Below, piece by piece: positions 1 through 64,000 of a DNA stretch of 64,000 bases. Below the pieces are notes generated by a model. That model had not been told where the DNA came from and made no database searches. It was given only the letters and a program-made list of their open reading frames with translations. The translations under genes and the position numbers were made by a program. The stretch lies in the sequence record OQ540978.1, one strand, 5' to 3'. The stretch is from Escherichia phage pEC-N1203-2Af.1. How positions within the stretch are numbered: position 1 is the stretch's first letter; every line of letters begins with the position of its first letter.

Positions 1-2
1 CT

Positions 3-112
3 CAAGGAAAGGCACTAGCCACTACGTTGGAGTGGTATCAGGACCAGTACACAGAATGTGCTGCTAATCACAATGGATTGTTAGAAGCTCTGAAAGAGCG
101 TGGAATAGAGTA

Positions 113-113
<1 letters not shown>
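3..113 (+). CDS. 3' end of an upstream gene (partial, hypothetical protein)
   Basis: Frame open from window edge, stop TAA 111-113 overlapping next ATG (TAATG); no recognisable motif. Confidence 0.3.
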
Positions 114-1599
<1,486 letters not shown>

Positions 1600-1609
<10 letters not shown>

Positions 1610-1875
1610 GAAGCCCAGCTTTAGATGTTATGGTCGGTGGTGCACATTACGGACCTGATAGTAAGAAGATTCAACCTGTTGAGTTCTACCACGCAAACCC
1701 TCAGTTGAACTTTCAACAAACTAACATGATCAAATATGCCTATCGACACAAAGAAAAGAATAAGGCTCAGGATTTGTTGAAGGTTGTTCACTATGCTCTT
1801 CTTGAGTGTGGGTTTGAATATCCTGAAGAGTATGATAACTTCCGAGATGAAATTCGTAAACTGTTAGGAGAATAA
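1600..1875 (+). CDS. Conserved phage protein (DUF3310-like)
   Basis: ORF 91 aa; GGAHYG...IKYAYRHKEKN pattern recalled from a phage-restricted family; weak. Confidence 0.35.
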
Positions 1876-1876
1876 T

Positions 1877-2695
1877 ATGGAAGACGTTAAGCTCCCTGAA
1901 GTAGCTATAGTGGATGCTGACGTTCTTCGATATGAAGTGGGTGCTCTTACTCAGGAGCATCCCTTCCTTGACACAGGACGTGTTCCAGTTGATTACAATT
2001 TCATGATTGAACGACTTCAGTACAAGATAGATACTATCATAGCTCAATCAGGTTGCAGTAAGGTTGTATTCTACTTCAGCGAAGGTGGTAACTTCCGTTT
2101 CGATGTTGCTAAGCAGCAAGACTACAAGGCAAATAGACCTCCCGGAGAAAGGCCTTTTCACTGGCAAAATGTTGGCGATTACATTAAAGGTAAATATGAA
2201 TACATAGATGTATTTGGGAGAGAGGCTGATGATGCACTAGCTGAAAGGCAACGTAGGGATAAGAACACTATCATCTGTACTAGAGACAAGGATTTGTTGA
2301 TAACCCCCGGATGGCATTACCGTTGGGCTTGTGGAGAAAGGCAGAAAGAGGTTCCTCCTCACTATGTATCTGACTTAGTTTCATGGCAAAACTTCTTCTA
2401 TCAGATGTTGATTGGAGATGGTACAGATAATATCCCCGGATGTGGAGAACGTAAAGAAGTTATGTGGGGTGGTAAGCTCCAGCTTCGACGTCAAGGAATA
2501 GGGAAGAAAGCAGCAGCTAAGTTGTTGGCTGGTGTTACAGACAAGTGGACCATGTATCATATAGTACGAATGGAATATTATAAGAAGTTCGATACTGAAG
2601 ATGAAGAGAAGATGCTTGAGAATGCTCGGCTGCTCTTTGTTGGTCAGACTCCGGAAGACCTGTTCGACTGGACATGGTTAAACAAATCTTGGTAA
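1877..2695 (+). CDS. 5'-3' exonuclease / flap endonuclease (FEN, PIN-like)
   Basis: ORF 272 aa; acidic N-terminal site IVDADVLRY, ICTRDKDLL and GDGTDNIPG helix-hairpin-helix region typical of T7 gp6 / T5 D15-type exonucleases. Confidence 0.7.
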   Translation: MEDVKLPEVAIVDADVLRYEVGALTQEHPFLDTGRVPVDYNFMIERLQYKIDTIIAQSGCSKVVFYFSEGGNFRFDVAKQQDYKANRPPGERPFHWQNVGDYIKGKYEYIDVFGREADDALAERQRRDKNTIICTRDKDLLITPGWHYRWACGERQKEVPPHYVSDLVSWQNFFYQMLIGDGTDNIPGCGERKEVMWGGKLQLRRQGIGKKAAAKLLAGVTDKWTMYHIVRMEYYKKFDTEDEEKMLENARLLFVGQTPEDLFDWTWLNKSW

Positions 2696-2708
2696 TAAGG
2701 ATATTATA

Positions 2709-2886
2709 ATGGGTAAATTTGATTATCGTTCATATGATGAAAACTCCTCCAATCGTGAATCTCGTAAGGAGCAGCGCATTAAGTATAGCCATGAATTAGG
2801 AAGTCGCTATATTAAAGAAAAGCGTGAAAAAGTATCACATCGAGTAGGTAAGCGCGTATGGGAAGAAGCTGATTATGGCGAAGTCT
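2709..2886 (+). CDS. Small hypothetical protein (59 aa)
   Basis: Untracked short ORF MGKFDYRSYDE...; fills intergenic gap and overlaps next start. Confidence 0.3.
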
Positions 2887-3276
2887 GAGAAGACTAGATG
2901 CTCCGGCATGTGGACTGAGGCCCGTTATAATTCTTTCATCAAGTCAGGGATTCGTTCTCTGACTAGAAAGTGGAAGCCCATGTTCGATGCACTAGCAGAC
3001 GCCAAGACAGAGCAGAAGATTAATCCAAAGACAGGAAGACTGGCAATGCACTTTAAGTGTGCCATGTGTGGTTCTGACCACCCTGTAAAGGATATGGCTA
3101 TTGACCACATAGATCCTATAGTTCCTCTTGACCACGAAGCAACTTGGGATGAAATTATCTCTCGTGCTCTGTGTGAGAAAGAAGGTTTTCAGGTTCTGTG
3201 TAAAGACCCTTGTCATAAGATTAAAACAAAAGAAGAGAATGATGCAAGAAAACAATTCAAAAAAGGAAATGAGTGA
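2875..3276 (+). CDS. HNH endonuclease-like protein
   Basis: ORF 133 aa; CAMCG...DHIDPIV...CKDPCHKIK gives the Cys/His HNH zinc-finger pattern. Confidence 0.5.
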   Translation: MAKSEKTRCSGMWTEARYNSFIKSGIRSLTRKWKPMFDALADAKTEQKINPKTGRLAMHFKCAMCGSDHPVKDMAIDHIDPIVPLDHEATWDEIISRALCEKEGFQVLCKDPCHKIKTKEENDARKQFKKGNE

Positions 3277-3496
3277 TGATCAAAAATCTACGCAACAAGT
3301 GCTTCGCTTTCGCTATCGCAATTGGAGAGGCGAGGTTGCTGACCGGTCCGTTATTCCACTCCGAACCTCCGTTGCTAGCTCCCGTTTTCATAACGGTGGC
3401 AAACCTTGTTGGATTATGACAGCGATAGATATAGAGAAAGATGAGATTCGAGAGTTCAAACTCTCTGACATTATTCAGTATTACGATTTAATCTAG
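3269..3496 (+). CDS. Small hypothetical protein (75 aa)
   Basis: Internal ATG of tracked ORF 3128-3496, starts at the stop of the HNH gene (ATGAGTGA); earlier part of that ORF overlaps the HNH gene out of frame. Confidence 0.3.
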   Translation: MSDDQKSTQQVLRFRYRNWRGEVADRSVIPLRTSVASSRFHNGGKPCWIMTAIDIEKDEIREFKLSDIIQYYDLI

Positions 3497-3505
3497 GAAC
3501 TGAAA

Positions 3506-3667
3506 TGATCACACAAGCAGATAAAAATAAACTCTTTGACTTAATCCACGATCTATTAGAAGCTCAAGGCTTCATTGACCATGCAGATACTTGGGACATG
3601 GAAGCAGCTGGAAAAGCTTTTGATGATAGTGAAGAACGTCTGATTAATTTCATCAATAACCTCTAGA
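3506..3667 (+). CDS. Small hypothetical acidic protein (53 aa)
   Basis: Untracked short ORF MITQADKNKLFDLIHDLLEAQGF... ending just before the terminator. Confidence 0.3.
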
Positions 3668-3711
3668 AATAATAAAGCCCCCTTGGATTTCTCCTTGGGG
3701 GCTTTTCTTTT
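3664..3711. terminator. Bidirectional rho-independent terminator between converging plus and minus transcription units
   Basis: AGCCCCC...GGGGGCU stem with inner GGA/UCC pairs, T-rich runs on both sides, between stop at 3667 (+) and stop at 3713 (-). Confidence 0.6.
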
Positions 3712-3712
3712 A

Positions 3713-6700
3713 TCACTCCTTAGGTCGAACTCTTACACGGAGTCTCGATTGACGCTTACTGCGTTCAAGCTTCTCTGACAATGAGCCACGTTTAATCTTC
3801 GGCTTCCCTTCGTCATTAAACTTCTCCAAGAACTTCAAGTACTCAGTACGATTCGTTGTCTTGTAAGAAGGAATCTTAATATCAGGGTTCTCTTCAATTA
3901 CACGTCTCATCTTCGCTACATCATCCCTACCAAGCAACTTACTCTTAGCCTGTTCAGCTGTAGAACCAAAGATCTTCTCCAATGCTCTAGATTTGTTACC
4001 ACCTGCGGAAGAAGCACCAAGTTTAGCAATAGCAGAGTAATCATCAGCACTAAACCAAGCTACCGGATTATCGCCATACTTCTTCTTGTTTTCAGCAGCA
4101 GTCTGCAATGCACGTACAAAGCGACGGTTGTTACCAGCCTTGTCTGCACCATGAACCCTGTCTAAAACTTCAGCCACACTAGCTAACTCGTCCAAGCTCT
4201 TCCCGCTTAAGAAAGCTTTCTCTACTTTATCAGCAAAGACTTCTTCCTGCTGTTTGATACTTTCCAAGATATCAGAATTTGCTTGAGATTTTTCATCGTC
4301 AGGCAGAGCAGAACGAATCTTCTCCATCTCCAACTCTTCCTCTTGCAGTTTCTTAATATCAGAGTCAACCTTCTGAGCCTCCTCAACAGCCTTCCTAGTA
4401 TCCGCATCCAAGTTATCAAGCTTACCTTCAGTATCTCCAGTAATCTTAACAATCTCTTTCTCGATAGGGGTCATTGATTCGTACTTCTTAGCAAACTTCT
4501 CAACATCAGCTTCGATACGAGAACGAGCATTCTGATGTTCAGTAGGAGTCATAGGCTTATCAAGAAGTGCATAACGGTTATCCATGTAGGAACCAGCAAA
4601 TGCTTCAGCATCCTCTTTAGATATGCCTTTATCTTCCAAAGTATGCATCAGGCGACGATGAATGTCGTCACGTTGACGTTGTACTGCCATGAGATCATTC
4701 TCACGCTTCTGAGCCGCTTTAAGCTCTTCACTGCGTTTAACTCTTTTGTCTATATCAAATTTACGGTCCATCTCTTCCGCTTGCTCATACATCTTATTCC
4801 ACTTAGCCTGACGAGCATCCTCCTCTGCGTCAGTTAAACGACGCTGACGATCAAGGTAATCTGACTCGGCGTTATGGATACGTTCAATGTAACTACGGAA
4901 CTTCTCTGGAGGAACTGGAGAGTTCTTATCGTGGTGAGCAGCCAACTGTTTCAATGTACGAGATTCCTGAGCCTCACGAACAGGTTTAGGTAAACCTTCC
5001 ATCATCTTCTCAATCTCACTCTTCTGAGCTGCAATAGCCTCTAGAGTTTTACGTTCATTCTCAACAGCAGCTTTAGCATCTGAACGAGCCTGTGCCCTAT
5101 TTCTCAGAGTAGCAAGACGTTCTTCACGAGCCTGCAAGTGTTTAGCAGCAGCTTCGTATTGAGAGTTCTTGTTAGCTTTGTTGAAGGCATTCACTTCTCT
5201 GTTATAAGTGTTAATAAACCCATCCCAAATATCCTTCATCTGACCAACTTCCAAAGCCTCTTCCCTACCAGCTTTCTCTGAAGATTTAAACTTCCCATCT
5301 ACAAAGTCATTCATCAGCCTACGCATAGCATCTTTCTGAGCAGGACGTAAAGGTTCAGAATCAATCAAAGTATCAATCTCAGACTGAAGCTCTTTCTTCT
5401 GGTCAACCAGTTTAGGAGCATCCTTCTTATCGAAAGCTTTGTTCTCTTCCAGAGCTTCTTGATACAGTCTATCAAACTCAGCCTCACGTTGCTTCTGGTA
5501 CAATCTTTCAGATCTACGTTTCAGGCTTTCCAAGTTAGTTACGTTCCCACCTAAACCACTCTCTTCAGCACGTAATGCCTTAGTAGCAATATCTTCTGGC
5601 AGACCACGTTCTTTAACCCATTCAGCAAACTCAGATCGTACAGCGTTGTTCTTAGCAGTAGCAATACCTTTCTGAGTAGCTCTCTGATTACGAGCCATTT
5701 CTTCATGACGTTCAGTATTGATAGCATTATCTTCCCGACGAATACGACGCATCAACTCCAAAGGATCGCCTTTGTAAGCTAAGAAGTTTTCAGCAGTAGC
5801 TTTAGCCTTAGCAGCATTAGAGTATAAGGATTTAGCAAAACGTGTTGCACGATCTTTAGCAACTTGACGAGCAGTGCTTGACATAGCAGCTAGGTACTCT
5901 ATACCGCTTTCCGGTTTAACCTCCTGTACTGCCTCCTCAGGAGCTTTAGGAGCACGAGCAGGTAATGGCTCAGCTTTGACTGTTGGTTCCTCTACGGTTG
6001 GTTCTGGAGCCTGTGCGGCCTCTTCTTGAGCACGTTGCTGTTCCATTGCACGACGTTCCTCTAAAGGATTACGAGCAGGGAGAGGTTCAGCCTGTGGAGA
6101 CTGTTCAACCGGAGCTTCTTGAGCAGCTGCCTCTTCTTCAGCACGACGCTGTTCAGCCTGACGAATAGCACGTCTTTGCGCAACTAAATCGCGAGCTGTA
6201 AGAGGAGCTTCTTGAGGAGCAGAAGAAGGAAGATTTTCTTCCGTCACAGTACTAGAAGAAGGCTCCCGAACCGGTTCGGTTTCCACGTCATTTTGCGTCT
6301 TAAATTTAATGTCATCAACAACTGGCTCTTCTTCCATTTTATCACGAGCTTCATCAACAGTAGACTTAGCACGAGCAACTTCCAAATCACCACGAGCCAG
6401 AGAGCGGATAGCTTCACTGTTGGATTCTTGTTGCTTAACACGTTGAGATCGAGCACGCTGAGAAGAGAAGCGATTCAGAGCATATTTAGCAGCACCAAGT
6501 GTGTTCATAACCAGACTAGGAGAAGAAGTCTCACGGAAGCCATCATCAGTCAGGGAAGTCCAACCACGGTCTTGATTGCTCATGAACTTAGCTGTGTTAT
6601 TCAGAGTATAAGCGTCTTGGATAGGATTAAAACCTTCAGGCATACCTTTCAGTTTCTTCAACCCACCAATAGCTTTCTTCATCTCTGGAGAAACATTCTC

Positions 6701-8131
6701 AGCCATCTTCTGTAGTTCAGCAGCTTTCTCTACAAAGTTATTAAAGTCTTCACCATCACGAGCTTTGAATCGATTTGCTTCATTATAGAAAGTCTTGTAA
6801 GCATCAATGAAGTCACGGTCAGCTTGTGTGCGATTCTTAACGTCAAGTGGACTACCGGTGAAGTGTCCAGATGCTCTAAGAGAAGTTAATTCACGGTCTA
6901 GGTTATCTAGAACATCTGTAAGAGCTTTCGTGTTATCCTTGGTGTAGTCAGCCATTGCATCTTTCATAGCAACTGCTTTCTTCTGGTTGTGCTCATTATC
7001 AGCGAATGCTTTACCACGAGTCTTAGCAGGAGAAGCCAAAGGATTGAGTCCCGGAATGTTAGAATGCTCTTTCTGAGCAGAAGCAGCTTTCTCAGCACGA
7101 GCTTGGTCTGTATTAAGAATACGCTGAGCAGCAGGAGAGTCTACAGCAACAGCATCAGTAATACGGAATCCATTCTCATCCAGAAGATTAAGAGCGGAAG
7201 CAGCGTTAGCAGTTTCAGCTTTAGAATAAGCTTCTTTCAGTTCATCAACATTCTTAGCACTTCGAATCAGTTCATCATCAGCAGCAATGTCAGTCTTTGC
7301 ATACTCTGGAGTATTCTTGAAGACAGCAGAATCTGGACGATTAATCAAACCATGAACGCCACCAACTGCACCACCGAATGCAGCACCCATAGCGCCTTCT
7401 TCAATAGCACCTTCTAAGACATTAGCAAAGGTTGTGTCATCACCATGTTTGTTCTGAGCTTCAGCAGCACCAACAAGAGCACCACCTTTAGCACCAGCCA
7501 CTGCGTTACTAGCAACGTTCTGACTGATACGACCAAGTGTAGACTCAGCTGTACCAACAGCACCCGGAAGGATTCTCTGAGCTGCATAGTTAGCACCACC
7601 AACTAGAGCGGCATCCAGAACAGACTTATCTTCTCCCTCTTCAGGAGTTTGGTCTGCATATGCACGACCTGTCTCACGACCTGCAATGATAGCAGCGGCA
7701 GCTAATGGGTTAGCAACAGTCAAACCAATATCACCAACAACGCCAGCATATTGCCCAGCAGTTTTACCAATCCCATCCTCAATCTTATCCATACGTTCTT
7801 TCAGAAGGTTCTGAGAGTTCTCTTGGATACGCTTTCCATAACTAGTTTGTGCTCCAGCTAGATTCTCACCAATCTCAACTAAACCACCAATACCTTTAGC
7901 AGCACTAGCTGCAATATTTGCACCACCAGATTGAAGAGCATTTGACACACCTTGAGCAAACTCACCTATAACACCACGTTCTTCTTGTTGTGGTTGTGCT
8001 ACTGGCTGTTCCTCAGGAATAGAGCCACCTGCTGCCTTATATTGTTCTCTCATTTGAGCTTGCTGCTCCGGAGAGGCATTCAGATACGCAGGAGCTTTGG
8101 AAGCTTCTTCCCACGGTTTAATGTTAGCCAT
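3713..8131 (-). CDS. Large internal virion / ejection protein (coiled-coil rich, 1472 aa)
   Basis: ORF 3713-8176; likely start is ATG at 8131 (MANIKPW) preceded by AAGGAG; Ala/Glu/Lys/Arg-rich coiled-coil composition; last gene of late operon. Confidence 0.55.
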   Translation of the reverse strand: MANIKPWEEASKAPAYLNASPEQQAQMREQYKAAGGSIPEEQPVAQPQQEERGVIGEFAQGVSNALQSGGANIAASAAKGIGGLVEIGENLAGAQTSYGKRIQENSQNLLKERMDKIEDGIGKTAGQYAGVVGDIGLTVANPLAAAAIIAGRETGRAYADQTPEEGEDKSVLDAALVGGANYAAQRILPGAVGTAESTLGRISQNVASNAVAGAKGGALVGAAEAQNKHGDDTTFANVLEGAIEEGAMGAAFGGAVGGVHGLINRPDSAVFKNTPEYAKTDIAADDELIRSAKNVDELKEAYSKAETANAASALNLLDENGFRITDAVAVDSPAAQRILNTDQARAEKAASAQKEHSNIPGLNPLASPAKTRGKAFADNEHNQKKAVAMKDAMADYTKDNTKALTDVLDNLDRELTSLRASGHFTGSPLDVKNRTQADRDFIDAYKTFYNEANRFKARDGEDFNNFVEKAAELQKMAENVSPEMKKAIGGLKKLKGMPEGFNPIQDAYTLNNTAKFMSNQDRGWTSLTDDGFRETSSPSLVMNTLGAAKYALNRFSSQRARSQRVKQQESNSEAIRSLARGDLEVARAKSTVDEARDKMEEEPVVDDIKFKTQNDVETEPVREPSSSTVTEENLPSSAPQEAPLTARDLVAQRRAIRQAEQRRAEEEAAAQEAPVEQSPQAEPLPARNPLEERRAMEQQRAQEEAAQAPEPTVEEPTVKAEPLPARAPKAPEEAVQEVKPESGIEYLAAMSSTARQVAKDRATRFAKSLYSNAAKAKATAENFLAYKGDPLELMRRIRREDNAINTERHEEMARNQRATQKGIATAKNNAVRSEFAEWVKERGLPEDIATKALRAEESGLGGNVTNLESLKRRSERLYQKQREAEFDRLYQEALEENKAFDKKDAPKLVDQKKELQSEIDTLIDSEPLRPAQKDAMRRLMNDFVDGKFKSSEKAGREEALEVGQMKDIWDGFINTYNREVNAFNKANKNSQYEAAAKHLQAREERLATLRNRAQARSDAKAAVENERKTLEAIAAQKSEIEKMMEGLPKPVREAQESRTLKQLAAHHDKNSPVPPEKFRSYIERIHNAESDYLDRQRRLTDAEEDARQAKWNKMYEQAEEMDRKFDIDKRVKRSEELKAAQKRENDLMAVQRQRDDIHRRLMHTLEDKGISKEDAEAFAGSYMDNRYALLDKPMTPTEHQNARSRIEADVEKFAKKYESMTPIEKEIVKITGDTEGKLDNLDADTRKAVEEAQKVDSDIKKLQEEELEMEKIRSALPDDEKSQANSDILESIKQQEEVFADKVEKAFLSGKSLDELASVAEVLDRVHGADKAGNNRRFVRALQTAAENKKKYGDNPVAWFSADDYSAIAKLGASSAGGNKSRALEKIFGSTAEQAKSKLLGRDDVAKMRRVIEENPDIKIPSYKTTNRTEYLKFLEKFNDEGKPKIKRGSLSEKLERSKRQSRLRVRVRPKE

Positions 8132-8169
8132 AACGTCTCCTTTTATAAATAAAAATGTCCTACCCCCTA

Positions 8170-8178
8170 TATACATTA
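8170..8178 (-). promoter_or_regulatory. TAATGTATA motif (candidate phage-sigma-dependent late promoter element)
   Basis: Minus-strand TAATGTATA about 38 nt upstream of ATG 8131; identical 9-mer upstream of gene 24947-25699. Confidence 0.4.
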
Positions 8179-8198
8179 TAGAAGGCAGGACTTAGGTC

Positions 8199-9848
8199 TT
8201 ATTGCGTGAACCAGCTAGTGTCTTCGACAGCTGATAAAGCACCGTTCAGTTTAGGATTGGTTGCTGCACCACCAACATAATCTTCTGCTTCATCAGAGAA
8301 AACACCGAGAGGGTCATAGAAACCGCCAGAAGGAATTGCACGGTTAACCAATGCAGTAGCTCTCTTCTTATCCATACCAGAACCAACATAAGCGTTGATA
8401 GTATCTCTCTTAGCATCAGCAACACCTTTCATAGCAGAGGTATGACCGACGTTAGCCTGTTTACGAGCATAAGCAAGAGCAGAATCAGTAGGACGCCACC
8501 CAGACTTCAGAGCGAACTTGTTACCTACACGGATAAAGATTGATGGGTCTTCTGCAAAATGTCCCAAGTCTTCTTCAGTAAGAGAACGAGTAGAACCGAT
8601 TTCAGCCCTTGCGGAGTTCATGATAGCCTGCATGTAAGCAGAACGAGCCGTCTGGTAATCCTTGTCCTTAACAGCTTTATCAGCCAAGTCCAAGTCTTTA
8701 TTAGACTGGTTAAACAAGCCACCTTTCTCTGCCCACTGCTTAGCGATAGTACCTTCAGCCGTATTCTGAGCGTTACGAATTTCTTTCGTGGGGAAGTTGA
8801 AACTTTGAGCAACTTGTTCAGCACGTTCAGCCTTAACTTTATCACGATAGCCAATCAACTCTTTCTGACGTTCAAAGTTCATATCAGTTCTCTTTTCAGC
8901 AGCACGACGAGTTTCCTCGGCACGTTCACGCATAGCCTGCTCTTGAATCTGTTGACGTCTATCCCATTCAGCATTCTGACGTTCTTCACGAGCAGCATAC
9001 AGAGCTTCTTTCTGAGCAGGATCTACAGCTCTCATCTTCAGTAGAGATGGGTCTCCGTTAGCAATAGCAGCTGCGATCGAGTCTTGAGAGAAGCCTTGTT
9101 CAATCAGAGCATCACGGTTAGCTTCCAGTTGCTTCTTAGTCTCATCTTGATTAGCCATTCCCTGACCAATCTGGAAAGCTTCAATAGGAGACTTACCTGA
9201 CATAATGGAAAGACCTACACCCATCAAACCTGTGTAGAAACTAGAGTTCTGATAGAATGGTTCTTTCTGTAGCTTGTTCCAAGCTTCCGAAGGGTCTTTA
9301 GCTTTCGCAACTTGCAAGATATCGTTGTTAACACGTTCCTGATCTTTAGCACGAGTAGCAGCAGTCATTCCATCACCAGCGTCTTGTCCTTGAGCAAGAG
9401 TATTAATCACACCTTGTGCCTGTTCCACCTGAGAAGGAGTGAACTCCATAGGACCAGCTTCTAACGGTTTAGTAGGAGGTGTTACCGGAAGAGGTTCTGA
9501 TTCTGGAGGAATAGAAGAAGGAGAAAGTCCAGCAGCTTGCATGGTTTCTTGATTCTCAAACTCAGGAAGAGTTACAGCCTGTTGTGCCTGAGGTTGTACA
9601 TCATTTGGGATATCAGAAGGAAGGCCGTTACTCTGAACAGGATTCAACATATTCTGATAATCTACTGAAGTTTGACCTACAAGAGAGGAAAGCCCAGCAG
9701 GTATAGCAGGACGTTGATACATAGAAATATCTGCTGTCTGAGTAGGTCTAGCCATATAAGGAGAGGCCGAAGCCGCTCCCGGATTAACACCATAGAAAGT
9801 ATTTCTCGGGTCGCGACTTCTGACCTGAGCATAAGTTGTCTGTTGCAT
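8199..9848 (-). CDS. Internal virion / structural protein
   Basis: ORF 549 aa in late operon between Q/N-rich proteins and large coiled-coil protein; Pro/Gln-rich N-terminus. Confidence 0.45.
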   Translation of the reverse strand: MQQTTYAQVRSRDPRNTFYGVNPGAASASPYMARPTQTADISMYQRPAIPAGLSSLVGQTSVDYQNMLNPVQSNGLPSDIPNDVQPQAQQAVTLPEFENQETMQAAGLSPSSIPPESEPLPVTPPTKPLEAGPMEFTPSQVEQAQGVINTLAQGQDAGDGMTAATRAKDQERVNNDILQVAKAKDPSEAWNKLQKEPFYQNSSFYTGLMGVGLSIMSGKSPIEAFQIGQGMANQDETKKQLEANRDALIEQGFSQDSIAAAIANGDPSLLKMRAVDPAQKEALYAAREERQNAEWDRRQQIQEQAMRERAEETRRAAEKRTDMNFERQKELIGYRDKVKAERAEQVAQSFNFPTKEIRNAQNTAEGTIAKQWAEKGGLFNQSNKDLDLADKAVKDKDYQTARSAYMQAIMNSARAEIGSTRSLTEEDLGHFAEDPSIFIRVGNKFALKSGWRPTDSALAYARKQANVGHTSAMKGVADAKRDTINAYVGSGMDKKRATALVNRAIPSGGFYDPLGVFSDEAEDYVGGAATNPKLNGALSAVEDTSWFTQ

Positions 9849-9861
9849 ATTTATCTCCTAA

Positions 9862-10830
9862 TTAAGAACTAGCCATCCCGCCAATCACCCCTCCAGCCAA
9901 AGCACCCCAAGGACCAAAAGAAGAACCAGCTGCTGCACCACTCATAGCTCCACCTAAGAAGCCACCACCCCCACCAGATGTTTTAGTAGTTGTAGTTTGT
10001 CCGAGAGCGCCGTTAAGTACACCTGCTGCACCGAGTTGGTTATTGATATCTTGCCACCCCCAATTAGCTGCGTTCTGAGCATTCTGGTAGGCATTATCAT
10101 ATTCATTCTGCTGTTGCTGTTGTTGCTGCAACCCAGCCTTCCATTGGTTTAATATTTGCTGTTGAGATAAATCAGCACCTTGTTGACCTAAGTTGGAAAG
10201 GTTAGAACCAATAGTAGAAAGACCTGAGAGAGCAGCTGCCTGATTCTGTCTATTACCAGAGAGAATGCTTTCAGCTTGGTTGATAGCCGAGTTATAAGCA
10301 CTGTTGGTAATATCCGTTGCTTGACTTTGCATCTGATTCAGAGCATCACCTTGAGCAAAAGATTTAGCCATACGAGCACCTGAACCCTGCTGACCAGCAT
10401 ACTGTTGAGCCAACTGAGGAAGAGCATTACGTGCTAGGTTCTGTTGGACTTGTTCATTATTAGCTGTAATAGCTGCCTGAACAGCATCGTCATCATACAA
10501 TTGACCAGCAAGAGCACCAATCTGTTCTCCAGTAACTCCACCCTGTCCAGAGAGGCTCTGATAGCCTTTATAGGCATTATCCAGATAACCTAACCCCTGA
10601 CCTGCTGCATCCATGTATTGCTGCGAGAGAGTCCCTAAGGCACCAGATTGTGCCAAGTTGTTAAGAGCCTCTGTCTGGTTGTTATTAAACCCTACATTGT
10701 CACGATAAACATAATCCCCTGAACTAGTATTACCAATCTGTTGGTTAAGCTGGTCAATATACTGTTGAATGTATTCAGGGCGAATCATTTGGGAAGTAGT
10801 TTTACTATTCCCTCCTCTAAATAAAGCCAT
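9862..10830 (-). CDS. Q/N/G/A-rich low-complexity structural protein
   Basis: ORF 322 aa; poly-Q run, Gly/Ser-rich C-terminus; composition resembles neighbour 10843-11895. Confidence 0.45.
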   Translation of the reverse strand: MALFRGGNSKTTSQMIRPEYIQQYIDQLNQQIGNTSSGDYVYRDNVGFNNNQTEALNNLAQSGALGTLSQQYMDAAGQGLGYLDNAYKGYQSLSGQGGVTGEQIGALAGQLYDDDAVQAAITANNEQVQQNLARNALPQLAQQYAGQQGSGARMAKSFAQGDALNQMQSQATDITNSAYNSAINQAESILSGNRQNQAAALSGLSTIGSNLSNLGQQGADLSQQQILNQWKAGLQQQQQQQNEYDNAYQNAQNAANWGWQDINNQLGAAGVLNGALGQTTTTKTSGGGGGFLGGAMSGAAAGSSFGPWGALAGGVIGGMASS

Positions 10831-10842
10831 ATCAAATCTCCT

Positions 10843-11895
10843 TTAGTTTGCTCCGAATGCCCCTAAGACACCACCTAAGATATTATTACCCGTTGTGGAT
10901 AACCAGTTAGACTGGCCTTTCTGTTGAGAAAGATTAGAACCACCGATCATAGGACCAGCCATACCAGACTGCCCACCTGAGTTGTTATAGGAACTCCAAG
11001 CATTCTGGGTCTGTTGGTTAGGAGAGAAAGCACCCAAACGACCTGCAATACCCAAGCCAGTGATACCAGCACCTAGGAGCTGTTGTCCAGTATTGACTCC
11101 CGGAGCAGCATTCTTAATTGTGTATCCAGCCATCGGGCTTACACTGTTTAATACATTAAGTTGGTTGTTAAGCTGATTCCATCCATACTGCTGAGAGCCA
11201 ATAGCATTCTGCCAATTAATATCAGCTTGAGATTGAGCTTGTTGCTGTTGTAGATTACCAGCCATGAGTTGATTCTGGATAGCTTGTTGAGTTGCCTGAA
11301 CACCTTGCGCACCAAGATTGAGATTCTGTCCAGCTAAACCAGACTGAGCACCAAGCAAACCTCTCTGGAAGTTCTGGTCTTGTTGAAGAGCACTGATTCC
11401 CATGTTCTTACCATTGATGGTACGAGATAGGTTTGTATTAGCACCATTCAAAGCCGCCCCTTGAGCCGCAGCCCTACGGAGAGAGCCTGAATCAGAGCCA
11501 TTGCCAAGAGAAACATTAGAAGCTGCTTTGCTAGTAGCCTGAGCAAGAGCTGAGCTGTTTAAGCCTTTACTAAAGTTATTAACACCATCAGCAGTTAAAC
11601 CACCACCATTGACAATATTCTGGTACTGTTGGGCAAGAGAGTTCAATTGGTCTAAACCTTGCTGTGTACGAGGTGTGTACATATCAGCCAATTGCTTTTG
11701 AGTTGTAGAAGCTGCTAAGTTATTCAGAGCACCTTGTTGGTTGCCATTAAACCCAGCCAGCTGTTGGGAAATAAATCCCTGATCGTTGTTCTGCATATTC
11801 TGAGCATTAGCAACAATCTGCTTCAGCAGGGCATCAACCTGAGAGGAAGGAGCCACTGTGGTTTTGCTAGAAGCTGATTTTCCAAATAAAGACAT
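10843..11895 (-). CDS. Q/N/G/A-rich low-complexity structural protein (paralog-like)
   Basis: ORF 350 aa; same biased composition as 9862-10830. Confidence 0.45.
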   Translation of the reverse strand: MSLFGKSASSKTTVAPSSQVDALLKQIVANAQNMQNNDQGFISQQLAGFNGNQQGALNNLAASTTQKQLADMYTPRTQQGLDQLNSLAQQYQNIVNGGGLTADGVNNFSKGLNSSALAQATSKAASNVSLGNGSDSGSLRRAAAQGAALNGANTNLSRTINGKNMGISALQQDQNFQRGLLGAQSGLAGQNLNLGAQGVQATQQAIQNQLMAGNLQQQQAQSQADINWQNAIGSQQYGWNQLNNQLNVLNSVSPMAGYTIKNAAPGVNTGQQLLGAGITGLGIAGRLGAFSPNQQTQNAWSSYNNSGGQSGMAGPMIGGSNLSQQKGQSNWLSTTGNNILGGVLGAFGAN

Positions 11896-11914
11896 AAGTC
11901 CTCCTTAACGATTA

Positions 11915-12697
11915 TTACTTAACACCAATGCTAGCCAAACGTCTAAGCACTGCTTGTGTTTGTGGGCTGTACTGAGAACCTGCCGCATGTGGTGCACTCG
12001 CTCTCTGAACTGTTTGAGATGTAGGAGGTTTACCAGCAAGCATAGCAGCTACTCCTAATACTGCATTACCAAAGTTCTGTTGAGGCTTCTGATCTTCACC
12101 TTCCTGCACTTCATCAGAGTAAAACTCTACCGGATTACCACCTAAAGCACCTGTCTTAGAAGCAGCAATCTCTGCCTGAGTGGGAGCTTGTGCAGCCTTC
12201 TCTCTGTCTAACAAGTCAGGATTAAACTGATTGACTGGTTGAACAGCTTGCAAAGCTCCAATTGGGTTAGCAATCTGAGAAGCTGCATCGCCGTAAAAAG
12301 GAAGAAAGTGTTTGTTGTTCATTGAGTCAAGAGCCTGAGGAGTAAATCCTTTCTTACCAGCGAACATCTGCCTAGCACCACCGGTTCCTTCAGAGTAGCC
12401 GACCATTGCCTTCTTAACATCACCATTGAAAGCTTTTAAGTTATCTCTGATATAACGAGCACCCATGTCAATATTCTTTGCTGGGTCCAGTCTGTCTTCT
12501 AGTTTGTATCCATAGTCTTTAGCCAATCCTTTACTGATCTGCATTAAACCTACAGGACCAGTTCCAGAGGCTACTTTAGGACGTCCACTAGACTCTCTTT
12601 GGATTACAGCATGAATCAAAGCAGCAGGAATCCCATACTTCTTTGAAGCTTGCTGTACCATTGGGTCTAGTTCTTCGATACCCATTCTAATTGCCAT
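11915..12697 (-). CDS. Lytic transglycosylase (SLT domain) virion protein
   Basis: ORF 260 aa; ESSGRP...GPVGLMQI catalytic Glu-Ser and GLMQ motif of soluble lytic transglycosylases. Confidence 0.7.
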   Translation of the reverse strand: MAIRMGIEELDPMVQQASKKYGIPAALIHAVIQRESSGRPKVASGTGPVGLMQISKGLAKDYGYKLEDRLDPAKNIDMGARYIRDNLKAFNGDVKKAMVGYSEGTGGARQMFAGKKGFTPQALDSMNNKHFLPFYGDAASQIANPIGALQAVQPVNQFNPDLLDREKAAQAPTQAEIAASKTGALGGNPVEFYSDEVQEGEDQKPQQNFGNAVLGVAAMLAGKPPTSQTVQRASAPHAAGSQYSPQTQAVLRRLASIGVK

Positions 12698-12706
12698 AAT
12701 ATCTCC

Positions 12707-13741
12707 TTATTGTATACTCCTGAATATCTTTCTAGCATCTAATACTGGAATACTTAACCCGAGGGCACCACCCCCTCCTAAATCATATTGACTACTCCAA
12801 GAGTAAATCATCCTTCCGAAACCTGTACCGAAAGAAGAGCCATTCATCATGTGAGATCTTGTGTGTTGAAAATACCAACCACTAGCCTTACCTCTTATTG
12901 CTCCAGCACCATAAGATAGAGGTATCATTGGATAGGCCAAAGATGTGTTACCACCACTCATAGGCATAAATCCCTCAACACTAAAAGGGGTTCTATATGT
13001 AGAAAAAACACACTGAGACCCATTTGGAGAAAAGATATTTAAACCTCCATTGTGGGTTGGTACTCCAGAACCATCACAGAAGACGGCAATTCTAACACCA
13101 CCGATGGACCCTGTTTGGTTTGTGTTACCATTATCATGAGACCTGTTCTGGTACACATAAACAACCCTGTTGGATGGATTGTATAGTAGACCTGCTCCGC
13201 CGTTACTCCAATTCGCGTAGACAGTTGCTCGGCTCATATCAAAACCACCAATATCTGGTATTTGAAGAGCACCATGTATGTCACCCTCCCAAGCCCAAAT
13301 ACATTGACCAACAACTCCAGAATCAGAGATTGAGAAATAGTCAGCAGAGTTGGAGAATGTGATTCCATAGTTCCTATTAGCTCTAGGCCATATTTGATAT
13401 ACATTAAAAGCCATATCAAATACCCAACCGTTTACGTTATAGTCCATAGTAACTCTGAAGGTTGAGTTATTAATAACAGATATATCCGTTATCCAATACA
13501 CATCAGACGTTACATTAGGAGGTATGTATCTCTCCCAAACAACAGACCCTGTTGGGACTACAACTATCTGACCACTTCCATCCCAACCGCTTATAGGCAA
13601 GTCACAGGTATTTCCACTAAAAGAGAAATTCCCACTTACCCTATTTCTGAGTTGAGGGAAAGTGCTACCACTGTCAATGTAAATATCAGCAGGTGCCGCT
13701 GGACCCGGACCGACCGGGCTTGTCCATATTCCATATGCCAT
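12707..13741 (-). CDS. Hypothetical virion (tail-associated) protein
   Basis: ORF 344 aa, Gly/Ser/Asn-rich, in tail gene block. Confidence 0.4.
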   Translation of the reverse strand: MAYGIWTSPVGPGPAAPADIYIDSGSTFPQLRNRVSGNFSFSGNTCDLPISGWDGSGQIVVVPTGSVVWERYIPPNVTSDVYWITDISVINNSTFRVTMDYNVNGWVFDMAFNVYQIWPRANRNYGITFSNSADYFSISDSGVVGQCIWAWEGDIHGALQIPDIGGFDMSRATVYANWSNGGAGLLYNPSNRVVYVYQNRSHDNGNTNQTGSIGGVRIAVFCDGSGVPTHNGGLNIFSPNGSQCVFSTYRTPFSVEGFMPMSGGNTSLAYPMIPLSYGAGAIRGKASGWYFQHTRSHMMNGSSFGTGFGRMIYSWSSQYDLGGGGALGLSIPVLDARKIFRSIQ

Positions 13742-13742
13742 G

Positions 13743-14777
13743 TTACCAACTCCCTATTCTTATGCGAAGAGTTCCACTCCCATCATAAAAATCTATTCTA
13801 TTACCGTTCATCCATAACTGAGAACCGCCTGTACCACCCATAACAAAATCACCACCAACAGTAAGCCTCCAGTTAGAACCCCACATAGAACCAGCAGTAA
13901 TCTTATCCGCTGACAAGTTCTGAATTTGAGCGTTGGAAATAGATACGTTGTCTATCTGTGCCCATTGGATTCTGGCGTTGGCGATCTGAGCCGTTGTGAT
14001 GTTGACGTTCTTTATGTCAGCGAACTCCATCCTAGCTCTTCCACCCTCAAACACAAAAGGGGTATTACCAGAGCTGCCATCACCAACAATAAACTTGTTA
14101 GCTGTTACTTGGAATTGACTGTTTGTTCCGTTGTTAGTTAACTTGACCCCAGCATATCTTCCGTTGACTGTAGAGTTAACTCCCCATGTAGCTTCATACT
14201 CAGAAAGCTTCATATACTGAGATAGGCTTCCATTAATATTTTGAATCTCTGTCTGAACTAAAGCAATCTCTTGACCTTGGTCGTTAACAATCCCTTCTAC
14301 CGTTTGAATCTTAGTTGTGTTACCTTCAATACTTGTTTTAAAGCCAGATACAGTGCTTTCTAATTTTACAGGAGGTTGAACAGAATTATCCCAAATATCT
14401 TCAGTGGAGAGGTTCCCCATCTGTGTTATAATATCTGCAATAGCTGTCTCTATCTCTGTAGTAATTCTATTCTCAAGCTCATCAAATTGTAAGTTCATCG
14501 CATGAAGAGCTTTGATACGAACATCAATCTCATCATGAATCTCATCAATAGCTTGGAACATTTGGTTAGTAGCTGTACTAACTTTCTGTAGCTCGTCATA
14601 TACGGCTACGTTATATGTTTCTGTGTCCTGTACATTATTGAGAAACCCAACGTTGTACGGAAGTGTGGTGTTATTACGACCAGTGTTCTTACGAAAACCA
14701 CCTGCACCCATAAGTTCCTCCAAAACAATAAAAGGGGCACGAAGCCCCTTGTTGTTATCTCCGTCCGCCAACAGCAA
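13743..14777 (-). CDS. Tail fibre-like protein
   Basis: ORF 344 aa; N-terminal coiled coil, C-terminal repetitive NAQI/beta-rich segment typical of fibre tips. Confidence 0.4.
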   Translation of the reverse strand: MLLADGDNNKGLRAPFIVLEELMGAGGFRKNTGRNNTTLPYNVGFLNNVQDTETYNVAVYDELQKVSTATNQMFQAIDEIHDEIDVRIKALHAMNLQFDELENRITTEIETAIADIITQMGNLSTEDIWDNSVQPPVKLESTVSGFKTSIEGNTTKIQTVEGIVNDQGQEIALVQTEIQNINGSLSQYMKLSEYEATWGVNSTVNGRYAGVKLTNNGTNSQFQVTANKFIVGDGSSGNTPFVFEGGRARMEFADIKNVNITTAQIANARIQWAQIDNVSISNAQIQNLSADKITAGSMWGSNWRLTVGGDFVMGGTGGSQLWMNGNRIDFYDGSGTLRIRIGSW

Positions 14778-17772
14778 ACTCTATCGTTAACCCATTGATA
14801 GCAGCATTACTGTTAACATCATTATCTATAACATTATAGAAAAGGTATGGATGGTTCAGTCTCACCGAGACATGCCTGTCAACACCAATCGTATAAGTCT
14901 TAGATGTGTGTGGGTGTCCATATTCATTTGAGAATTGACTACCTCCAGCTTCAAAGGTATAAGTGCCTGAGCCGGTTGTCTGAGGACGGAATCTGTTAAT
15001 ATGCTTCTGATTCCATTCGTTAGTGATGTTATCAAAATCCATACCAGTTCTTTCTAACCTCATCTCCAGTGGTTTTTCTATAACAACATCATTTAACCTG
15101 TCATAGAAATAATCAAGAGCACCTACATCCACTTGGTAGAATCCCCTCAAGAACGAACCTACTATCGTAACCCTCTGTCTAAAGTTTGTTGCATCCTTTC
15201 TCCAAACGAGTTCTTTGATAGATGGGTCATCCCAAGTAATCTCTTGGAAGTCAGACCAGATTGGACCTCTCTCTAGAACAGGAGGATCAACCAGACCGAT
15301 ACACTGAGCATAAGGGATAGTACGGAAAGACCAAGTATCAAACTCGTAGTTCCATACAGCAGCTTTAGTGCAAGCGAAGCTTTCTTTCGGCTCTCCCGGA
15401 CCTACATAGAGAACCCAAACTTCTTTCTTATCCTGATGCAAGTGTACTCGAGTTGCTAGAGGGTTAACCAGACACACCTCATTAATCAGCATGTTCTTAA
15501 CACGGTTAGATGCAATTGACTTCTTGGTTGCACCATTGTGTAGGATTACATCGTTCTGAGTAACTACGAAGTGGCTACCTTCTACTTCAACCACACACTC
15601 AGGAGCAAGGATACCGGAGTCGTTAAAAAGTTTCTTGAACATCAGAGGTTGGTATGTGTTATTAGTAGGAGAACCAATATACGTTTCAAACTCTGTATAA
15701 ACGAACAAGTAATCTTTAAGAGGTAGGATATCAATCAAGCTACCATTAGAATCCGCCAAGTCAATGTAACCAGCATATCCATTTTCTAAAGCCTGAGTCT
15801 GTCCTACGATGTTAGAAGCCAAGTCCGAAGACACAACTCGATCGTAGGCAAAGTCATCCCACAGTGTAGGAGCTTTGTTCTCATTAGCAAAGTTAGACCA
15901 ACGAAGACGAAGTGGATAGTTAGTGGTAACACCAGAAGCATTAGCCTCTCTCATATTCAGAGCAAAAAGACGGTTGTTAAAAGATCTTACTCTTTCACAT
16001 TTCCAGTTAAACTTCTTGACTGAAGGGTTTCCATCATTATCAACAACTGTTTGCTCACCCCATCCCGGAAGATCTACAAAGTATTCTGATTCGAATTCTT
16101 TTACCTGAGGGGTTTCATAGTGAGTTGTAGCAACTGCACAGTTAGAGATAACAGCGTGATACCAAGGGTAGTCATCAAAAGCATCATAATCTTTCTGAGT
16201 CATTTGACTGACAGTACATGTTACGTTAATCTCTCCTTTACGAAGAGCAACCAGTTTGATAGATTTACCAGTAACTGAAGTTGTAGAAACATAACCTGTC
16301 TTATCAACAGACCACTGATAAGAATAATCACCTTCTGGAGAAGCTGTAGCTGTGATAACAATCTCTTCACCAACATCGAGAGAAGCGCTGACAACATCTA
16401 AGGTTACGGATGACAAAGGAGTTGCGAACAAAGAAGCTCTTGCAAAACCTTCAATATCATTTACGTTAGAATAGTCATAGAAGTTGTTACCTTCGTACAT
16501 CCCTGACGTATCAATACCAGACGTAGGCTCAGCAAAATAAACCACTTCTTCACTTTCAGTAGGAGTTACTGCTTCCTCCTCTTGTGATTCAATTGGTTCT
16601 GATGCAGGTGCAGCAAATGCCATAGCACTTGTTCTCATCGCCCTTCCAGCTAAGTCTACTCGTACAGTACAGACAGCAACTCTGTTACCTTCTTCAGTGG
16701 TAGCCGTAATCTCAGTAAAGCCAGCAAGTAAAGCATTTACTGTCCCTTGTGTACTGGTCCCTGATACTGTTGCAATATTTGGATTAGAAGAAGTCCAAGT
16801 AATATTTTGATTAGGGGCGTTAGCAGGAGAAAGGGTAGCAGTTAAGATATACTGAGAACCTCTACTAACTATCACATCTGACTGACTTAAAGTGATACTG
16901 TCAATCTGAGGAATGGAAACAACCTCACAAGAAGCAGTCTTCGTTCCATTATCAGCAGTGATTGTTACATTGCCCTCACCATTAGCAGTAATGACTGCCG
17001 TTAGAGAATTGGCGTTAGGGGTCACGGATACAATAGAAGCGTTATTGCTGGACCAAGTTACAGGGGTTTTACCAGTAACAGCTGTAAGAGTGGTAGTCCC
17101 TCCTTTACGGATAGTAACAGTATCTTGACTCAAGAAGATGCCTGAATCACCATCTATAATGTTCACAGCAATCTGAGCCACTACAGAATCATCAGCAGTA
17201 GAGATGGTTACTACAAGATTACCCTCTCTCTCAAAAGATGTTAGAGTAGCAAGTTTAGAATCACTGGGATCTACTGTAATACTTCCATAAGTTGAATTAC
17301 TAACCTCCCAAACAAGATCGGTATTGTTAGCATCAGCAGGAAGAAGAGAAACTTCTAGATTCTTAGTCTGATTGAAGTTCATTGAAATAGTTGATTCTTT
17401 TGGAACAATCTGAGAAACAACCGGATAAATCTTAATCGAGGCAGAAGCCTTTTTAGTGACTGTAGCAACCTTACGGCTAATGTCAGTCAAGCTTTCATCT
17501 GTCAGTTTATATAACTTCTTATCCGTACCTACAACAAGAAAGCTATTACCTGCGCTATAATAATCGAAAGGCATAGATATGAAAGACAGAGGGGTTAAAT
17601 CCTTATCTTCGTCTACATAAGAAAGAGGGGCATTGCCCCCCGTCTTAAATACTCTCTGCTCAACAAATCGAGCATTTATAGCATTAGTGAAAGCATTAGG
17701 AGCTAAGTCTGTCGGAGCCTGATCAGCGATAACGCCTACAGCACCTAACGACTTTATTGGATACAGCGCCAT
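14755..17772 (-). CDS. Large tail protein with tandem bacterial Ig-like (BIG2-type) domains
   Basis: ORF 1005 aa; repeated Ig-like segments (e.g. SITLSQSDVIVSRGSQYILTATLSPANAPNQNITWTSSNPNIATV). Confidence 0.5.
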   Translation of the reverse strand: MALYPIKSLGAVGVIADQAPTDLAPNAFTNAINARFVEQRVFKTGGNAPLSYVDEDKDLTPLSFISMPFDYYSAGNSFLVVGTDKKLYKLTDESLTDISRKVATVTKKASASIKIYPVVSQIVPKESTISMNFNQTKNLEVSLLPADANNTDLVWEVSNSTYGSITVDPSDSKLATLTSFEREGNLVVTISTADDSVVAQIAVNIIDGDSGIFLSQDTVTIRKGGTTTLTAVTGKTPVTWSSNNASIVSVTPNANSLTAVITANGEGNVTITADNGTKTASCEVVSIPQIDSITLSQSDVIVSRGSQYILTATLSPANAPNQNITWTSSNPNIATVSGTSTQGTVNALLAGFTEITATTEEGNRVAVCTVRVDLAGRAMRTSAMAFAAPASEPIESQEEEAVTPTESEEVVYFAEPTSGIDTSGMYEGNNFYDYSNVNDIEGFARASLFATPLSSVTLDVVSASLDVGEEIVITATASPEGDYSYQWSVDKTGYVSTTSVTGKSIKLVALRKGEINVTCTVSQMTQKDYDAFDDYPWYHAVISNCAVATTHYETPQVKEFESEYFVDLPGWGEQTVVDNDGNPSVKKFNWKCERVRSFNNRLFALNMREANASGVTTNYPLRLRWSNFANENKAPTLWDDFAYDRVVSSDLASNIVGQTQALENGYAGYIDLADSNGSLIDILPLKDYLFVYTEFETYIGSPTNNTYQPLMFKKLFNDSGILAPECVVEVEGSHFVVTQNDVILHNGATKKSIASNRVKNMLINEVCLVNPLATRVHLHQDKKEVWVLYVGPGEPKESFACTKAAVWNYEFDTWSFRTIPYAQCIGLVDPPVLERGPIWSDFQEITWDDPSIKELVWRKDATNFRQRVTIVGSFLRGFYQVDVGALDYFYDRLNDVVIEKPLEMRLERTGMDFDNITNEWNQKHINRFRPQTTGSGTYTFEAGGSQFSNEYGHPHTSKTYTIGVDRHVSVRLNHPYLFYNVIDNDVNSNAAINGLTIEFAVGGRR

Positions 17773-17781
17773 AATTCCTCC

Positions 17782-18585
17782 TTAGCTAATACGTCTCCAA
17801 ATGTGAGCCGCTCTGAATGGTGGCAAAGTGTTAATAGGTTGACGAGAAATGTCATCACGACCAAGACTCACACTACCAGAGATTGTATGAGAGTGTGTGT
17901 CATTCTCTGTTCTCTGACTATAACCACTACCCGGACTGTACCAGTTAGGTGAGCTGTTATGACCGCTAGCATCCCCACGACCAAACACCATGTTGTGACT
18001 GTGGGTGTTACTGGATAAGGAGAAGCTGGAGCCATTAACTGTCATCAAAGGTACGTTCTCTGTACGAATGGTATTAAAGACACGACCACCTGTACCGCCT
18101 GCTTGGAACTCAACTCTCTGAGCATTAGGAACAGAACCATCAGGGTTTACAACACCAGTACCCATGATAACACCAGTCACTTTAGCCCAAGAGCCAAACC
18201 CTAAGGAGATAGAATCACCGGGGTTAATATCTTCTTCAGTGATGTAGTAAGAGCCAATTCTATAGAGCTTATTCTCCATCCAGTTTTTCATGAACGCTTC
18301 CATCTGACCTTTAGTAACAACATCTTTGTCACCAGTACCCGGAGTGACGTTCTTAATCATCAGACCACCAACATCCATTGCATCACCAGTAAACTTGAGC
18401 TTCTCTGACATAATCTTAAAAGTGTCAGAATCAATATCAACTGGTTCTGTGACATTGGGGAATGTGTTCTGTAGTGTTTGTTTAATGAGGCGGATTTGAG
18501 CCGCCCCTTCGTAGATATAATCCCTATCTCTAGGATAGAGCGGGTTTAAATCGGTAACAACTACCGCATTAGTCTCGATAGCCAA
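17782..18585 (-). CDS. Tail-associated structural protein
   Basis: ORF 267 aa, Gly/Ser-rich beta-type composition, between tail protein and endolysin. Confidence 0.35.
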   Translation of the reverse strand: MAIETNAVVVTDLNPLYPRDRDYIYEGAAQIRLIKQTLQNTFPNVTEPVDIDSDTFKIMSEKLKFTGDAMDVGGLMIKNVTPGTGDKDVVTKGQMEAFMKNWMENKLYRIGSYYITEEDINPGDSISLGFGSWAKVTGVIMGTGVVNPDGSVPNAQRVEFQAGGTGGRVFNTIRTENVPLMTVNGSSFSLSSNTHSHNMVFGRGDASGHNSSPNWYSPGSGYSQRTENDTHSHTISGSVSLGRDDISRQPINTLPPFRAAHIWRRIS

Positions 18586-18597
18586 AAGGCACCTCCA

Positions 18598-19089
18598 TTA
18601 ATATTTACCTTCAGTGTAAAGATCAGCTTCTGCAACCCTTCTATTATGAAGACCCTGACTTCTCTGCTTTTCTCCCCTGACCGTTATTTTATCCCAACGA
18701 AGAAATTCGGAATATACATCCCCTTTCACTTCTCCATTGATAACCTTCCTTAACTTAGATGTGCTCAAAGCACCACTGCCAACATTGAAGTTGAAAGAAG
18801 TGAGTGCATCAAACTCATGAACTAGCAAAGGAATCTTTATGTTCTTCTGAGTAGCACGAACAGAGTCTTGTGTGTCTCTATCTAGCAGAGCTAGACAATC
18901 CTCTATAGAATACGTTAATCCTTGTCTAACCGGATAACCATTCATATCGCGCGTAGCCCCTACACATATCGTCCAGATACCTGCGGAATCTTTATAAGCC
19001 TTGGTTCTCATACCCTCATGCTTCATGATGAATTCCATTCCAGCTGGGCTTAAGTTTAATTGTACAGGCGGCAATGCGGCGTTATCCAT
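18598..19089 (-). CDS. Endolysin, GH24 (T4/lambda-type) lysozyme
   Basis: ORF 163 aa; EGMRTKAYKDSAGIWTICVGAT contains the catalytic Glu and the Y.D..G.WTIG.G motif of phage lysozymes. Confidence 0.8.
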   Translation of the reverse strand: MDNAALPPVQLNLSPAGMEFIMKHEGMRTKAYKDSAGIWTICVGATRDMNGYPVRQGLTYSIEDCLALLDRDTQDSVRATQKNIKIPLLVHEFDALTSFNFNVGSGALSTSKLRKVINGEVKGDVYSEFLRWDKITVRGEKQRSQGLHNRRVAEADLYTEGKY

Positions 19090-19117
19090 TTCTAACCTCC
19101 TTTGTAGTCCCTTTAAA

Positions 19118-19336
19118 TTAAGGTAGTATCTTTCTCAGAGCGTTAGATTCAGCATCAGGACAAATAACAACTAGGTTATTTTGAATTGTTCTCTGCTTGC
19201 ATTGAGAGCTAAGCTTCTCTACTGGAGCAGGGACAGTTACTAATGGATGAACTGCGCTTACAGGAACTGCGGTTGACACCACAACGCCTGCACCTAAACA
19301 GATTAAACCATATGCAGCCTGTTTCATCATTTTCAT
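19118..19336 (-). CDS. Small signal-anchored protein, putative lysis accessory (spanin/holin-like)
   Basis: ORF 72 aa; hydrophobic N-terminus MKMMKQAAYGLICLGAGVVVSTA; directly upstream of endolysin. Confidence 0.35.
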   Translation of the reverse strand: MKMMKQAAYGLICLGAGVVVSTAVPVSAVHPLVTVPAPVEKLSSQCKQRTIQNNLVVICPDAESNALRKILP

Positions 19337-19392
19337 TTTAGTATCTCCTATATATTAACCTCTTGGGATATATTAGTTTCATTACTTACTAA

Positions 19393-19425
19393 GGGTACTT
19401 ACTACTAAAGCCCCCGAAGGGGCTT
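19393..19425 (-). terminator. Hairpin with UUCG tetraloop (weak terminator/attenuator)
   Basis: Minus-strand AAGCCCC-UUCG-GGGGCUU followed by an A/U-rich tract. Confidence 0.35.
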
Positions 19426-19495
19426 ATATTACTTCTCTGATAATTTTGTTTCTAAAGCCTCGACCTTATAGCAAGACTGAAGGTTATTTGCCAGA

Positions 19496-19744
19496 TTAGT
19501 CGGGAAGCGGGATGTTGAAAAGTTCTTCAAACTTTCCCGCGTCACTCAAAGGTTTTGCAGCAATGTAATAATTCTGCCACTCGACCAGTTTATCCTTATA
19601 GTCATCCATGAAACTTGACATTGCAGTACATTCTTGTATTTTAGTTACACACACTGAAAGTCTCATTTCAGCTGTTTTAACGTAGTCAATATTTGTATTA
19701 ATCATATTACTCCCTCCAAGTAGATTGAATGACGCCGGTTGCAC
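19496..19744 (-). CDS. Hypothetical protein
   Basis: ORF 82 aa downstream of tail fibre gene; no motif. Confidence 0.35.
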   Translation of the reverse strand: MQPASFNLLGGSNMINTNIDYVKTAEMRLSVCVTKIQECTAMSSFMDDYKDKLVEWQNYYIAAKPLSDAGKFEELFNIPLPD

Positions 19745-21584
19745 TTAAAAGTACCCACACCACAATAGTAGATGAGGACCTATTGTGGATAAACCCAGAG
19801 CACCGACTTAGGCCAAGACCCTCGCACTTAACATCCCAATCCGCAGAGTTACCAGCCTCACCAATAACTGATAAACTAGGATAGTTAGTGAAAGGTGATG
19901 CCCCTTCATCCACAAAATTCCAATTCCAATTTGTAGCAGAGTTAGGGGGGCAGGTTACAGGATAACGTCGTGATATAATCTGCCAACCGCGAGTATTGTT
20001 CTTAATAATGTTAAGTGACTGACCACCTGTTCCGGAATTGGTAACCTGATAGGCATCCCTAATAGGTCTATCATAGGATGATGATGTGCCTGTGCGGTTA
20101 TCAGTGACACGAATAATCGGGATAATTTCTCCATTTTCCGTATAGCGCGTCATAATACTTGAGCCTACACGTAGTGCACCGTTGACTCTATACTCACTGG
20201 AAACTTCCCCGCCGTAAATACTCACATCAGATGGAGGTACAGTGGTGCCACTATTAATAACAGACCAAGAAGTATTGGCAGCAGTAAATCCACCAGAGGC
20301 GCGGATAATCCAGATGCCACCTGCGTGGTTCGGAGCAAGGGTATTACCCAGCTTGCCGTAGGTGTCATTAGATGATGTTGCGCTAAACAATATCTGGTCG
20401 CCCTTCTCCGTACCTCCAACGGTTAATGAGCTACCTGAATCCATCACTCCCAGCTTAAAGGCACCACTGGCATCCGACGCATCCGCATTCGCACCGTGAG
20501 TATAAAAAGTCCCGGTGATATTCGGTGCAGATTGGGGGGCAACGACCCCCGCAACCCCATCAACAGTCCAATCCGTCGACTTTCCACTTGAGCCTGACAA
20601 GAAGATTCGACTCAGAGAATCGGTCTGAACCCCGTTCAAATCAGGAACGCGGAAGTTCGTCGACCCATCCCCGGTCGAGTATTTAGCCCTGTGAAGGAAC
20701 TTAACCCCGACAGCGTTCAGCCAGCCCGTCTCGTCAATAGACATCAACAACCCAGCATCTACAGCCGCCCACAAGTCAGGGTAATCGGTACGAGTCAATA
20801 GTTGACCATCAGCAGCGACATACCCAGCCGGCAACTTGACTCTTGAGCCCTGCCACCACTCCACCGCACCGATAAAGTTATTCATCACCCCACTCATGGA
20901 GGCACCGCCACCACTGCCGCCACTATTTCGGAGTTGTCTCACTGTCACAGCATCGTAGTCCCCAACACCATCTGGTACAGTAACAGGTTGGGTAAAGGTT
21001 ACTTTCTGGGTGAGTTGTTTGATATCGGAGTTGATACCGGTACGGTTTACACCAATAGTCCGACCTTTGGAATCTTTGACATAAGAACCAATTGCAGCAA
21101 AAGGCAAATCCTCAATCTCTGGACGATATCGTTTAGAATACACAGGGTATTTAGTTTCTACTCCGGAGTCGTTCTGGTCTACAACCTGAAGACGACCAGC
21201 AGAGTGAATCTCTACCCCTTGAACAGAAGAAGCATAGCTACCAATCTTGATTGCGTTGTCAGTAGTAACCTTCATCATATCAACTGACTCTACACCATTA
21301 GCCCCAGCAGAACGGAAAGGGATGTTATTATCTACAAAAGGGTCTGCTTTGAACAAAGCACCTTCCATGATAGGTTGAATTGAATCTAATACATAATCTT
21401 TAGATGCACCTTCTGTTTTAGTTTGATATACATCAGCCGCTTCTGTTTTCTGCAAGTATTTATCAGTTAAATTTACAGCTCCAGCAACACCATCTACAGT
21501 GGAAACGCCAACAACAGCTGCATCTCTGGAAACAACAACATATGGTTGAAGTATACCAGATTTGGGCATTAAATCTCTAGACAT
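19707..21584 (-). CDS. Tail fibre protein with phage tail-collar domain
   Basis: ORF 625 aa; ADGQLLTRTDYPDLW...KYSTGDGSTNFRVPDLNGV matches tail-collar / T4 gp12-like motif; shares long segments with 21626-24937. Confidence 0.65.
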   Translation of the reverse strand: MSRDLMPKSGILQPYVVVSRDAAVVGVSTVDGVAGAVNLTDKYLQKTEAADVYQTKTEGASKDYVLDSIQPIMEGALFKADPFVDNNIPFRSAGANGVESVDMMKVTTDNAIKIGSYASSVQGVEIHSAGRLQVVDQNDSGVETKYPVYSKRYRPEIEDLPFAAIGSYVKDSKGRTIGVNRTGINSDIKQLTQKVTFTQPVTVPDGVGDYDAVTVRQLRNSGGSGGGASMSGVMNNFIGAVEWWQGSRVKLPAGYVAADGQLLTRTDYPDLWAAVDAGLLMSIDETGWLNAVGVKFLHRAKYSTGDGSTNFRVPDLNGVQTDSLSRIFLSGSSGKSTDWTVDGVAGVVAPQSAPNITGTFYTHGANADASDASGAFKLGVMDSGSSLTVGGTEKGDQILFSATSSNDTYGKLGNTLAPNHAGGIWIIRASGGFTAANTSWSVINSGTTVPPSDVSIYGGEVSSEYRVNGALRVGSSIMTRYTENGEIIPIIRVTDNRTGTSSSYDRPIRDAYQVTNSGTGGQSLNIIKNNTRGWQIISRRYPVTCPPNSATNWNWNFVDEGASPFTNYPSLSVIGEAGNSADWDVKCEGLGLSRCSGFIHNRSSSTIVVWVLLSATGVIQSTWRE

Positions 21585-21589
21585 TTAAA

Positions 21590-21615
21590 TCTCCTTAAAG
21601 CTCCCCGAAGGGAGC
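21590..21615 (-). terminator. Hairpin with UUCG tetraloop immediately upstream of the RBS of gene 19707-21584
   Basis: Minus-strand GCUCCC-UUCG-GGGAGC followed by UUUAAGGAG. Confidence 0.3.
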
Positions 21616-21625
21616 ATTATTTATA

Positions 21626-24600
21626 TTACCGTGCTCTTAATTCATTTACTTCTTTCTCAAGAGCTTCTATTCTATCTAACAAAACTAAGAGGACTTCGTG
21701 ATGCAGTGCAGCAGCTACCCCATAGGTGTCTACAGACTTAACATCTTTCACAATAGTTCCATCTTTCAATTCAGTGTCTGAATATTGGAGAGCCTTAACA
21801 GCGTCAGGGAAAACCTTCTCCACATCTTGCGCAAGGAAGCCAATACCATTAGGTTTAGGAAGTTTATCAAGACGTTCCCAAGTAACCCCTTTGATAGCCT
21901 TAAGTTTTTCAATGGGATTCTCAATACGCTTGATGTTAGTTTTAAGTCTTTCGTCTGAAGTGCTTGACCAGTTCCCTGCTTGAGCGGTTCCGTCCGGCAT
22001 GAACTTAAAATCAGCTGCTACACCTTGACCGTTGTTTACCGCAATCTGAGCATGAATCAGGTCTGTACCAGTACCACGAACGCCACCAAGAGTGTAACTA
22101 CCATCATACCAATCTCCAGAGAAATAAGAAACATATCCAGGAGTGGTTTGATTGAAGTTAATCATCCTCATACCGTTCCTCTCACTGGCTGCTACACCAA
22201 CAGAGGCGTTAGCTCTGACCAGCAAGTCAGTGGGTCTTAGGTATGCATCAATTGTTAGTGCCCCATCAGGTCTTTCTGTGCCAAGCTGAGATACTGCATT
22301 AGGAAGAACTAACGTTCCAGCATTATTGAATTTCCACTCCTGAGACCCGTTTAAGATTTTAGCTCCAGATGTTCCGGAGGCTCCGTCAATTTGCCCATAA
22401 GCAGATAAGGTTGCTGAGTAAGTTAGGTCGGTCCCTATTTTATACTCAGAGCGGACTAAACCACCAGACACCGTAAACCCAGTAGAAGGTTTGGTTGCAT
22501 CGGAGTTAATAACAGACCAAGATGTATTAGCAGCAGTAAATCCACCATTAGCACGAATTACCCAGACACCGGTGAAGCTGTTGGTGCGGACTTCGGTCGT
22601 GTTGTCGCGCCCATAAACAGAACTGGAAATGGAAGCATCAAGCGTTACAGATGCTGCTGCCGTGTTGAGGCCAGAATCCGCTGAAACGTTGGGGCGCCTT
22701 TTATCCTGCGCCCCCGCTTGCATAGCACCAGTGGCCGAGCCAATCACACCATAGTTGAAATCGTTCACCAGAGTGACAAATTCGCCTACGATGTTTGGCG
22801 CGGCGCTGCGGAATATTTTACCGTTATTGCTCGATACACCACCGTCACCGCGAGCATACAGACCAGAGATAGACCCACTTTGGACACCATTTCGGTCCGG
22901 GACACGGAAAGTAGTAGAACCATCCCCCAGTGAATATTTACCCCTTTGTTGGGGGTCAGCCAGCCAAGCAGCATCTGTGATAGGGGATAATGCTTGAGCA
23001 TAAGCCCACAGATCTGGATATGCCGTACGAGATAATAATTGACCGTCAGAAGTTACGTCATTAGAGTGAATAAGAGCACGACTGTCTACTAAACGGAAAT
23101 CGCCAATATTGAAATTAGAGACACCGTTCAAGCTAGCCCCACCACCGCCACCCCCTTGGTTTCTTAACTGACGTAAGGTAACAGCATCCAGATCACTTAC
23201 AGCATCTCCACCCAGTCGAGTAGGGCCAACCAAACCCTCAAGCTTAGTGATATCCCCGTTAACCCCAGCAGAGGTTATAGCAGCAGCCCCTATTTCAGCA
23301 GGAGTTGGTTTATTAGCCTCAGTGTAAAACTTCTTCTCTCCCGAATCGTTTACATAAACAGGGACATCAGAAGATAAGATTTTAGCTTTAACTGTATCAC
23401 TACCGAGAAGAACGGAACCATCAGTTGCAACAGTTGCTATATTAATAGATGTTCCAGAACTCGCGGTACCCGTTAACACAATACCAGAGCTGAGATTTAG
23501 ATGGCCTGTCATCTTACCACCAGTAGTAGGAAGGGCACCTACATCTGATGCTGTGACTGTAACATTACCTGTTGCTTCATTAGGGATCTTACCGTTAACA
23601 GCAACAACATAAGGAACCTGAGAAAGAGGTCTTCCATCATACTGAGTGTCATTTGTTTTACTTGGAGATCTAATTGCCTCACCACCTGTCCAATCGGGAA
23701 GTCGAATATTGATAAAATTTGTTGAATCCGCATCAGTAACCCCATCAGCCAATTTGCCCCAAGAGAAATACTGTTTAGCTCCAGCTTGCCACGCAGTTTC
23801 AGAAACAACAGGAAGTTGACCACTGACAAGAGATGGACCTAAATCAGCAGCGTTATCTTTAGACACTAAACGACCATCAGCTGGAAGAACACCCGGATAT
23901 GACACCTGTTTGGCTGGGTCATAAGGGAACATTAACATCTCACCCAAATACAAAGATGGGTTACCGGTAGGTATTGTAATATCAATATTACCAGTAGAAT
24001 CTGGAACTCGAGAGTTTACTGTAACAATCCTATTTTCTGTTTTAGAAAGAGTTAGTGTTTTATCAGCAGCTACAGTGTAGAAGACGTATTTATAATCCTC
24101 CCAAACTAGGATGTTTTCACCAACCTTTCGGTTAACTGCATCAGCATCCGCAGCAGCTTTGGTTCTGTAGGTTTTAACATACCCATCCACTTTACCATCA
24201 ACTTGAGAGATACTATAAGAGGCTACGTTAACTACATTATTAAGACCTACAGTAGTTTTGTCTAGGACCAGATTAACTTCGCCATCAGCAGGTGTTCCAC
24301 CGTTGACAGAAACAGAACGAACAGATGGGATTAAGTTAGCGATGTTCTCTAGAGTAGTTTTGTGGACAGTGTTGTCATCTTTGTCAACATAGAAACCTAA
24401 GTCACCTAACTCTGGAACACCGGTAGGTGCTGTATCTAAATCCTTAACAGAACCATCCTTTCCGGGATCACCTTCTGGAATACCTAAAGAGATTACACCA
24501 GTGGTCGGATTAAAAGAACCAGTAGCTTGACTCCCCGGAGGAAGGGTAGTTACATCAACAGACATTCCCAACAGAACATCAAGCTGTTTCTGGACTTCAA

Positions 24601-24937
24601 TGAGCTTCTGATTAATGAGAGCAACAGCGTTATTAGCATCAGAGACTGCTGCGTTAGTTTGAGCAACCAAGCTCATCAGACGAGCATCTTGATCTATAAA
24701 ATCCTGCTTAAGATCTTCAATGTCTTGCTTCATCAGAACACCTTGTTGATACAGACGTTCTACTTCAGCGATCAAGTCATCAATTGTACCAAACTTAGAT
24801 TCCGCTAGCAGTGCCCAATATTTAGAATCAGCTGCATATTCTGCTGCTTGCTTGTAAGCTCCGATAGAGCCTTCAGTAGCACCAAACTGCCCAACATTAT
24901 TCACTGCATCAGGTGCTTGGTTATTATAAACGATCAT
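21626..24937 (-). CDS. Tail fibre/tailspike with tail-collar domain and C-terminal S74-type intramolecular chaperone
   Basis: ORF 1103 aa; SDGQLLSRTAYPDLW...GDGSTTFRVPDRNGV collar motif; C-terminal SDERLKTNIKRIENPIEKL...GFLAQDVEKVFPDAV typical of autoproteolytic chaperone domain. Confidence 0.7.
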   Translation of the reverse strand: MIVYNNQAPDAVNNVGQFGATEGSIGAYKQAAEYAADSKYWALLAESKFGTIDDLIAEVERLYQQGVLMKQDIEDLKQDFIDQDARLMSLVAQTNAAVSDANNAVALINQKLIEVQKQLDVLLGMSVDVTTLPPGSQATGSFNPTTGVISLGIPEGDPGKDGSVKDLDTAPTGVPELGDLGFYVDKDDNTVHKTTLENIANLIPSVRSVSVNGGTPADGEVNLVLDKTTVGLNNVVNVASYSISQVDGKVDGYVKTYRTKAAADADAVNRKVGENILVWEDYKYVFYTVAADKTLTLSKTENRIVTVNSRVPDSTGNIDITIPTGNPSLYLGEMLMFPYDPAKQVSYPGVLPADGRLVSKDNAADLGPSLVSGQLPVVSETAWQAGAKQYFSWGKLADGVTDADSTNFINIRLPDWTGGEAIRSPSKTNDTQYDGRPLSQVPYVVAVNGKIPNEATGNVTVTASDVGALPTTGGKMTGHLNLSSGIVLTGTASSGTSINIATVATDGSVLLGSDTVKAKILSSDVPVYVNDSGEKKFYTEANKPTPAEIGAAAITSAGVNGDITKLEGLVGPTRLGGDAVSDLDAVTLRQLRNQGGGGGGASLNGVSNFNIGDFRLVDSRALIHSNDVTSDGQLLSRTAYPDLWAYAQALSPITDAAWLADPQQRGKYSLGDGSTTFRVPDRNGVQSGSISGLYARGDGGVSSNNGKIFRSAAPNIVGEFVTLVNDFNYGVIGSATGAMQAGAQDKRRPNVSADSGLNTAAASVTLDASISSSVYGRDNTTEVRTNSFTGVWVIRANGGFTAANTSWSVINSDATKPSTGFTVSGGLVRSEYKIGTDLTYSATLSAYGQIDGASGTSGAKILNGSQEWKFNNAGTLVLPNAVSQLGTERPDGALTIDAYLRPTDLLVRANASVGVAASERNGMRMINFNQTTPGYVSYFSGDWYDGSYTLGGVRGTGTDLIHAQIAVNNGQGVAADFKFMPDGTAQAGNWSSTSDERLKTNIKRIENPIEKLKAIKGVTWERLDKLPKPNGIGFLAQDVEKVFPDAVKALQYSDTELKDGTIVKDVKSVDTYGVAAALHHEVLLVLLDRIEALEKEVNELRAR

Positions 24938-24946
24938 ATTATCTCC

Positions 24947-25699
24947 TTATACACGAGAAGTACGAATACCATAAATATCAGGCAGGCTGCTCTGAAGTCG
25001 AGTCATGTTATTCGGAATTGCGATAGGTGAACCTGAGTACTCTTGCTTCTTATTCTGCTCTACCATTTCATCAAGGATAGCTTTTCCTAATGCTGACCAT
25101 TTCTGAACTCCATTATCATCTTGAACAAACAAGCAAGCATGACGTAGAGTGAAATACAGAAGAAGTTCTGGTGCAATAGTAAGGATAGCACTGGTATCTG
25201 TATCTTCATGGAACTCCGGTGGGTCTGCATAATAACTAAGAATGACTGAGTTTTCTGCTGGAATCAAAGGACTTCCATCATCAGGATAAACAGGAGTATC
25301 TGCTTCAATGCTAGGGTAGAAAATGAAACGACTACCGAAACGAGCAAAGTTAACAGGTTGGTTATTCCAGTGAGATGGGTTAATTGTTCCATGCTGTCTA
25401 CGATAGCTAATCTCTTCAGGAGATGTTACTTGGAAGATTGTACCATCTTTGGCTCTCATCATCCATTGAGCTTCTAAGTAATCAGGAGGAATGTAAGCTA
25501 CTCCATCTTTAATATCTAAATACACTTCTTTTTCCAGAGGAGGAATACGTAAGTTACGATAAATCTCTTTCTCTGCAAAGTTAATAAAGTTTGGAATTTG
25601 ATTAACAAATTCGTCATCGTCCCTATCTGCCCAGAGGGCCACGGCCTTCTTTAGCCACCCATAGGTATTGATGGGGTATTGAACATCTGGCATCGCCAT
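24947..25699 (-). CDS. Virion protein (possible head-tail adaptor / tail tubular protein)
   Basis: ORF 250 aa between capsid and fibre genes; TAATGTATA motif upstream. Confidence 0.4.
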   Translation of the reverse strand: MAMPDVQYPINTYGWLKKAVALWADRDDDEFVNQIPNFINFAEKEIYRNLRIPPLEKEVYLDIKDGVAYIPPDYLEAQWMMRAKDGTIFQVTSPEEISYRRQHGTINPSHWNNQPVNFARFGSRFIFYPSIEADTPVYPDDGSPLIPAENSVILSYYADPPEFHEDTDTSAILTIAPELLLYFTLRHACLFVQDDNGVQKWSALGKAILDEMVEQNKKQEYSGSPIAIPNNMTRLQSSLPDIYGIRTSRV

Positions 25700-25732
25700 A
25701 GGTTGTCCTCCTTGTTATATGTAGACAAAGAA

Positions 25733-25741
25733 TATACATTA
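25733..25741 (-). promoter_or_regulatory. TAATGTATA motif (candidate phage-sigma-dependent late promoter element)
   Basis: Minus-strand TAATGTATA about 36 nt upstream of ATG 25699, just downstream of terminator 25764-25792. Confidence 0.4.
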
Positions 25742-25763
25742 CACACTAGCTTGTATAGGTCTT

Positions 25764-25792
25764 AAAACAAGAAAAGCCACCCGAAGGCAGCT
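25764..25792 (-). terminator. Rho-independent terminator (UUCG tetraloop) after capsid/Ig-like genes
   Basis: Minus-strand AGCUGCC-UUCG-GGUGGCU (G-U wobbles) followed by UUUUCUUGUUUU. Confidence 0.6.
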
Positions 25793-25798
25793 TTAGTT

Positions 25799-26347
25799 TT
25801 AGGCTTTGGGGGTAACACCTGTGAATTCACAAGTGGCTGTTACAAGAGGTTTAGTCTTGTGTGTAGCTGCAACAGAGACTGTACCAGTAGCAGCATCAGC
25901 AAGAGTCAAAAGACCAGCTGCACTGACAGTACCTGCTTCAGTAGGGGTTACAACAAAATCATAATCACTACCAGCAGAATTGGTTACAGTAAACATTGTA
26001 GAGAAGGCAGTAGTAGAACCACCGACTTTACCAGCAATAGGACCACGACTTACAATTGTAGGTTCAGGGTCAGCAATAGCTGAGATCGTAGATGTACCGG
26101 ATTTACCACCTTTAGTAGCTTTCACTGTAATCGGGGTTTCTTGCGACGCACTCGGTGCAGTGTACAGTCCAGAAACAGAAATAGCCCCACCACCCTCAAC
26201 GGACCAAACAAATCCAGTTGTTGATGTGGAGCTATCACTCATTTGTGCTGTAGCTGTAAACTGCTGAGTAGCCCCCGTCGGAAGGCTTGCAACCGACGAA
26301 GGACTAACAGTTATGGTATCTACTGTTACGCCGCCACCGCCTTTCCC
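25799..26347 (-). CDS. Ig-like (BIG2-type) capsid extension/decoration; probably the -1 frameshift C-terminal extension of the major capsid protein
   Basis: ORF 25799-26242 is open upstream in the same frame through the capsid stop to the slippery site; product reads GKGGGGVTVDTITVSPSSVASLPTGATQQFTATAQMSDSST..., Thr/Ser/Gly/Val-rich Ig-like pattern. Confidence 0.5.
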   Translation of the reverse strand, partial: GKGGGGVTVDTITVSPSSVASLPTGATQQFTATAQMSDSSTSTTGFVWSVEGGGAISVSGLYTAPSASQETPITVKATKGGKSGTSTISAIADPEPTIVSRGPIAGKVGGSTTAFSTMFTVTNSAGSDYDFVVTPTEAGTVSAAGLLTLADAATGTVSVAATHKTKPLVTATCEFTGVTPKA

Positions 26348-27387
26348 GCAGCAGTGAACAGAACGCCGGAAGCATACGGGTTGCGGTGACGCAGACCAAC
26401 TTCCATCTCAATCATCCACTTCTCGTAAGAACCATCTTTCGCCAGTTCAGTACGTTTCGGAGCACGCAGAACCATCTGGGTCCAGTCAGCGCTACGGAAG
26501 AAGTAAACTGCATCGGTAGGCATCCAACGGTTAACGATGATTTTGTAGCTCTGGCCCAGCGGGTCAGTGATGCTGTTAACTTCGTAGATGAACTGCTTGG
26601 TGTTCTCAAAGATACGCTTACGTGAACCCTGAGTATTTTCTTGCAGACCAGCGAAGATCTTAGCATGAGCCGGGTTAATCATGATGATATCTGCTTCAGA
26701 ACCAGCGGTGTAAAGTTGCAGAGTCATATCAAAGATATCTGCTTCATCAAAACCGATGTTAGTAGCCGGGTTAGAAGCGTTCTGTGCAACTTTAACAGTG
26801 ATTGCACCGGTATCTGGGTCAGCAGGACCATTCTTGGTTTTGTCAACAACGCCACCAGCCAGACCGCCGTGAGCACACAGGAACTGGAAAGCACCAGTCT
26901 TACGAGCTGCATGGGTGTCGTTCTTACCGATCTGAGCCGGATCAGCGGCAGAGTTAGTCAGATACTGGTCAGCCAGAACGTCGGTACGAGCCTGACCGGA
27001 CAGAAGGATTTTCTCGAGGTCACGCTTGATCTCTTTACCTTTCTTCTCCAGCTGATACATCAGTTCACGACCACGACCGTAGTTAGCGGTGGTGTTAGCA
27101 GTGTCAGAAACACGAACAACCTTACGCAGAATCTGAGTAACGTTAGACTTGATAACAGTCGGTTTCATTTCGCCGTCTTCAGCACGAGAGCCTTCGACGT
27201 GTGCGTTATTACCATCAACGCTTGCCAGTGCATCGGTCTGCCAGCTAAAGATAGTCTGGTTGATAGACTCTTTACCGGTCATAGATACGAACGGAGTATC
27301 CTGAGGGGACAGAACAGAAATCCAGTTAGCAAAAGAAAGTTTTTTACCATTCTGGTCATACGATACAAATAAAGTTGGATTAGCCAT
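26326..27387 (-). CDS. Major capsid protein
   Basis: ORF 353 aa located after scaffold gene and before Ig-like extension; strong RBS; position/size typical of HK97-fold capsid proteins. Confidence 0.65.
   Translation of the reverse strand: MANPTLFVSYDQNGKKLSFANWISVLSPQDTPFVSMTGKESINQTIFSWQTDALASVDGNNAHVEGSRAEDGEMKPTVIKSNVTQILRKVVRVSDTANTTANYGRGRELMYQLEKKGKEIKRDLEKILLSGQARTDVLADQYLTNSAADPAQIGKNDTHAARKTGAFQFLCAHGGLAGGVVDKTKNGPADPDTGAITVKVAQNASNPATNIGFDEADIFDMTLQLYTAGSEADIIMINPAHAKIFAGLQENTQGSRKRIFENTKQFIYEVNSITDPLGQSYKIIVNRWMPTDAVYFFRSADWTQMVLRAPKRTELAKDGSYEKWMIEMEVGLRHRNPYASGVLFTAAGKAVAA
26341..26347 (-). other. Candidate -1 programmed ribosomal frameshift slippery heptamer G_GGA_AAG
   Basis: mRNA GGGAAAG 7 codons before capsid stop; -1 frame opens into the Ig-like ORF; same heptamer as the lambda G-T shift site. 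Confidence 0.5.
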
Positions 27388-27428
27388 GTTATGTTAGCTC
27401 CTATACTATTAAATAATTAATTTGTCGA

Positions 27429-28514
27429 TTAATCTACGAGGAATTTGAATGCGTCTTCGTGACTAACGCGACCCTCTGCGAATGCCTTGGCAACCTTAGC
27501 GTTGTCTGGCTTATTGGAAGTACGAGACTTTGCAGCATCAGACTTCACAACCTTGCGTGGAGCACCGGGACGTTTAATCTTAGCCATCACCTGCTGCTTA
27601 CCTTTATCAAATTGGTATGCTTTATGGAGAGCTAGGAAAATAGACGGACGGTTTTCCTTCAATACTTCTTCTTCAGTAGCACCTAAGTCAATTGCATATT
27701 GCATTAAGTTTTGATATAAGTTTTCATCCCAATTTGGAATCTCACGTTTCAGAATATTAACGCACTCAACACTTTTGGCTTGGAAAGCTTCCTGTTCTTT
27801 AGCTGCTGCTTCCTGCTTAACACGCATCTGAGCCTGTTCAAGCTGGTTACGACGAGCTGTGTACTTCTCTAGGAAACGTTTGTTTTCAACATATGCTTGA
27901 GGATCTTCTACTGCAAGCTTGTCCCAATCAAATCCGTTGTAATCTTCAATTACTCGGTCTGCTTCTAAAGACGCTAATTCTAATACATCCTTCAAACCTA
28001 CTACACGTTCCTCAAATGCTTCCATGTGACGCTGAAGAGTTGATTCTCGTTCGGTCATGTCAGCACCAGTAAGATAGCCATTGGAGAGTTCTTCAATAGT
28101 CATCTCACGTCCATCAGGAAGGGTGATAACGGTTTCGTAGTCTACATCAAAGACTTCACCATCACCGTCAGCAGAATCATCTTCATATCCTGCATCGCTT
28201 GAGTCTTCCTCTTCTACTTCAGTGTTTTCATCACCTTCATCAGAGTCATCCCCATCTTCTTCGACTTCGCCTTCCTCATCATGATCTTCCCAACCATCTT
28301 CATCTTCGAACTTAAGCTCATCGCTTTCGCCGAGAAGGTCGGTATCAAAGTCGAAATTGTCACCGGTATCTTCCGGGAACTCATCGTCAATGTCCACTTC
28401 TGGTTCTTGTTCAGATTCTAATCGACCAAGCTCTTCTTTAAAAGAGCCTTTCAGGTCATCCAGTTGGAGGAAAGATTTAAAATCGTTCGGGTCAATATAA
28501 TTATCTTGTGGCAT
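27429..28514 (-). CDS. Scaffolding protein
   Basis: ORF 361 aa, extremely acidic N-terminal half (poly D/E), coiled-coil C-terminus, between portal and capsid. Confidence 0.6.
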   Translation of the reverse strand: MPQDNYIDPNDFKSFLQLDDLKGSFKEELGRLESEQEPEVDIDDEFPEDTGDNFDFDTDLLGESDELKFEDEDGWEDHDEEGEVEEDGDDSDEGDENTEVEEEDSSDAGYEDDSADGDGEVFDVDYETVITLPDGREMTIEELSNGYLTGADMTERESTLQRHMEAFEERVVGLKDVLELASLEADRVIEDYNGFDWDKLAVEDPQAYVENKRFLEKYTARRNQLEQAQMRVKQEAAAKEQEAFQAKSVECVNILKREIPNWDENLYQNLMQYAIDLGATEEEVLKENRPSIFLALHKAYQFDKGKQQVMAKIKRPGAPRKVVKSDAAKSRTSNKPDNAKVAKAFAEGRVSHEDAFKFLVD

Positions 28515-28750
28515 TATGAAACATCTCCTGCACTATTGATAGCAGCTTTTATGACCTCTTTTAAGCTACCCACCATTTTATACTTTTGATAACAATCTTC
28601 GCGTTTCTTATTCTCATGAGGTTCAGTTTGAACTATCTCTGTCATGAGTCTTTCTTTCAATGCCTCTAATGCTGCGTCAAGACTGCCGTTAAGATTGAGA
28701 GCCGCCAAAGCGGCGGCGTGCTCTTTATTGAATTGATGCCTAATGTTCAT
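28514..28750 (-). CDS. Small hypothetical head-module protein
   Basis: ORF 78 aa between portal and scaffold genes. Confidence 0.35.
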   Translation of the reverse strand: MNIRHQFNKEHAAALAALNLNGSLDAALEALKERLMTEIVQTEPHENKKREDCYQKYKMVGSLKEVIKAAINSAGDVS

Positions 28751-28759
28751 TCGACGTCC

Positions 28760-31003
28760 TTACTTTTTACTTCCAAGACGTTTGCCCGGAATCCGTGAAT
28801 CTTTGAGAGAAGCTTGTTGCTCTTTCTTAGTTACATTTGCTTCTTTCTTCTGGAGTTCCAAAGTTTTATCCTGAACACGAGTTTGCTGAACAATCTTCTC
28901 TTGGTCAACCTGATGCTCCATAACCATCTGCAATTCTTTCAGTACAGACTCATACTGACGGACCTGCTGTTGCATAAGAGCTAGCTTGTGCTTAGCTTGT
29001 TCCAGAGTTGCATTGTTATCTTCTTTACGGTTTTCCAGAGTCATAGCATCTGCTGCATTTTCTTGCTTGAACTGCAACTCTTCCTGACGCAGACTTAATT
29101 CATCCGCAGCTTTCTGCTGTTCGAATGTAGTACGTTCACGCTGGTCGAATGCATCAGCAATCATCTTCTGAGAAGAAGCCTGTACGTTCTCAACCTGTGC
29201 TTTAGTCATCTCGAGCTGGAGGATTTCCATCGGAGACGGCTCAGGAGGCTGATACTGTTCCAGAGGCAGTAAGTATTTATGAGTGTCTTTAATACCCATC
29301 AACTCAAAGATCTGTGCAGTCATGTAACGGTCTTGCTCCAAACCGAAGAGAGGTGCTAGCTGTGCATCTGCTGCAATCAGCTGTTTCAAGCTAATCAGTT
29401 TCTGTGCACGTTCTGCTTTCTCATTAGGAGAGATGGCTACAACAACTTGAAGATTATGACGAGCTGGTAATTGTTTCGGATTAACCTGAACCATACCACG
29501 AGGAGTTTGTACCTCAATAGGAACTTCACCGTTTTCTCTGATAAGGCTGTAAATACCACGCATCAATTCAACCATACCGTTGTGAGCAATGTTACGACAT
29601 ACCATACGGAGACGGTTCTGTGCAGCATTCATCATCAAGCCTACGGTTGCATAAGCGTTATCGTTCTTAAACACATCAGGGTTGATACCCATGCCAAGTT
29701 TAGTTACACCGGTACGTGTCTCTTTAAGCTCCTCAGACATGCCTAGGAGGCCGTCAATACCTTGAGGTAGGTTATGGTATGGGAACAGGTCAATAGCGTC
29801 CTGACGTTCCATTTCAACCACTCCACCGGGACGGTTATCAAGCAGAGAGCGGCGATCGTATGCACCAACAAGAGCTTTGTATCGACCATAGTTAGCATTG
29901 TTGACGTTATCAATATAACCACGAACTAACGCGGTACGTAAATCCTGAATATCTTTCGTAATGTCATAGACTGATTGACCATAGAAGGAACCCGGAATCG
30001 GATACGGACAGAAGGTTACAAACGGAATGTGAGTTACTTCTTCAGTGTGAAGGATATGCTCACCAGCTTGAATAACCTGATAGAGTTTAGATTCTTTATT
30101 CTTATCTAGAACACCAGTACGGATGTAGTGCTCATAAACCCAAACCATAGTAGCGATATCTTCAGTATCTGTACCAATGTCAGCATCAATGTCCTGACGC
30201 CAGTCAGTACGAGACCAAGCAACTGTAGATTGAGTGGTATCCATCGTGTCTGTCCAGTCGTTGAATGCTTCAATCTCATCTTTAGGGAAGCCCATAGCAA
30301 CCAGATCTTCTTTAGAACGACGTACACGATGACAGAAGTATTGTGCATCTGCAAAAGAGGTAGCATGTTCATCAACAAAGATTTGCTCTGAAGGAACATA
30401 TTCAACTTTCACACGTTTAACAGTTTGTTCGTAAGTAACTTTAACATCAACTGTACCATCTTCGTTTTCTTCAGTGAATATTTCCAGATTCTTGAGTCCA
30501 CCAGCTTCTAATCCCTGAACATATGCAGCCAATGCTTCCGGTGGTACACCTTCAGCTTCTTCAGTTTGAGTAGAAGTGTGCTCATCCCAATAGTATTTGA
30601 TAAAAGAGTTACGAGTAACCAGACATTCTTGTGCAGCAGAGGAGATAATATTGTATCCCGGATTATCACGCAGAAGAATTTGGTTAACTAATTTAGTTGC
30701 TACATCAGCAGCATCAGAATCCTGTTGGTTATCAGCTACGAAAGTAACTGCTTCATCACCAGAACAGAATACGTTAATAATATCTTGCAGTGTACCGTTA
30801 ACAGATTCCCAAACAGTACGATCTACCCAACTAGAGCTGCCAGCAGTTACTGGTGCAGGTAAGTTACCATAGAAATATTCCCAAGCTTCACGAGCATAGC
30901 CCTTAACAGCCATGTCAACGTAACCTTGAGCGTAATTAAAACGACGTTGAAGGTCAACACGTAACTCGTCCAACACCTCTTCACTATATTTTTGCTTAGC
31001 CAT
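28760..31003 (-). CDS. Portal protein
   Basis: ORF 747 aa immediately downstream of large terminase; size and position typical; C-terminal coiled coil. Confidence 0.6.
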   Translation of the reverse strand: MAKQKYSEEVLDELRVDLQRRFNYAQGYVDMAVKGYAREAWEYFYGNLPAPVTAGSSSWVDRTVWESVNGTLQDIINVFCSGDEAVTFVADNQQDSDAADVATKLVNQILLRDNPGYNIISSAAQECLVTRNSFIKYYWDEHTSTQTEEAEGVPPEALAAYVQGLEAGGLKNLEIFTEENEDGTVDVKVTYEQTVKRVKVEYVPSEQIFVDEHATSFADAQYFCHRVRRSKEDLVAMGFPKDEIEAFNDWTDTMDTTQSTVAWSRTDWRQDIDADIGTDTEDIATMVWVYEHYIRTGVLDKNKESKLYQVIQAGEHILHTEEVTHIPFVTFCPYPIPGSFYGQSVYDITKDIQDLRTALVRGYIDNVNNANYGRYKALVGAYDRRSLLDNRPGGVVEMERQDAIDLFPYHNLPQGIDGLLGMSEELKETRTGVTKLGMGINPDVFKNDNAYATVGLMMNAAQNRLRMVCRNIAHNGMVELMRGIYSLIRENGEVPIEVQTPRGMVQVNPKQLPARHNLQVVVAISPNEKAERAQKLISLKQLIAADAQLAPLFGLEQDRYMTAQIFELMGIKDTHKYLLPLEQYQPPEPSPMEILQLEMTKAQVENVQASSQKMIADAFDQRERTTFEQQKAADELSLRQEELQFKQENAADAMTLENRKEDNNATLEQAKHKLALMQQQVRQYESVLKELQMVMEHQVDQEKIVQQTRVQDKTLELQKKEANVTKKEQQASLKDSRIPGKRLGSKK

Positions 31004-31023
31004 CTATTCTCTCCCTCGGTTGA

Positions 31024-31057
31024 TAGCTTAAATAAAAGAAGGGAGGACAAACCTCCC
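31024..31057 (-). terminator. Hairpin/terminator between terminase and portal genes
   Basis: Minus-strand GGGAGG-UUUGU-CCUCCC followed by UUCUUUUAUUU. Confidence 0.5.
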
Positions 31058-31064
31058 CCTTACT

Positions 31065-32606
31065 TTAGTAGCTCTGATTCCATCTGCTTACGTTTGCCTC
31101 ATACAAAGAAGCGCTTCCGTAGCTAACATCATGCTTAGAGCGACCACGATGTGTAACAGAGCACGCTGAATAACGCATTGCATCCATTAAGTCATCATGT
31201 TCTTTAATAATCTTACCAACCTTACGGTGATATCTAGCTTTCTCTTCGAATAGCTTAGCGTTAGCGGCTGTGTTAAAGACTTTAAAGCGTCCACTCATCA
31301 TTCTTTCTCGGATATCTGTGATTCCCGGTTCTACAAAGAAGTTCTTTTTACCATCCATTCCAATTTTGTTGTAGAAGGTCTCACTCTGTACGTTAACTCC
31401 TGCATTCTTATAGAATTGAGCAACAGATGAACCACTACCTTTCTCAGTATTGTCCGCATCATGCGGTAGGATGACAGGAATCCACTGACCACGACCATTA
31501 ATAGCTGGAGCATGATACACTGGAGTAAAGCCACCTTCTTTATATGAGTCGTAAACATAGATAGTATCCGTGTTTGCGTCGTAAGCTGTCCAAACAGCAG
31601 CAGTTGGGTGATCAATACCAATATCAATTGCACAGACACGTTTCCACGTATCAGGAATTTCGAATGGTTCACATTTAATTGTGTCATCCGATACATCATA
31701 AATCAAACCACTTCCTAACAATGGCATACCTTTTGAACGCATCTCTAATTGCCACGCTGGAATACCTTCAGTCATATCTTTTATATCTTGGTCAGTGATG
31801 TGTCCACCTAAGTCTGCATGAGCATCCCACCAAGAAGCATTCTGGAAATATAGAGAACCTGTGTTCTCATCTCCTTCACCTTTCATAAATTTATCTACCA
31901 GTTCAGTTAAACCGTTCTCTGGTGTAGCTGTAATTGTAACTAGACCTTTAGTTGTGAGTGTACGTGTGACGCACTGTGCGAATATAGCCATAGACTCGTA
32001 TGGATCTTCTTCGTCTAACCAAATGTAGTCAACTGTTGCACCCATCAATGTGTGTTCACCCTGTTGGGTTGAACGGAATTCTAATGTACTTAAACCGTCA
32101 AACTCTCCTCTCTCATTTTGATGTTTGATTTGTACGATTTGAAGTTTGTTACCATCTCGTTCTATCGTATCAATGACGATAGCATCACGAGGAATGACAC
32201 CTGTCCCTAATAAATTTGTATCCTTTCCGATAGGTGTACCAAACAGTTCCTTTTGCAATACCTTCCTTGTGGAATCCCCTGTAATACCAACTGCCCATGC
32301 TAAGATAGGTCTTTTAAATTTATATCCTGTCCACCAAGTTGGGTAGCGACCTGTGACATGACAAGCAAACTCGTATGCCTCGCTGTAAGATTTACCAACA
32401 CGGTTCGCTGCACACAAGAATCTAAAGCGATGCTTCAATCCTGCTGCATAAAATTTCTTTTGGAAGTCATACGCCTTGAAAGACAAAATCTTATTATACT
32501 TCCTCCATTGGTCACGCTCTTTCAACATATTCAATAGTGCTTTCTTTTCCTCTACACTAAGGTTGTTACCAGTTAGAGCTTCATAAATTTGTTTATCTAA
32601 TGACAT
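31065..32606 (-). CDS. Terminase large subunit
   Basis: ORF 513 aa; N-terminal ATPase (Walker A-like CAANRVGKS, Walker B-like DYIWLDEED) and C-terminal nuclease-like acidic residues (CAIDIGIDH...). Confidence 0.8.
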   Translation of the reverse strand: MSLDKQIYEALTGNNLSVEEKKALLNMLKERDQWRKYNKILSFKAYDFQKKFYAAGLKHRFRFLCAANRVGKSYSEAYEFACHVTGRYPTWWTGYKFKRPILAWAVGITGDSTRKVLQKELFGTPIGKDTNLLGTGVIPRDAIVIDTIERDGNKLQIVQIKHQNERGEFDGLSTLEFRSTQQGEHTLMGATVDYIWLDEEDPYESMAIFAQCVTRTLTTKGLVTITATPENGLTELVDKFMKGEGDENTGSLYFQNASWWDAHADLGGHITDQDIKDMTEGIPAWQLEMRSKGMPLLGSGLIYDVSDDTIKCEPFEIPDTWKRVCAIDIGIDHPTAAVWTAYDANTDTIYVYDSYKEGGFTPVYHAPAINGRGQWIPVILPHDADNTEKGSGSSVAQFYKNAGVNVQSETFYNKIGMDGKKNFFVEPGITDIRERMMSGRFKVFNTAANAKLFEEKARYHRKVGKIIKEHDDLMDAMRYSACSVTHRGRSKHDVSYGSASLYEANVSRWNQSY

Positions 32607-32611
32607 ACTTC

Positions 32612-32646
32612 CTCCAGTTTAAAAATAGAAAAGGGAAAGTCCCTTC
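32612..32646 (-). terminator. Hairpin/terminator upstream of large terminase gene
   Basis: Minus-strand AAGGGA-CUU-UCCCUU followed by UUUUCUAUUUUU. Confidence 0.45.
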
Positions 32647-32723
32647 GTCAAAGAACCTCCCCCTCTCTTATTCGCTGCATATCTGGTTAACTTAAAATCC
32701 AGCATCCATACAGCTTCCTTTAA

Positions 32724-33197
32724 TTAACTCTCGTCCGCTTCCTCCCCCTTTTCAGCGTCCTCAGAGTTGTCTTCTTCTGGAGGCATAACGTCGATACCAA
32801 GTGCTCCAGTCAAGAAGTCCTTGATTTGTGCATTCAATGATTCTTCGTTGATTACATTCTCTTCCTCAATCTTAACTTCAACAGAGGCCGCCTTAGGGTA
32901 TACCAGATCTGCAACTTTTGATGCAGCCTTGAATCTAAGATCAGGTGGAATATTAGGATCTTCGTAAATTTGAATTAACACTTCATCAGGAGACAAATGA
33001 CTTGCAGCAACACGGTCCAACATTAATTGTGTCAGTTTACCTCTACTACCTCTGGGTCGTCCGAATTTATTTCCCTTTTGAAACTTCCCATTGCTTGGGT
33101 TCATACCACGGCTTTCAAGTTCTTCCGTTACTCCGGGTAATCTTCCTGTAATCTCAGCTACCTGTGCAGGTGTGAGTTCTCCGTTTTCTCCAAACAT
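32724..33197 (-). CDS. Putative terminase small subunit
   Basis: ORF 157 aa directly upstream of large terminase; basic GNKFGRPRGSRGK segment, acidic C-terminus. Confidence 0.45.
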   Translation of the reverse strand: MFGENGELTPAQVAEITGRLPGVTEELESRGMNPSNGKFQKGNKFGRPRGSRGKLTQLMLDRVAASHLSPDEVLIQIYEDPNIPPDLRFKAASKVADLVYPKAASVEVKIEEENVINEESLNAQIKDFLTGALGIDVMPPEEDNSEDAEKGEEADES

Positions 33198-33218
33198 TTT
33201 ATACTCCTTCTACATTAT

Positions 33219-33248
33219 CAACAACACAAAAAGCCTCCCAAGGGAGGC
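33219..33248 (-). terminator. Rho-independent terminator
   Basis: Minus-strand GCCUCCC-UUGG-GAGGC followed by UUUUUGUGUUGUUG. Confidence 0.6.
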
Positions 33249-33253
33249 AAACA

Positions 33254-33940
33254 TTACTTACAATCACCAACGGACAGGTTAAACATCTTACCTAAAGCAA
33301 TCGTCTCACCCTCCCACGGAAGTTCTACACCCTTCTCTTCCTCTAAAATAATAGAGCCGTCGACCAAAAATTTTTCGTAGTCTCGCAGTGCGTCGTCTAC
33401 TAACTCACTCTTGTGAATCCACGTAATTGTTTCCGTACCATCCTCTTCGATTCGAACATCACGATGCCATTCATCTTTGGAGGTAATGTAATCATGGAGC
33501 ATTTCATATTCAGCTTCTTCAATCATCTCAATCATTGCACGAGCATAGTCAGGGAGGTGATCATGTTTAGTAGATACATACGGAACAACTTCTAGATTGG
33601 AAGGACACTTACGTTTAACTTCCTTTGCTACAGTGAAATAGTCTTTCACATCTTTAGCTTCTGTACGAGGAATCAAACCTTCCCATATTTCACGGGTTGA
33701 AGGAGCATAACCATACACAGAACCATGAGCCAGTTGTTTTACCATCTCAACTCGGGACTTACCTCCAGTAGTTTCATGAACACGGTTCAGATAGAGAATG
33801 TCCTCTGGTAAAGGACGGAGAGGACCACCATTGAAAACAACCTCGCCTTTACATCCCATGTTCTCATAGATTGCATTCAGTGTATTAGTTCCTGTCATAT
33901 TGTTATTCATCATTCTCTCCTTCAGTGTCAGTGTTATCAC
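33254..33940 (-). CDS. Hypothetical protein
   Basis: ORF 228 aa at head of late operon; no motif. Confidence 0.45.
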   Translation of the reverse strand: MITLTLKERMMNNNMTGTNTLNAIYENMGCKGEVVFNGGPLRPLPEDILYLNRVHETTGGKSRVEMVKQLAHGSVYGYAPSTREIWEGLIPRTEAKDVKDYFTVAKEVKRKCPSNLEVVPYVSTKHDHLPDYARAMIEMIEEAEYEMLHDYITSKDEWHRDVRIEEDGTETITWIHKSELVDDALRDYEKFLVDGSIILEEEKGVELPWEGETIALGKMFNLSVGDCK

Positions 33941-34175
33941 TATAACGATAGTCTTTATAAGTCTCAGCCTTGTAGGTTACAAAGCATCTCATGTACAACC
34001 AGCCCAATGAACTCAGGTCTATTGTAACATCAAAATCTTCATCATCGTCTAGGTCTACTAATCTACCCAAACAAGTTATTACTTCAGTGCCCCCAACTTC
34101 TTCAACTTTAAATGCACATTTTTCAGTGCGGAAGTAAGGAATCAACTCTGATAAAAAGTCTAATACTAAATTCAT
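33903..34175 (-). CDS. Hypothetical protein
   Basis: ORF 33903-34211; preferred start ATG 34175 (MNLVLDFL) with GAGGAG RBS. Confidence 0.4.
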   Translation of the reverse strand: MNLVLDFLSELIPYFRTEKCAFKVEEVGGTEVITCLGRLVDLDDDEDFDVTIDLSSLGWLYMRCFVTYKAETYKDYRYSDNTDTEGENDE

Positions 34176-34198
34176 AATTCTTCTCCTCTGAATAAGAT

Positions 34199-34309
34199 TC
34201 AATCTACCCATTCACCGTTGCCACCTTTTTGGTAGAACCATGCATTGCGGGATACTGAGTACACTATGTCCTTATAAATTAAGGAGTGTAGTTCTTTTAA
34301 AAACTTCAT
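34199..34309 (-). CDS. Small hypothetical protein (36 aa)
   Basis: Untracked ORF MKFLKELHSLIYKD... with an RBS nearly identical to that of 33903-34175 (TTATTCAGAGGA). Confidence 0.25.
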   Translation of the reverse strand: MKFLKELHSLIYKDIVYSVSRNAWFYQKGGNGEWVD

Positions 34310-34332
34310 ATTCTATCCTCTGAATAAAAGTA

Positions 34333-34454
34333 TAAAGGGCTAGGCATATCCAACCCGTAAAGGCCACATCATACTAACAACCCGTGTACGCTGAAGTAAA
34401 GGGCATGTCATAAAGGGGACTTCATAAAGGCCATGTCACGTTAAGGCCTGTCCA
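34333..34454. repeat. Iteron-like array: six copies of 14-bp unit TAAAGGSSAYKTCA, four in tandem
   Basis: Units at 34333, 34358, 34397, 34411, 34425 and 34441; the middle three are contiguous head-to-tail, the last follows a 2-nt insertion. Confidence 0.6.
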
Positions 34455-34740
34455 CCCACGTACTGAATCTCAACTTACCACATTCCTTACACTTCCATGT
34501 TGATAGGTAGAGACCATGTATTCTTTCATCCCCGTAAGCTTTACGAAGAAGGTAGTAATTGTGCTTACACTTCATCCGTCTAAATACTTTAATTAGATCC
34601 ATTAAGTTCTCTCTTAAGCTTATATACATCTGTTTAAAATTCTGATTTGACCGAGTGGGGCTAGGCACTCCGCGGCGAATTGTTAAAAAGGGGGAGTCCT
34701 CATTTAAAAAATGGTTATTGGCAATGCCTTTACACCTTCT

Positions 34741-34820
34741 TCCGTGTTCCAACCTTTCCCCGTGCCTACTCCCCGTTATTCTTTCCCCGTGTATACTACC
34801 CAATACATTTACTACCCGTT
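34741..34820. repeat. Short repeat array YCCCCGTK (about 14-bp spacing)
   Basis: CCCCGT copies at 34758, 34771, 34785 and 34815. Confidence 0.5.
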
Positions 34821-35142
34821 TATTTAGTACCCCTTTAAAGAGTAGGAGAAAGGCTAGTCACTGATAATGATTAGATTAAGGCACTATGAATAGGCTAATA
34901 ATACCCCACAGTTACTACCCACTTCCCCCATAGTTTGATTGTAAATAGTTTCAATGGTAATGATTATGAGTGTAATAATGATGTATGTATTAATTAAGTG
35001 GAAGATAGTAATTAACAGTTATTATTTCTTTTTATTCTTTTCTTTTTCAGCGTGCGTGAGTACGCAGTACGAACGGTTTTTGATGTTTGAGTTATACAAT
35101 TATTTAAGTGGTATATTATTACCGCACTATCTGGCCATGCTT

Positions 35143-35206
35143 CCCCGTGGTCTGTTCTGCGGTTGTGTGTTCCCCGTCCTATATAGTAGAAATAGTTTAC
35201 CCGTGG
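35143..35206. repeat. Second YCCCCGTG repeat cluster (about 28-bp spacing)
   Basis: CCCCGTG at 35143, CCCCGTC at 35172, CCCGTG at 35200. Confidence 0.45.
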
Positions 35207-35273
35207 TTGCTTGTCTTCCTTGTTAAGTAGTAGTAAATTGAAGCCTATTGATTGAGTGATTGGAGTGATAAAA

Positions 35274-35447
35274 ATGATGATTCTAGTAATGATGGCAATG
35301 GCTATAGTGTTTCCTTTACTTGTTCTGATCGTTTGTGAAGTAGTTGAGCCGTTCGCTGATAGCAAGTTAAGCCCGAAAGATAAGCCTAGTAAGTTTAATG
35401 GCGCTACTTTTAGCAGAAAGAAAGTTAGAAAGATGGTTGCAATGTAA
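35274..35447 (+). CDS. Small hydrophobic membrane protein
   Basis: Within tracked ORF 35256-35447; ATG 35274 preceded by GGAG; one predicted TM segment. Confidence 0.3.
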   Translation: MMILVMMAMAIVFPLLVLIVCEVVEPFADSKLSPKDKPSKFNGATFSRKKVRKMVAM

Positions 35448-35502
35448 GAAAGCGTGTCCTATTATATCCCTACCGTCCTGATTTTCTGAATAGCAAGGAT
35501 TT

Positions 35503-35667
35503 ATGATGGGTATTAAATTCCGTGTTATGGTTGACCTTGAAGGATTCGGCGCTCCTGATGAGTTAGCTGGTATCTTCTTATCTATGGATACCGCTATATT
35601 GTGCGCTGATTCCATTCGTGAAATTGAAGGCTTGAACACCTATATTATTGAATCTATCGAGGATTAA
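35503..35667 (+). CDS. Small hypothetical protein (54 aa)
   Basis: Untracked ORF MMGIKFRVMVDLEGFGAPDEL... with AAGGA RBS. Confidence 0.3.
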   Translation: MMGIKFRVMVDLEGFGAPDELAGIFLSMDTAILCADSIREIEGLNTYIIESIED

Positions 35668-35670
35668 ATC

Positions 35671-36162
35671 ATGGCTAAAATAATGCAAGTAGTAAATCTG
35701 GCAAGTTATGCACTAGTCGCCGCGATCGGTGTTAGTGCGCTGGTATCTTCCTTTCCTGATAAGGCTGTTGCTAGTCCTGCTCCTGCAACTGATGCGGCTA
35801 GTGTCTTCGTTAGTTCCATCAATAAAGGTTGGATGATTTGCAACGGTGCTGATAGTGACACCAATCAGATCGTTTTAAAGGTTAAATTCAGTAACGTTTC
35901 CCGTGATGGTCTGGTCGTTAGTACCAAAACACTGGACAATCAGCCTAACAGTGATCTAGTTCTCAAGCGTACTGATAACGATGCGGATATGGTGACTTAT
36001 GGCACTGTACAACGTTACAGCCATGCGAAAGCTGTCACGAATCTGGTCAGTTATGGCCCGGTTAAGGAGTCGATGATCGCCACCACGGTTTACAATAACG
36101 CTGATAACGCTGTTTATACCGTTCACGTTAATCTAGCCAACTGTATTAAGGCTAGTAAGTAA
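35671..36162 (+). CDS. Secreted/periplasmic protein (signal peptide), unknown function
   Basis: ORF 163 aa; N-terminal hydrophobic signal with AxA-like cleavage region; codon usage visibly more GC-rich than phage core genes. Confidence 0.5.
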   Translation: MAKIMQVVNLASYALVAAIGVSALVSSFPDKAVASPAPATDAASVFVSSINKGWMICNGADSDTNQIVLKVKFSNVSRDGLVVSTKTLDNQPNSDLVLKRTDNDADMVTYGTVQRYSHAKAVTNLVSYGPVKESMIATTVYNNADNAVYTVHVNLANCIKASK

Positions 36163-36188
36163 ATAACTTATTTTTGGGAGTGTAAAAA

Positions 36189-36455
36189 ATGACTATCAAA
36201 GAAATTAGATTATCTAATGGCTTTTCTTGTTTTGTTGGCGATCAATCTATCATGTTTAACACGCTTGATGGTCAGCTTACAGTGCCTATTATCACTTTTT
36301 GCAAAATGGACTTTCAACCGGCTAGAAACTGGTTAGCATTTGCTGGCCTTGAAATCACCCGCGATGATTTTCGTTCAATTTATTTTGACGGTGGCTTATC
36401 ACTGGCGAATCTGCTCAATCATGGACTAATTGAGGGTGATACCAATGGGGAATGA
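36189..36455 (+). CDS. Hypothetical protein
   Basis: ORF 88 aa. Confidence 0.4.
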   Translation: MTIKEIRLSNGFSCFVGDQSIMFNTLDGQLTVPIITFCKMDFQPARNWLAFAGLEITRDDFRSIYFDGGLSLANLLNHGLIEGDTNGE

Positions 36456-36583
36456 TTGTTTCTGGCGTTGCTTATTCGTTGTTACAGTGGCGTTATTCGT
36501 CGCTGATATGCTTTATTCTTACATCCTTTGAGGTCCGGTTGTGTTGTTTCTGTTTTTGTTTGCCATTGGCTTCCTTTCTTTAA
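36452..36583 (+). CDS. Small hydrophobic protein (43 aa)
   Basis: Untracked ORF with ATGA overlap with upstream gene; Cys/Phe/Leu-rich. Confidence 0.25.
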   Translation: MIVSGVAYSLLQWRYSSLICFILTSFEVRLCCFCFCLPLASFL

Positions 36584-36643
36584 ACTATTTATTGATTGTT
36601 GCCGCTTTCGATATTCTTAAACTAATTAAAGAGGTTTATTGCT

Positions 36644-37009
36644 ATGTGGTTTATTAAATTCATCGTTAAGATGGTTGTAGGCTTTTTTCTGGTTGTTCTT
36701 CTGTTAGGTGTCCTGCTATCGGCTATGGGTAGCGTTAAGGCTGCAACGTTTTCCCCTGATACGGTTGACGGTTTACAGTGTACCTATCTCGTAGAAAACT
36801 ATGAAACTGGTAAAAAGTCACCTAAAGTTATTATTTTGCATGTAAATGATTTTGATCATGTGCAATCAGATAGTAAAACTATTCTACTGGTAAACGAAAC
36901 TACCGGTAAACAAATCACGGTCAATCACTTGATGCGCTCATCGTTGACGCTCTTTGATGAGTCCATGAATGAAATTGAGTCCGGTAATGGTCAATGTGTA
37001 AATCCATAG
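36644..37009 (+). CDS. Signal-anchored / secreted protein, unknown function
   Basis: ORF 121 aa; N-terminal TM/signal MWFIKFIVKMVVGFFLVVLLLGVLLSAMG. Confidence 0.45.
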   Translation: MWFIKFIVKMVVGFFLVVLLLGVLLSAMGSVKAATFSPDTVDGLQCTYLVENYETGKKSPKVIILHVNDFDHVQSDSKTILLVNETTGKQITVNHLMRSSLTLFDESMNEIESGNGQCVNP

Positions 37010-37085
37010 GCTTAATCTTTCTCCTTTATTGTGCCGTAGTCATGCCTATGGTCATAATCTATCTGATGTTTTAAAGCCTCCTGAA

Positions 37086-37112
37086 AGCCTCGCCATGAGG
37101 CTTTTTTCTTTT
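37086..37112 (+). terminator. Rho-independent terminator
   Basis: AGCCUC-GCCAU-GAGGCU followed by UUUUUUCUUUUC. Confidence 0.6.
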
Positions 37113-37268
37113 CTAAGGTGATTGTATACCTTACTCCCTTTTAGCTCGCTGTAGCGCGTTTTAGGCCGCCTATTGTTGCTTTACAAGCCGTTTTCTATGA
37201 TGTATCACGTGCGCCCGCTCTTTTACCTTCCTATAGTGAAAAAGTTTAAAATAATTTGCTTTGCCCTA

Positions 37269-37296
37269 TTGCACTTCCTGAAAGCTCACGTATACT
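37269..37296 (+). promoter_or_regulatory. Candidate sigma70 promoter (TTGCAC-N16-TATACT)
   Basis: -35/-10 hexamers with 16-bp spacer in the ORF-free region. Confidence 0.35.
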
Positions 37297-37332
37297 GATT
37301 TTCATCGGGTACGATGTAAAACATACGCCGCG

Positions 37333-37411
37333 CGCTCTTTAAAAATCAGGCTAGAAAGTGAAAAATACTTGAAAAAGTATTTGACAACTGGAAAGCCTAA
37401 CCTATAATGAG
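37333..37411 (+). repeat. 79-bp direct repeat, copy 1 (promoter module)
   Basis: Identical to 37552-37630; contains CGCTCTTTAA motif, AAATACTT/AAGTATTT inverted repeat, TTGACA and TATAAT. Confidence 0.8.
37381..37408 (+). promoter_or_regulatory. Strong sigma70-type early promoter (TTGACA-N16-TATAAT) with A/T-rich upstream element
   Basis: Consensus -35 at 37381-37386 and consensus -10 at 37403-37408. Confidence 0.6.
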
Positions 37412-37551
37412 CTTAGAAAGACAAGATGACCGCTCAAGTAACTCCCTAGTGAGTGAAGCAAGTCAGACGCAGGCAGGCGGATACCATTCCCCGGAATAAT
37501 CGCAGGTTATCTGATTATCAAATGGTGTTATGGGAGCCATACAGCTTTAAA

Positions 37552-37630
37552 CGCTCTTTAAAAATCAGGCTAGAAAGTGAAAAATACTTGAAAAAGTATT
37601 TGACAACTGGAAAGCCTAACCTATAATGAG
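37552..37630 (+). repeat. 79-bp direct repeat, copy 2 (promoter module)
   Basis: Identical to 37333-37411. Confidence 0.8.
37600..37627 (+). promoter_or_regulatory. Strong sigma70-type early promoter (TTGACA-N16-TATAAT)
   Basis: Consensus -35 at 37600-37605 and -10 at 37622-37627. Confidence 0.6.
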
Positions 37631-37904
37631 CACAAGTCAGCGATGACGTGAAACATCCCCGCTCTTTAAAAATTTATCATCTTGCCCTTTCGCATAGATT
37701 CACGCGAGATAAGGGAAAAGAATAAAAGAAGATGATAAAAAGAGTTTGACAAGCTAACACGACGTGTTAAGCTGTAAATGTAGTAACCGCTCTTTAACAA
37801 TATGGATCATAAGTTTAAGCCTCATCGCTTGATCTTCAATCAAACAAAGCTGATTGATATATCCTCCCAATAGCGGGAACGATGAAAAAAGATTAAAAAA
37901 GCGG

Positions 37905-37933
37905 TTGACAGCGAAAACATCATGGTCCATAAT
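37905..37933 (+). promoter_or_regulatory. Sigma70-type early promoter (TTGACA-N17-CATAAT) with upstream A-tract
   Basis: -35 at 37905-37910, -10 at 37928-37933, preceded by AAAAAAGATTAAAAAAG. Confidence 0.55.
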
Positions 37934-38735
37934 GAGCGTACTCACTAGGCAAATCACCGCTTAAGTGAAAAGCGAAACAACGGCTTACAGTTGCGTAGCG
38001 TGAGAAAGCACGCTGACAGATTTACCGCTCTTTAATAATTTAAACATTCTCATATATCGGTTGAATATGCTGGAAGATAATAACCATCGGAAAGCATACC
38101 AGATAAAACGGCGTAAGGCTCCCTAAAACATCAGGGTAAACAGTTTTACAATCCCTTAACTGGAAACGTCACCACTGATAAGCGGATTCATTGAGTACAC
38201 GCAACGGTTTAAGCTAATCGCCCACGGTTAAGGGTAGCGGCGGCCATCGCTAACACGGTGCTACAGTGAAAGAAACTAATCAGGGCAGACAAGTCCGACG
38301 AATTAACGCCCAATTGAGGGCGGCGGGGGATGGTTAAAGGGTAGCAAATTGCTATTTAACAATAAGGTTTAGTGTGAACGTTTACGATGCGAACGGCTTG
38401 AGATTCGTCTTATGATGAAAGTACATAGTCGGTTTATGTAGTAAACTTGCCGAAAGATATAAAACGCCGGAATGTTAGGCGGTTAGTGACTTTTTCGCAA
38501 TAGTATCCCATAGTGGGCGATGACTAGCGAAAGAGAGCTGATACAAAAGGATAGGCGGGAGCGAAAGCAAAGTAAACGATATTGCCGATGGTTACAGCAA
38601 TGTAATTAAATTGAATCGGACGCACTGCCTTATTGTGATGATTGATCATCGCTATCAGGTCGGCTTCGTTTATAGCGACTAATTAAAGATACCAGATGAA
38701 ACATCACGGATAAGGGAGCGGCAAGGTTAACTCCT

Positions 38736-38789
38736 GATAAGACCGCTCCGCTTATCAATATTTACTTAACATTGAGTGGATATTGATAA
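38736..38789. promoter_or_regulatory. Nested inverted repeats (GATAAG...CTTATC and CTTATCAATAT...ATATTGATAAG), operator-like
   Basis: 11-bp perfect inverted repeat separated by 18 bp plus an overlapping 6-bp inverted repeat, about 60 bp upstream of gene 38851. Confidence 0.4.
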
Positions 38790-38850
38790 GTCAATAATGG
38801 CTTAAAAGGCTCATAGCGAGCGGGGGCAATAGTGCCCTTACAATTGAAAG

Positions 38851-39759
38851 GTGAATATCATGGCTAAAATTTTCAATCTGGTAAAAGAATCCGGTTTTAA
38901 CGCACTGGCAAACAATATCCGCAGTAATAACGCAGCGATTAAGCAAGATGTTTCTAATTTTCTGTTAGGGCACTTGCAGCACTTCCGCAGCAACGGCAAG
39001 AAGTTAGATGTATTGCAGTCGGCGGTTGATTTTCTGTTAACCGAACGTTTCCGCGATATGGACGTGATCGCCACTGCAATTACTTTCTTAACTCCCATCA
39101 AGTTCAACACCGATGCGGCAAACGGTCGTAAAAAGTGGATTAATCTGGAAGGTGAGGCGAAAGCGAAAGAAGATGCGAAAGAAGCGCAAATTAAGGCCAA
39201 AATGGAACAAAACCGCGCTCGCTGGTCAAATGCTTTCGAAAACTTTGCTTTAGGCCGTGAAATTGAAGTTGATAATCCTAACTTTTACAAAGGTTGCAAT
39301 GACAACGTGGCGGCCCACCTTCAAATCCCGGCGAAAAATAAGGAAGATTTTAACCAAGATATTTACGCTTTGGTTGAACGCTTGAATGCAATCCGTATTG
39401 AAGTCAAATTGTTGGCTGATGAGCGCAATGGCGCTACCAGTGACAACACTATTGCCTTAAGTGAAGACGTGGGGAAAGTTAAAAAGTCCTTTGATTCACT
39501 CATCAAGAAAGTAACGGCCTCAACGGTAGCGATCTCTGACGATTATCTGATGAACGCATCAAGCAAGGAATTAGAATCACTCGATTCATACGCTGATGAA
39601 ATGGAAAAAGTAGTCAGTGAGATGCAGGACAAGCTGAACAACCTGCGCCAACGTATCGAAACTGCCACCACTATTAAGGCCAATGAGAAAGCAGCGGCAG
39701 AAGAGGAAGAAGTATTGCGTAAAGCGGCTGAAATTATGGCGGCACGTCAGGCGGCATAA
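38851..39759 (+). CDS. First early gene, hypothetical protein (302 aa)
   Basis: ORF with GAAAGG RBS; Lys/Glu/Ala-rich helical composition; E. coli-like GC-rich codons. Confidence 0.5.
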   Translation: MNIMAKIFNLVKESGFNALANNIRSNNAAIKQDVSNFLLGHLQHFRSNGKKLDVLQSAVDFLLTERFRDMDVIATAITFLTPIKFNTDAANGRKKWINLEGEAKAKEDAKEAQIKAKMEQNRARWSNAFENFALGREIEVDNPNFYKGCNDNVAAHLQIPAKNKEDFNQDIYALVERLNAIRIEVKLLADERNGATSDNTIALSEDVGKVKKSFDSLIKKVTASTVAISDDYLMNASSKELESLDSYADEMEKVVSEMQDKLNNLRQRIETATTIKANEKAAAEEEEVLRKAAEIMAARQAA

Positions 39760-39861
39760 GTAATACGATTATAATAAACATGAGGCGCTATCTTAACGGG
39801 TAGCGCCTTTTCTTTTATCAGTGCATTGATTCAGTGCATTAATCAAAGAATATAATCAAAG

Positions 39862-40089
39862 GTGACGATCATGTTAATTACGCATACCACGATTTATAGG
39901 AACCTTGTCAACGGTCAACATTACCGACTATCTAAAAAGTATGGCGTTGAGTGTAAATGCGTGCTTACTGGTGAATGGTATCCGTCACCAATGAAAATTG
40001 AAACGTTGGAACGTGAAGCAATCAGCTATATTATCACGCAAGAAACAACGTTAGGCCGTATCTTAAGAAAGCTGGGATTGAGAAAATGA
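39862..40089 (+). CDS. Small hypothetical protein
   Basis: ORF 75 aa; AGGTGA RBS; ATGA overlap with next gene. Confidence 0.4.
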   Translation: MTIMLITHTTIYRNLVNGQHYRLSKKYGVECKCVLTGEWYPSPMKIETLEREAISYIITQETTLGRILRKLGLRK

Positions 40090-40310
40090 TATTCAGTAAT
40101 AATTTTGGCAAGTGTCCTATTTGTGAGAAACATCGCAGCACGGGAAACCATAGAAAATGTAGTAAGATATTACAGCGCCAACGTGATGATACTCACTGGG
40201 ATACTGTGCACACCAACCAACGTAAGGAAGAAGTTAGAAAGATGGCGGTTAAAGCGTCATTTGCTCAATCCACCCGTATTGAACATATTCAAAGGTATCA
40301 AGCATTATGA
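40086..40310 (+). CDS. Small Cys/His-containing protein (possible zinc finger)
   Basis: ORF 74 aa; CPICEKH...HRKC; translationally coupled by ATGA overlaps on both sides. Confidence 0.4.
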   Translation: MIFSNNFGKCPICEKHRSTGNHRKCSKILQRQRDDTHWDTVHTNQRKEEVRKMAVKASFAQSTRIEHIQRYQAL

Positions 40311-40516
40311 TCACTAATATTTCAGAGTTTAAGAAAGCGCCATCTCGTTTGTTAGGCCGTCGTGTTATATATCTTTACAGCAATAAAGGTAAATGTACAA
40401 CCGGACAAATTACAACGGTGAGCAGTACCAACAAAACATTACTAAAGTTATGCGTAACTATGGATGATGGTACAATCCTTCTACGCAGTTGGAAGTCGTT
40501 TAGTTTACTTGATTAA
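40307..40516 (+). CDS. Small hypothetical protein
   Basis: ORF 69 aa, ATGA overlap with upstream gene. Confidence 0.4.
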   Translation: MITNISEFKKAPSRLLGRRVIYLYSNKGKCTTGQITTVSSTNKTLLKLCVTMDDGTILLRSWKSFSLLD

Positions 40517-40586
40517 GTTATTTGTTCAAGCCCGTCGCCTTGATGGGCTTGCCCGATATAATTTATCACTAAAAAGGAATAAGATT

Positions 40587-41030
40587 GTGACTAAATCTAA
40601 AATCAGCATGAAAGGCGGGCGTTGTTTTTCTATCTCTGAGCTGGAGAAAGAGAAACCAAAGGCAACCAATCACGTCAGTAAGCGCAGTTTAAAACGTCGT
40701 GCTGCAAAGGCTGAGGCTGAATCTCATATTCCTTCTAGTGTGGCAAAGCGTGTAGGCCATCGCGTTCATCGTGCTGATGCGTTATTGTTAGCCGATCATA
40801 AACGTTCTTTATTAAAGAGCGGGGGAGCTAAAACAGAAGAGGAGAAGAAGTTAGAAATCTTCTGTAATGGTCGCACCCGTGGTAAGCAGAAGTTTAAAGG
40901 TAGCACGAAAGACCCTCAAGCATTCCCTAAAAGTAGCCAGTGTGCGCCTGATGTTTTCTACGCAGACAGTAAACACAAATGGGGCGTTGAGAAATACATT
41001 GACCCCATCAAAGAGGCAAGGGTTAAGTAG
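40587..41030 (+). CDS. Basic hypothetical protein
   Basis: Within ORF 40464-41030; GTG at 40587 has AAGGAA RBS; Lys/Arg-rich. Confidence 0.35.
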   Translation: MTKSKISMKGGRCFSISELEKEKPKATNHVSKRSLKRRAAKAEAESHIPSSVAKRVGHRVHRADALLLADHKRSLLKSGGAKTEEEKKLEIFCNGRTRGKQKFKGSTKDPQAFPKSSQCAPDVFYADSKHKWGVEKYIDPIKEARVK

Positions 41031-41111
41031 TAGGACTATAGACCCCTCTTTTAGTACTATGACGCTCTTTCTGTAGCGTCGTGCCCTCTCCCCCATTTGA
41101 AGCTTCCGCAT

Positions 41112-41135
41112 AGCCGCCTTTGAGCGGCTTTTTGC
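41112..41135 (+). terminator. Rho-independent terminator (first of tandem pair)
   Basis: AGCCGC-CUUUGA-GCGGCU followed by UUUU. Confidence 0.5.
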
Positions 41136-41196
41136 GTTGCTGTAAGTACATTTGCGAGTGTATTTATAGCAACGGTCATGTGTTGCTTTCAGGTTT

Positions 41197-41224
41197 GCCC
41201 CGGCTACGGCTGGGGCTTTTTTAT
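41197..41224 (+). terminator. Rho-independent terminator (UACG tetraloop)
   Basis: GCCCCGGC-UACG-GCUGGGGC followed by UUUUUUAU. Confidence 0.6.
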
Positions 41225-41246
41225 ATCTATTGTATAGGAATTTTCT

Positions 41247-41564
41247 ATGAAAAACCCATTCGAGCTGATAAGTACAGATCCTGTAGAGGTCAACATGCTT
41301 TCATTGAAGTCCAAACTGGTCATCATTCTTACGAAGCTAATTCGTGAGCAGGGTTGGTCGCAGTGTGTTGCCGCAGAGAAGCTAGGTGTTAGCCAGCCAA
41401 GGATTAGTAACCTTATGAATGGACAGCTTTCAAAGTTCTCCGTCGATACATTGTTGGAAATGGTTTTCAAGATGGGGTATAAGCTGGACATGGACTTCAC
41501 TCCACTAAACACCAGATCGCCACTGGCAATATTTGTAAAAGGTGATGGTGTAAGTTACAAATAG
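41247..41564 (+). CDS. XRE-family helix-turn-helix DNA-binding protein
   Basis: ORF 105 aa; GWSQCVAAEKLGVSQPRISNLMNG is a classic XRE/HigA-type HTH. Confidence 0.6.
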   Translation: MKNPFELISTDPVEVNMLSLKSKLVIILTKLIREQGWSQCVAAEKLGVSQPRISNLMNGQLSKFSVDTLLEMVFKMGYKLDMDFTPLNTRSPLAIFVKGDGVSYK

Positions 41565-41677
41565 TAAGATAACACCTATTCCGAAAGGATGGGTGTCACT
41601 ATAAGCATCTTTTCGAGGGGTGTTTATGGAAACAACAAAACAGGAGGTAGCAAGTTCTGATAACAACGGCCCAGCTA

Positions 41678-42067
41678 ATGTTGACATTGACTATTTATTA
41701 TGAGGCAGGGAACCAGCCAACCGCATGTAAGGCTTTAGTTGCGGATACCGTGATAAATAGAATGGCCCAACGAAAACTGACCGCTGAACAGGTGATAAGA
41801 CAAAAGAACCAGTTTGAGTGGATTCCGGTACTATTAAAACAGGAGAAACCTTATAAACGTTATGTAAAGCTGATTCGTGATAAGAATCCGATGACTAAGC
41901 AAGCCATTGGAGAAAGCGAGCGACTTGCTAAACGTGCCCTTAAGAAGAATTATGTTCCGCTGTATAGTGGGACTTACTTTCAGAGTAAGAGCGAAGGGGT
42001 GCCAAAATGGTATGCCAATCCTATGTATTGTGGTGATTTAGTGTTCGATAATAGCTCTAGGGAATAA
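41678..42067 (+). CDS. SleB-like cell-wall hydrolase domain protein (putative)
   Basis: ORF 129 aa; TIYYEAGNQP...ALVADTVINRM...QFEW resembles the Hydrolase_2/SleB motif. Confidence 0.4.
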   Translation: MLTLTIYYEAGNQPTACKALVADTVINRMAQRKLTAEQVIRQKNQFEWIPVLLKQEKPYKRYVKLIRDKNPMTKQAIGESERLAKRALKKNYVPLYSGTYFQSKSEGVPKWYANPMYCGDLVFDNSSRE

Positions 42068-42266
42068 TCACTAGTGCCAGATTTGACAAACTAAATTCCT
42101 TTATAAACCAACCACTTAGTAAATTTATTGAAAAAGATGGTAGTATTCTGGGACTATAGGTAATGCTCTGTATATAGACCCTTTGAAAATTTCTTAGAAA
42201 ATAAGTTTACTAAATATAACTTACTTAAATAATATTACTTTTAATCTCTGATAAAGGGTAAATAAT

Positions 42267-42563
42267 ATGACTTTAGAAGTATATAAATTCCTTTTTGTAA
42301 GCTGTTTAACTATCAGCGTTATAGGATTTATTGTTCTCAGAAACAAAGCAGCAAGCTGGGAGAGAATGTATAGATCTCTAGTCCGAGTGGATGAGATGTA
42401 TAATGAGAAAGTTAAAGCAACTCTTAATGATCTTATCATGCAAGTTGAAGACAGAAACAAGCGTCTTCAGAATCTCAATCATGAAGTGTTGCGCCTTGCT
42501 CGTGCTAATGAAGATTTGCGAGTAGCTATAGCTAAGCAGCAGGAGATTAACAGTGATAATTGA
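42267..42563 (+). CDS. Membrane-anchored coiled-coil protein
   Basis: ORF 98 aa; N-terminal TM FLFVSCLTISVIGFIVL then heptad-like region. Confidence 0.45.
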   Translation: MTLEVYKFLFVSCLTISVIGFIVLRNKAASWERMYRSLVRVDEMYNEKVKATLNDLIMQVEDRNKRLQNLNHEVLRLARANEDLRVAIAKQQEINSDN

Positions 42564-42792
42564 CATGAATCACCCACCGAAGAGGTTAACTCTTGGGGAT
42601 CTAGATTCAGGTGATGTGTTCCAATTCCTTGTGAACTCTGATGATTTTTACATGGCTTCCTGTAGATTTAATAAATCGGATGGTTGTAGAAATTACATGA
42701 ACCTTTCAAACGGTGTGATCTCAGCAGATCGTAATAGTGTGGTTGTTAAGAAGATTAACAATGCTCGACTCACGAACAAGGCGGAAGAATGA
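42553..42792 (+). CDS. Small paralogous early protein, family member 1 (GD[VI]F ... NL[ST]xG motif)
   Basis: ORF 79 aa; LTLGDLDSGDVFQF...YMAS...NLSNGVIS. Confidence 0.5.
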   Translation: MIIDMNHPPKRLTLGDLDSGDVFQFLVNSDDFYMASCRFNKSDGCRNYMNLSNGVISADRNSVVVKKINNARLTNKAEE

Positions 42793-43046
42793 AGATTGAT
42801 CTTGAGATGAAAGACCCAGATCTTACAGTGGGTGATTTAAAGCTTGGAGATGTATTCCAAGTTAAAGCTACACGCGTCGATCATTATTTGGTTGTTAGTT
42901 TATTCACTCCACACGTAACCGAGTCGAACAGGAAAGATTCTGGAACAGTTGTGCTTGGTTTAAGAACTAATCAGGTTATGAAGCTCAATTCAAAACTTCC
43001 TGTAATCCTTATCCCAGATGCAGTAATTACTAATAAAGGTAAGTGA
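42789..43046 (+). CDS. Small paralogous early protein, family member 2
   Basis: ORF 85 aa; LTVGDLKLGDVFQV...YLVVS; ATGA overlap with member 1. Confidence 0.5.
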   Translation: MKIDLEMKDPDLTVGDLKLGDVFQVKATRVDHYLVVSLFTPHVTESNRKDSGTVVLGLRTNQVMKLNSKLPVILIPDAVITNKGK

Positions 43047-43265
43047 ATGGAAATTAAAGTGGTTGATTATCCTAAATATGCAAATGCAGAAGACGTTAAA
43101 GGTGGTGATGTTTTCTCTTACGATAAACGTTTCTGGCTGATGCTAGAAGATAAAACCCCTGATGGTTTGTGTAAGGCTGCTAACTTGAGCAGTGGTTCTG
43201 TTGAAGTCTTCGGTCTATCAACCACTGTTATGCCACGTCCTGATCTGTGTTTATCTCAAAAGTAA
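43047..43265 (+). CDS. Small paralogous early protein, family member 3
   Basis: ORF 72 aa; EDVKGGDVFSY...NLSSGSVEV. Confidence 0.5.
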   Translation: MEIKVVDYPKYANAEDVKGGDVFSYDKRFWLMLEDKTPDGLCKAANLSSGSVEVFGLSTTVMPRPDLCLSQK

Positions 43266-43622
43266 CACCGACTTATAGCCCTTGTGTTTATCAGAGGGCT
43301 ATGTGAGGGTGTTCCTCATTAACTTATTAATTCAGGCATATGCCACACCGCTAGGGAGAGCTTGCTCGAACATCCGGTGCTAGACTAAAACCTGTTAATT
43401 TTCGAAAGACTTTCTAATATGTAGGGGTACATATTGGTTTGGGATTCAGGAGACTTCCTAGGGGTAGGGAGTCTTCACCAGTTGGAATAAGAGATAGCTC
43501 TAGAACCTGAACTCTTAGGCAGAGAAGGTCGGCAATGAGTACGCGGTCAGGATTAGTCTACTGACTAGGGCTATCCCTTATATCAACTGGCAATAATGCC
43601 TCCACTAACAAAGAGAGATAGG

Positions 43623-43763
43623 TATGAAAGTATCAACCAAACGTATGAACCGCCCTGAACGTATGGATGCAGTAGCTAACGGTGCTCTGAAACTGGAAGG
43701 CTTCTGGGTTCATGCAATGTCAGCCATCCGTAACAAGCAAGGCAACTGGACATATGGTAACTA
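43623..43763 (+). CDS. Small hypothetical protein (46 aa)
   Basis: Untracked ORF MKVSTKRMNRPERMD...; follows a 357-nt ORF-free stretch. Confidence 0.25.
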
Positions 43764-43957
43764 ACAAAGAACAAAAAGCGATCTGTCGTTGTGCCCCTTT
43801 CTTCTTTGCAGAAGACGGGGATGTGTTCAGTAAGCTTGCACAAGAGTTGGGATGTTCTCGAACTGGTGCTAAGGTAGTCTTTCATAAGTGGATTATTTCT
43901 TCTGACTCTTATGTGGCTATGAAACTTCGAGAGCTGCAAATACATACTCTTGAATAA
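43754..43957 (+). CDS. Small hypothetical protein
   Basis: Internal ATG of ORF 43712-43957 (MVTNKEQKAI...). Confidence 0.3.
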   Translation: MVTNKEQKAICRCAPFFFAEDGDVFSKLAQELGCSRTGAKVVFHKWIISSDSYVAMKLRELQIHTLE

Positions 43958-43963
43958 AAGAAA

Positions 43964-43992
43964 GGCTGCCTTCGGGTGGCCTTTGTTGTTTT
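43964..43992 (+). terminator. Rho-independent terminator (UUCG tetraloop)
   Basis: GGCUGCC-UUCG-GGUGGCC followed by UUUGUUGUUUU. Confidence 0.65.
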
Positions 43993-44163
43993 AATTAAGG
44001 GACAACTCTTACTTAAACTAACAACGGGTGTATGGTATTGACAGGCATCGGCATGGAACTTGTTACCAACAAGGTTGGCGAATCAAGACCTCTGTGAAGC
44101 TCCGAAGAAATCAAGGCAGGTTCGACTCCTGCTCCCCGACCAAATTAACAATAGGAAGCTCAA

Positions 44164-44340
44164 ATGTCTAAGCAAACAATCAAGAATACACAAGCTGGTT
44201 ACTCTTATGTTAACTCTCCTTGCTGTGGTGCTCGTGTTAATCTGGTTAAAGAAGAGGTTCGTATCGTTCAGCGTGGCGCTACTGTTGTTCGTTCATGCTG
44301 TGTCTGTGGTAATGACATTTTTATCAAAGGTAAAGTATGA
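44164..44340 (+). CDS. Small Cys-rich protein (58 aa)
   Basis: Untracked ORF MSKQTIKNTQAGYSYVNSPCCGARVNL...SCCVCGND; ATGA overlap with next gene; tracked ORF 44060-44356 in another frame judged spurious. Confidence 0.35.
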   Translation: MSKQTIKNTQAGYSYVNSPCCGARVNLVKEEVRIVQRGATVVRSCCVCGNDIFIKGKV

Positions 44341-44561
44341 TTATCATCCGCTCTGAGCCTAGAGATAATACTTTTGGCAGTCTACGTAATGGTGATGTGT
44401 TCTCTCTAGAGATAGATGGGGATACAAAACCTCCTTTATATATGAAGGTTATGCACAGACATGCTATCTGTATAAATAACCCTGAAACAAGATTTACATT
44501 TGATAGAACTTGCCCTGTCAAATACTATCAAGCTACCCTAAATGTTAGGAGAGTAGGATGA
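44337..44561 (+). CDS. Small paralogous early protein, family member 4
   Basis: ORF 74 aa; FGSLRNGDVFSL...YMKV. Confidence 0.5.
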   Translation: MIIIRSEPRDNTFGSLRNGDVFSLEIDGDTKPPLYMKVMHRHAICINNPETRFTFDRTCPVKYYQATLNVRRVG

Positions 44562-44809
44562 AAAACTTCCAAGCTGCACCAATAACTAAAGTAATTGAAG
44601 TTGATGGTGTGATGATGACTGTTCCTCTGAACACTCGTTACATTGCAATTGACAAGATGGGTTATGTATGGGCTTGGAAGATTAAGCCTAGCTATAACGC
44701 ACTGTTTGATGAGTTTGTTTGTACTGGTACTTACAGTCCTACATTCTTGGGTTTATTTGGAGAGTTCGAAGGTCAGTATAAAATCATCACTCTCCCTGCT
44801 TGTGTTTGA
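44558..44809 (+). CDS. Hypothetical protein
   Basis: ORF 83 aa, ATGA overlap with upstream gene. Confidence 0.45.
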   Translation: MKNFQAAPITKVIEVDGVMMTVPLNTRYIAIDKMGYVWAWKIKPSYNALFDEFVCTGTYSPTFLGLFGEFEGQYKIITLPACV

Positions 44810-44816
44810 GGTTAAT

Positions 44817-44978
44817 ATGTTCAAGTGGCTAAAGCGTGTCTTTCATTGTCATGATTGGAAGATTATTAATACTCGCCCTCTGGTCTATACAGATTCAGAT
44901 GGAAACAATGACAAGGGCACACGTTACATTATCCAGTGTAAGGTGTGTGGTGAAGTCAGTCATCGTGATGTAATCTAA
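44817..44978 (+). CDS. Small zinc-ribbon-like protein (53 aa)
   Basis: Untracked ORF MFKWLKRVFHCHDW...IQCKVCGEVSHRDVI; same C-H...C-x2-C pattern as 44987-45196. Confidence 0.35.
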   Translation: MFKWLKRVFHCHDWKIINTRPLVYTDSDGNNDKGTRYIIQCKVCGEVSHRDVI

Positions 44979-44986
44979 GGGGTGTT

Positions 44987-45196
44987 ATGTTCTTCCGTAA
45001 GAAAAAGCCCGAAGATTCTGAGTGTAAACATGAGTGGGTGATCACTGAGAATCTTCAAATCACTCACGCTAAAGACACTCCAGTCGAGAGAAAAGAATCT
45101 CGTGTATCTCGTATCTGTAAACGCTGTTTGAAAATAGAGCAGCATAAAGTTCCCGGTCATATAGGTCATGATGTGGCCTTGCGTATCTTCAGTTAA
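44987..45196 (+). CDS. Small zinc-ribbon-like protein
   Basis: ORF 69 aa; ECKHEW...ICKRCLKIEQHKV. Confidence 0.4.
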   Translation: MFFRKKKPEDSECKHEWVITENLQITHAKDTPVERKESRVSRICKRCLKIEQHKVPGHIGHDVALRIFS

Positions 45197-45214
45197 ACAA
45201 ATTCAGAGGTTAAT

Positions 45215-45523
45215 GTGAAACAAAAGCATTTTATCATCTCAACCTTACTACTAATGACAACCATTGGTATCATCTCTGTTAATAGTGCAGAGATTGGAGT
45301 TAAGTATCAGAGTGTTCAGCAATGCACTCTTAAAGAGCATAGCTTAACTGGTATCAAAGAATCTCATGGTATGGTAAGAGATGGGCTTCTGTTTGTAGAA
45401 ACAACTTCTGGTAATCGTGTCATGGCTACTGATGGCAAAGAAACAAAGTATGCCTACTTCCCTGATACAACAGGCTACTACACTTTTGAAGAGAAGGATT
45501 GTAAGAAGTCTTTCTCTTTATAA
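45215..45523 (+). CDS. Secreted protein with signal peptide
   Basis: ORF 102 aa; MKQKHFIISTLLLMTTIGIISVNSAEIG. Confidence 0.5.
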   Translation: MKQKHFIISTLLLMTTIGIISVNSAEIGVKYQSVQQCTLKEHSLTGIKESHGMVRDGLLFVETTSGNRVMATDGKETKYAYFPDTTGYYTFEEKDCKKSFSL

Positions 45524-45532
45524 AAGAATCAA

Positions 45533-45607
45533 GTCCCTATAGTTAAAAGGATATAACAGATTTCTTCTAAAAATCCATTCTAGGTTCGAGTCCTAGTGGG
45601 GACGCCA
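45533..45607 (+). tRNA. tRNA-Arg (anticodon UCU), CCA encoded
   Basis: Manual cloverleaf: acceptor GUCCCUA/UGGGGAC, D-stem GUUA/UAAC, anticodon stem GAUUU/AAAUC with loop CUUCUAA, T-arm CUAGG-UUCGAGU-CCUAG, discriminator G, CCA. Confidence 0.8.
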
Positions 45608-45626
45608 AATCAAATAGGAGGTGGTT

Positions 45627-45926
45627 ATGAGTTGGGGTGGTGTAATTACCTTAACCTGTATCTTTATCGCCTGTGTAGCTCTTACAGGCTGCGTACAGCA
45701 TCGTCCTGATGGATGGTGTGCAGTAGCAGTGGATGGTATTTGTGTTTCTCGCTGGCATAAAGGTGAGAAGATTCCTTCTGGTGAAATTGATATGCGCTGG
45801 AACGGAGCAACCTGCTCCAATGCTAACCCTTCTATCAACGAAGAGGAGTCTACGCCAGACAATGTTGTGATTGATACAGCGTTGTGGTGTGGTGGCTCTA
45901 CGACTACAACCGGTAAGGAGTGGTAA
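45627..45926 (+). CDS. Putative lipoprotein (candidate superinfection-exclusion factor)
   Basis: ORF 45621-45926; ATG 45627 after AGGAGG; signal peptide ending in lipobox-like LTGC; Cys-rich mature part. Confidence 0.45.
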   Translation: MSWGGVITLTCIFIACVALTGCVQHRPDGWCAVAVDGICVSRWHKGEKIPSGEIDMRWNGATCSNANPSINEEESTPDNVVIDTALWCGGSTTTTGKEW

Positions 45927-45927
45927 T

Positions 45928-46176
45928 ATGACAGCTCATTATTGGAATACAAAGAAGCTTCTTGAAGAGATGGCTGGGGGTAGTAGAGTACAACTAATCT
46001 CTATGCTTCGAATGGATGCTCGCTCTTTACGCTTTCAAGTGAAGATCGGTAACTTCAGTGATGGTCTTTATTATACCTTGAAGGAAAGGATTAAGAAGAC
46101 TCACTTCATCATGTACGGACTCAAACCGAGAACGTACGTTAACTACATGTATTGGGATACATGCTACGATAATTGA
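45928..46176 (+). CDS. Hypothetical protein
   Basis: Within ORF 45871-46176; ATG 45928 (MTAHYW) preceded by TAAGGAG. Confidence 0.4.
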   Translation: MTAHYWNTKKLLEEMAGGSRVQLISMLRMDARSLRFQVKIGNFSDGLYYTLKERIKKTHFIMYGLKPRTYVNYMYWDTCYDN

Positions 46177-46183
46177 GGGTGTT

Positions 46184-46405
46184 ATGATATTCGAAGCCAA
46201 GCAAACATTGCCGGTAGTTCCTTTGTCTACACTTCTTAGTGGGAGTGCTTTTAGACATGATAACGGTTTTTGGATTAAAGGAAACCAAGAGGTTGGAGGA
46301 TATATCACCTGCATCAATATCTGCAATGGTGTTGTTGAGGTAAAGCGTCCAGCCGCTGAAGTAACTCCTCAACCCAATGCAAAGGTTGTAGGTTTGGTAT
46401 ATTAA
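46184..46405 (+). CDS. Small paralogous early protein, family member 5
   Basis: ORF 73 aa; very similar to 46415-46636 (shared FWIK...GYITC.N..NG...P.AKV.PQP.AK..GLVY). Confidence 0.55.
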   Translation: MIFEAKQTLPVVPLSTLLSGSAFRHDNGFWIKGNQEVGGYITCINICNGVVEVKRPAAEVTPQPNAKVVGLVY

Positions 46406-46414
46406 GGAACTTAT

Positions 46415-46636
46415 ATGAAATTAGATTCTAAACAATCCCTTAAAACTGTTGAACTGTCCACACTGCCAAACGGAAGTATCTTTGGTCACGATAAACACTT
46501 CTGGATTAAAACAGACTACTTGAACGATGGGTATATCACCTGTGTCAACCTTTGGAATGGTTCAGTGGATGGTTATCGCCCTAATGCAAAGGTAATCCCT
46601 CAGCCTGATGCAAAGGCTACAGGTTTAGTTTACTAA
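46415..46636 (+). CDS. Small paralogous early protein, family member 6 (tandem duplicate of member 5)
   Basis: ORF 73 aa; near-colinear with 46184-46405. Confidence 0.55.
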   Translation: MKLDSKQSLKTVELSTLPNGSIFGHDKHFWIKTDYLNDGYITCVNLWNGSVDGYRPNAKVIPQPDAKATGLVY

Positions 46637-46645
46637 GGAGTTCAT

Positions 46646-46819
46646 ATGAGCTGTTATGGTGGCGGTGAAGTATATGATGACGATGACATGGAATCCAATG
46701 GTACATGCCCTGACTGTGGGTGTGAGACGTTTGATGGTGTGTCAGTATATCCTGCCTGTAGTTATTCACCAGTGATCTGTAAAACATGCGGAGATCAACC
46801 TTGTGATCAGTCCTGTTAG
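46646..46819 (+). CDS. Small Cys-rich protein (57 aa)
   Basis: Untracked ORF MSCYGGGEVYDDDDMESNGTCPDCGCETF...ICKTCGDQPCDQSC with AAGGAG RBS. Confidence 0.35.
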   Translation: MSCYGGGEVYDDDDMESNGTCPDCGCETFDGVSVYPACSYSPVICKTCGDQPCDQSC

Positions 46820-47036
46820 TATCTTGATTGTCTACTTAATAGGTATGGTGATAGTTTCAGCTCTGATAAAATTCCTCGATGTAAAAGGTAGTGTCGAGTT
46901 CAGAGGGTGGAATAACGAACCAAACTTATCAAAGATAGCGATTATGGTTTTTCTATGGCCCATCGTTGCTGTGATTCTTATATCTCTTGTTTTGTGGGCA
47001 TGGCTGTGGGATATGATTCTTCCCGCAAGAAAGTAA
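46803..47036 (+). CDS. Small membrane protein (2 TM)
   Basis: ORF 77 aa, two hydrophobic segments; start uncertain (GTG). Confidence 0.35.
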   Translation: MISPVSILIVYLIGMVIVSALIKFLDVKGSVEFRGWNNEPNLSKIAIMVFLWPIVAVILISLVLWAWLWDMILPARK

Positions 47037-47252
47037 GAGCTTATCGTTAAGGATTCTTACGAGAGTCCTTTGAGATAGGACTTCAGATCTCCTATCAAAC
47101 TAACATTCACGTAACTAGCCCATAAGGGCGTTACCCTTTAATAACCCAGCCCACTAAGGGGGCGGGAGTTTAGTGCTGGATGAGCATAACGCTTATTCCT
47201 ACAAAGGCAACCGATTGTTAGATCTTACATGCAACATTAATTAATAGGATAA

Positions 47253-47284
47253 GGGAGGATTCGTCCCCTCCCCCTATTTTATTG
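47253..47284 (+). terminator. Hairpin/terminator
   Basis: GGGAGG-AUUCGUCC-CCUCCC followed by CUAUUUUAUUG. Confidence 0.4.
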
Positions 47285-47331
47285 AATCTTTATCTAAGCA
47301 AGTCTTATATAAATGTTTAATTGGAGGATGT

Positions 47332-47643
47332 ATGAAAGCTCGAAGAACTATATGGACTCCGATACAGATTGAAAATCTTCGGAGACTAATCAAAGAGTAC
47401 TCTGTTCAAGAGGTTGCTCAGATTATGAATGTAACGGAGAATGCAGTTAATACAGCTTGTACTAAGTTCGGTATATCAAGAGCTGTACTCCGAGTTAAGT
47501 GGTCTAAAGAAGAAGACCAGTTCCTTATCCGTAATGCTGGGTTTATGTCTATTCAGAGAATGGCTGACATGCTCGGTAGAAGTTATGCTGCTGTACAGAA
47601 CAGAGCATGTATGCACCTTAACATTAGTCTAAAACTTAAATAG
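47332..47643 (+). CDS. DNA-binding protein with two HTH-like repeats (putative transcription regulator)
   Basis: ORF 103 aa; two similar segments (WTPIQIENLRRLIKEYSVQEVAQIM... and WSKEEDQFLIRNAGFMSIQRMADMLGRS). Confidence 0.45.
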   Translation: MKARRTIWTPIQIENLRRLIKEYSVQEVAQIMNVTENAVNTACTKFGISRAVLRVKWSKEEDQFLIRNAGFMSIQRMADMLGRSYAAVQNRACMHLNISLKLK

Positions 47644-47651
47644 GAATCAAT

Positions 47652-47897
47652 ATGAAGATCATCCCAAAGAAAAAGGATAATACGGTACGATTGGAAACAA
47701 TCATTCCCGGAAACCCTTTCGTGGTTCAGCACGGAAGTGCCTCTCCTCAATATTATATGAGGGTTGAAAATGCATCTGGTAACATCCGTATAGCCAGTGG
47801 TTGGATTCCTGTAGTGAATCTATCCACTGGAGTATTAGCTGTTAAAGGTGCTGATGAACAGGTTGAAATGATTCGTATGTCAGTGGTTCAGGAGTAG
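47652..47897 (+). CDS. Small paralogous early protein, family member 7
   Basis: ORF 81 aa; LETIIPGNPFVV...YYMRV...NLSTGVLAV. Confidence 0.5.
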   Translation: MKIIPKKKDNTVRLETIIPGNPFVVQHGSASPQYYMRVENASGNIRIASGWIPVVNLSTGVLAVKGADEQVEMIRMSVVQE

Positions 47898-47899
47898 GT

Positions 47900-48142
47900 A
47901 TGAGCACAATACATATCAAAGTTCATCATGAAGAAGAAAAGAAACTCTTTGTTAAAGATCTATCGATCGCTGATATCTTCACTTTAAAAGAAGATGATAA
48001 TCAGATCATCTATTTGATGATGCCTGTGACTGGAGGGTATCGAAGGGCTGTTTGTTTGGGTACAGGTGTGCCCCGTCCTGTTGCTGATACTCTTGAAGTT
48101 GGTGAGAAGTTTAGTAAGGCTGAAATTATCTTAACTCCATAG
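47900..48142 (+). CDS. Small paralogous early protein, family member 8
   Basis: ORF 80 aa; LSIADIFTL...YLMMP...LGTGVPRPV. Confidence 0.5.
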   Translation: MSTIHIKVHHEEEKKLFVKDLSIADIFTLKEDDNQIIYLMMPVTGGYRRAVCLGTGVPRPVADTLEVGEKFSKAEIILTP

Positions 48143-48150
48143 GAAAATAA

Positions 48151-48267
48151 ATGAGACGTAAAGCATATTCTTATGACGATATGATTAACCAGAAAGGCTT
48201 CGGTCAACGACAGCCTGATGGTTCAATTATCTGGTTCGTAAATGGACAGAAAAAGGTAGCTAAATAA
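48151..48267 (+). CDS. Small hypothetical protein (38 aa)
   Basis: Untracked ORF MRRKAYSYDDMINQKGFG... Confidence 0.25.
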   Translation: MRRKAYSYDDMINQKGFGQRQPDGSIIWFVNGQKKVAK

Positions 48268-48373
48268 GCCCTCTTCTCTCCTCCTTTTAGTACTATGACG
48301 CCTCTCTGTGGGCGGCCCAATTTGCGTAGGGAATTCCCTCTACGCAGCCATAACTTTTTAAGGAATTTCCCCT

Positions 48374-48607
48374 ATGTCTAAAGTAAGCGCAATCGATGCA
48401 ATCCGTCAACCGTTCCAGTTCCAATCCAAATCAACTCAAACCTTCAGTGAGCCTAAGCAAATTCGCTTGGGTGGCACAGAGAAGACTGTATTTGATCTGG
48501 CTAAAAACAAAAGCGTTACCGTAGTTGATGGTGGCACTCTGGTTAACGTTTCCCATCGCATCCGCACTGGCAAAACTGCCAAAGATCGTGCCAAGAAAGG
48601 TGAGTGA
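48374..48607 (+). CDS. Hypothetical protein
   Basis: ORF 77 aa. Confidence 0.45.
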   Translation: MSKVSAIDAIRQPFQFQSKSTQTFSEPKQIRLGGTEKTVFDLAKNKSVTVVDGGTLVNVSHRIRTGKTAKDRAKKGE

Positions 48608-48846
48608 TGAAAATAGGGAAACCGGCTGATGGTATAATAAAGATTAGTGATATATCTATTGGGGAAGTTTTCTCAGCAGAGCACTTTTCAAGTTACTACA
48701 TGAAAATCCCTAACACTAAAGTAGAGGGTTGCATCATTCCTGCCAACGCAGTTAACCTGAACACAGGCCATCTGTCTGCATTCAAACCTGATTTACAGGT
48801 TACTGAAATCCGAGATGCCTATCTCGCCTTTGGTGGGGATAAATAG
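48604..48846 (+). CDS. Small paralogous early protein, family member 9
   Basis: ORF 80 aa; ISDISIGEVFSA...YYMKI...NLNTGHLSAF. Confidence 0.5.
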   Translation: MMKIGKPADGIIKISDISIGEVFSAEHFSSYYMKIPNTKVEGCIIPANAVNLNTGHLSAFKPDLQVTEIRDAYLAFGGDK

Positions 48847-48850
48847 AGTG

Positions 48851-49066
48851 ATGATAACACTTGTGTCAGTAGTTTACAGATTACACTATCGTCTAGATAA
48901 AGGAAAATCCTATAAATGCAAGAGTAAGACAGGGAATCGATGCTCTGTAGAAAATAACTCTGGTCAATGGGTGGATGTACCTTGTTGTTGGTTCAGGAAA
49001 GATTTGACTAGCAAAGAGATTGACGAAATTCTTAGTGATGATTTTGTAAAATCAGGTGATTTTTAG
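48851..49066 (+). CDS. Small Cys-rich hypothetical protein
   Basis: Within ORF 48815-49066; ATG 48851; CKSKTGNRCSVENNSGQWVDVPCCW. Confidence 0.35.
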   Translation: MITLVSVVYRLHYRLDKGKSYKCKSKTGNRCSVENNSGQWVDVPCCWFRKDLTSKEIDEILSDDFVKSGDF

Positions 49067-49303
49067 TTGTAGTAACGCCTATAGCCTTCCCTCCGGAGGG
49101 CTATGTGAGTTATTCTGACTCAACTAACCTAATCTTAATATATTTCCCGTATGGGGCCGATGCTAGGGCGAGGAGTGTTCCTCAAACATCCGTCGGATAG
49201 ATATTTTAAGAGCAGGTTATCCACAGATATTGGGTAATATCTTTTTGGATTTAAAGCTTGGCTCTTTTCGGAGAGTCCTTTTTTAAATTCAATGAGAGGA
49301 AAT

Positions 49304-49456
49304 ATGTCTAAATTAGATTTAAAACTGCTAGCAGCAGCGGTAGTGATTTGTGCACTAGCACTGGTAACGCAGAGAACATCTGGATTTATTCAGTGTTTCT
49401 TTTCTGGGCAATCCACTTATCAGTGGATTATTGACGAGTGTAAACAACAGGAGTAA
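49304..49456 (+). CDS. Small signal-peptide/membrane protein (50 aa)
   Basis: Untracked ORF MSKLDLKLLAAAVVICALALV... with GAGAGGA RBS. Confidence 0.3.
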   Translation: MSKLDLKLLAAAVVICALALVTQRTSGFIQCFFSGQSTYQWIIDECKQQE

Positions 49457-49458
49457 GT

Positions 49459-49821
49459 ATGAATACACGTCCCATTAAGGGCAACGTTAATATTGAAACT
49501 CTGAACAAGGTTGCATCAAATCTCGGTGGAATGTCCAACGAGGATCTTGAGCAAGAACTTGCTTGGATTGCAAATGGTATCAAAGTTGCTAAAGGTAAGA
49601 TTGCTCGTGAGCAAAGCAACATGAAAGCTCACAAGTATATCATCCGTCGTGCAAATACGTTACCAGAGCGGGTTGTACATCTTGCCCGTAAAAACTACGC
49701 AGATGCAAAGAAAGCTATGGAAGAAGCTACTTTCCAGAAGCACCAATTTATGAACAACTACAGAAACTTCCGAGATATTCTTTATATCCGTAAGTCAATT
49801 GAGTTGATTAAAAACCAATAG
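49459..49821 (+). CDS. Hypothetical protein
   Basis: ORF 120 aa, first gene of the amidoligase island. Confidence 0.45.
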   Translation: MNTRPIKGNVNIETLNKVASNLGGMSNEDLEQELAWIANGIKVAKGKIAREQSNMKAHKYIIRRANTLPERVVHLARKNYADAKKAMEEATFQKHQFMNNYRNFRDILYIRKSIELIKNQ

Positions 49822-49832
49822 AGGTTGGTATA

Positions 49833-51026
49833 ATGTTTCCAGTAACATTAGAAGATACTGAAGGTAATGTTTTAACGGTCCACCCTCCTTGTTATGGGTT
49901 CCTTCAGCTTCGCAACTATAATGGTGGCGTTGATGAAGATGATTACGAAGATGAATACTTCGACCCTAACATGTATGAGGCAACTCATGGATGGAATATG
50001 CACGTTCGAGTGTGGCATGAAGAAGCTAACGTTCGTAGTGCTGATGGGGAAGAGTTCCTGTTAAGCCGAGAGATGGATATGTGTAAAATCAAGCATATCT
50101 GGAACTCCGGAACTCACATGAAGATGTTAGGTTTTAGACGATGGCGTGATGAAAAACCTGTATCCGCAGATTTATGTTGGGGTGCAATTGATCACGAAGG
50201 CGAGCTTAAAAATAACATTGAGCACTGGAATGATAAAAACCCTGAGTATCAAACCTCACCTCGTGCTGTACTGGAAGCTATGGAAGCATTTGTGGACAAA
50301 GATCGTCCCTCCTGTTTACGCTGGCACGAAAAAGGTTTTATGGGTGTAGCAACTGAGAATGTTCCTGCTGATCGTTGTCTGTTCTATTTAATGTTAGATC
50401 GAACCTTCTATTGTGATGATGAAGAGAGTCAAGTTGAAACCTTCCTTCATAAATGGTTGGTTGAAGGCTGGACAATTCTTCAGGCTTACGTTTACTCACG
50501 AATGGTTAGCACTTACACTAACCTCTTGGGTGAAACGAAAGCTACTCTTGTTGGTAATGATTGGGATGCTTGTATCTTCCCAGCGTCGTTGTTTACGGTT
50601 GGTATGGCTGATAAATATGCTGAAGCATTTCAAGTGCCTTGGCGTCAACAGTCATACAGAGATGGATGCGGTCACTTCCGTGATGAAGACTTTAAGTGGA
50701 TTCATTACGAGAATGATGAAACAGCAGAATTACGAGTTAATAACTCGATGTTCTTGCCGGTGATGCACCCTGATTTAGTAGAGAATGAATCAGAAATCCT
50801 GAAATGTGACAACCTTCTGATTAACTTTACCCGTCGCGTATCTAAAGATGAGAGAACAGCTAATAGTCTAATCTACGGCATCCGTGCTGAGACTAAAGAT
50901 CTGTTCAACATTTATAACATTGTTCAGCGATTTAGTAGTGGAACTATGGACCAAAGTTCAGTGTATTCAGTGATTCCATCCTCTGAGTGGGATGGTATTA
51001 TGAGCGGATTATTTTTAGGAAAATAA
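49833..51026 (+). CDS. Hypothetical protein (amidoligase island, unknown function)
   Basis: ORF 397 aa; Trp/Asp/Glu-rich; no motif recognised. Confidence 0.5.
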   Translation: MFPVTLEDTEGNVLTVHPPCYGFLQLRNYNGGVDEDDYEDEYFDPNMYEATHGWNMHVRVWHEEANVRSADGEEFLLSREMDMCKIKHIWNSGTHMKMLGFRRWRDEKPVSADLCWGAIDHEGELKNNIEHWNDKNPEYQTSPRAVLEAMEAFVDKDRPSCLRWHEKGFMGVATENVPADRCLFYLMLDRTFYCDDEESQVETFLHKWLVEGWTILQAYVYSRMVSTYTNLLGETKATLVGNDWDACIFPASLFTVGMADKYAEAFQVPWRQQSYRDGCGHFRDEDFKWIHYENDETAELRVNNSMFLPVMHPDLVENESEILKCDNLLINFTRRVSKDERTANSLIYGIRAETKDLFNIYNIVQRFSSGTMDQSSVYSVIPSSEWDGIMSGLFLGK

Positions 51027-51036
51027 AAGGTTAGTT

Positions 51037-52008
51037 ATGTCAATCTCCACAACGATCGTACCTCTGAATCTTCAACAAGATTTAGGGGAACAGAAGTTCT
51101 TAGGTCGTGGGTGCTTCGGTATCCACAACTATATGCAAGGCCAGTGTGTAAATGATATTAATGGTGAAGTTATCACTGAAGAGGGGCGTTATAGACGCTT
51201 CAACCGTGATATCAACTTGCAATTGGAGATGTTGAATTACTGGACTCACTCTTTTCACGGTCATGTTCCATCTGAAATTGAAAAGAACTTGGTTGAAACA
51301 GCAGACATTATGAACTCTATGTCTTGCTATCGTGATGTATTTACAATCACTTCAGCGAATAGTGTAGCTGTCAACCTCCGTGAGCATCCAGCAGATCAGA
51401 TCTTCACAGGACTTATGCTCTTCCGTAGCATTCTGGAAGGGCAGTATCGTGGAATGGATTTCCTAGCAGAAGGAATTGAAGACAGGGAAGAGTGGCTGAA
51501 GCGTAAACGCATCGGAATCGCTCTAGTGTTAGCTGGGTTGGGTCGTGACTTCTTCGGTGGGTGGTCTCAACGAGGAAGAGCTAATGGGAGTAGCGAGAGC
51601 ACCTCTATTGTTGTTAATAACGATATGTCAGCAGCAGCATTCCTTCCTTTGGTTGTAGACTCTGATGAATACACGAAACAAGTATGGGTTCAAAACCCCT
51701 TCGGTGTTGGTGACAACGAGAATGGTTATGTTCGTAACCATAGTCAAGAAGCCTTACGAAGATTTGCTCGTGCTAAAGATCAAGACCCGGACGAGTATGA
51801 AACAATGTCAGAGTGGTTAAGACTCTGGTCCAACTGTCATGGTCACAAACGTGAAGCAATAGACAATAAGTTGGAAAACATTACAGTACAAAACTTTACA
51901 GCCCGACTAATTCAGCGTACTGGCCCAAGCTCTGGCCTTGCTATTGAAGAAGTTGGTAACACAATCTCATCTCTATTTTCTGAACTAGTGGAGTATTACA
52001 ATGACTAA
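51037..52008 (+). CDS. Hypothetical protein (amidoligase island, unknown function)
   Basis: ORF 323 aa; no motif recognised. Confidence 0.5.
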   Translation: MSISTTIVPLNLQQDLGEQKFLGRGCFGIHNYMQGQCVNDINGEVITEEGRYRRFNRDINLQLEMLNYWTHSFHGHVPSEIEKNLVETADIMNSMSCYRDVFTITSANSVAVNLREHPADQIFTGLMLFRSILEGQYRGMDFLAEGIEDREEWLKRKRIGIALVLAGLGRDFFGGWSQRGRANGSSESTSIVVNNDMSAAAFLPLVVDSDEYTKQVWVQNPFGVGDNENGYVRNHSQEALRRFARAKDQDPDEYETMSEWLRLWSNCHGHKREAIDNKLENITVQNFTARLIQRTGPSSGLAIEEVGNTISSLFSELVEYYND

Positions 52009-52807
52009 GCGCAAATTCCTTATCGGCTCTGACCCTGAAATGTTCGTTCGTACCAGCAATGGCATCATCACCTCTGTGGCTGGTCTGTTAGGTTGTTCTA
52101 AGGACGATAAGATCACTCTGGCTAAGGATGTTCGTCTTCAAGAGGACAACGTACTGGCTGAGTTTGATATCGACCCACAGAGCGGTTTTGAAGCGTTTAA
52201 CGATAACATGCAACGTGGTATCGATCTCACCAACAATGTCCTGAACAAACTGGACATGGAAACAGCTCCGGGTGTTAGCTCTCACATCTTCACTGAAGAA
52301 GAGATGAAGACTTTCAATGAATCAGCGTTCATCTTCGGATGTACTCCTGATTTCAACGCTTTCACTGGTCAGAAGAATCCATCCCCGACTTCTCAGAATA
52401 AAGGGCTTCGTACTGCCGGTGGTCACGTACATCTTGGCGTAGTTGGTGCTTTGGATATCACCCTGCAAACTCAAATGATGCTGGGTGTGCTGTGTGACTA
52501 CTTCCTGTCCCTCCCAGCAGTTATTATGGATAAAGATACTCGCCGTAAAGAACTCTACGGTAAAGCGTCTGCAATCCGTTATAAAGATTATGGTATTGAG
52601 TATCGTTCACTGTCTAACTTCTGGATTAGTGATCGTGAAAACCGTAAGTTTGTTTACGATCAGGTTGACAAAGTTGTTCAGCAGTGTGATATGTCCACTC
52701 TGATGGCATTGCACTCTCGCCTTCCGATTGAGAAGCTTCATGAAATCATTAACGGCAACAACGTTAAAGAAGCGGACCAGCAGATCAAACTCCTTCAGGT
52801 AGCATAA
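52001..52807 (+). CDS. Glutamine-synthetase-like carboxylate-amine ligase (amidoligase) paralog A
   Basis: ORF 268 aa; FLIGSDPEMFV and RTAGGHVHLGV parallel GIELELEG and RCSTHVHMDMR in 53431-54534; pattern of GCS2/YbdK-type amidoligases. Confidence 0.45.
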   Translation: MTKRKFLIGSDPEMFVRTSNGIITSVAGLLGCSKDDKITLAKDVRLQEDNVLAEFDIDPQSGFEAFNDNMQRGIDLTNNVLNKLDMETAPGVSSHIFTEEEMKTFNESAFIFGCTPDFNAFTGQKNPSPTSQNKGLRTAGGHVHLGVVGALDITLQTQMMLGVLCDYFLSLPAVIMDKDTRRKELYGKASAIRYKDYGIEYRSLSNFWISDRENRKFVYDQVDKVVQQCDMSTLMALHSRLPIEKLHEIINGNNVKEADQQIKLLQVA

Positions 52808-52816
52808 GAGGTTATC

Positions 52817-53434
52817 GTGAGCTTAGTAGCTGATTTTTCTCATTACTATAATGGTACATGGATTGCTAAACGAGCAGGTAATATCAACCTTCCGTGTTTT
52901 GTGATTGGTGTTGAGCAGAGCGGTAACTTCCGCAGCGATGACTTCTCTCACGAAGCAGAACAGGCTCTGTACTTTGTTGTAGAGCAGTGGTATAAGAACG
53001 AGCAAGGGCATCTTCGAAACACTACAATGAATATTCCAGTGTTCGACCCAACCTTGATTCTTGAATCACCTGACGTTGGTTATCTGTTCCATAATGGTAA
53101 CACTGTAAGCTGGACTCATATTAACCCTGTTCGTCAGAGAGCAAAGGGTTTAATGGGTAATAAGATTCGAAATGCTCCGGGTATTGGTCGTGCTATCTCC
53201 GGGGAGATGGTTTACAGCCTGTTCAATCCTGAATTCGAAGGATTGGTTACTCGTTATATTTACATCAACCCTACTGATGGTAAGGTGCATTATAAAGGTG
53301 CACTGGTAGGACAAGTAGATCTGGAAGCGCCTCGTGACTCTTACGGTCAGCAATCAATTCGACTTCTGGAACACTTTCATCACATTTCTGAAAACCTTAG
53401 CAATTATAATATTACGTTGGTGGATTCGTTATGA
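52817..53434 (+). CDS. Hypothetical protein (amidoligase island)
   Basis: ORF 205 aa; ATGA overlap into next gene. Confidence 0.5.
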   Translation: MSLVADFSHYYNGTWIAKRAGNINLPCFVIGVEQSGNFRSDDFSHEAEQALYFVVEQWYKNEQGHLRNTTMNIPVFDPTLILESPDVGYLFHNGNTVSWTHINPVRQRAKGLMGNKIRNAPGIGRAISGEMVYSLFNPEFEGLVTRYIYINPTDGKVHYKGALVGQVDLEAPRDSYGQQSIRLLEHFHHISENLSNYNITLVDSL

Positions 53435-54534
53435 CAACTGTAGCGCAAACTTTTGGATATCGAGAAGGTCATTTAACTGAGGCGCATAGTTCAATTGCAC
53501 TTCAGTGTGGTGTCGGTATCGAACTAGAACTCGAAGGTTCCGATCATATCGAAGCAGATATGTGGGATTGTACAGAGGATGGTTCCCTGCGTAATGGTTG
53601 TGAAATGGTATGTTCACGACCTTACAACGGACAGGAGTTGTTAGACGCTATCAACAACCTGAGTGAAGCAGTAGCTGAATCGCACGCCGAGGGGACTTGG
53701 CGTTGCTCTACTCACGTTCATATGGATATGAGGGATGCTGATAGTAATATCCTCAAGAAAACCATTCTCGCTTGGACCTTCTATGAAAAGATGTTGTTCA
53801 AGTGTTCAGGCTACCATCGTTACCGTAGCAACTTCTGCCCTGCTTTCGCAGTGGTACAAGCACAGGTAATGAATGCCTCTGACGCATTTAACTACGACGA
53901 TGAAGAGTTCTTCAACCGTCTGGTTCGTTCATGGGATAAATATACATCTCTGAACCTTCTGCCACTTGCCCAATACGGTTCGATCGAGTTCCGTATCAGT
54001 GAGCCTAAGTGGAAACGTGGTCAACTTCTCAATCTGGTTAACCGCTTCTTGATGTTGAAGAAGCTTGCATTAGATAACGCAGAGATGAGCAATGATCAGT
54101 TTATTGAGCATTTAAATACTGTACGATTTGCCCCAATGCTTCCTTACCTTCCTCTGGATTACAATCTGGACGAATCGGATTTGCATTCAGGTTATTGTAT
54201 GGCCCGTGATGTTTTGTATTGTCGTTCTCATGAAGTAGAACAGTCTGGTCGTATTCGTTTACGTCGAACCAACTCCAACGGAGAAGTTCTTGTTGACCTA
54301 CGTCATATCTCAGACTTCTACGGATTCCTTGGATATGTCCGAGGGAACGCTAACAACTTGTACCAAGAGATTCTGGTTATGCTTCGTACAACTGATCTAT
54401 CTACTGTACGATCTGCACCAGAGCAACGTATCCGTGCTATTTTTGACTTGCTACGTGAGTCAGGCCACAGTGATAACAACATCACAGGATACATTCCAGA
54501 TCATCTGGAAAATCAGTTAGAGCAAGTGCTGTAA
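53431..54534 (+). CDS. Glutamine-synthetase-like carboxylate-amine ligase (amidoligase) paralog B
   Basis: ORF 367 aa; GVGIELELEG...EDGSLRNGCEMV...STHVHMD motifs. Confidence 0.5.
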   Translation: MTTVAQTFGYREGHLTEAHSSIALQCGVGIELELEGSDHIEADMWDCTEDGSLRNGCEMVCSRPYNGQELLDAINNLSEAVAESHAEGTWRCSTHVHMDMRDADSNILKKTILAWTFYEKMLFKCSGYHRYRSNFCPAFAVVQAQVMNASDAFNYDDEEFFNRLVRSWDKYTSLNLLPLAQYGSIEFRISEPKWKRGQLLNLVNRFLMLKKLALDNAEMSNDQFIEHLNTVRFAPMLPYLPLDYNLDESDLHSGYCMARDVLYCRSHEVEQSGRIRLRRTNSNGEVLVDLRHISDFYGFLGYVRGNANNLYQEILVMLRTTDLSTVRSAPEQRIRAIFDLLRESGHSDNNITGYIPDHLENQLEQVL

Positions 54535-54613
54535 TCAATGGGTGCCTCTGACAAAGGGGCACAATTTAAAGGTTAATTAGATGAAAGGGTTTACCCTTCA
54601 GGTGGATTAGAAA

Positions 54614-56644
54614 ATTTGTGGCATCGTATTAGCTGGCGGTAATCTGTCAAGCACTGATTTAGACGTATTTAACCAACTCTTTTATGCTGGGGTATTCCGA
54701 GGTCAACATTCCTCTGGTATCTTTGGTCAGCGTAAGAGCACTAAGGAAGTCTTCACTTATAAAGAAGCCCTTCCTTCTTTCGCATTCATCCTCCAAGATG
54801 AGTACAAGAAGCACACCACTGGTGAAACAGCTTACACTGTAGCGCCTTCATGGATTGTTGGTCACAGCCGTCATGCAACGAAAGGTGCAGTTAACGCCAA
54901 GAACGCCCATCCTTTCCAACATGGTAACATCACTCTGGTTCATAACGGAACCTTGATGGACCAAGATCTGTTACCTGACAGTAAAAACTTCGAGGTAGAC
55001 AGTGAGAACATCTGCCACTCTATTAACACTATTGGTGCAGCAGAGACTATACAAAAGCTGGATGGCGCTTTCACCTTAATCTGGCATGATGCTTCTGATA
55101 ACCGTCTTCATATCATCCGTAATGAAGAGCGTCCTTTCCATCTCGCACGTTGTAACAGAGATTGGTTTGGTGCTTCTGAAGAAGATATGTTGATGTGGAT
55201 TCTGAAGCGTTCTAAGTCTCACAAGAACCGTATTGACGAGCACTTTGAATGTAAAGTTGGTACAGAATATATCTTTGATATGTCAAACAACAGCATGACT
55301 CTGGTTGAAGAGGTCGCCCACGAGCTTCCGGTTTTTACGGTAATCAATCGTTGGGGCAATTACTACTCGAACAACTACAGCCAAAGCAACTATCAAAGTT
55401 CCTCAAAAAGCAGTACAAGCAATCCTTACGACACGAAGCCGGGAGTGACAGCGGCAGACGTTCGTCGAAGAAACGCAGTGGTAAGTCAAAACAAAATCGC
55501 AAGCGATCGAAACATTGATATTCGCCGCGATATGACTGTGGAAATCACACCACATGAGTTTGTTCCTTATGCAACTGCTGGTGCTGTTCCTTCTCGTGGT
55601 AAGATGATTGGTTATATCTACGATGAGAAATCTCAAGAGTATATCGAAGGTGATGTTCATAACGTAGATATTAAGGCTTATCAGGATGCCCTGAAAGACC
55701 CTAAAATCGTTTACCGTGGGACAGTATCCTGCATCTCCGAAGTTAATGCTATGGTTCGTTTAGTGATCACAGCAGGTCGTTTTGTTGACCCATCTCTGGA
55801 GAAAAAGGAGCCTGAGTCTACTACTGCTGACTTTGATGATGATATCCCTTTTGACATGAATGATAGTTTCGTCAATAAGAATGGCGTTACTATCACTCGT
55901 AAATTCTGGGAAGCACACTCTCATGGTGATTGTGGTGGTTGTGACAAACACATTGATTGGAAGGATGCACCTAAAGCAGTCTTCGCATATCAGTGCTACT
56001 GGCACCCTGAATGTCTGGAAGGTTTGACTAAACCTAAAGATGAAGAAGAGGAGGAAACTCCTATTGGTGTTTGTGAAATCTGTGGTGAAGTTAAAACGGA
56101 GAATGAGTTCGATGAAGAGCTTAGTCGTCTTCGTGGTGAAGATATCTGTAAAGTCTGCGCTGTAGATGTAAAGAAGAAAGTATCTAATGCTACAATCAAA
56201 GATGGTTATGTCTGGATTAAAGCAACAGATACAACAAACGCCCGTCGTCCTGAATTTGCTTTACGTGTAACTGAAGATATGATCGGTCGTATGACTGTAT
56301 TACCTTCCTCAGCGAAACAGACAGGCATCACTCTGGAGGATGTTGTTGATGCTTATGTTGAGAAACGTAGCAACAGTATTTTTGCAATCTCAACTAAGCC
56401 AAAAAAGGAGGAACCTGCTGAGAAAGCAGGTGTGTTTCCTGAATCACGAACAGCTCTCCGCAAAACTGTTGTCAGCTTCGACGGAAACCGAAGCACTGAC
56501 TTCACCAAAGCCATGTGGTCAACCCTCGGATACTGCTCAGAGTGTTTTAAGCAGATTCCGTGGCGCGATGCTGAAAGTTGTACGCTTGGTTCTATGAATC
56601 AAGTTTATTGTAATTCTCCTAAATGTTCATTGAATAGAGGTTAA
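54614..56644 (+). CDS. Class-II (Ntn) glutamine amidotransferase domain protein with C-terminal zinc ribbons; non-canonical ATT start proposed
   Basis: Frame open from 54611; CGIVLAGG...SRHATKGAVNAKNAHPF...HNGTL is the GATase-2 N-terminus with nucleophile Cys directly after a candidate ATT start (SD GGTGGA 9 nt upstream); tracked ORF 54953-56644 is internal; C-terminal CxxC pairs. Confidence 0.55.
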   Translation: MCGIVLAGGNLSSTDLDVFNQLFYAGVFRGQHSSGIFGQRKSTKEVFTYKEALPSFAFILQDEYKKHTTGETAYTVAPSWIVGHSRHATKGAVNAKNAHPFQHGNITLVHNGTLMDQDLLPDSKNFEVDSENICHSINTIGAAETIQKLDGAFTLIWHDASDNRLHIIRNEERPFHLARCNRDWFGASEEDMLMWILKRSKSHKNRIDEHFECKVGTEYIFDMSNNSMTLVEEVAHELPVFTVINRWGNYYSNNYSQSNYQSSSKSSTSNPYDTKPGVTAADVRRRNAVVSQNKIASDRNIDIRRDMTVEITPHEFVPYATAGAVPSRGKMIGYIYDEKSQEYIEGDVHNVDIKAYQDALKDPKIVYRGTVSCISEVNAMVRLVITAGRFVDPSLEKKEPESTTADFDDDIPFDMNDSFVNKNGVTITRKFWEAHSHGDCGGCDKHIDWKDAPKAVFAYQCYWHPECLEGLTKPKDEEEEETPIGVCEICGEVKTENEFDEELSRLRGEDICKVCAVDVKKKVSNATIKDGYVWIKATDTTNARRPEFALRVTEDMIGRMTVLPSSAKQTGITLEDVVDAYVEKRSNSIFAISTKPKKEEPAEKAGVFPESRTALRKTVVSFDGNRSTDFTKAMWSTLGYCSECFKQIPWRDAESCTLGSMNQVYCNSPKCSLNRG

Positions 56645-56646
56645 GT

Positions 56647-56880
56647 ATGGAAATTCGTAAGATGATGCTGGATAACGTTGTAACTACTCGACGTATCCCG
56701 ATGACGAGCACAGGATGTGACAACCTTCGTGCAATCCAGAAGTGGATGCAAGCTGGTATTGGTCAAGTACTTGAGACACAGGTTGAGGTTCCTTTCCCAA
56801 CGGTGATCAATAACGTACTTGCTGATTATGTAAAAATCAAAGGCATTAAGGTAGAACCTCATGTCAAATCTGGTTCCTAA
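56647..56880 (+). CDS. Small hypothetical protein
   Basis: ORF 77 aa. Confidence 0.4.
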   Translation: MEIRKMMLDNVVTTRRIPMTSTGCDNLRAIQKWMQAGIGQVLETQVEVPFPTVINNVLADYVKIKGIKVEPHVKSGS

Positions 56881-57085
56881 GAAACCGAAGATCACTCTCC
56901 TACAGTATTACATAGGAGTTCATATCGAATTAGTAACGGAGCAGCGAAAGCTGTATCCGTTCGCTTTCGGTCTAATTGATGCACCATCCGATGAAGTAGA
57001 GAACGACGCGTTCAACGACTACTTCGAAATTGAAGCTCAGATTCAAAAAACTCGTAACGAAATTCTTAAACTTAAAGGTATCTAA
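56861..57085 (+). CDS. Small hypothetical protein
   Basis: ORF 74 aa. Confidence 0.4.
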   Translation: MSNLVPKKPKITLLQYYIGVHIELVTEQRKLYPFAFGLIDAPSDEVENDAFNDYFEIEAQIQKTRNEILKLKGI

Positions 57086-57087
57086 CA

Positions 57088-58284
57088 ATGACTACTCGTA
57101 TCCGTGTTCTTCCTTATGGCCCTTCTGATTCAGTTCGTGAACTTACTTCTGCAATTAACACTAAGATTCAGGAACTTCGCTTAAATGCTAACGTAATGTC
57201 TCTGGTATCAGAGGGTTCTCGTTATCGTTCTCGTGCTGGTGATATTGTTGTAAACTATGGCAACCGTCGTTATGATGCTTCTTTCTTTGGTGGTGCAACT
57301 GTACTGAATACCGTTGAAGCTCTGAACCGAGCAGCTAATAAAGTTGCAGCATTTAACGCACTGCGTTTAGCTGAAGTCAAAACTGTTGAATACACCATCG
57401 ATCGTGAAGTAGCTCAGAACTGGAACCGGAATGAAATTGTTTATGAACGTGGAACCTTAACTGGTCACTCTGGAGAAGGTATTACTGTTCGTCTTACGAG
57501 AGAAGGTGTTGCGGAAGCTCCTCTGTATACCAAAGGAATCCAAGGCCCACGTCGTGAATGGCGTGTTCATGTGTTTGAGGGTGTTATCACTTACGTTCAG
57601 AAGAAGATTCGTCGTAATGGTTATCGTGAACTGGAAAGTTATCGTGAAGATATTCGTAACCATCACACTGGTTGGGTTTATTCTAACTCCTTCACTGAAG
57701 CGCCTCCTGATCAAGTTCTTATTCAAGCTCACAAAGCTGTATCTGCTCTGGGTTTGAACTTCGGTGCTGTTGACCTGATTAGCAAAGGTACTAACGCATG
57801 GGTTCTGGAAGTTAATACAGCTCCGGGCCTGACTGGCACAACTCTGGAAACCTACACTCACAACATCGTTGAGTTTGTTAAGAGCTTCTCTGGTGTTGAG
57901 CCTGACTACCGTGTTGCTTACGAACTGCCTGTTGAAGAAGTGGAAGAAGAATTTGCTGAATCGGCAGATGATGAGAACTTTGCATTGGCAGCTGAGCCAG
58001 TTGCTGAAGAGTCTTCGGAACCTGTTCCTGAAACAATGCAAGTTGAAGAGCAAGGGTTAGAGATCAACCCTGTAACCCGTCGTACTTTACGTCGTGGCTA
58101 TTATATCGCTAACATCAAGCACCCTGAGAACGGTTCAACTGTAGCAAGTAACGTAATCGTTTTCTTCTGTGGTCGTAATTTCTACCGCTCTGGCTGGAAC
58201 GCACCGATTAGCGATCATCAGCTTGGTCGTGTGTTACAGATTAATAGCCTTACCCTGAATGATGGTACTGTTGTAAACTACTAA
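57088..58284 (+). CDS. ATP-grasp family ligase (RimK/glutathione-synthetase-like)
   Basis: ORF 398 aa; central region with ATP-grasp pattern (...GAVDLISKGTNAWVLEVNTAPGL...); acidic linker then C-terminal domain. Confidence 0.6.
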   Translation: MTTRIRVLPYGPSDSVRELTSAINTKIQELRLNANVMSLVSEGSRYRSRAGDIVVNYGNRRYDASFFGGATVLNTVEALNRAANKVAAFNALRLAEVKTVEYTIDREVAQNWNRNEIVYERGTLTGHSGEGITVRLTREGVAEAPLYTKGIQGPRREWRVHVFEGVITYVQKKIRRNGYRELESYREDIRNHHTGWVYSNSFTEAPPDQVLIQAHKAVSALGLNFGAVDLISKGTNAWVLEVNTAPGLTGTTLETYTHNIVEFVKSFSGVEPDYRVAYELPVEEVEEEFAESADDENFALAAEPVAEESSEPVPETMQVEEQGLEINPVTRRTLRRGYYIANIKHPENGSTVASNVIVFFCGRNFYRSGWNAPISDHQLGRVLQINSLTLNDGTVVNY

Positions 58285-58290
58285 GGATAT

Positions 58291-64000: not shown

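Follow-up and report, generated by a model that had tools for sequence, protein, structure and literature searches.

The closest described relative of the lipoprotein studied here is Rtp45, a superinfection-exclusion lipoprotein that has been seen by cryo-EM at the periplasmic face of LptDE; it binds the closed complex, blocks the movement of extracellular loop 4 (EL4) that is needed for the open state, and carries a disulphide between Cys30 and Cys38 (PMC12685063). Rtp45 and the superinfection-exclusion (SE) protein of Oekolampad, both from LptD-associated phages, are 35% identical, and the AF3 models of such complexes have been reported as wrong by the authors of the same study (PMC12685063). 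TheodorHerzl and Oekolampad are LptD-dependent by experiment (BASEL I), where lptD mutants were used on the phages of that collection, and the BASEL II study reports glycan and immunity phenotyping (PMC11990801). The receptors of phage SU10 have been described as not identified (PMC10743462), and its gp19 has no assigned role in the SU10 and YF01 papers.

Here, we have analysed a 64,000-nucleotide stretch (the window) of Escherichia phage pEC-N1203-2Af.1 (OQ540978.1), which is a Kuravirus, i.e. a phiEco32-like E. coli podophage. Our explanation as a whole, which we consider probable, is that a functional-looking tRNA-Arg(UCU) is encoded next to an Rtp45-family lipoprotein that would block LptDE, and that the excluded phages may include the Kuravirus itself. 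The first-pass annotation had placed the tRNA in the early region, in agreement with the early gene class of phiEco32 and SU10, to which both the tRNA and the lipoprotein gene belong by synteny (PMC4281155, PMC8948821); early status is used here on the basis of synteny and secondary citations. The neighbours of the lipoprotein gene are the tRNA gene and small early ORFs, and the tRNA and lipoprotein genes, which are adjacent, are probably co-transcribed. A sigma-70 promoter scan of the 43.5-47.5 kb region returned 9 sites against 10.3 expected, so that no promoter can be claimed; terminator-like hairpins at 43961-43984 and 47253-47272 flank the block.

Features of the lipoprotein locus and of the tail genes discussed in the text (positions in the window).
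Feature	Position	Strand	Basis
tRNA-Arg(UCU) gene, 75 nt, including the encoded CCA	45533..45607	+	ARAGORN; Rfam RF00005
Spacer, 19 nt, with Shine-Dalgarno AGGAGG (45616-45621)	45608..45626	+	sequence; 4-genome alignment
Lipoprotein precursor CDS, 99 aa, PF24052/Rtp45 family	45627..45926	+	Pfam; PHROG 4281; PDB 9RPS_D
Predicted signal peptide (residues 1-21) and lipobox L19-T20-G21-C22	45627..45692	+	translation; alignments
Conserved core C22-G60, RPDGWC..G.C..W..G..P.GE.D.R..G	45690..45806	+	HMMER alignment to 9RPS_D
Lineage insert A61-C88	45807..45890	+	sequence alignments; AF2 model
DUF6453 protein, 344 aa, SU10 gp19 homologue, proposed cognate RBP	12707..13741	-	tblastn; Pfam; PDB; PHROG; AF2
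Tail needle, SU10 gp18 homologue (98% identical)	13743..14777	-	Pfam PF09327; PHROG 16534

The ORF that encodes the lipoprotein is a real gene, since it matches Pfam PF24052 with E=1.4e-34 and a full-length copy is present in 96 phage records. Its ATG is located 5 nt after the AGGAGG element and its stop codon at 45924-45926; the list of ORFs opens the frame at a GTG (45621), but the strong ribosome-binding site belongs to the ATG. The junction between the tRNA and the lipoprotein gene is conserved among Kuraviruses (alignment of the window, NJ01, SGF2 and Bas91), even where the body of the tRNA has been replaced.

A leader with an LTGC lipobox had been noticed on the ORF directly 3' of the tRNA, and this description holds: the gap is 19 nt, and its product can be assigned to a family of phage lipoproteins. 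The predicted leader, MSWGGVITLTCIFIACVALTG, ends before the C that is the predicted lipid anchor (Cys22, with Val at position +2); the lipobox follows a 15-residue hydrophobic stretch and fits the pattern [LVI][ASTVI][GAS]C, with the cysteine within residues 15-35. G21 and C22 are invariant in an alignment of 11 sequences and conserved in at least 90% of an alignment of 42 sequences. By the PROSITE-type rule, the n-region has K/R within about the first 7 residues; the leader deviates from this classical signature, as residues 1-21 contain neither K/R nor D/E; the K/R-less leader is kept in all Kuravirus copies, whereas the siphophage homologues begin with MKK or MKT. Of the seven cysteines of the precursor, two lie in the leader, Cys22 is the predicted anchor, and the mature part holds four more (C31, C39, C63 and C88); the predicted mature protein has 78 residues, 8.5 kDa and a pI of 4.7. 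An identity as o-spanin (Rz1-like), whose gene would lie beside or inside that of an i-spanin in the lysis cassette, was considered and rejected from the genes around it: the adjacent ORFs have no membrane anchor, and the holin and endolysin are located in the late module (SU10 synteny, gp14 and gp15).

The family assignment is carried by concordant searches. PF24052 matches the lipoprotein with 118 bits (cutoff 27), aligning residues 3-99 to the entire profile (positions 1-80 of 80); phmmer against the PDB returns Rtp45 (9RPS_D, E=3.6e-14), the family profile aligns with Rtp45 over the full length (E=3.7e-29), and in both the sequence and the profile searches of the PDB Rtp45 is the only real match. 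In agreement with this, 9RPS_D is the only significant PDB match of the AF2 model of the lipoprotein, and the protein falls in PHROG 4281 together with TheodorHerzl bas14_0026. Weak armadillo-repeat matches that appeared in the PDB search with the lipoprotein are spurious, as no stretch passes alone, and NCBIfam holds no match for the lipoprotein, for gp19 or for the 102-aa ORF.

Within the conserved core, about 19 of 40 positions, as counted from the phmmer alignment, are identical to Rtp45; the core is thus closer to Rtp45 than Rtp45 is to the Oekolampad SE protein. Residues G29, C31, C39 and G52 are invariant among the 42 aligned sequences, and C31 and C39 align to the cysteines of the Rtp45 disulphide. 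Judged from these alignments, the lipoprotein is a clear homologue of Rtp45 and a full-length member of PF24052.

The region that follows the core distinguishes the Kuravirus proteins. The insert, i.e. 17-32 extra residues that have no counterpart in Rtp45, occurs only in the Kuravirus lineage and in a few related metagenomic sequences; it varies among alleles (lipoproteins of 99, 93 and 108 aa), has an additional cysteine pair (C63, C88) at its ends, and is placed at the tip of the predicted last β-hairpin (AF2 strands 52-65 and 86-98). Such an insert could alter the target or the geometry of the lipoprotein.

By analogy with Rtp45, we infer lipidation, LptDE binding and exclusion for the Kuravirus protein as follows: the core, stabilised by the disulphide, would dock on LptDE from the periplasm, and the β-hairpin would reach up the lumen of LptD, displacing or locking extracellular loop 4; phage receptor-binding proteins (RBPs) that need the open state of LptD could then not bind, and the infected cell and its debris would become refractory to LptD-dependent phages. 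The most likely function of the lipoprotein is, on this homology, to block LptD-dependent infection.

The work on the lipoprotein led to a second gene, gp19, that we place in the family of LptD-binding RBPs. A tblastn search with bas14_0025 finds its ORF with E=3e-13; the product matches Pfam PF20051 (87.8 bits versus 25), PHROG 1265 (E=8e-106) and, by sequence, PDB 9RPT_C (E=7.6e-9), and its AF2 model (pLDDT 84.7) is matched by Foldseek to 9RPT_C with E=3e-12 and a TMt of 0.78. From these matches and the model, gp19 is a full-length member of the DUF6453 family with the predicted fold of RBP_Oeko. The SU10 map shows gp19 directly following the J-like needle, at the spot that is expected of a central-fibre RBP. 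The needle carries a Phage_Tail_Tip domain of the lambda J type (Pfam PF09327, E=1e-26) and is homologous to the C-terminal part of the J proteins of T1 and TheodorHerzl; PHROG 16534 covers its residues 23-344, and translation probably begins at the Met at 14711, for a product of 322 aa. The gp19 gene behaves as an exchangeable cassette, being 62% identical to that of SU10 between a needle that is 98% and a gp20 that is 97% identical.

The phages that are excluded might include the Kuravirus itself; it is the DUF6453 protein encoded directly after a J-like needle that leads us to think so, and self-exclusion would make LptD the terminal receptor of this phage. We therefore propose, tentatively and as something that may well prove otherwise, that LptD, the essential LPS translocon, is the terminal receptor of the phiEco32-like podophages (Gordonclarkvirinae), with gp19 on the needle engaging LptD and the early lipoprotein closing it from the periplasmic side; this closure would prevent self-superinfection and the loss of progeny on debris, and the RBP and exclusion module of the siphophages would have been split and transplanted onto the tail needle of a podovirus. 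Several observations speak against self-exclusion: the identity between gp19 and the LptD RBPs is no more than about 25%, and Kuravirus-resistant mutants have been described as having lost O-antigen (PMC11990801), to which the record on SU10 virions and the lack of allele co-variation, both given below, are added.

According to the strongest alternative, which we hold to be unlikely, the exclusion is directed at other phages only: the LptDE-bound lipoprotein would shut out competing siphophages (Rtp-like, Dhillonvirus, Tunavirinae), the Kuravirus would enter through glycans without LptD, and gp19 would have another role or ligand. The published Kuravirus receptors fit this alternative, being O-antigen and possibly or probably the LPS core (PMC11990801), as does the abundance of LptD-type siphophages in the same habitats (sewage, E. 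coli hosts). It is also favoured by the record on SU10 virions, in which gp19 is missing from the 34 proteins detected by mass spectrometry, among which gp16-18 and gp20-24 are found (PMC4281155, Table 2), and from the cryo-EM description; a protein of 1-3 copies could have escaped notice.

Gene arrangement and distribution bear on the same question from both sides. The nine siphophage loci that were examined all have the PF24052 gene placed immediately before a DUF6453 gene, convergent with J, unlike the window, where the two genes lie about 32 kb apart; they are likewise unlinked in a Webervirus and in a 100-kb metagenomic phage. Comparison of the match tables across the Kuraviruses has revealed no strict pairing of lipoprotein and gp19 alleles, e.g. 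XT18, O18-011 and YF01 combine a lipoprotein of the window type with a 62%-identical gp19. Both the lack of linkage and the lack of co-variation agree with exclusion of other phages only, and the lack of linkage, like the K/R-less leader and the insert, also counts against our explanation as a whole. Against that alternative, full-length copies in the phage database number 98 records for the nozzle, 98 for gp19-like proteins and 96 for the lipoprotein, i.e. essentially all E. coli/Shigella Gordonclarkvirinae records have both genes (gp19 in 98 of 98, the lipoprotein in 96 of 98); gp19 stands exactly at the expected position of a central-fibre RBP and evolves as an exchangeable cassette, and elsewhere, where examined, the two families form a functional pair.

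The tRNA gene upstream is the only one in the 64 kb (ARAGORN). The 75-nt cloverleaf with anticodon UCU that had been read from the sequence was recovered by both programs: ARAGORN calls tRNA-Arg with the anticodon TCT at position 34 of the gene, and Rfam RF00005 matches with 57 bits (gathering score 29; E=6e-11) over model positions 1-71 of 71. The acceptor stem has 7 bp, with the discriminator G at 45604 and an encoded CCA at 45605-45607. A plain minimum-free-energy (MFE) fold does not give a cloverleaf (z=-2.0), as the stems of the D arm and of the anticodon arm are rich in A/U; we rely on the covariance model, which is the relevant test for a tRNA and which accepts this one. ArgRS recognises its tRNA by A20, C35 and a purine at the discriminator position; as aligned by Rfam, this tRNA has the anticodon UCU, A20 (the A after GG in the D-loop AAAGGAuA), C35 and the discriminator G, and thus looks functional and arginine-accepting.

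The expectation that AGA and AGG are rare in the host and that AGA is used by the phage is borne out by the codon count: the two codons make up 15.9 of every 1000 codons (31% of the Arg codons) in the ORFs of the window versus 3.0 per 1000 (5%) in a sample of 65 annotated CDS of E. coli K-12, i.e. they are about five times commoner in the phage, the figures being approximate since they come from a greedy ORF set with a few spurious ORFs, which took the antisense ORF 45593-45952 in place of the lipoprotein gene. The tRNA would supply extra decoding capacity for AGA, and for AGG by wobble. For Kuraviruses, neither the tRNA nor its correspondence with the high use of AGA is new; this is a textbook case, and the same conclusion has been published for YF01 (PMC9965538).

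It is improbable that the tRNA acts chiefly as a substitute for host tRNA-Arg cut by a defence system or an anticodon nuclease, and not as a match to codon usage. The Kuravirus locus harbours three or more strongly diverged tRNA-Arg(UCU) alleles (56-67% pairwise identity; 56-65% between the window allele and the other two) next to a conserved 3' junction; a homing endonuclease accompanies one of them, and 3' halves of tRNAs are left over. Repeated replacement of this type could be the product of an arms race, and phage tRNAs that escape defences directed at tRNAs have been described. Against this role, the agreement with codon usage is strong and suffices as an explanation, and the anticodon loop CUUCUAA, which is also that of E. 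coli argU, is identical in the alleles of the window, SGF2 and Bas91; over the entire tRNA, the identity with argU is presumably about 59%.

Returning to the lipoprotein, we give a slightly lower chance still to a role that is not exclusion, in which it would bind LptDE or a different outer-membrane protein and, for example, freeze the export of LPS/O-antigen or weaken the outer membrane. The block of EL4 and of the open state by Rtp45 could in principle impede the insertion of LPS, and the insert of the Kuravirus proteins may bring another activity with it; against this, the good over-expression of Rtp45 together with LptDE in E. coli (PMC12685063) argues against strong toxicity, and elsewhere the PF24052 family goes together with RBP cassettes.

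A lipoprotein of the T5 Llp or Cor type that blocks FhuA offers a generic fit only (small, early-expressed, cysteine-containing) and is already refuted at the level of sequence, with hardly any probability left to it: the Llp chains 8A60_B and 7QJF_A, both among the PDB entries searched, are unmatched by the family profile and by the protein at E<=10, T1 Cor gives no BLASTP alignment with the lipoprotein at E<=100 and belongs to PHROG 1119 versus PHROG 4281, its match to the pSf-2 protein is confined to the signal peptide, within the N-terminal 53 aa, and in T1, a user of FhuA that carries Cor, both the mature domain of the family and a DUF6453 gene are absent. Of the earlier appeal to T5 Llp as precedent, the idea of an exclusion lipoprotein that blocks a receptor therefore survives, through homology with Rtp45, but the kinship with Llp does not; since the relative is Rtp45, and not Llp or Cor, the target would be LptDE rather than FhuA.

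The blockade of LptDE provides a structure-backed candidate mechanism for a gene annotated as 'hypothetical' in nearly all of about 96 Kuravirus genomes, and Kuraviruses are often considered for therapy against pathogenic E. coli. Should LptD be the receptor, resistance mutants would lose only O-antigen because LptD is essential, the interest in LptD for 'phage steering' would extend to a second virion architecture, and RBP/exclusion modules would be shown to move between siphophages and podophages.

Compared with known systems, the tRNA shares its anticodon, A20, C35 and the discriminator G with the tRNA-Arg(UCU) of YF01, phiEco32, the T4-like phages and E. coli argU, and differs from them in being A/U-rich. 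T5 Llp (8A60_B, 7QJF_A) is alike in concept only, as a small early outer-membrane lipoprotein that acts on a receptor from the periplasmic side; it acts on FhuA, a TonB-dependent transporter, by long-range allostery, whereas Rtp45 physically displaces loops of LptD. In Cor (T1, phi80, N15), the mature domain is unrelated to the lipoprotein and the receptor is FhuA, but its genomic slot is the one that the PF24052 gene occupies in T1-like phages, and the signal peptides of T1 Cor and pSf-2 gp20 are almost identical. The LptD-binding RBPs (RBP_Oeko, 9RPT/9RPW/9RQI chain C; Rtp44; bas14_0025) share with gp19 the DUF6453 assignment, the predicted fold, an N-terminal MAxGI and the position immediately after a tail-tip protein of the J type; at its low identity to them, gp19 differs in lying on the same strand as the needle, in the late operon. 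The nearest systems remain Rtp45 (Q333D9; 9RPS_D) and SE_Oeko (bas18_0026, from the Dhillonvirus Oekolampad), from which the Kuravirus gene differs by its location in a podovirus, in the early region beside a tRNA and far from the DUF6453 gene, and its product by the K/R-less leader and the allele-variable insert with the extra cysteine pair; shared by all three are PF24052, a lipobox leader, the disulphide pair, the core RPDGWC...C...W..G..P.GE.D.R..G and a C-terminal KEW, and Rtp45 is further linked to the lipoprotein through PHROG 4281, by way of the near-identical TheodorHerzl protein.

The region around the tRNA and the ORF that follows it is 87-97% identical to that of phiEco32-like E. 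coli podophages (Kuravirus, Gordonclarkvirinae), with NJ01 (JX867715) being the nearest relative (97.5% identity), and it is located within a long array of small ORFs that is syntenic with SGF2, NJ01, Bas91 and SU10. By synteny, this array corresponds to the phiEco32 early class, which two reports (PMC4281155; PMC8948821) describe as experimentally defined and transcribed opposite to the late genes. The first-pass annotation of a tRNA-Arg followed by a lipoprotein ORF is confirmed as a whole; the features are listed in the table. In NJ01 and several other Kuravirus records, both genes are present but carry no annotation.

Coordinates of the features at the locus, of its partner gene and of related loci
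Feature	Sequence	Coordinates	Strand	Remarks
tRNA-Arg(TCT)	window	45533-45607	+	ARAGORN; sole tRNA called in window
Lipoprotein ORF, 99 codons	window	45627-45926	+	ATG at 45627, 19 bases past CCA; AGGAGG five bases before ATG
DUF6453 protein, 344 aa	window	12707-13741	-	Pfam DUF6453, 87.8 bits (cutoff 25)
tblastn match of siphophage RBPs	window	12794-13636	-	E=3e-13
tRNA 3' half remnant	window	44114-44143	+	
102-aa ORF	window	45215-45523	+	PHROG 23590
Tandem 73-aa ORFs	window	46184-46405; 46415-46636	+	PHROG 6570
tRNA-Arg(UCU) allele	SGF2	2707-2782		
tRNA-Arg(UCU) allele	Bas91	6645-6720		
Homing endonuclease	Bas91	6232-6654		
Leftover tRNA 3' half	Bas91	~6820-6850		
tRNA	NJ01	3034-3108		
Lipoprotein gene	NJ01	3128-3424		
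cor	T1	29623-29850		
gp20	pSf-2	3992-4222		
Lipoprotein gene	Klebsiella phage FZ10	3995-4222		

The cloverleaf that had been read as tRNA-Arg(UCU) matches the Rfam model RF00005 over its entire length, and its 57 bits exceed the gathering score of 29; its gene has a 7-bp acceptor stem, a G discriminator and an encoded CCA. In the Rfam alignment, an A follows G18-G19 in the D-loop and C35 is present, both of which are ArgRS identity elements. AGA and AGG, which had been described as rare in E. coli-like hosts, with AGA used by the phage itself, occur at 11.3 and 4.6 per 1000 codons in a greedy ORF set of the window (together 31% of Arg codons), versus 1.8 and 1.2 (5%) in E. coli K-12, as sampled from 65 annotated CDS of a 49-kb stretch. 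On these grounds, the tRNA half of the finding is correct, and it is already known, since a paper on Kuravirus YF01 makes the same case from tRNA and codon usage and tabulates one tRNA for essentially every member of the group (PMC9965538).

Kuraviruses have at least three strongly divergent tRNA-Arg(UCU) alleles at this locus, with 56-67% pairwise identity, while the 3' junction with the lipoprotein gene, CCAAATC[A/T]AATAGGAG..GTTATG, is conserved among them; the exact window allele is found in only six records, and its nearest match outside the group is the tRNA-Arg of 167-kb Klebsiella myophages (77%). In Bas91, a homing endonuclease and a different tRNA-Arg are located upstream of the lipoprotein gene, and a leftover tRNA 3' half, CTGGTTCGATTCCAGATAGTCCACCA, directly precedes that gene, just upstream of its RBS; together, these suggest that the tRNA was replaced through an endonuclease-associated insertion. 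The window also contains a tRNA 3' half remnant, GCAGGTTCGACTCCTGCTCCCCGACCA, i.e. T-arm, acceptor strand and CCA, which is called by neither ARAGORN nor Rfam and is followed by AATTAACAATAGGAAG...ATG in the junction style of the real tRNA. Just upstream of the tRNA, a 102-aa ORF whose product has two Cys and a signal peptide of the Sec type (MKQKHFIISTLLLMTTIGIISVNSA/EIG) occurs, among the loci examined, only in NJ01 (99% identical); it is absent from SGF2, and in Bas91 the homing endonuclease occupies its position. Farther downstream, two tandem paralogous ORFs (~45% identical) share the motifs LSTL..GS.F.HD..FWIK...GYITC.N..NG and PQP.AK..GLVY.

The lipobox-type leader that had been proposed for the downstream ORF is borne out: the protein begins with MSWGGVITLTCIFIACVALTG/C, i.e. 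a hydrophobic leader with an LTGC lipobox, and belongs to PHROG 4281 and to Pfam PF24052 ('Phage lipoprotein family'), which it matches over its full length (E=1.4e-34). Its n-region contains neither K nor R, which is atypical for lipoproteins and is the same in all Kuravirus copies. Lipoproteins with Val at position +2 are sorted to the outer membrane; the +2 residue here is Val, and outer-membrane sorting would therefore be predicted.

The sole real PDB match of the lipoprotein is chain D of 9RPS (E=3.6e-14 with the single sequence; E=3.7e-29, end to end, with a 42-sequence family profile), i.e. Rtp45, the superinfection-exclusion lipoprotein of siphophage Rtp (PMC12685063), which is also the only significant PDB neighbour of the AF2 model (pLDDT 80; E=9e-4, TM 0.77 on the target). 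In that structure, Rtp45 is bound to Shigella LptDE from the periplasm, close to strands 5-8; it has a disulphide, Cys30-Cys38, and a long hairpin that extends up the LptD lumen and forces extracellular loop 4 as much as 20 A outward, preventing the binding of the phage RBP (PMC12685063). By strong homology to this structurally characterised protein, we consider it reasonably probable that the window lipoprotein, once at the outer membrane, would bind LptDE from the periplasm, so that LptD-dependent phages would be excluded. The earlier interpretation is supported in part: the concept of a receptor-blocking lipoprotein stands, with Rtp45 and LptD as its precedent instead of T5 Llp and FhuA.

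In nine phages (TheodorHerzl, pSf-2, mEp515, phiEB49, vB_EcoS_FP, phiKP26, AV106, 26046III and A131), a DUF6453 gene (311-343 aa) comes directly after the PF24052 gene, with the pair being convergent with the J tail-tip gene; the BASEL papers term this the "bona fide RBP locus". TheodorHerzl and Oekolampad are LptD-dependent by experiment, and the structure of the Oekolampad DUF6453 protein (RBP_Oeko) has been solved on LptDE. A tblastn search with three siphophage RBPs matched the window in one place, within an ORF of PHROG 1265 (E=8e-106), the PHROG of the TheodorHerzl RBP. The ORF product matches RBP_Oeko by sequence (E=7.6e-9), and its AF2 model (pLDDT 84.7, pTM 0.85) has RBP_Oeko on LptDE as its sole significant PDB fold match (E=3e-12, TM 0.78 on the target). 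The ORF comes immediately after the tail-needle gene and is followed at once by that for the transglycosylase ejection protein, which makes it, by position, the homologue of SU10 gp19; the needle itself has a 'Phage_Tail_Tip' domain of the lambda-J type and can be aligned with siphophage J over the C-terminal part of the latter. The SU10 structure paper and its supplement do not mention gp19, and the YF01 description skips it (PMC9965538). Between the needle (98% identical to SU10 gp18) and gp20 (97%), gp19 is only 62% identical to that of SU10, with sharp DNA-identity boundaries at the ORF ends and conserved first 30 residues, a pattern characteristic of an exchangeable host-range cassette. 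Full-length nozzle, gp19-like and lipoprotein genes occur in 98, 98 and 96 records of the phage database, and Salmonella and Aeromonas relatives, which have partial nozzle homology, are absent among the named hosts of the gp19-like and lipoprotein hits. Many records label DUF6453 proteins 'membrane protein', and phrog_1265 is categorised as 'moron, auxiliary metabolic gene and host takeover'; this labelling is misleading, because the RBP_Oeko-LptDE structure has been solved. DUF6453 is reportedly named in one paper, on the E. coli podophage TR1, found by full-text literature search. That search returned no paper linking LptD and Kuravirus beyond BASEL II, which, in the sections consulted, discusses LptD for Dhillonvirus only (PMC11990801).

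A tentative further step, to which we give slightly less than an even chance, is that the lipoprotein would exclude the Kuravirus itself. It is favoured by the joint conservation of both halves of the siphophage module, by the central-fibre RBP position of gp19, which also evolves like an RBP, by the SU10 model, in which needle contact with the outer membrane is the trigger, and by the description of the receptors as unidentified (PMC10743462). Against it, the 34 proteins that MS found in SU10 preparations include all the neighbours of gp19 but not gp19 itself (PMC4281155), and the cryo-EM model lacks it as well; gp19 shares only ~25% identity with proven LptD binders, its alleles do not co-vary with those of the lipoprotein, and the resistant mutants reported so far had lost O-antigen (PMC11990801). 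The value of the finding is a testable prediction, i.e. LptD as the missing Kuravirus receptor.

Klebsiella Weberviruses carry both PF24052 and DUF6453 genes, unlinked, as probably does a 100-kb metagenomic phage, for which the assignment is based on an equal length of the longest contig for the two proteins. The Rtp45-family lipoprotein of FZ10 and of other Weberviruses carries the erroneous annotation 'PDDEXK-like family protein' and, as in Kuravirus, is unlinked from the DUF6453 gene of other Webervirus genomes, e.g. RCIP0010; Weberviruses may also engage LptD. The record of 'Campylobacter phage A131' (MG065665), marked UNVERIFIED, is a Drexlerviridae genome with an E. coli-type exclusion and DUF6453 cassette, and its host label is probably wrong.

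In T1, which uses FhuA, Cor occupies the PF24052 slot and the DUF6453 gene is absent; the only match of T1 to the family is the signal peptide, MKKLITII.AAFILTGC, which T1 Cor and gp20, the Rtp45-family protein of pSf-2, have in almost the same form, while their mature domains are unrelated; this suggests an exchange of the FhuA and LptD exclusion cassettes with the lipobox as its junction. T1 Cor does not align with the window lipoprotein, and T5 Llp, present in the PDB set searched, was unmatched at E<=10 by either the protein or the 42-sequence profile. The window protein shares with Rtp45 the core motif RPDGWC-x7-C...W..G..P.GE.D.R..G and KEW at the C-terminus; C31 and C39, which do not vary among 42 family members, correspond in the alignment to the two Cys of the Rtp45 disulphide, and ~19/40 positions are identical to Rtp45 from the anchor Cys to G60 (counted by hand from the alignment), more than the 35% identity of Rtp45 with the Oekolampad exclusion protein (PMC12685063). 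Kuravirus proteins have an extra allele-variable insert (A61-C88 in the window), bracketed by a second Cys pair and located at the tip of the last predicted hairpin in the AF2 model. By homology, the window lipoprotein is a new member of the Rtp45 family that is found in a podophage, unlinked and insert-bearing.

Follow-up and report, generated by a model that had tools for sequence, protein, structure and literature searches.

The genes infC (encoding IF3) and pcnB of Escherichia coli start with a conserved AUU (or AUC), which the initiator tRNA reads and which follows a Shine-Dalgarno (SD) sequence. In infC, an autoregulatory loop that acts via the product of the gene itself uses AUU as its sensor. 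Only 0.004–0.024% of annotated start codons are AUU, AUC, AUA or CUG, and initiation at AUU is discriminated against or repressed by IF3 (PMC5499595). Free-standing homing endonuclease genes of T-even phages (seg, mob; 'intronless homing') lie between conserved genes, and their flanks are co-converted. Hairpins stand beside the ribosome-binding sites of these genes, some of which are translationally coupled to their neighbours (PMC2988022). Cleavage sites in T4 are described as hundreds to thousands of bp away from the endonuclease gene. In the coupling (scanning) model of Adhin and van Duin, the upstream stop codon lies within a few nucleotides of the start and the SD inside the upstream ORF; PMC2988022 cites from these authors a bacterial re-initiation window of about seven codons. 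PurF of Bacillus subtilis, of the same superfamily as the gene described below, likewise needs a free Cys at its N-terminus. Its propeptide consists of 11 residues and is uninterrupted in frame. Met-Cys N-termini are processed to free Cys, as in PurF and GlmS of E. coli.

The stretch of DNA analysed here (the window; 64,000 nucleotides of Escherichia phage pEC-N1203-2Af.1, OQ540978.1) is that of a phiEco32-like (Kuravirus) coliphage. The gene at 54614..56644 on the + strand is the phi32_83 class-II (Ntn) glutamine amidotransferase gene, with 676 codons, a product of 76.1 kDa including the initiator Met, and a mature protein of 675 aa. It is the same gene as the 'glutamine amidotransferase' of phiEco32 (gp83) and SU10 (gp85), at 96–98% nucleotide identity. 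The upstream amidoligase gene (phi32_84 homologue; 53431..54534, + strand; Pfam Amidoligase_2, E = 3.8e-8), annotated in relatives, ends with TAA at 54532–54534 and is followed by a spacer of 79 nt. Neighbouring genes match the Pfam families Amidoligase_2, COOH-NH2_lig ('phage phiEco32-like') and ATP-grasp, with no gene-level difference from the phiEco32-type cluster (amidoligase, COOH-NH2 ligase, ATP-grasp). The only tRNA of the window is tRNA-Arg(TCT); suppressor and special initiator tRNAs are absent from it.

The amidotransferase gene very probably begins at ATT (54614..54616, + strand), which places the catalytic N-terminal Cys of the Ntn domain (TGT, 54617..54619) first in the protein. 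The initial annotation had offered this start as one of two options, the other being read-through of an upstream TAG; it is the better supported of the two, by the Cys-Gly after the start, by coding-type evolution and by the recurrence of ATT/ATC. The positions given there for an upstream ATG (54581–54583), the TAG (54608–54610), ATT, TGT and the SD core GGTGGA (54601–54606) are all correct, and there is indeed no canonical start between TAG and Cys, the next one in frame being TTG/ATG at codon 113. As in infC, the AUU is conserved, is homologous to the start codon of relatives, follows an SD 7 nt upstream and has no canonical alternative. ATG-TGT stands at the same position in the closest outgroups and in most of the family, and ATT thus occupies the start-codon position; independent lineages have ATT or ATC there, likewise without a canonical alternative. 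Unlike in infC, the start has to precede a Cys immediately, no autoregulatory loop is evident, and the AUU appears to have come with a mobile element. A sequencing error is ruled out by the same ATT in 98 of 98 matching phage records; no ATG version was found among these (best match to an ATG-version query, 73/74). The ATT start itself is not new, being the annotated CDS start in the GenBank records of phiEco32 (EU330206) and SU10 (KM044272). Neither the start codon nor the leader nor an endonuclease link is a topic of the phiEco32 and SU10 papers, and nothing relevant was found in the literature on ATT starts in phages. Most other records annotate a truncated gene that loses the nucleophile, and the 112 downstream codons are often unannotated. 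In SU10, the amidotransferase protein was detected by proteomics with 9 peptides (PMC4281155). This detection was rejected as N-terminal evidence: the tabulated 63.8 kDa is what one calculates for the truncated model of 562 aa, and no individual peptides are given in the supplements.

The product matches Pfam GATase_6 (55.1 bits; cut-off 27), GATase_7 (27.4 bits; cut-off 25) and the PHROG profile phrog_4736 (E = 3.5e-202), in which the catalytic Cys falls at position 2. A profile search of the PDB gave GlmS (1.6e-10), PurF, GFAT1 and AsnB, and position 1 (Cys) of the family profile aligns with the catalytic Cys of human GFAT1 (residue 1/2); no match was obtained in a single-sequence phmmer search of the PDB. 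Invariant in an alignment of 10 sequences are C1-G2, R85, A87, T88, H109, N110, G111, D128 and S129. The active-site motifs R-x-A-T, H-N-G (oxyanion hole) and D-S (glutamine-binding) are all intact, and Cys-Gly follows the start codon immediately in all homologues examined. The reading frame between ATT and the internal Met is free of stop codons. Codons 1–112 are under strong purifying selection (dN/dS 0.05–0.11) and differ between genera at 54–67 third positions vs 10–21 first and 10–21 second positions; this is therefore the frame in which they are translated.

Upstream of ATT lies a mini-ORF of nine codons (54581..54610, + strand; ATG AAA GGG TTT ACC CTT CAG GTG GAT TAG), in frame with the amidotransferase gene and preceded by a weak SD (AAAGG, 54568–54572). 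Translation through the Cys reads MKGFTLQVD-stop-KICGIV. The in-frame TAG (54608..54610) is two codons 5' of the start codon; AAA (54611–54613) and ATT are the only codons between it and the Cys. The SD of the ATT is AGGTGGA (54600..54606), with an anti-SD duplex energy of -5.9 kcal/mol. Its presence was noted initially with a spacing of 9 nt, which is true for an SD read as AGGTG (54600–54604); GGTGGA ends 7 nt before ATT. The middle base of the SD is variable, GGCGGA being found in Aeromonas phage BUCT695 and GGAGGA in loci L113, L117 and L124. Expression could be low, given the discrimination of IF3 against AUU and an only average Kuravirus SD. A small hairpin, UGAA-GGG UUUA CCC-UUCA (54582..54600; dG -6.1 kcal/mol, z -0.8), abuts the SD, pairing 54582–54585 with 54597–54600 and 54587–54589 with 54594–54596 around a UUUA loop. 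It includes the repeat AAGGGT/ACCCTT, which does lie within the mini-ORF as first described; the 2-nt loop drawn there is not feasible, and the pairing has been redrawn. Alone, this hairpin is at chance level, perfect inverted repeats with 6-bp arms numbering 112 in the window vs 77–88 in shuffles. A hairpin directly 5' of the SD is also seen, by inspection, in 10 of 11 non-Kuravirus ATT/ATC loci.

Mini-ORF, SD, TAG, ATT, TGT and the following GG are all contained in an invariant leader block of 56 nt (54566..54621, + strand), whose conservation, unlike the hairpin, is far beyond chance. It is the longest invariant run in a four-way alignment of 6.5 kb (genera Kuravirus, Suseptimavirus and Nieuwekanaalvirus; overall identity 58.5%), the next longest being 24 nt. 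The block is identical in all Kuravirus-group loci of the phage, IMG/VR and metagenome collections. It is free of substitutions between genera with nearly saturated synonymous sites (pS 0.6–0.8). In BUCT695, the leader is still ~91% identical, as against just 51% protein identity in the N-domain of the amidotransferase. Beside the block, identity drops to background within ~20 nt, which argues against recent co-conversion. The leader motif has no second copy in the window, and a reading as a repeated element was rejected. Stable RNA structure was likewise rejected as the reason for the invariance (z-scores -0.1 to -1.0; outer stem not kept in BUCT695). Since the fold is nothing out of the ordinary (z -0.1), the invariance of all 56 nt is more than a plain SD-AUU initiation region would account for. 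An Rfam scan of 54300–54900 returned two sub-threshold chance matches only, astro_FSE (E = 0.14) and TLS-PK6 (E = 1.3). Nothing was found by a + strand promoter and terminator scan of the leader region, the phiEco32 gp36 promoter motif tAATGTAtA is not present in the leader, and the block contains no overlapping small ORF of at least 20 aa. One sigma-70-like site is located on the - strand (54650-54623), where the sequence is not conserved between genera.

ATT or ATC before the Cys recurs in this phage gene family, in 21 of 83 unique sampled sequences. Homologues were matched in 327 phage records and 284 IMG/VR entries, 80 of the latter being covered; 62 of 78 IMG/VR loci have ATG-TGT/TGC (two alignment offsets corrected), the others ATT, ATC or TTG. 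A canonical alternative start is lacking in 13 of 14 ATT/ATC loci (including three Kuravirus-group copies). SDs are generally stronger at ATT/ATC loci (mean -7.7 vs -6.1 kcal/mol for ATG; p = 2.5e-4). The arrangement G-GAT-TAG-AAA-ATT-TGT is also present in the distant loci L113/L117 (35–36% protein identity) and in L124. HNH homing endonuclease genes lie directly upstream of 7 of 21 unique ATT/ATC sequences vs 0 of 61 with ATG (Fisher p = 3e-5; raw counts from ~100 sampled loci, the statistics ignoring phylogeny). The adjoining HNH gene, confirmed by Pfam and PHROG, was found at L017, L066, L079, L084, L086, L113 and L117. L113 and L117 have ATT and the endonuclease gene, and their near-identical sister L115 has ATG without it; both are 95–100% identical to L115 3' of the Cys codon, and similarity breaks exactly at the start codon, with ATG changed to ATT plus a silent ATT-to-ATC at Ile4. 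The switch from ATG to ATT in these sister genes coincides with the endonuclease insertion junction. BUCT695 has a decayed HNH gene (tblastn E = 8e-8 to 1e-5) followed by the Kuravirus-type leader.

These comparisons suggest that ATT/ATC starts arrive together with HNH homing endonuclease genes inserted just upstream; ATT, its SD and the in-frame TAG seem to form a single module associated with homing endonucleases. The sequence (C/A)AGG(A/T)GGATTAGAAA-ATT-TGTGG is common to the window and distant phage lineages; in the latter, HNH homing endonuclease genes are inserted with this sequence as their right-hand junction. As with the T-even endonucleases, HNH genes are placed between conserved genes and hairpins adjoin ribosome-binding sites. 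Unlike in T4, the break is exactly at the start codon of the neighbouring gene, with ATG replaced by ATT/ATC. The recurrence of ATT/ATC and its association with endonucleases across the family are new here, as are the coincidence of the ATG-to-ATT switch with the insertion junction and the leader of BUCT695; in a limited literature search, no description of a start codon as an endonuclease junction, target or immunity polymorphism was found. The window itself contains no endonuclease gene or remnant by tblastn, and no leader ORF of at least 20 aa. Remnants were also not found by tblastn in SU7, in KBNP1711, in the outgroups L023, L024 and L026, or in L061, L071, L075, L078, L082, L090, L095 and L124; six ATT/ATC lineages besides that of the window are among the negatives. 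The HNH gene of Kuravirus YF01 was rejected as the leader endonuclease, as it lies downstream of the amidotransferase gene. The window is therefore no homing endonuclease locus itself, but at most a descendant allele free of the endonuclease.

The account as a whole (initiation at AUU 54614, exposure of Cys1, a leader module derived from an endonuclease insertion) is considered likely from sequence comparison. The initiator fMet-tRNA would read AUU as a near-cognate codon, its position being set by AGGUGGA, the Shine-Dalgarno sequence 7 nt upstream. Cys1, which acts as nucleophile in the Ntn glutaminase domain, would next be freed by deformylase and methionine aminopeptidase, and the expected N-terminal peptide after Met removal is CGIVLAGGNLSSTDLDVFNQLFYAGVFR. 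The in-frame UAG two codons upstream would stop an N-terminally extended, hence inactive, product. The weak start codon may lower expression or render it IF3-sensitive. The history is somewhat less secure, being judged slightly more probable than its contrary: an ancestral endonuclease cassette would have inserted at the gene start and replaced the native SD-ATG, subsequently decaying (BUCT695) and becoming lost in the E. coli phages, where the leader and ATT would have been left behind. A more speculative proposal, rather less likely than not, is that the start codon forms part of the highly conserved HNH target ATG-TGT-GGN-AT (Met-Cys-Gly-Ile) and that cassettes bring a ribosome-binding site with ATT/ATC as the immunity allele. 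No change at that codon other than one of this kind would leave the protein functional, and endonuclease-free phages such as Kuraviruses would keep ATT since ATG, once regained, could be cleaved again. The invariant leader of 56 nt would, under this proposal, be a dedicated operator for efficient or regulated AUU initiation.

Termination-reinitiation is possible, though doubtful, and would be a sub-mechanism of AUU initiation: ribosomes would translate the mini-ORF, melt the hairpin, stop at UAG 54608 and re-initiate at AUU, the mini-ORF being needed for expression and the leader hence conserved. The mini-ORF stop is 3 nt from AUU, inside the re-initiation window of about seven codons that is attributed to Adhin and van Duin in PMC2988022, and the SD is inside the upstream ORF as in their model; in contrast to the model, the upstream ORF is just nine codons long with a weak SD, is putative and is not universal among ATT/ATC homologues. 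It may otherwise be a simple remnant. Start, length and stop of the mini-ORF are kept in BUCT695, the same TAG closes the endonuclease ORF of L113, and -7 is where the upstream gene of L075 and short ORFs of L061 and L086 end. Against this, the mini-ORF AUG sits in the hairpin stem, its weak SD AAAGG is lost in BUCT695 (AAATG), and no ORF ends near the start in the ATT/ATC lineages L066, L082, L084, L095 and L124. Both BUCT695 substitutions alter the peptide (MKGLTLQAD; F to L, V to A), and since BUCT695 is the one variant sequence, retention of the mini-ORF could be chance. Its small hairpin keeps the stem and changes the loop from UUUA to UUAA. A stop codon after the SD was rejected as a general mark of an upstream ORF end, as this is true for some loci only.

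It is rather unlikely that the 56-nt block is primarily an operator for a phage or host translational regulator that binds RNA, a leader that senses a metabolite or IF3, or a site acting at the level of DNA, with ATT as one part of it. The absence of substitutions despite near-saturated synonymous sites, the fall of flanking identity to background within so short a distance and the uniqueness of the motif in the window are in favour of such an element; the lack of an Rfam match, of a sigma-70 or gp36 promoter and of an overlapping ORF, the unexceptional folding, the loss of the outer stem in BUCT695 and the position of the antisense promoter-like site in non-conserved sequence are against it.

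Read-through of UAG from ATG 54581, with removal of a 12-residue propeptide as in B. subtilis PurF, was the second option of the initial annotation and is disfavoured as very improbable. The mini-ORF is in frame and similar in length to the PurF propeptide, and low-level natural UAG read-through is compatible with the sequence. Unlike the PurF propeptide, the mini-ORF is cut off from the Cys by TAG. The window has no suppressor tRNA, and the SD stands at the right place for initiation at AUU. In other ATT/ATC lineages, stops interrupt the frame and there is no in-frame ATG further 5' that could provide a propeptide, L124 and L117 share TAG-AAA-ATT without a real in-frame ORF ending there, and the peptide is not conserved in BUCT695. 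A truncated gene, whose product would start at the internal TTG/ATG (54953/54956) or at some other codon downstream of ATT and whose upstream 340 nt would be a dead glutaminase remnant, agrees with annotated starts at 54956 (NJ01, Paul), at 54692 (SR02, YF01) or at downstream Met or Val codons (SU7, ECBP2, PAS59, KBNP1711, BUCT695), and is hardly credible in view of the dN/dS of codons 1–112, the intact catalytic motifs and the uninterrupted frame, the differing annotated starts being due to gene callers that disallow ATT.

Initiation at AUU, the preferred reading, has consequences for existing gene models. Most therapeutic-candidate coliphage genomes of this group annotate an amidotransferase with 9 to 113 residues missing, including the catalytic Cys, as do Klebsiella phage Klyazma, BUCT695 and several metagenomic phages; this follows from gene callers that do not allow ATT/ATC. 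Functional or structural work on such models would begin with a dead enzyme. The family is also a natural series, with more than a dozen AUU/AUC initiation regions beside ATG sister alleles, from which the requirements of near-cognate initiation in bacteria could be learned. The endonuclease link, if true, would mean that a selfish element rewrites the start codon and the expression level of its neighbour, and would give a concrete route for the origin and persistence of non-canonical start codons.

A second, GC-rich hairpin (hairpin 1) is predicted just 3' of the amidoligase stop (54542..54562, + strand), with the arms GUGCCUCU and AGGGGCAC and the loop GACAA. It has no U-tract and was not called as a terminator in the terminator scan. 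Its stem is kept in relatives, with compensatory changes in SU7/ECBP2 (GCGCUCU / AGGGCGC) and a different loop in KBNP1711.

The 2.4 kb around the amidotransferase start is 96–98% identical to phiEco32-like coliphages of Kuravirus, subfamily Gordonclarkvirinae, NJ01, SU10, Paul and phiEco32 among them. The gene corresponds to phi32_83 / SU10_085, 'glutamine amidotransferase', and lies within an early-gene cluster with COOH-NH2 ligase, amidoligase and ATP-grasp enzyme (PMC4281155). Its product matches Pfam GATase_6 and GATase_7. GlmS, PurF, GFAT1 and AsnB are retrieved by a family profile search of PDB, profile position 1 (Cys) falling on GFAT1 residue 1/2. The motifs C1-G2, R-x-A-T, H-N-G and D-S are without variation in an alignment of ten diverse homologues. 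No Pfam match is found for residues ~230–675 (window about 55300–56641), the C-terminal two-thirds. Several Cys-x2-Cys pairs in this part (e.g. CGGCDKH...CYWHPEC, CEICGE...CKVC, CSEC...C...C) suggest zinc-ribbon-like modules.

ATG 54581, TAG 54608–54610, AAA, ATT 54614–54616 and TGT 54617–54619 are all present as in the initial annotation. No canonical in-frame start occurs from the TAG to the catalytic Cys; the nearest one is codon 113. The Shine-Dalgarno (SD) sequence GGTGGA is present at 54601–54606, but its end is 7 nt from the ATT; the 9 nt given earlier fits an SD read as AGGTG (54600–54604). The AAGGGT/ACCCTT repeat of the nine-codon mini-ORF (MKGFTLQVD-stop) is real; the hairpin, once called perfect, forms a stem of 7 bp with a bulge, closed by a UUUA loop (predicted dG −6.1 kcal/mol, z −0.8). 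Alone it is unremarkable, because the window has many inverted repeats of this length (112, vs about 82 in shuffles). The direct repeat ATTAGA at 54576–54581 and 54606–54611 brackets 24 nt that hold the hairpin, the SD and the greater part of the mini-ORF; it may be a trace left by an insertion or deletion. A GC-rich hairpin without U-tract, 54542–54562, directly follows the amidoligase stop; it is kept via compensatory changes in SU7 and ECBP2, has a different loop in KBNP1711, and could be a weak terminator, processing site or mRNA stabiliser. On the minus strand, 54650–54623 resembles a sigma-70 promoter (TTGACA, 16-nt spacer, TACGAT; 10/12) directed antisense into the leader. The resemblance is probably due to chance, since neither SU7 nor KBNP1711 keeps the −35 region.

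Translation from the ATT, as first proposed, is very probable and is backed by catalytic-motif conservation, by ATG at the same position in relatives and by coding-type evolution downstream. The homologous Cys is preceded by ATG in Vibrio, Proteus, Salmonella, Aeromonas, Pseudoalteromonas and Pseudomonas phage relatives, so the ATT holds the start-codon position. Over the 112 codons from the ATT to the internal Met, dN/dS is 0.05–0.11 and differences cluster at third positions (e.g. 65 vs 21 and 13); this frame is therefore translated across the segment, and the internal starts given in many records are ruled out. Among the records inspected, starts annotated further downstream are 54956 in NJ01 and Paul, 54692 in SR02 and YF01, Met10 in SU7, ECBP2 and PAS59, Val45 in KBNP1711, Met11 in BUCT695 and Val17, 51 nt downstream of an ATC, in Klebsiella phage Klyazma (OP125547). 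All of these drop the catalytic nucleophile. The CDS is annotated from exactly this ATT in phiEco32 (EU330206) and SU10 (KM044272), and overlaps the leader in several further records; the ATT start of this gene is already known from the two GenBank entries. No discussion of the start codon was found in the literature searched. Proteomics of SU10 detected the protein; the search used a truncated 63.7-kDa model and is silent on the N-terminus (PMC4281155). The family-wide recurrence of ATT/ATC starts, their link with homing endonuclease insertions and the invariance of the leader appear to be new, and are points worth testing.

Leader and ATT are identical in every close relative, unchanged in Suseptimavirus (SU7, ECBP2, PAS59) and Nieuwekanaalvirus (KBNP1711), two genera at roughly 77% identity, and the same in IMG/VR and metagenome contigs. 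ATG replaces the ATT in none of 98 phage records (an ATG-version query scores 73/74 at most). The ATT is not a sequencing error. The 56 nt of 54566–54621 form the longest invariant run in a four-way 6.5-kb alignment with overall identity of only 58.5%; the next longest is 24 nt, and the chance of such a run is about 1e-9 by a simple calculation assuming independent columns. Synonymous sites among these genera are near saturation (pS 0.6–0.8) and, no more than about 20 nt outside the block, identity is already at background, so the invariance reflects selection, not recent transfer. Searches for an explanation in RNA folding, Rfam families, promoters and overlapping ORFs gave none; a bound regulator is a live possibility. 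Next in length come the runs 57087–57110 (24 nt) and 57056–57072 (17 nt), both where the ATP-grasp gene begins (ATG 57088); this may be a further initiation region under constraint.

The only leader variation to hand is in the Aeromonas phage BUCT695, with the hairpin stem retained and the loop and middle SD base altered. Its mini-ORF keeps start, length and stop but has lost the SD of its own, and the peptide is altered (F to L, V to A), so the peptide is unlikely to matter. Termination-reinitiation from the mini-ORF onto the AUU may take place, since the stop is 3 nt from the AUU, within the known re-initiation window (PMC2988022), but is less probable than not. Read-through of the TAG with propeptide removal as in B. 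subtilis PurF, the other option offered initially, is very improbable: the sole tRNA gene in the window is tRNA-Arg with anticodon TCT (45533–45607), so the window encodes no amber suppressor.

ATT and ATC starts occur repeatedly in the family. In an alignment of 78 IMG/VR homologues from residue 1 on, with two offsets corrected, Cys is preceded by ATG in 62, by ATT in 12 (5 from the Kuravirus group), by ATC in 3 and by TTG in 1. Further cases are Klyazma (ATC) and the metagenomic loci L113, L117 and L124 (ATT). In Klyazma (L017, Cys codon at locus 401) ATC-TGT stands behind GGAGGA, without canonical in-frame start. In 13 of the 14 ATT/ATC loci checked, three being identical Kuravirus-group leader copies, the stretch from the preceding in-frame stop to Cys is free of canonical start codons. 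A neighbour-joining tree nests the ATT clade of the Kuravirus group inside ATG lineages, with the other cases scattered among ATG relatives; this indicates at least two origins, probably several. SDs tend to be stronger in ATT/ATC genes (mean −7.7 vs −6.1 kcal/mol, p = 2.5e-4, uncorrected for phylogeny), often GGAGGA at −9 to −11 kcal/mol. A hairpin lies directly 5' of the SD in 10 of 11 non-Kuravirus cases, by inspection. Annotated AUU, AUC, AUA and CUG make up 0.004–0.024% of bacterial start codons, with two AUU genes in E. coli (PMC5499595).

An HNH endonuclease gene lies immediately upstream of the ATT/ATC start at seven loci: L017, L066, L079 and L086 (HNH_3 and zf-His_Me_endon), L084 and L117 (HNH_3 and AP2) and L113 (PHROG 'HNH endonuclease', 1.4e-63). 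A phmmer search of every upstream ORF, on either strand, with these HNH proteins is positive in 7 of 21 unique sequences with ATT/ATC and in 0 of 61 with ATG (Fisher p = 3e-5, uncorrected for phylogeny). The clearest case is a near-identical trio. L113 and L117 are 95–100% identical to L115 across 420 nt past the Cys codon, and similarity stops entirely at the start codon. L115, without endonuclease, reads AAGGAGTTTGAATA-ATG-TGT-GGA-ATT; L113 and L117, each with a different endonuclease gene, both read GCAGGAGGATTAGAAA-ATT-TGT-GGA-ATC. The window junction, CAGGTGGATTAGAAA-ATT-TGT-GG, almost equals the latter, in-frame TAG-AAA-ATT included, with proteins only 35–36% identical. The same SD-TAG-AAA-ATT module occurs in a third lineage, L124. 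BUCT695 (Grimontviridae), whose amidotransferase N-domain is 51% identical, has a Kuravirus-type leader with a few changes; in its 280-nt upstream spacer, tblastn detects part of an HNH gene of this family with a disrupted frame (E = 8e-8 to 1e-5).

Phage homing endonuclease loci are known for co-converting the sequence at their flanks and for hairpins beside ribosome-binding sites (PMC2988022). Most likely, with confidence a little better than even, the ATT, SD and TAG module would have entered an ancestor along with an endonuclease cassette, the endonuclease gene later being lost in the E. coli phages. For the window itself we infer this history, because no endonuclease remnant is detectable there and the HNH gene of Escherichia phage YF01 lies elsewhere (L118, 2649–3155), inserted after the amidotransferase gene and before the small gene that follows. 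This insertion, seen in this one Kuravirus, shows endonuclease genes active in the gene cluster, but not at the leader.

In L086 (IMG/VR 3300002220_000423), whose amidotransferase gene starts at ATT 598, another nine-codon mini-ORF, unrelated to that of the window, ends 4 nt upstream (TGA at −7); an intact HNH gene and a hairpin precede it. The motif TTTAAA(T/G)G, at 54565–54572 in the window, follows a GC hairpin about 50 nt upstream of the ATT, and in the Grimontviridae-type loci L010, L011, L012, L015, L023 and L026 about 25 nt upstream of ATG; compared with these loci, the Kuravirus leader looks like one with about 30 extra nt. The decayed endonuclease frame of BUCT695 stops at the TAA within this motif.
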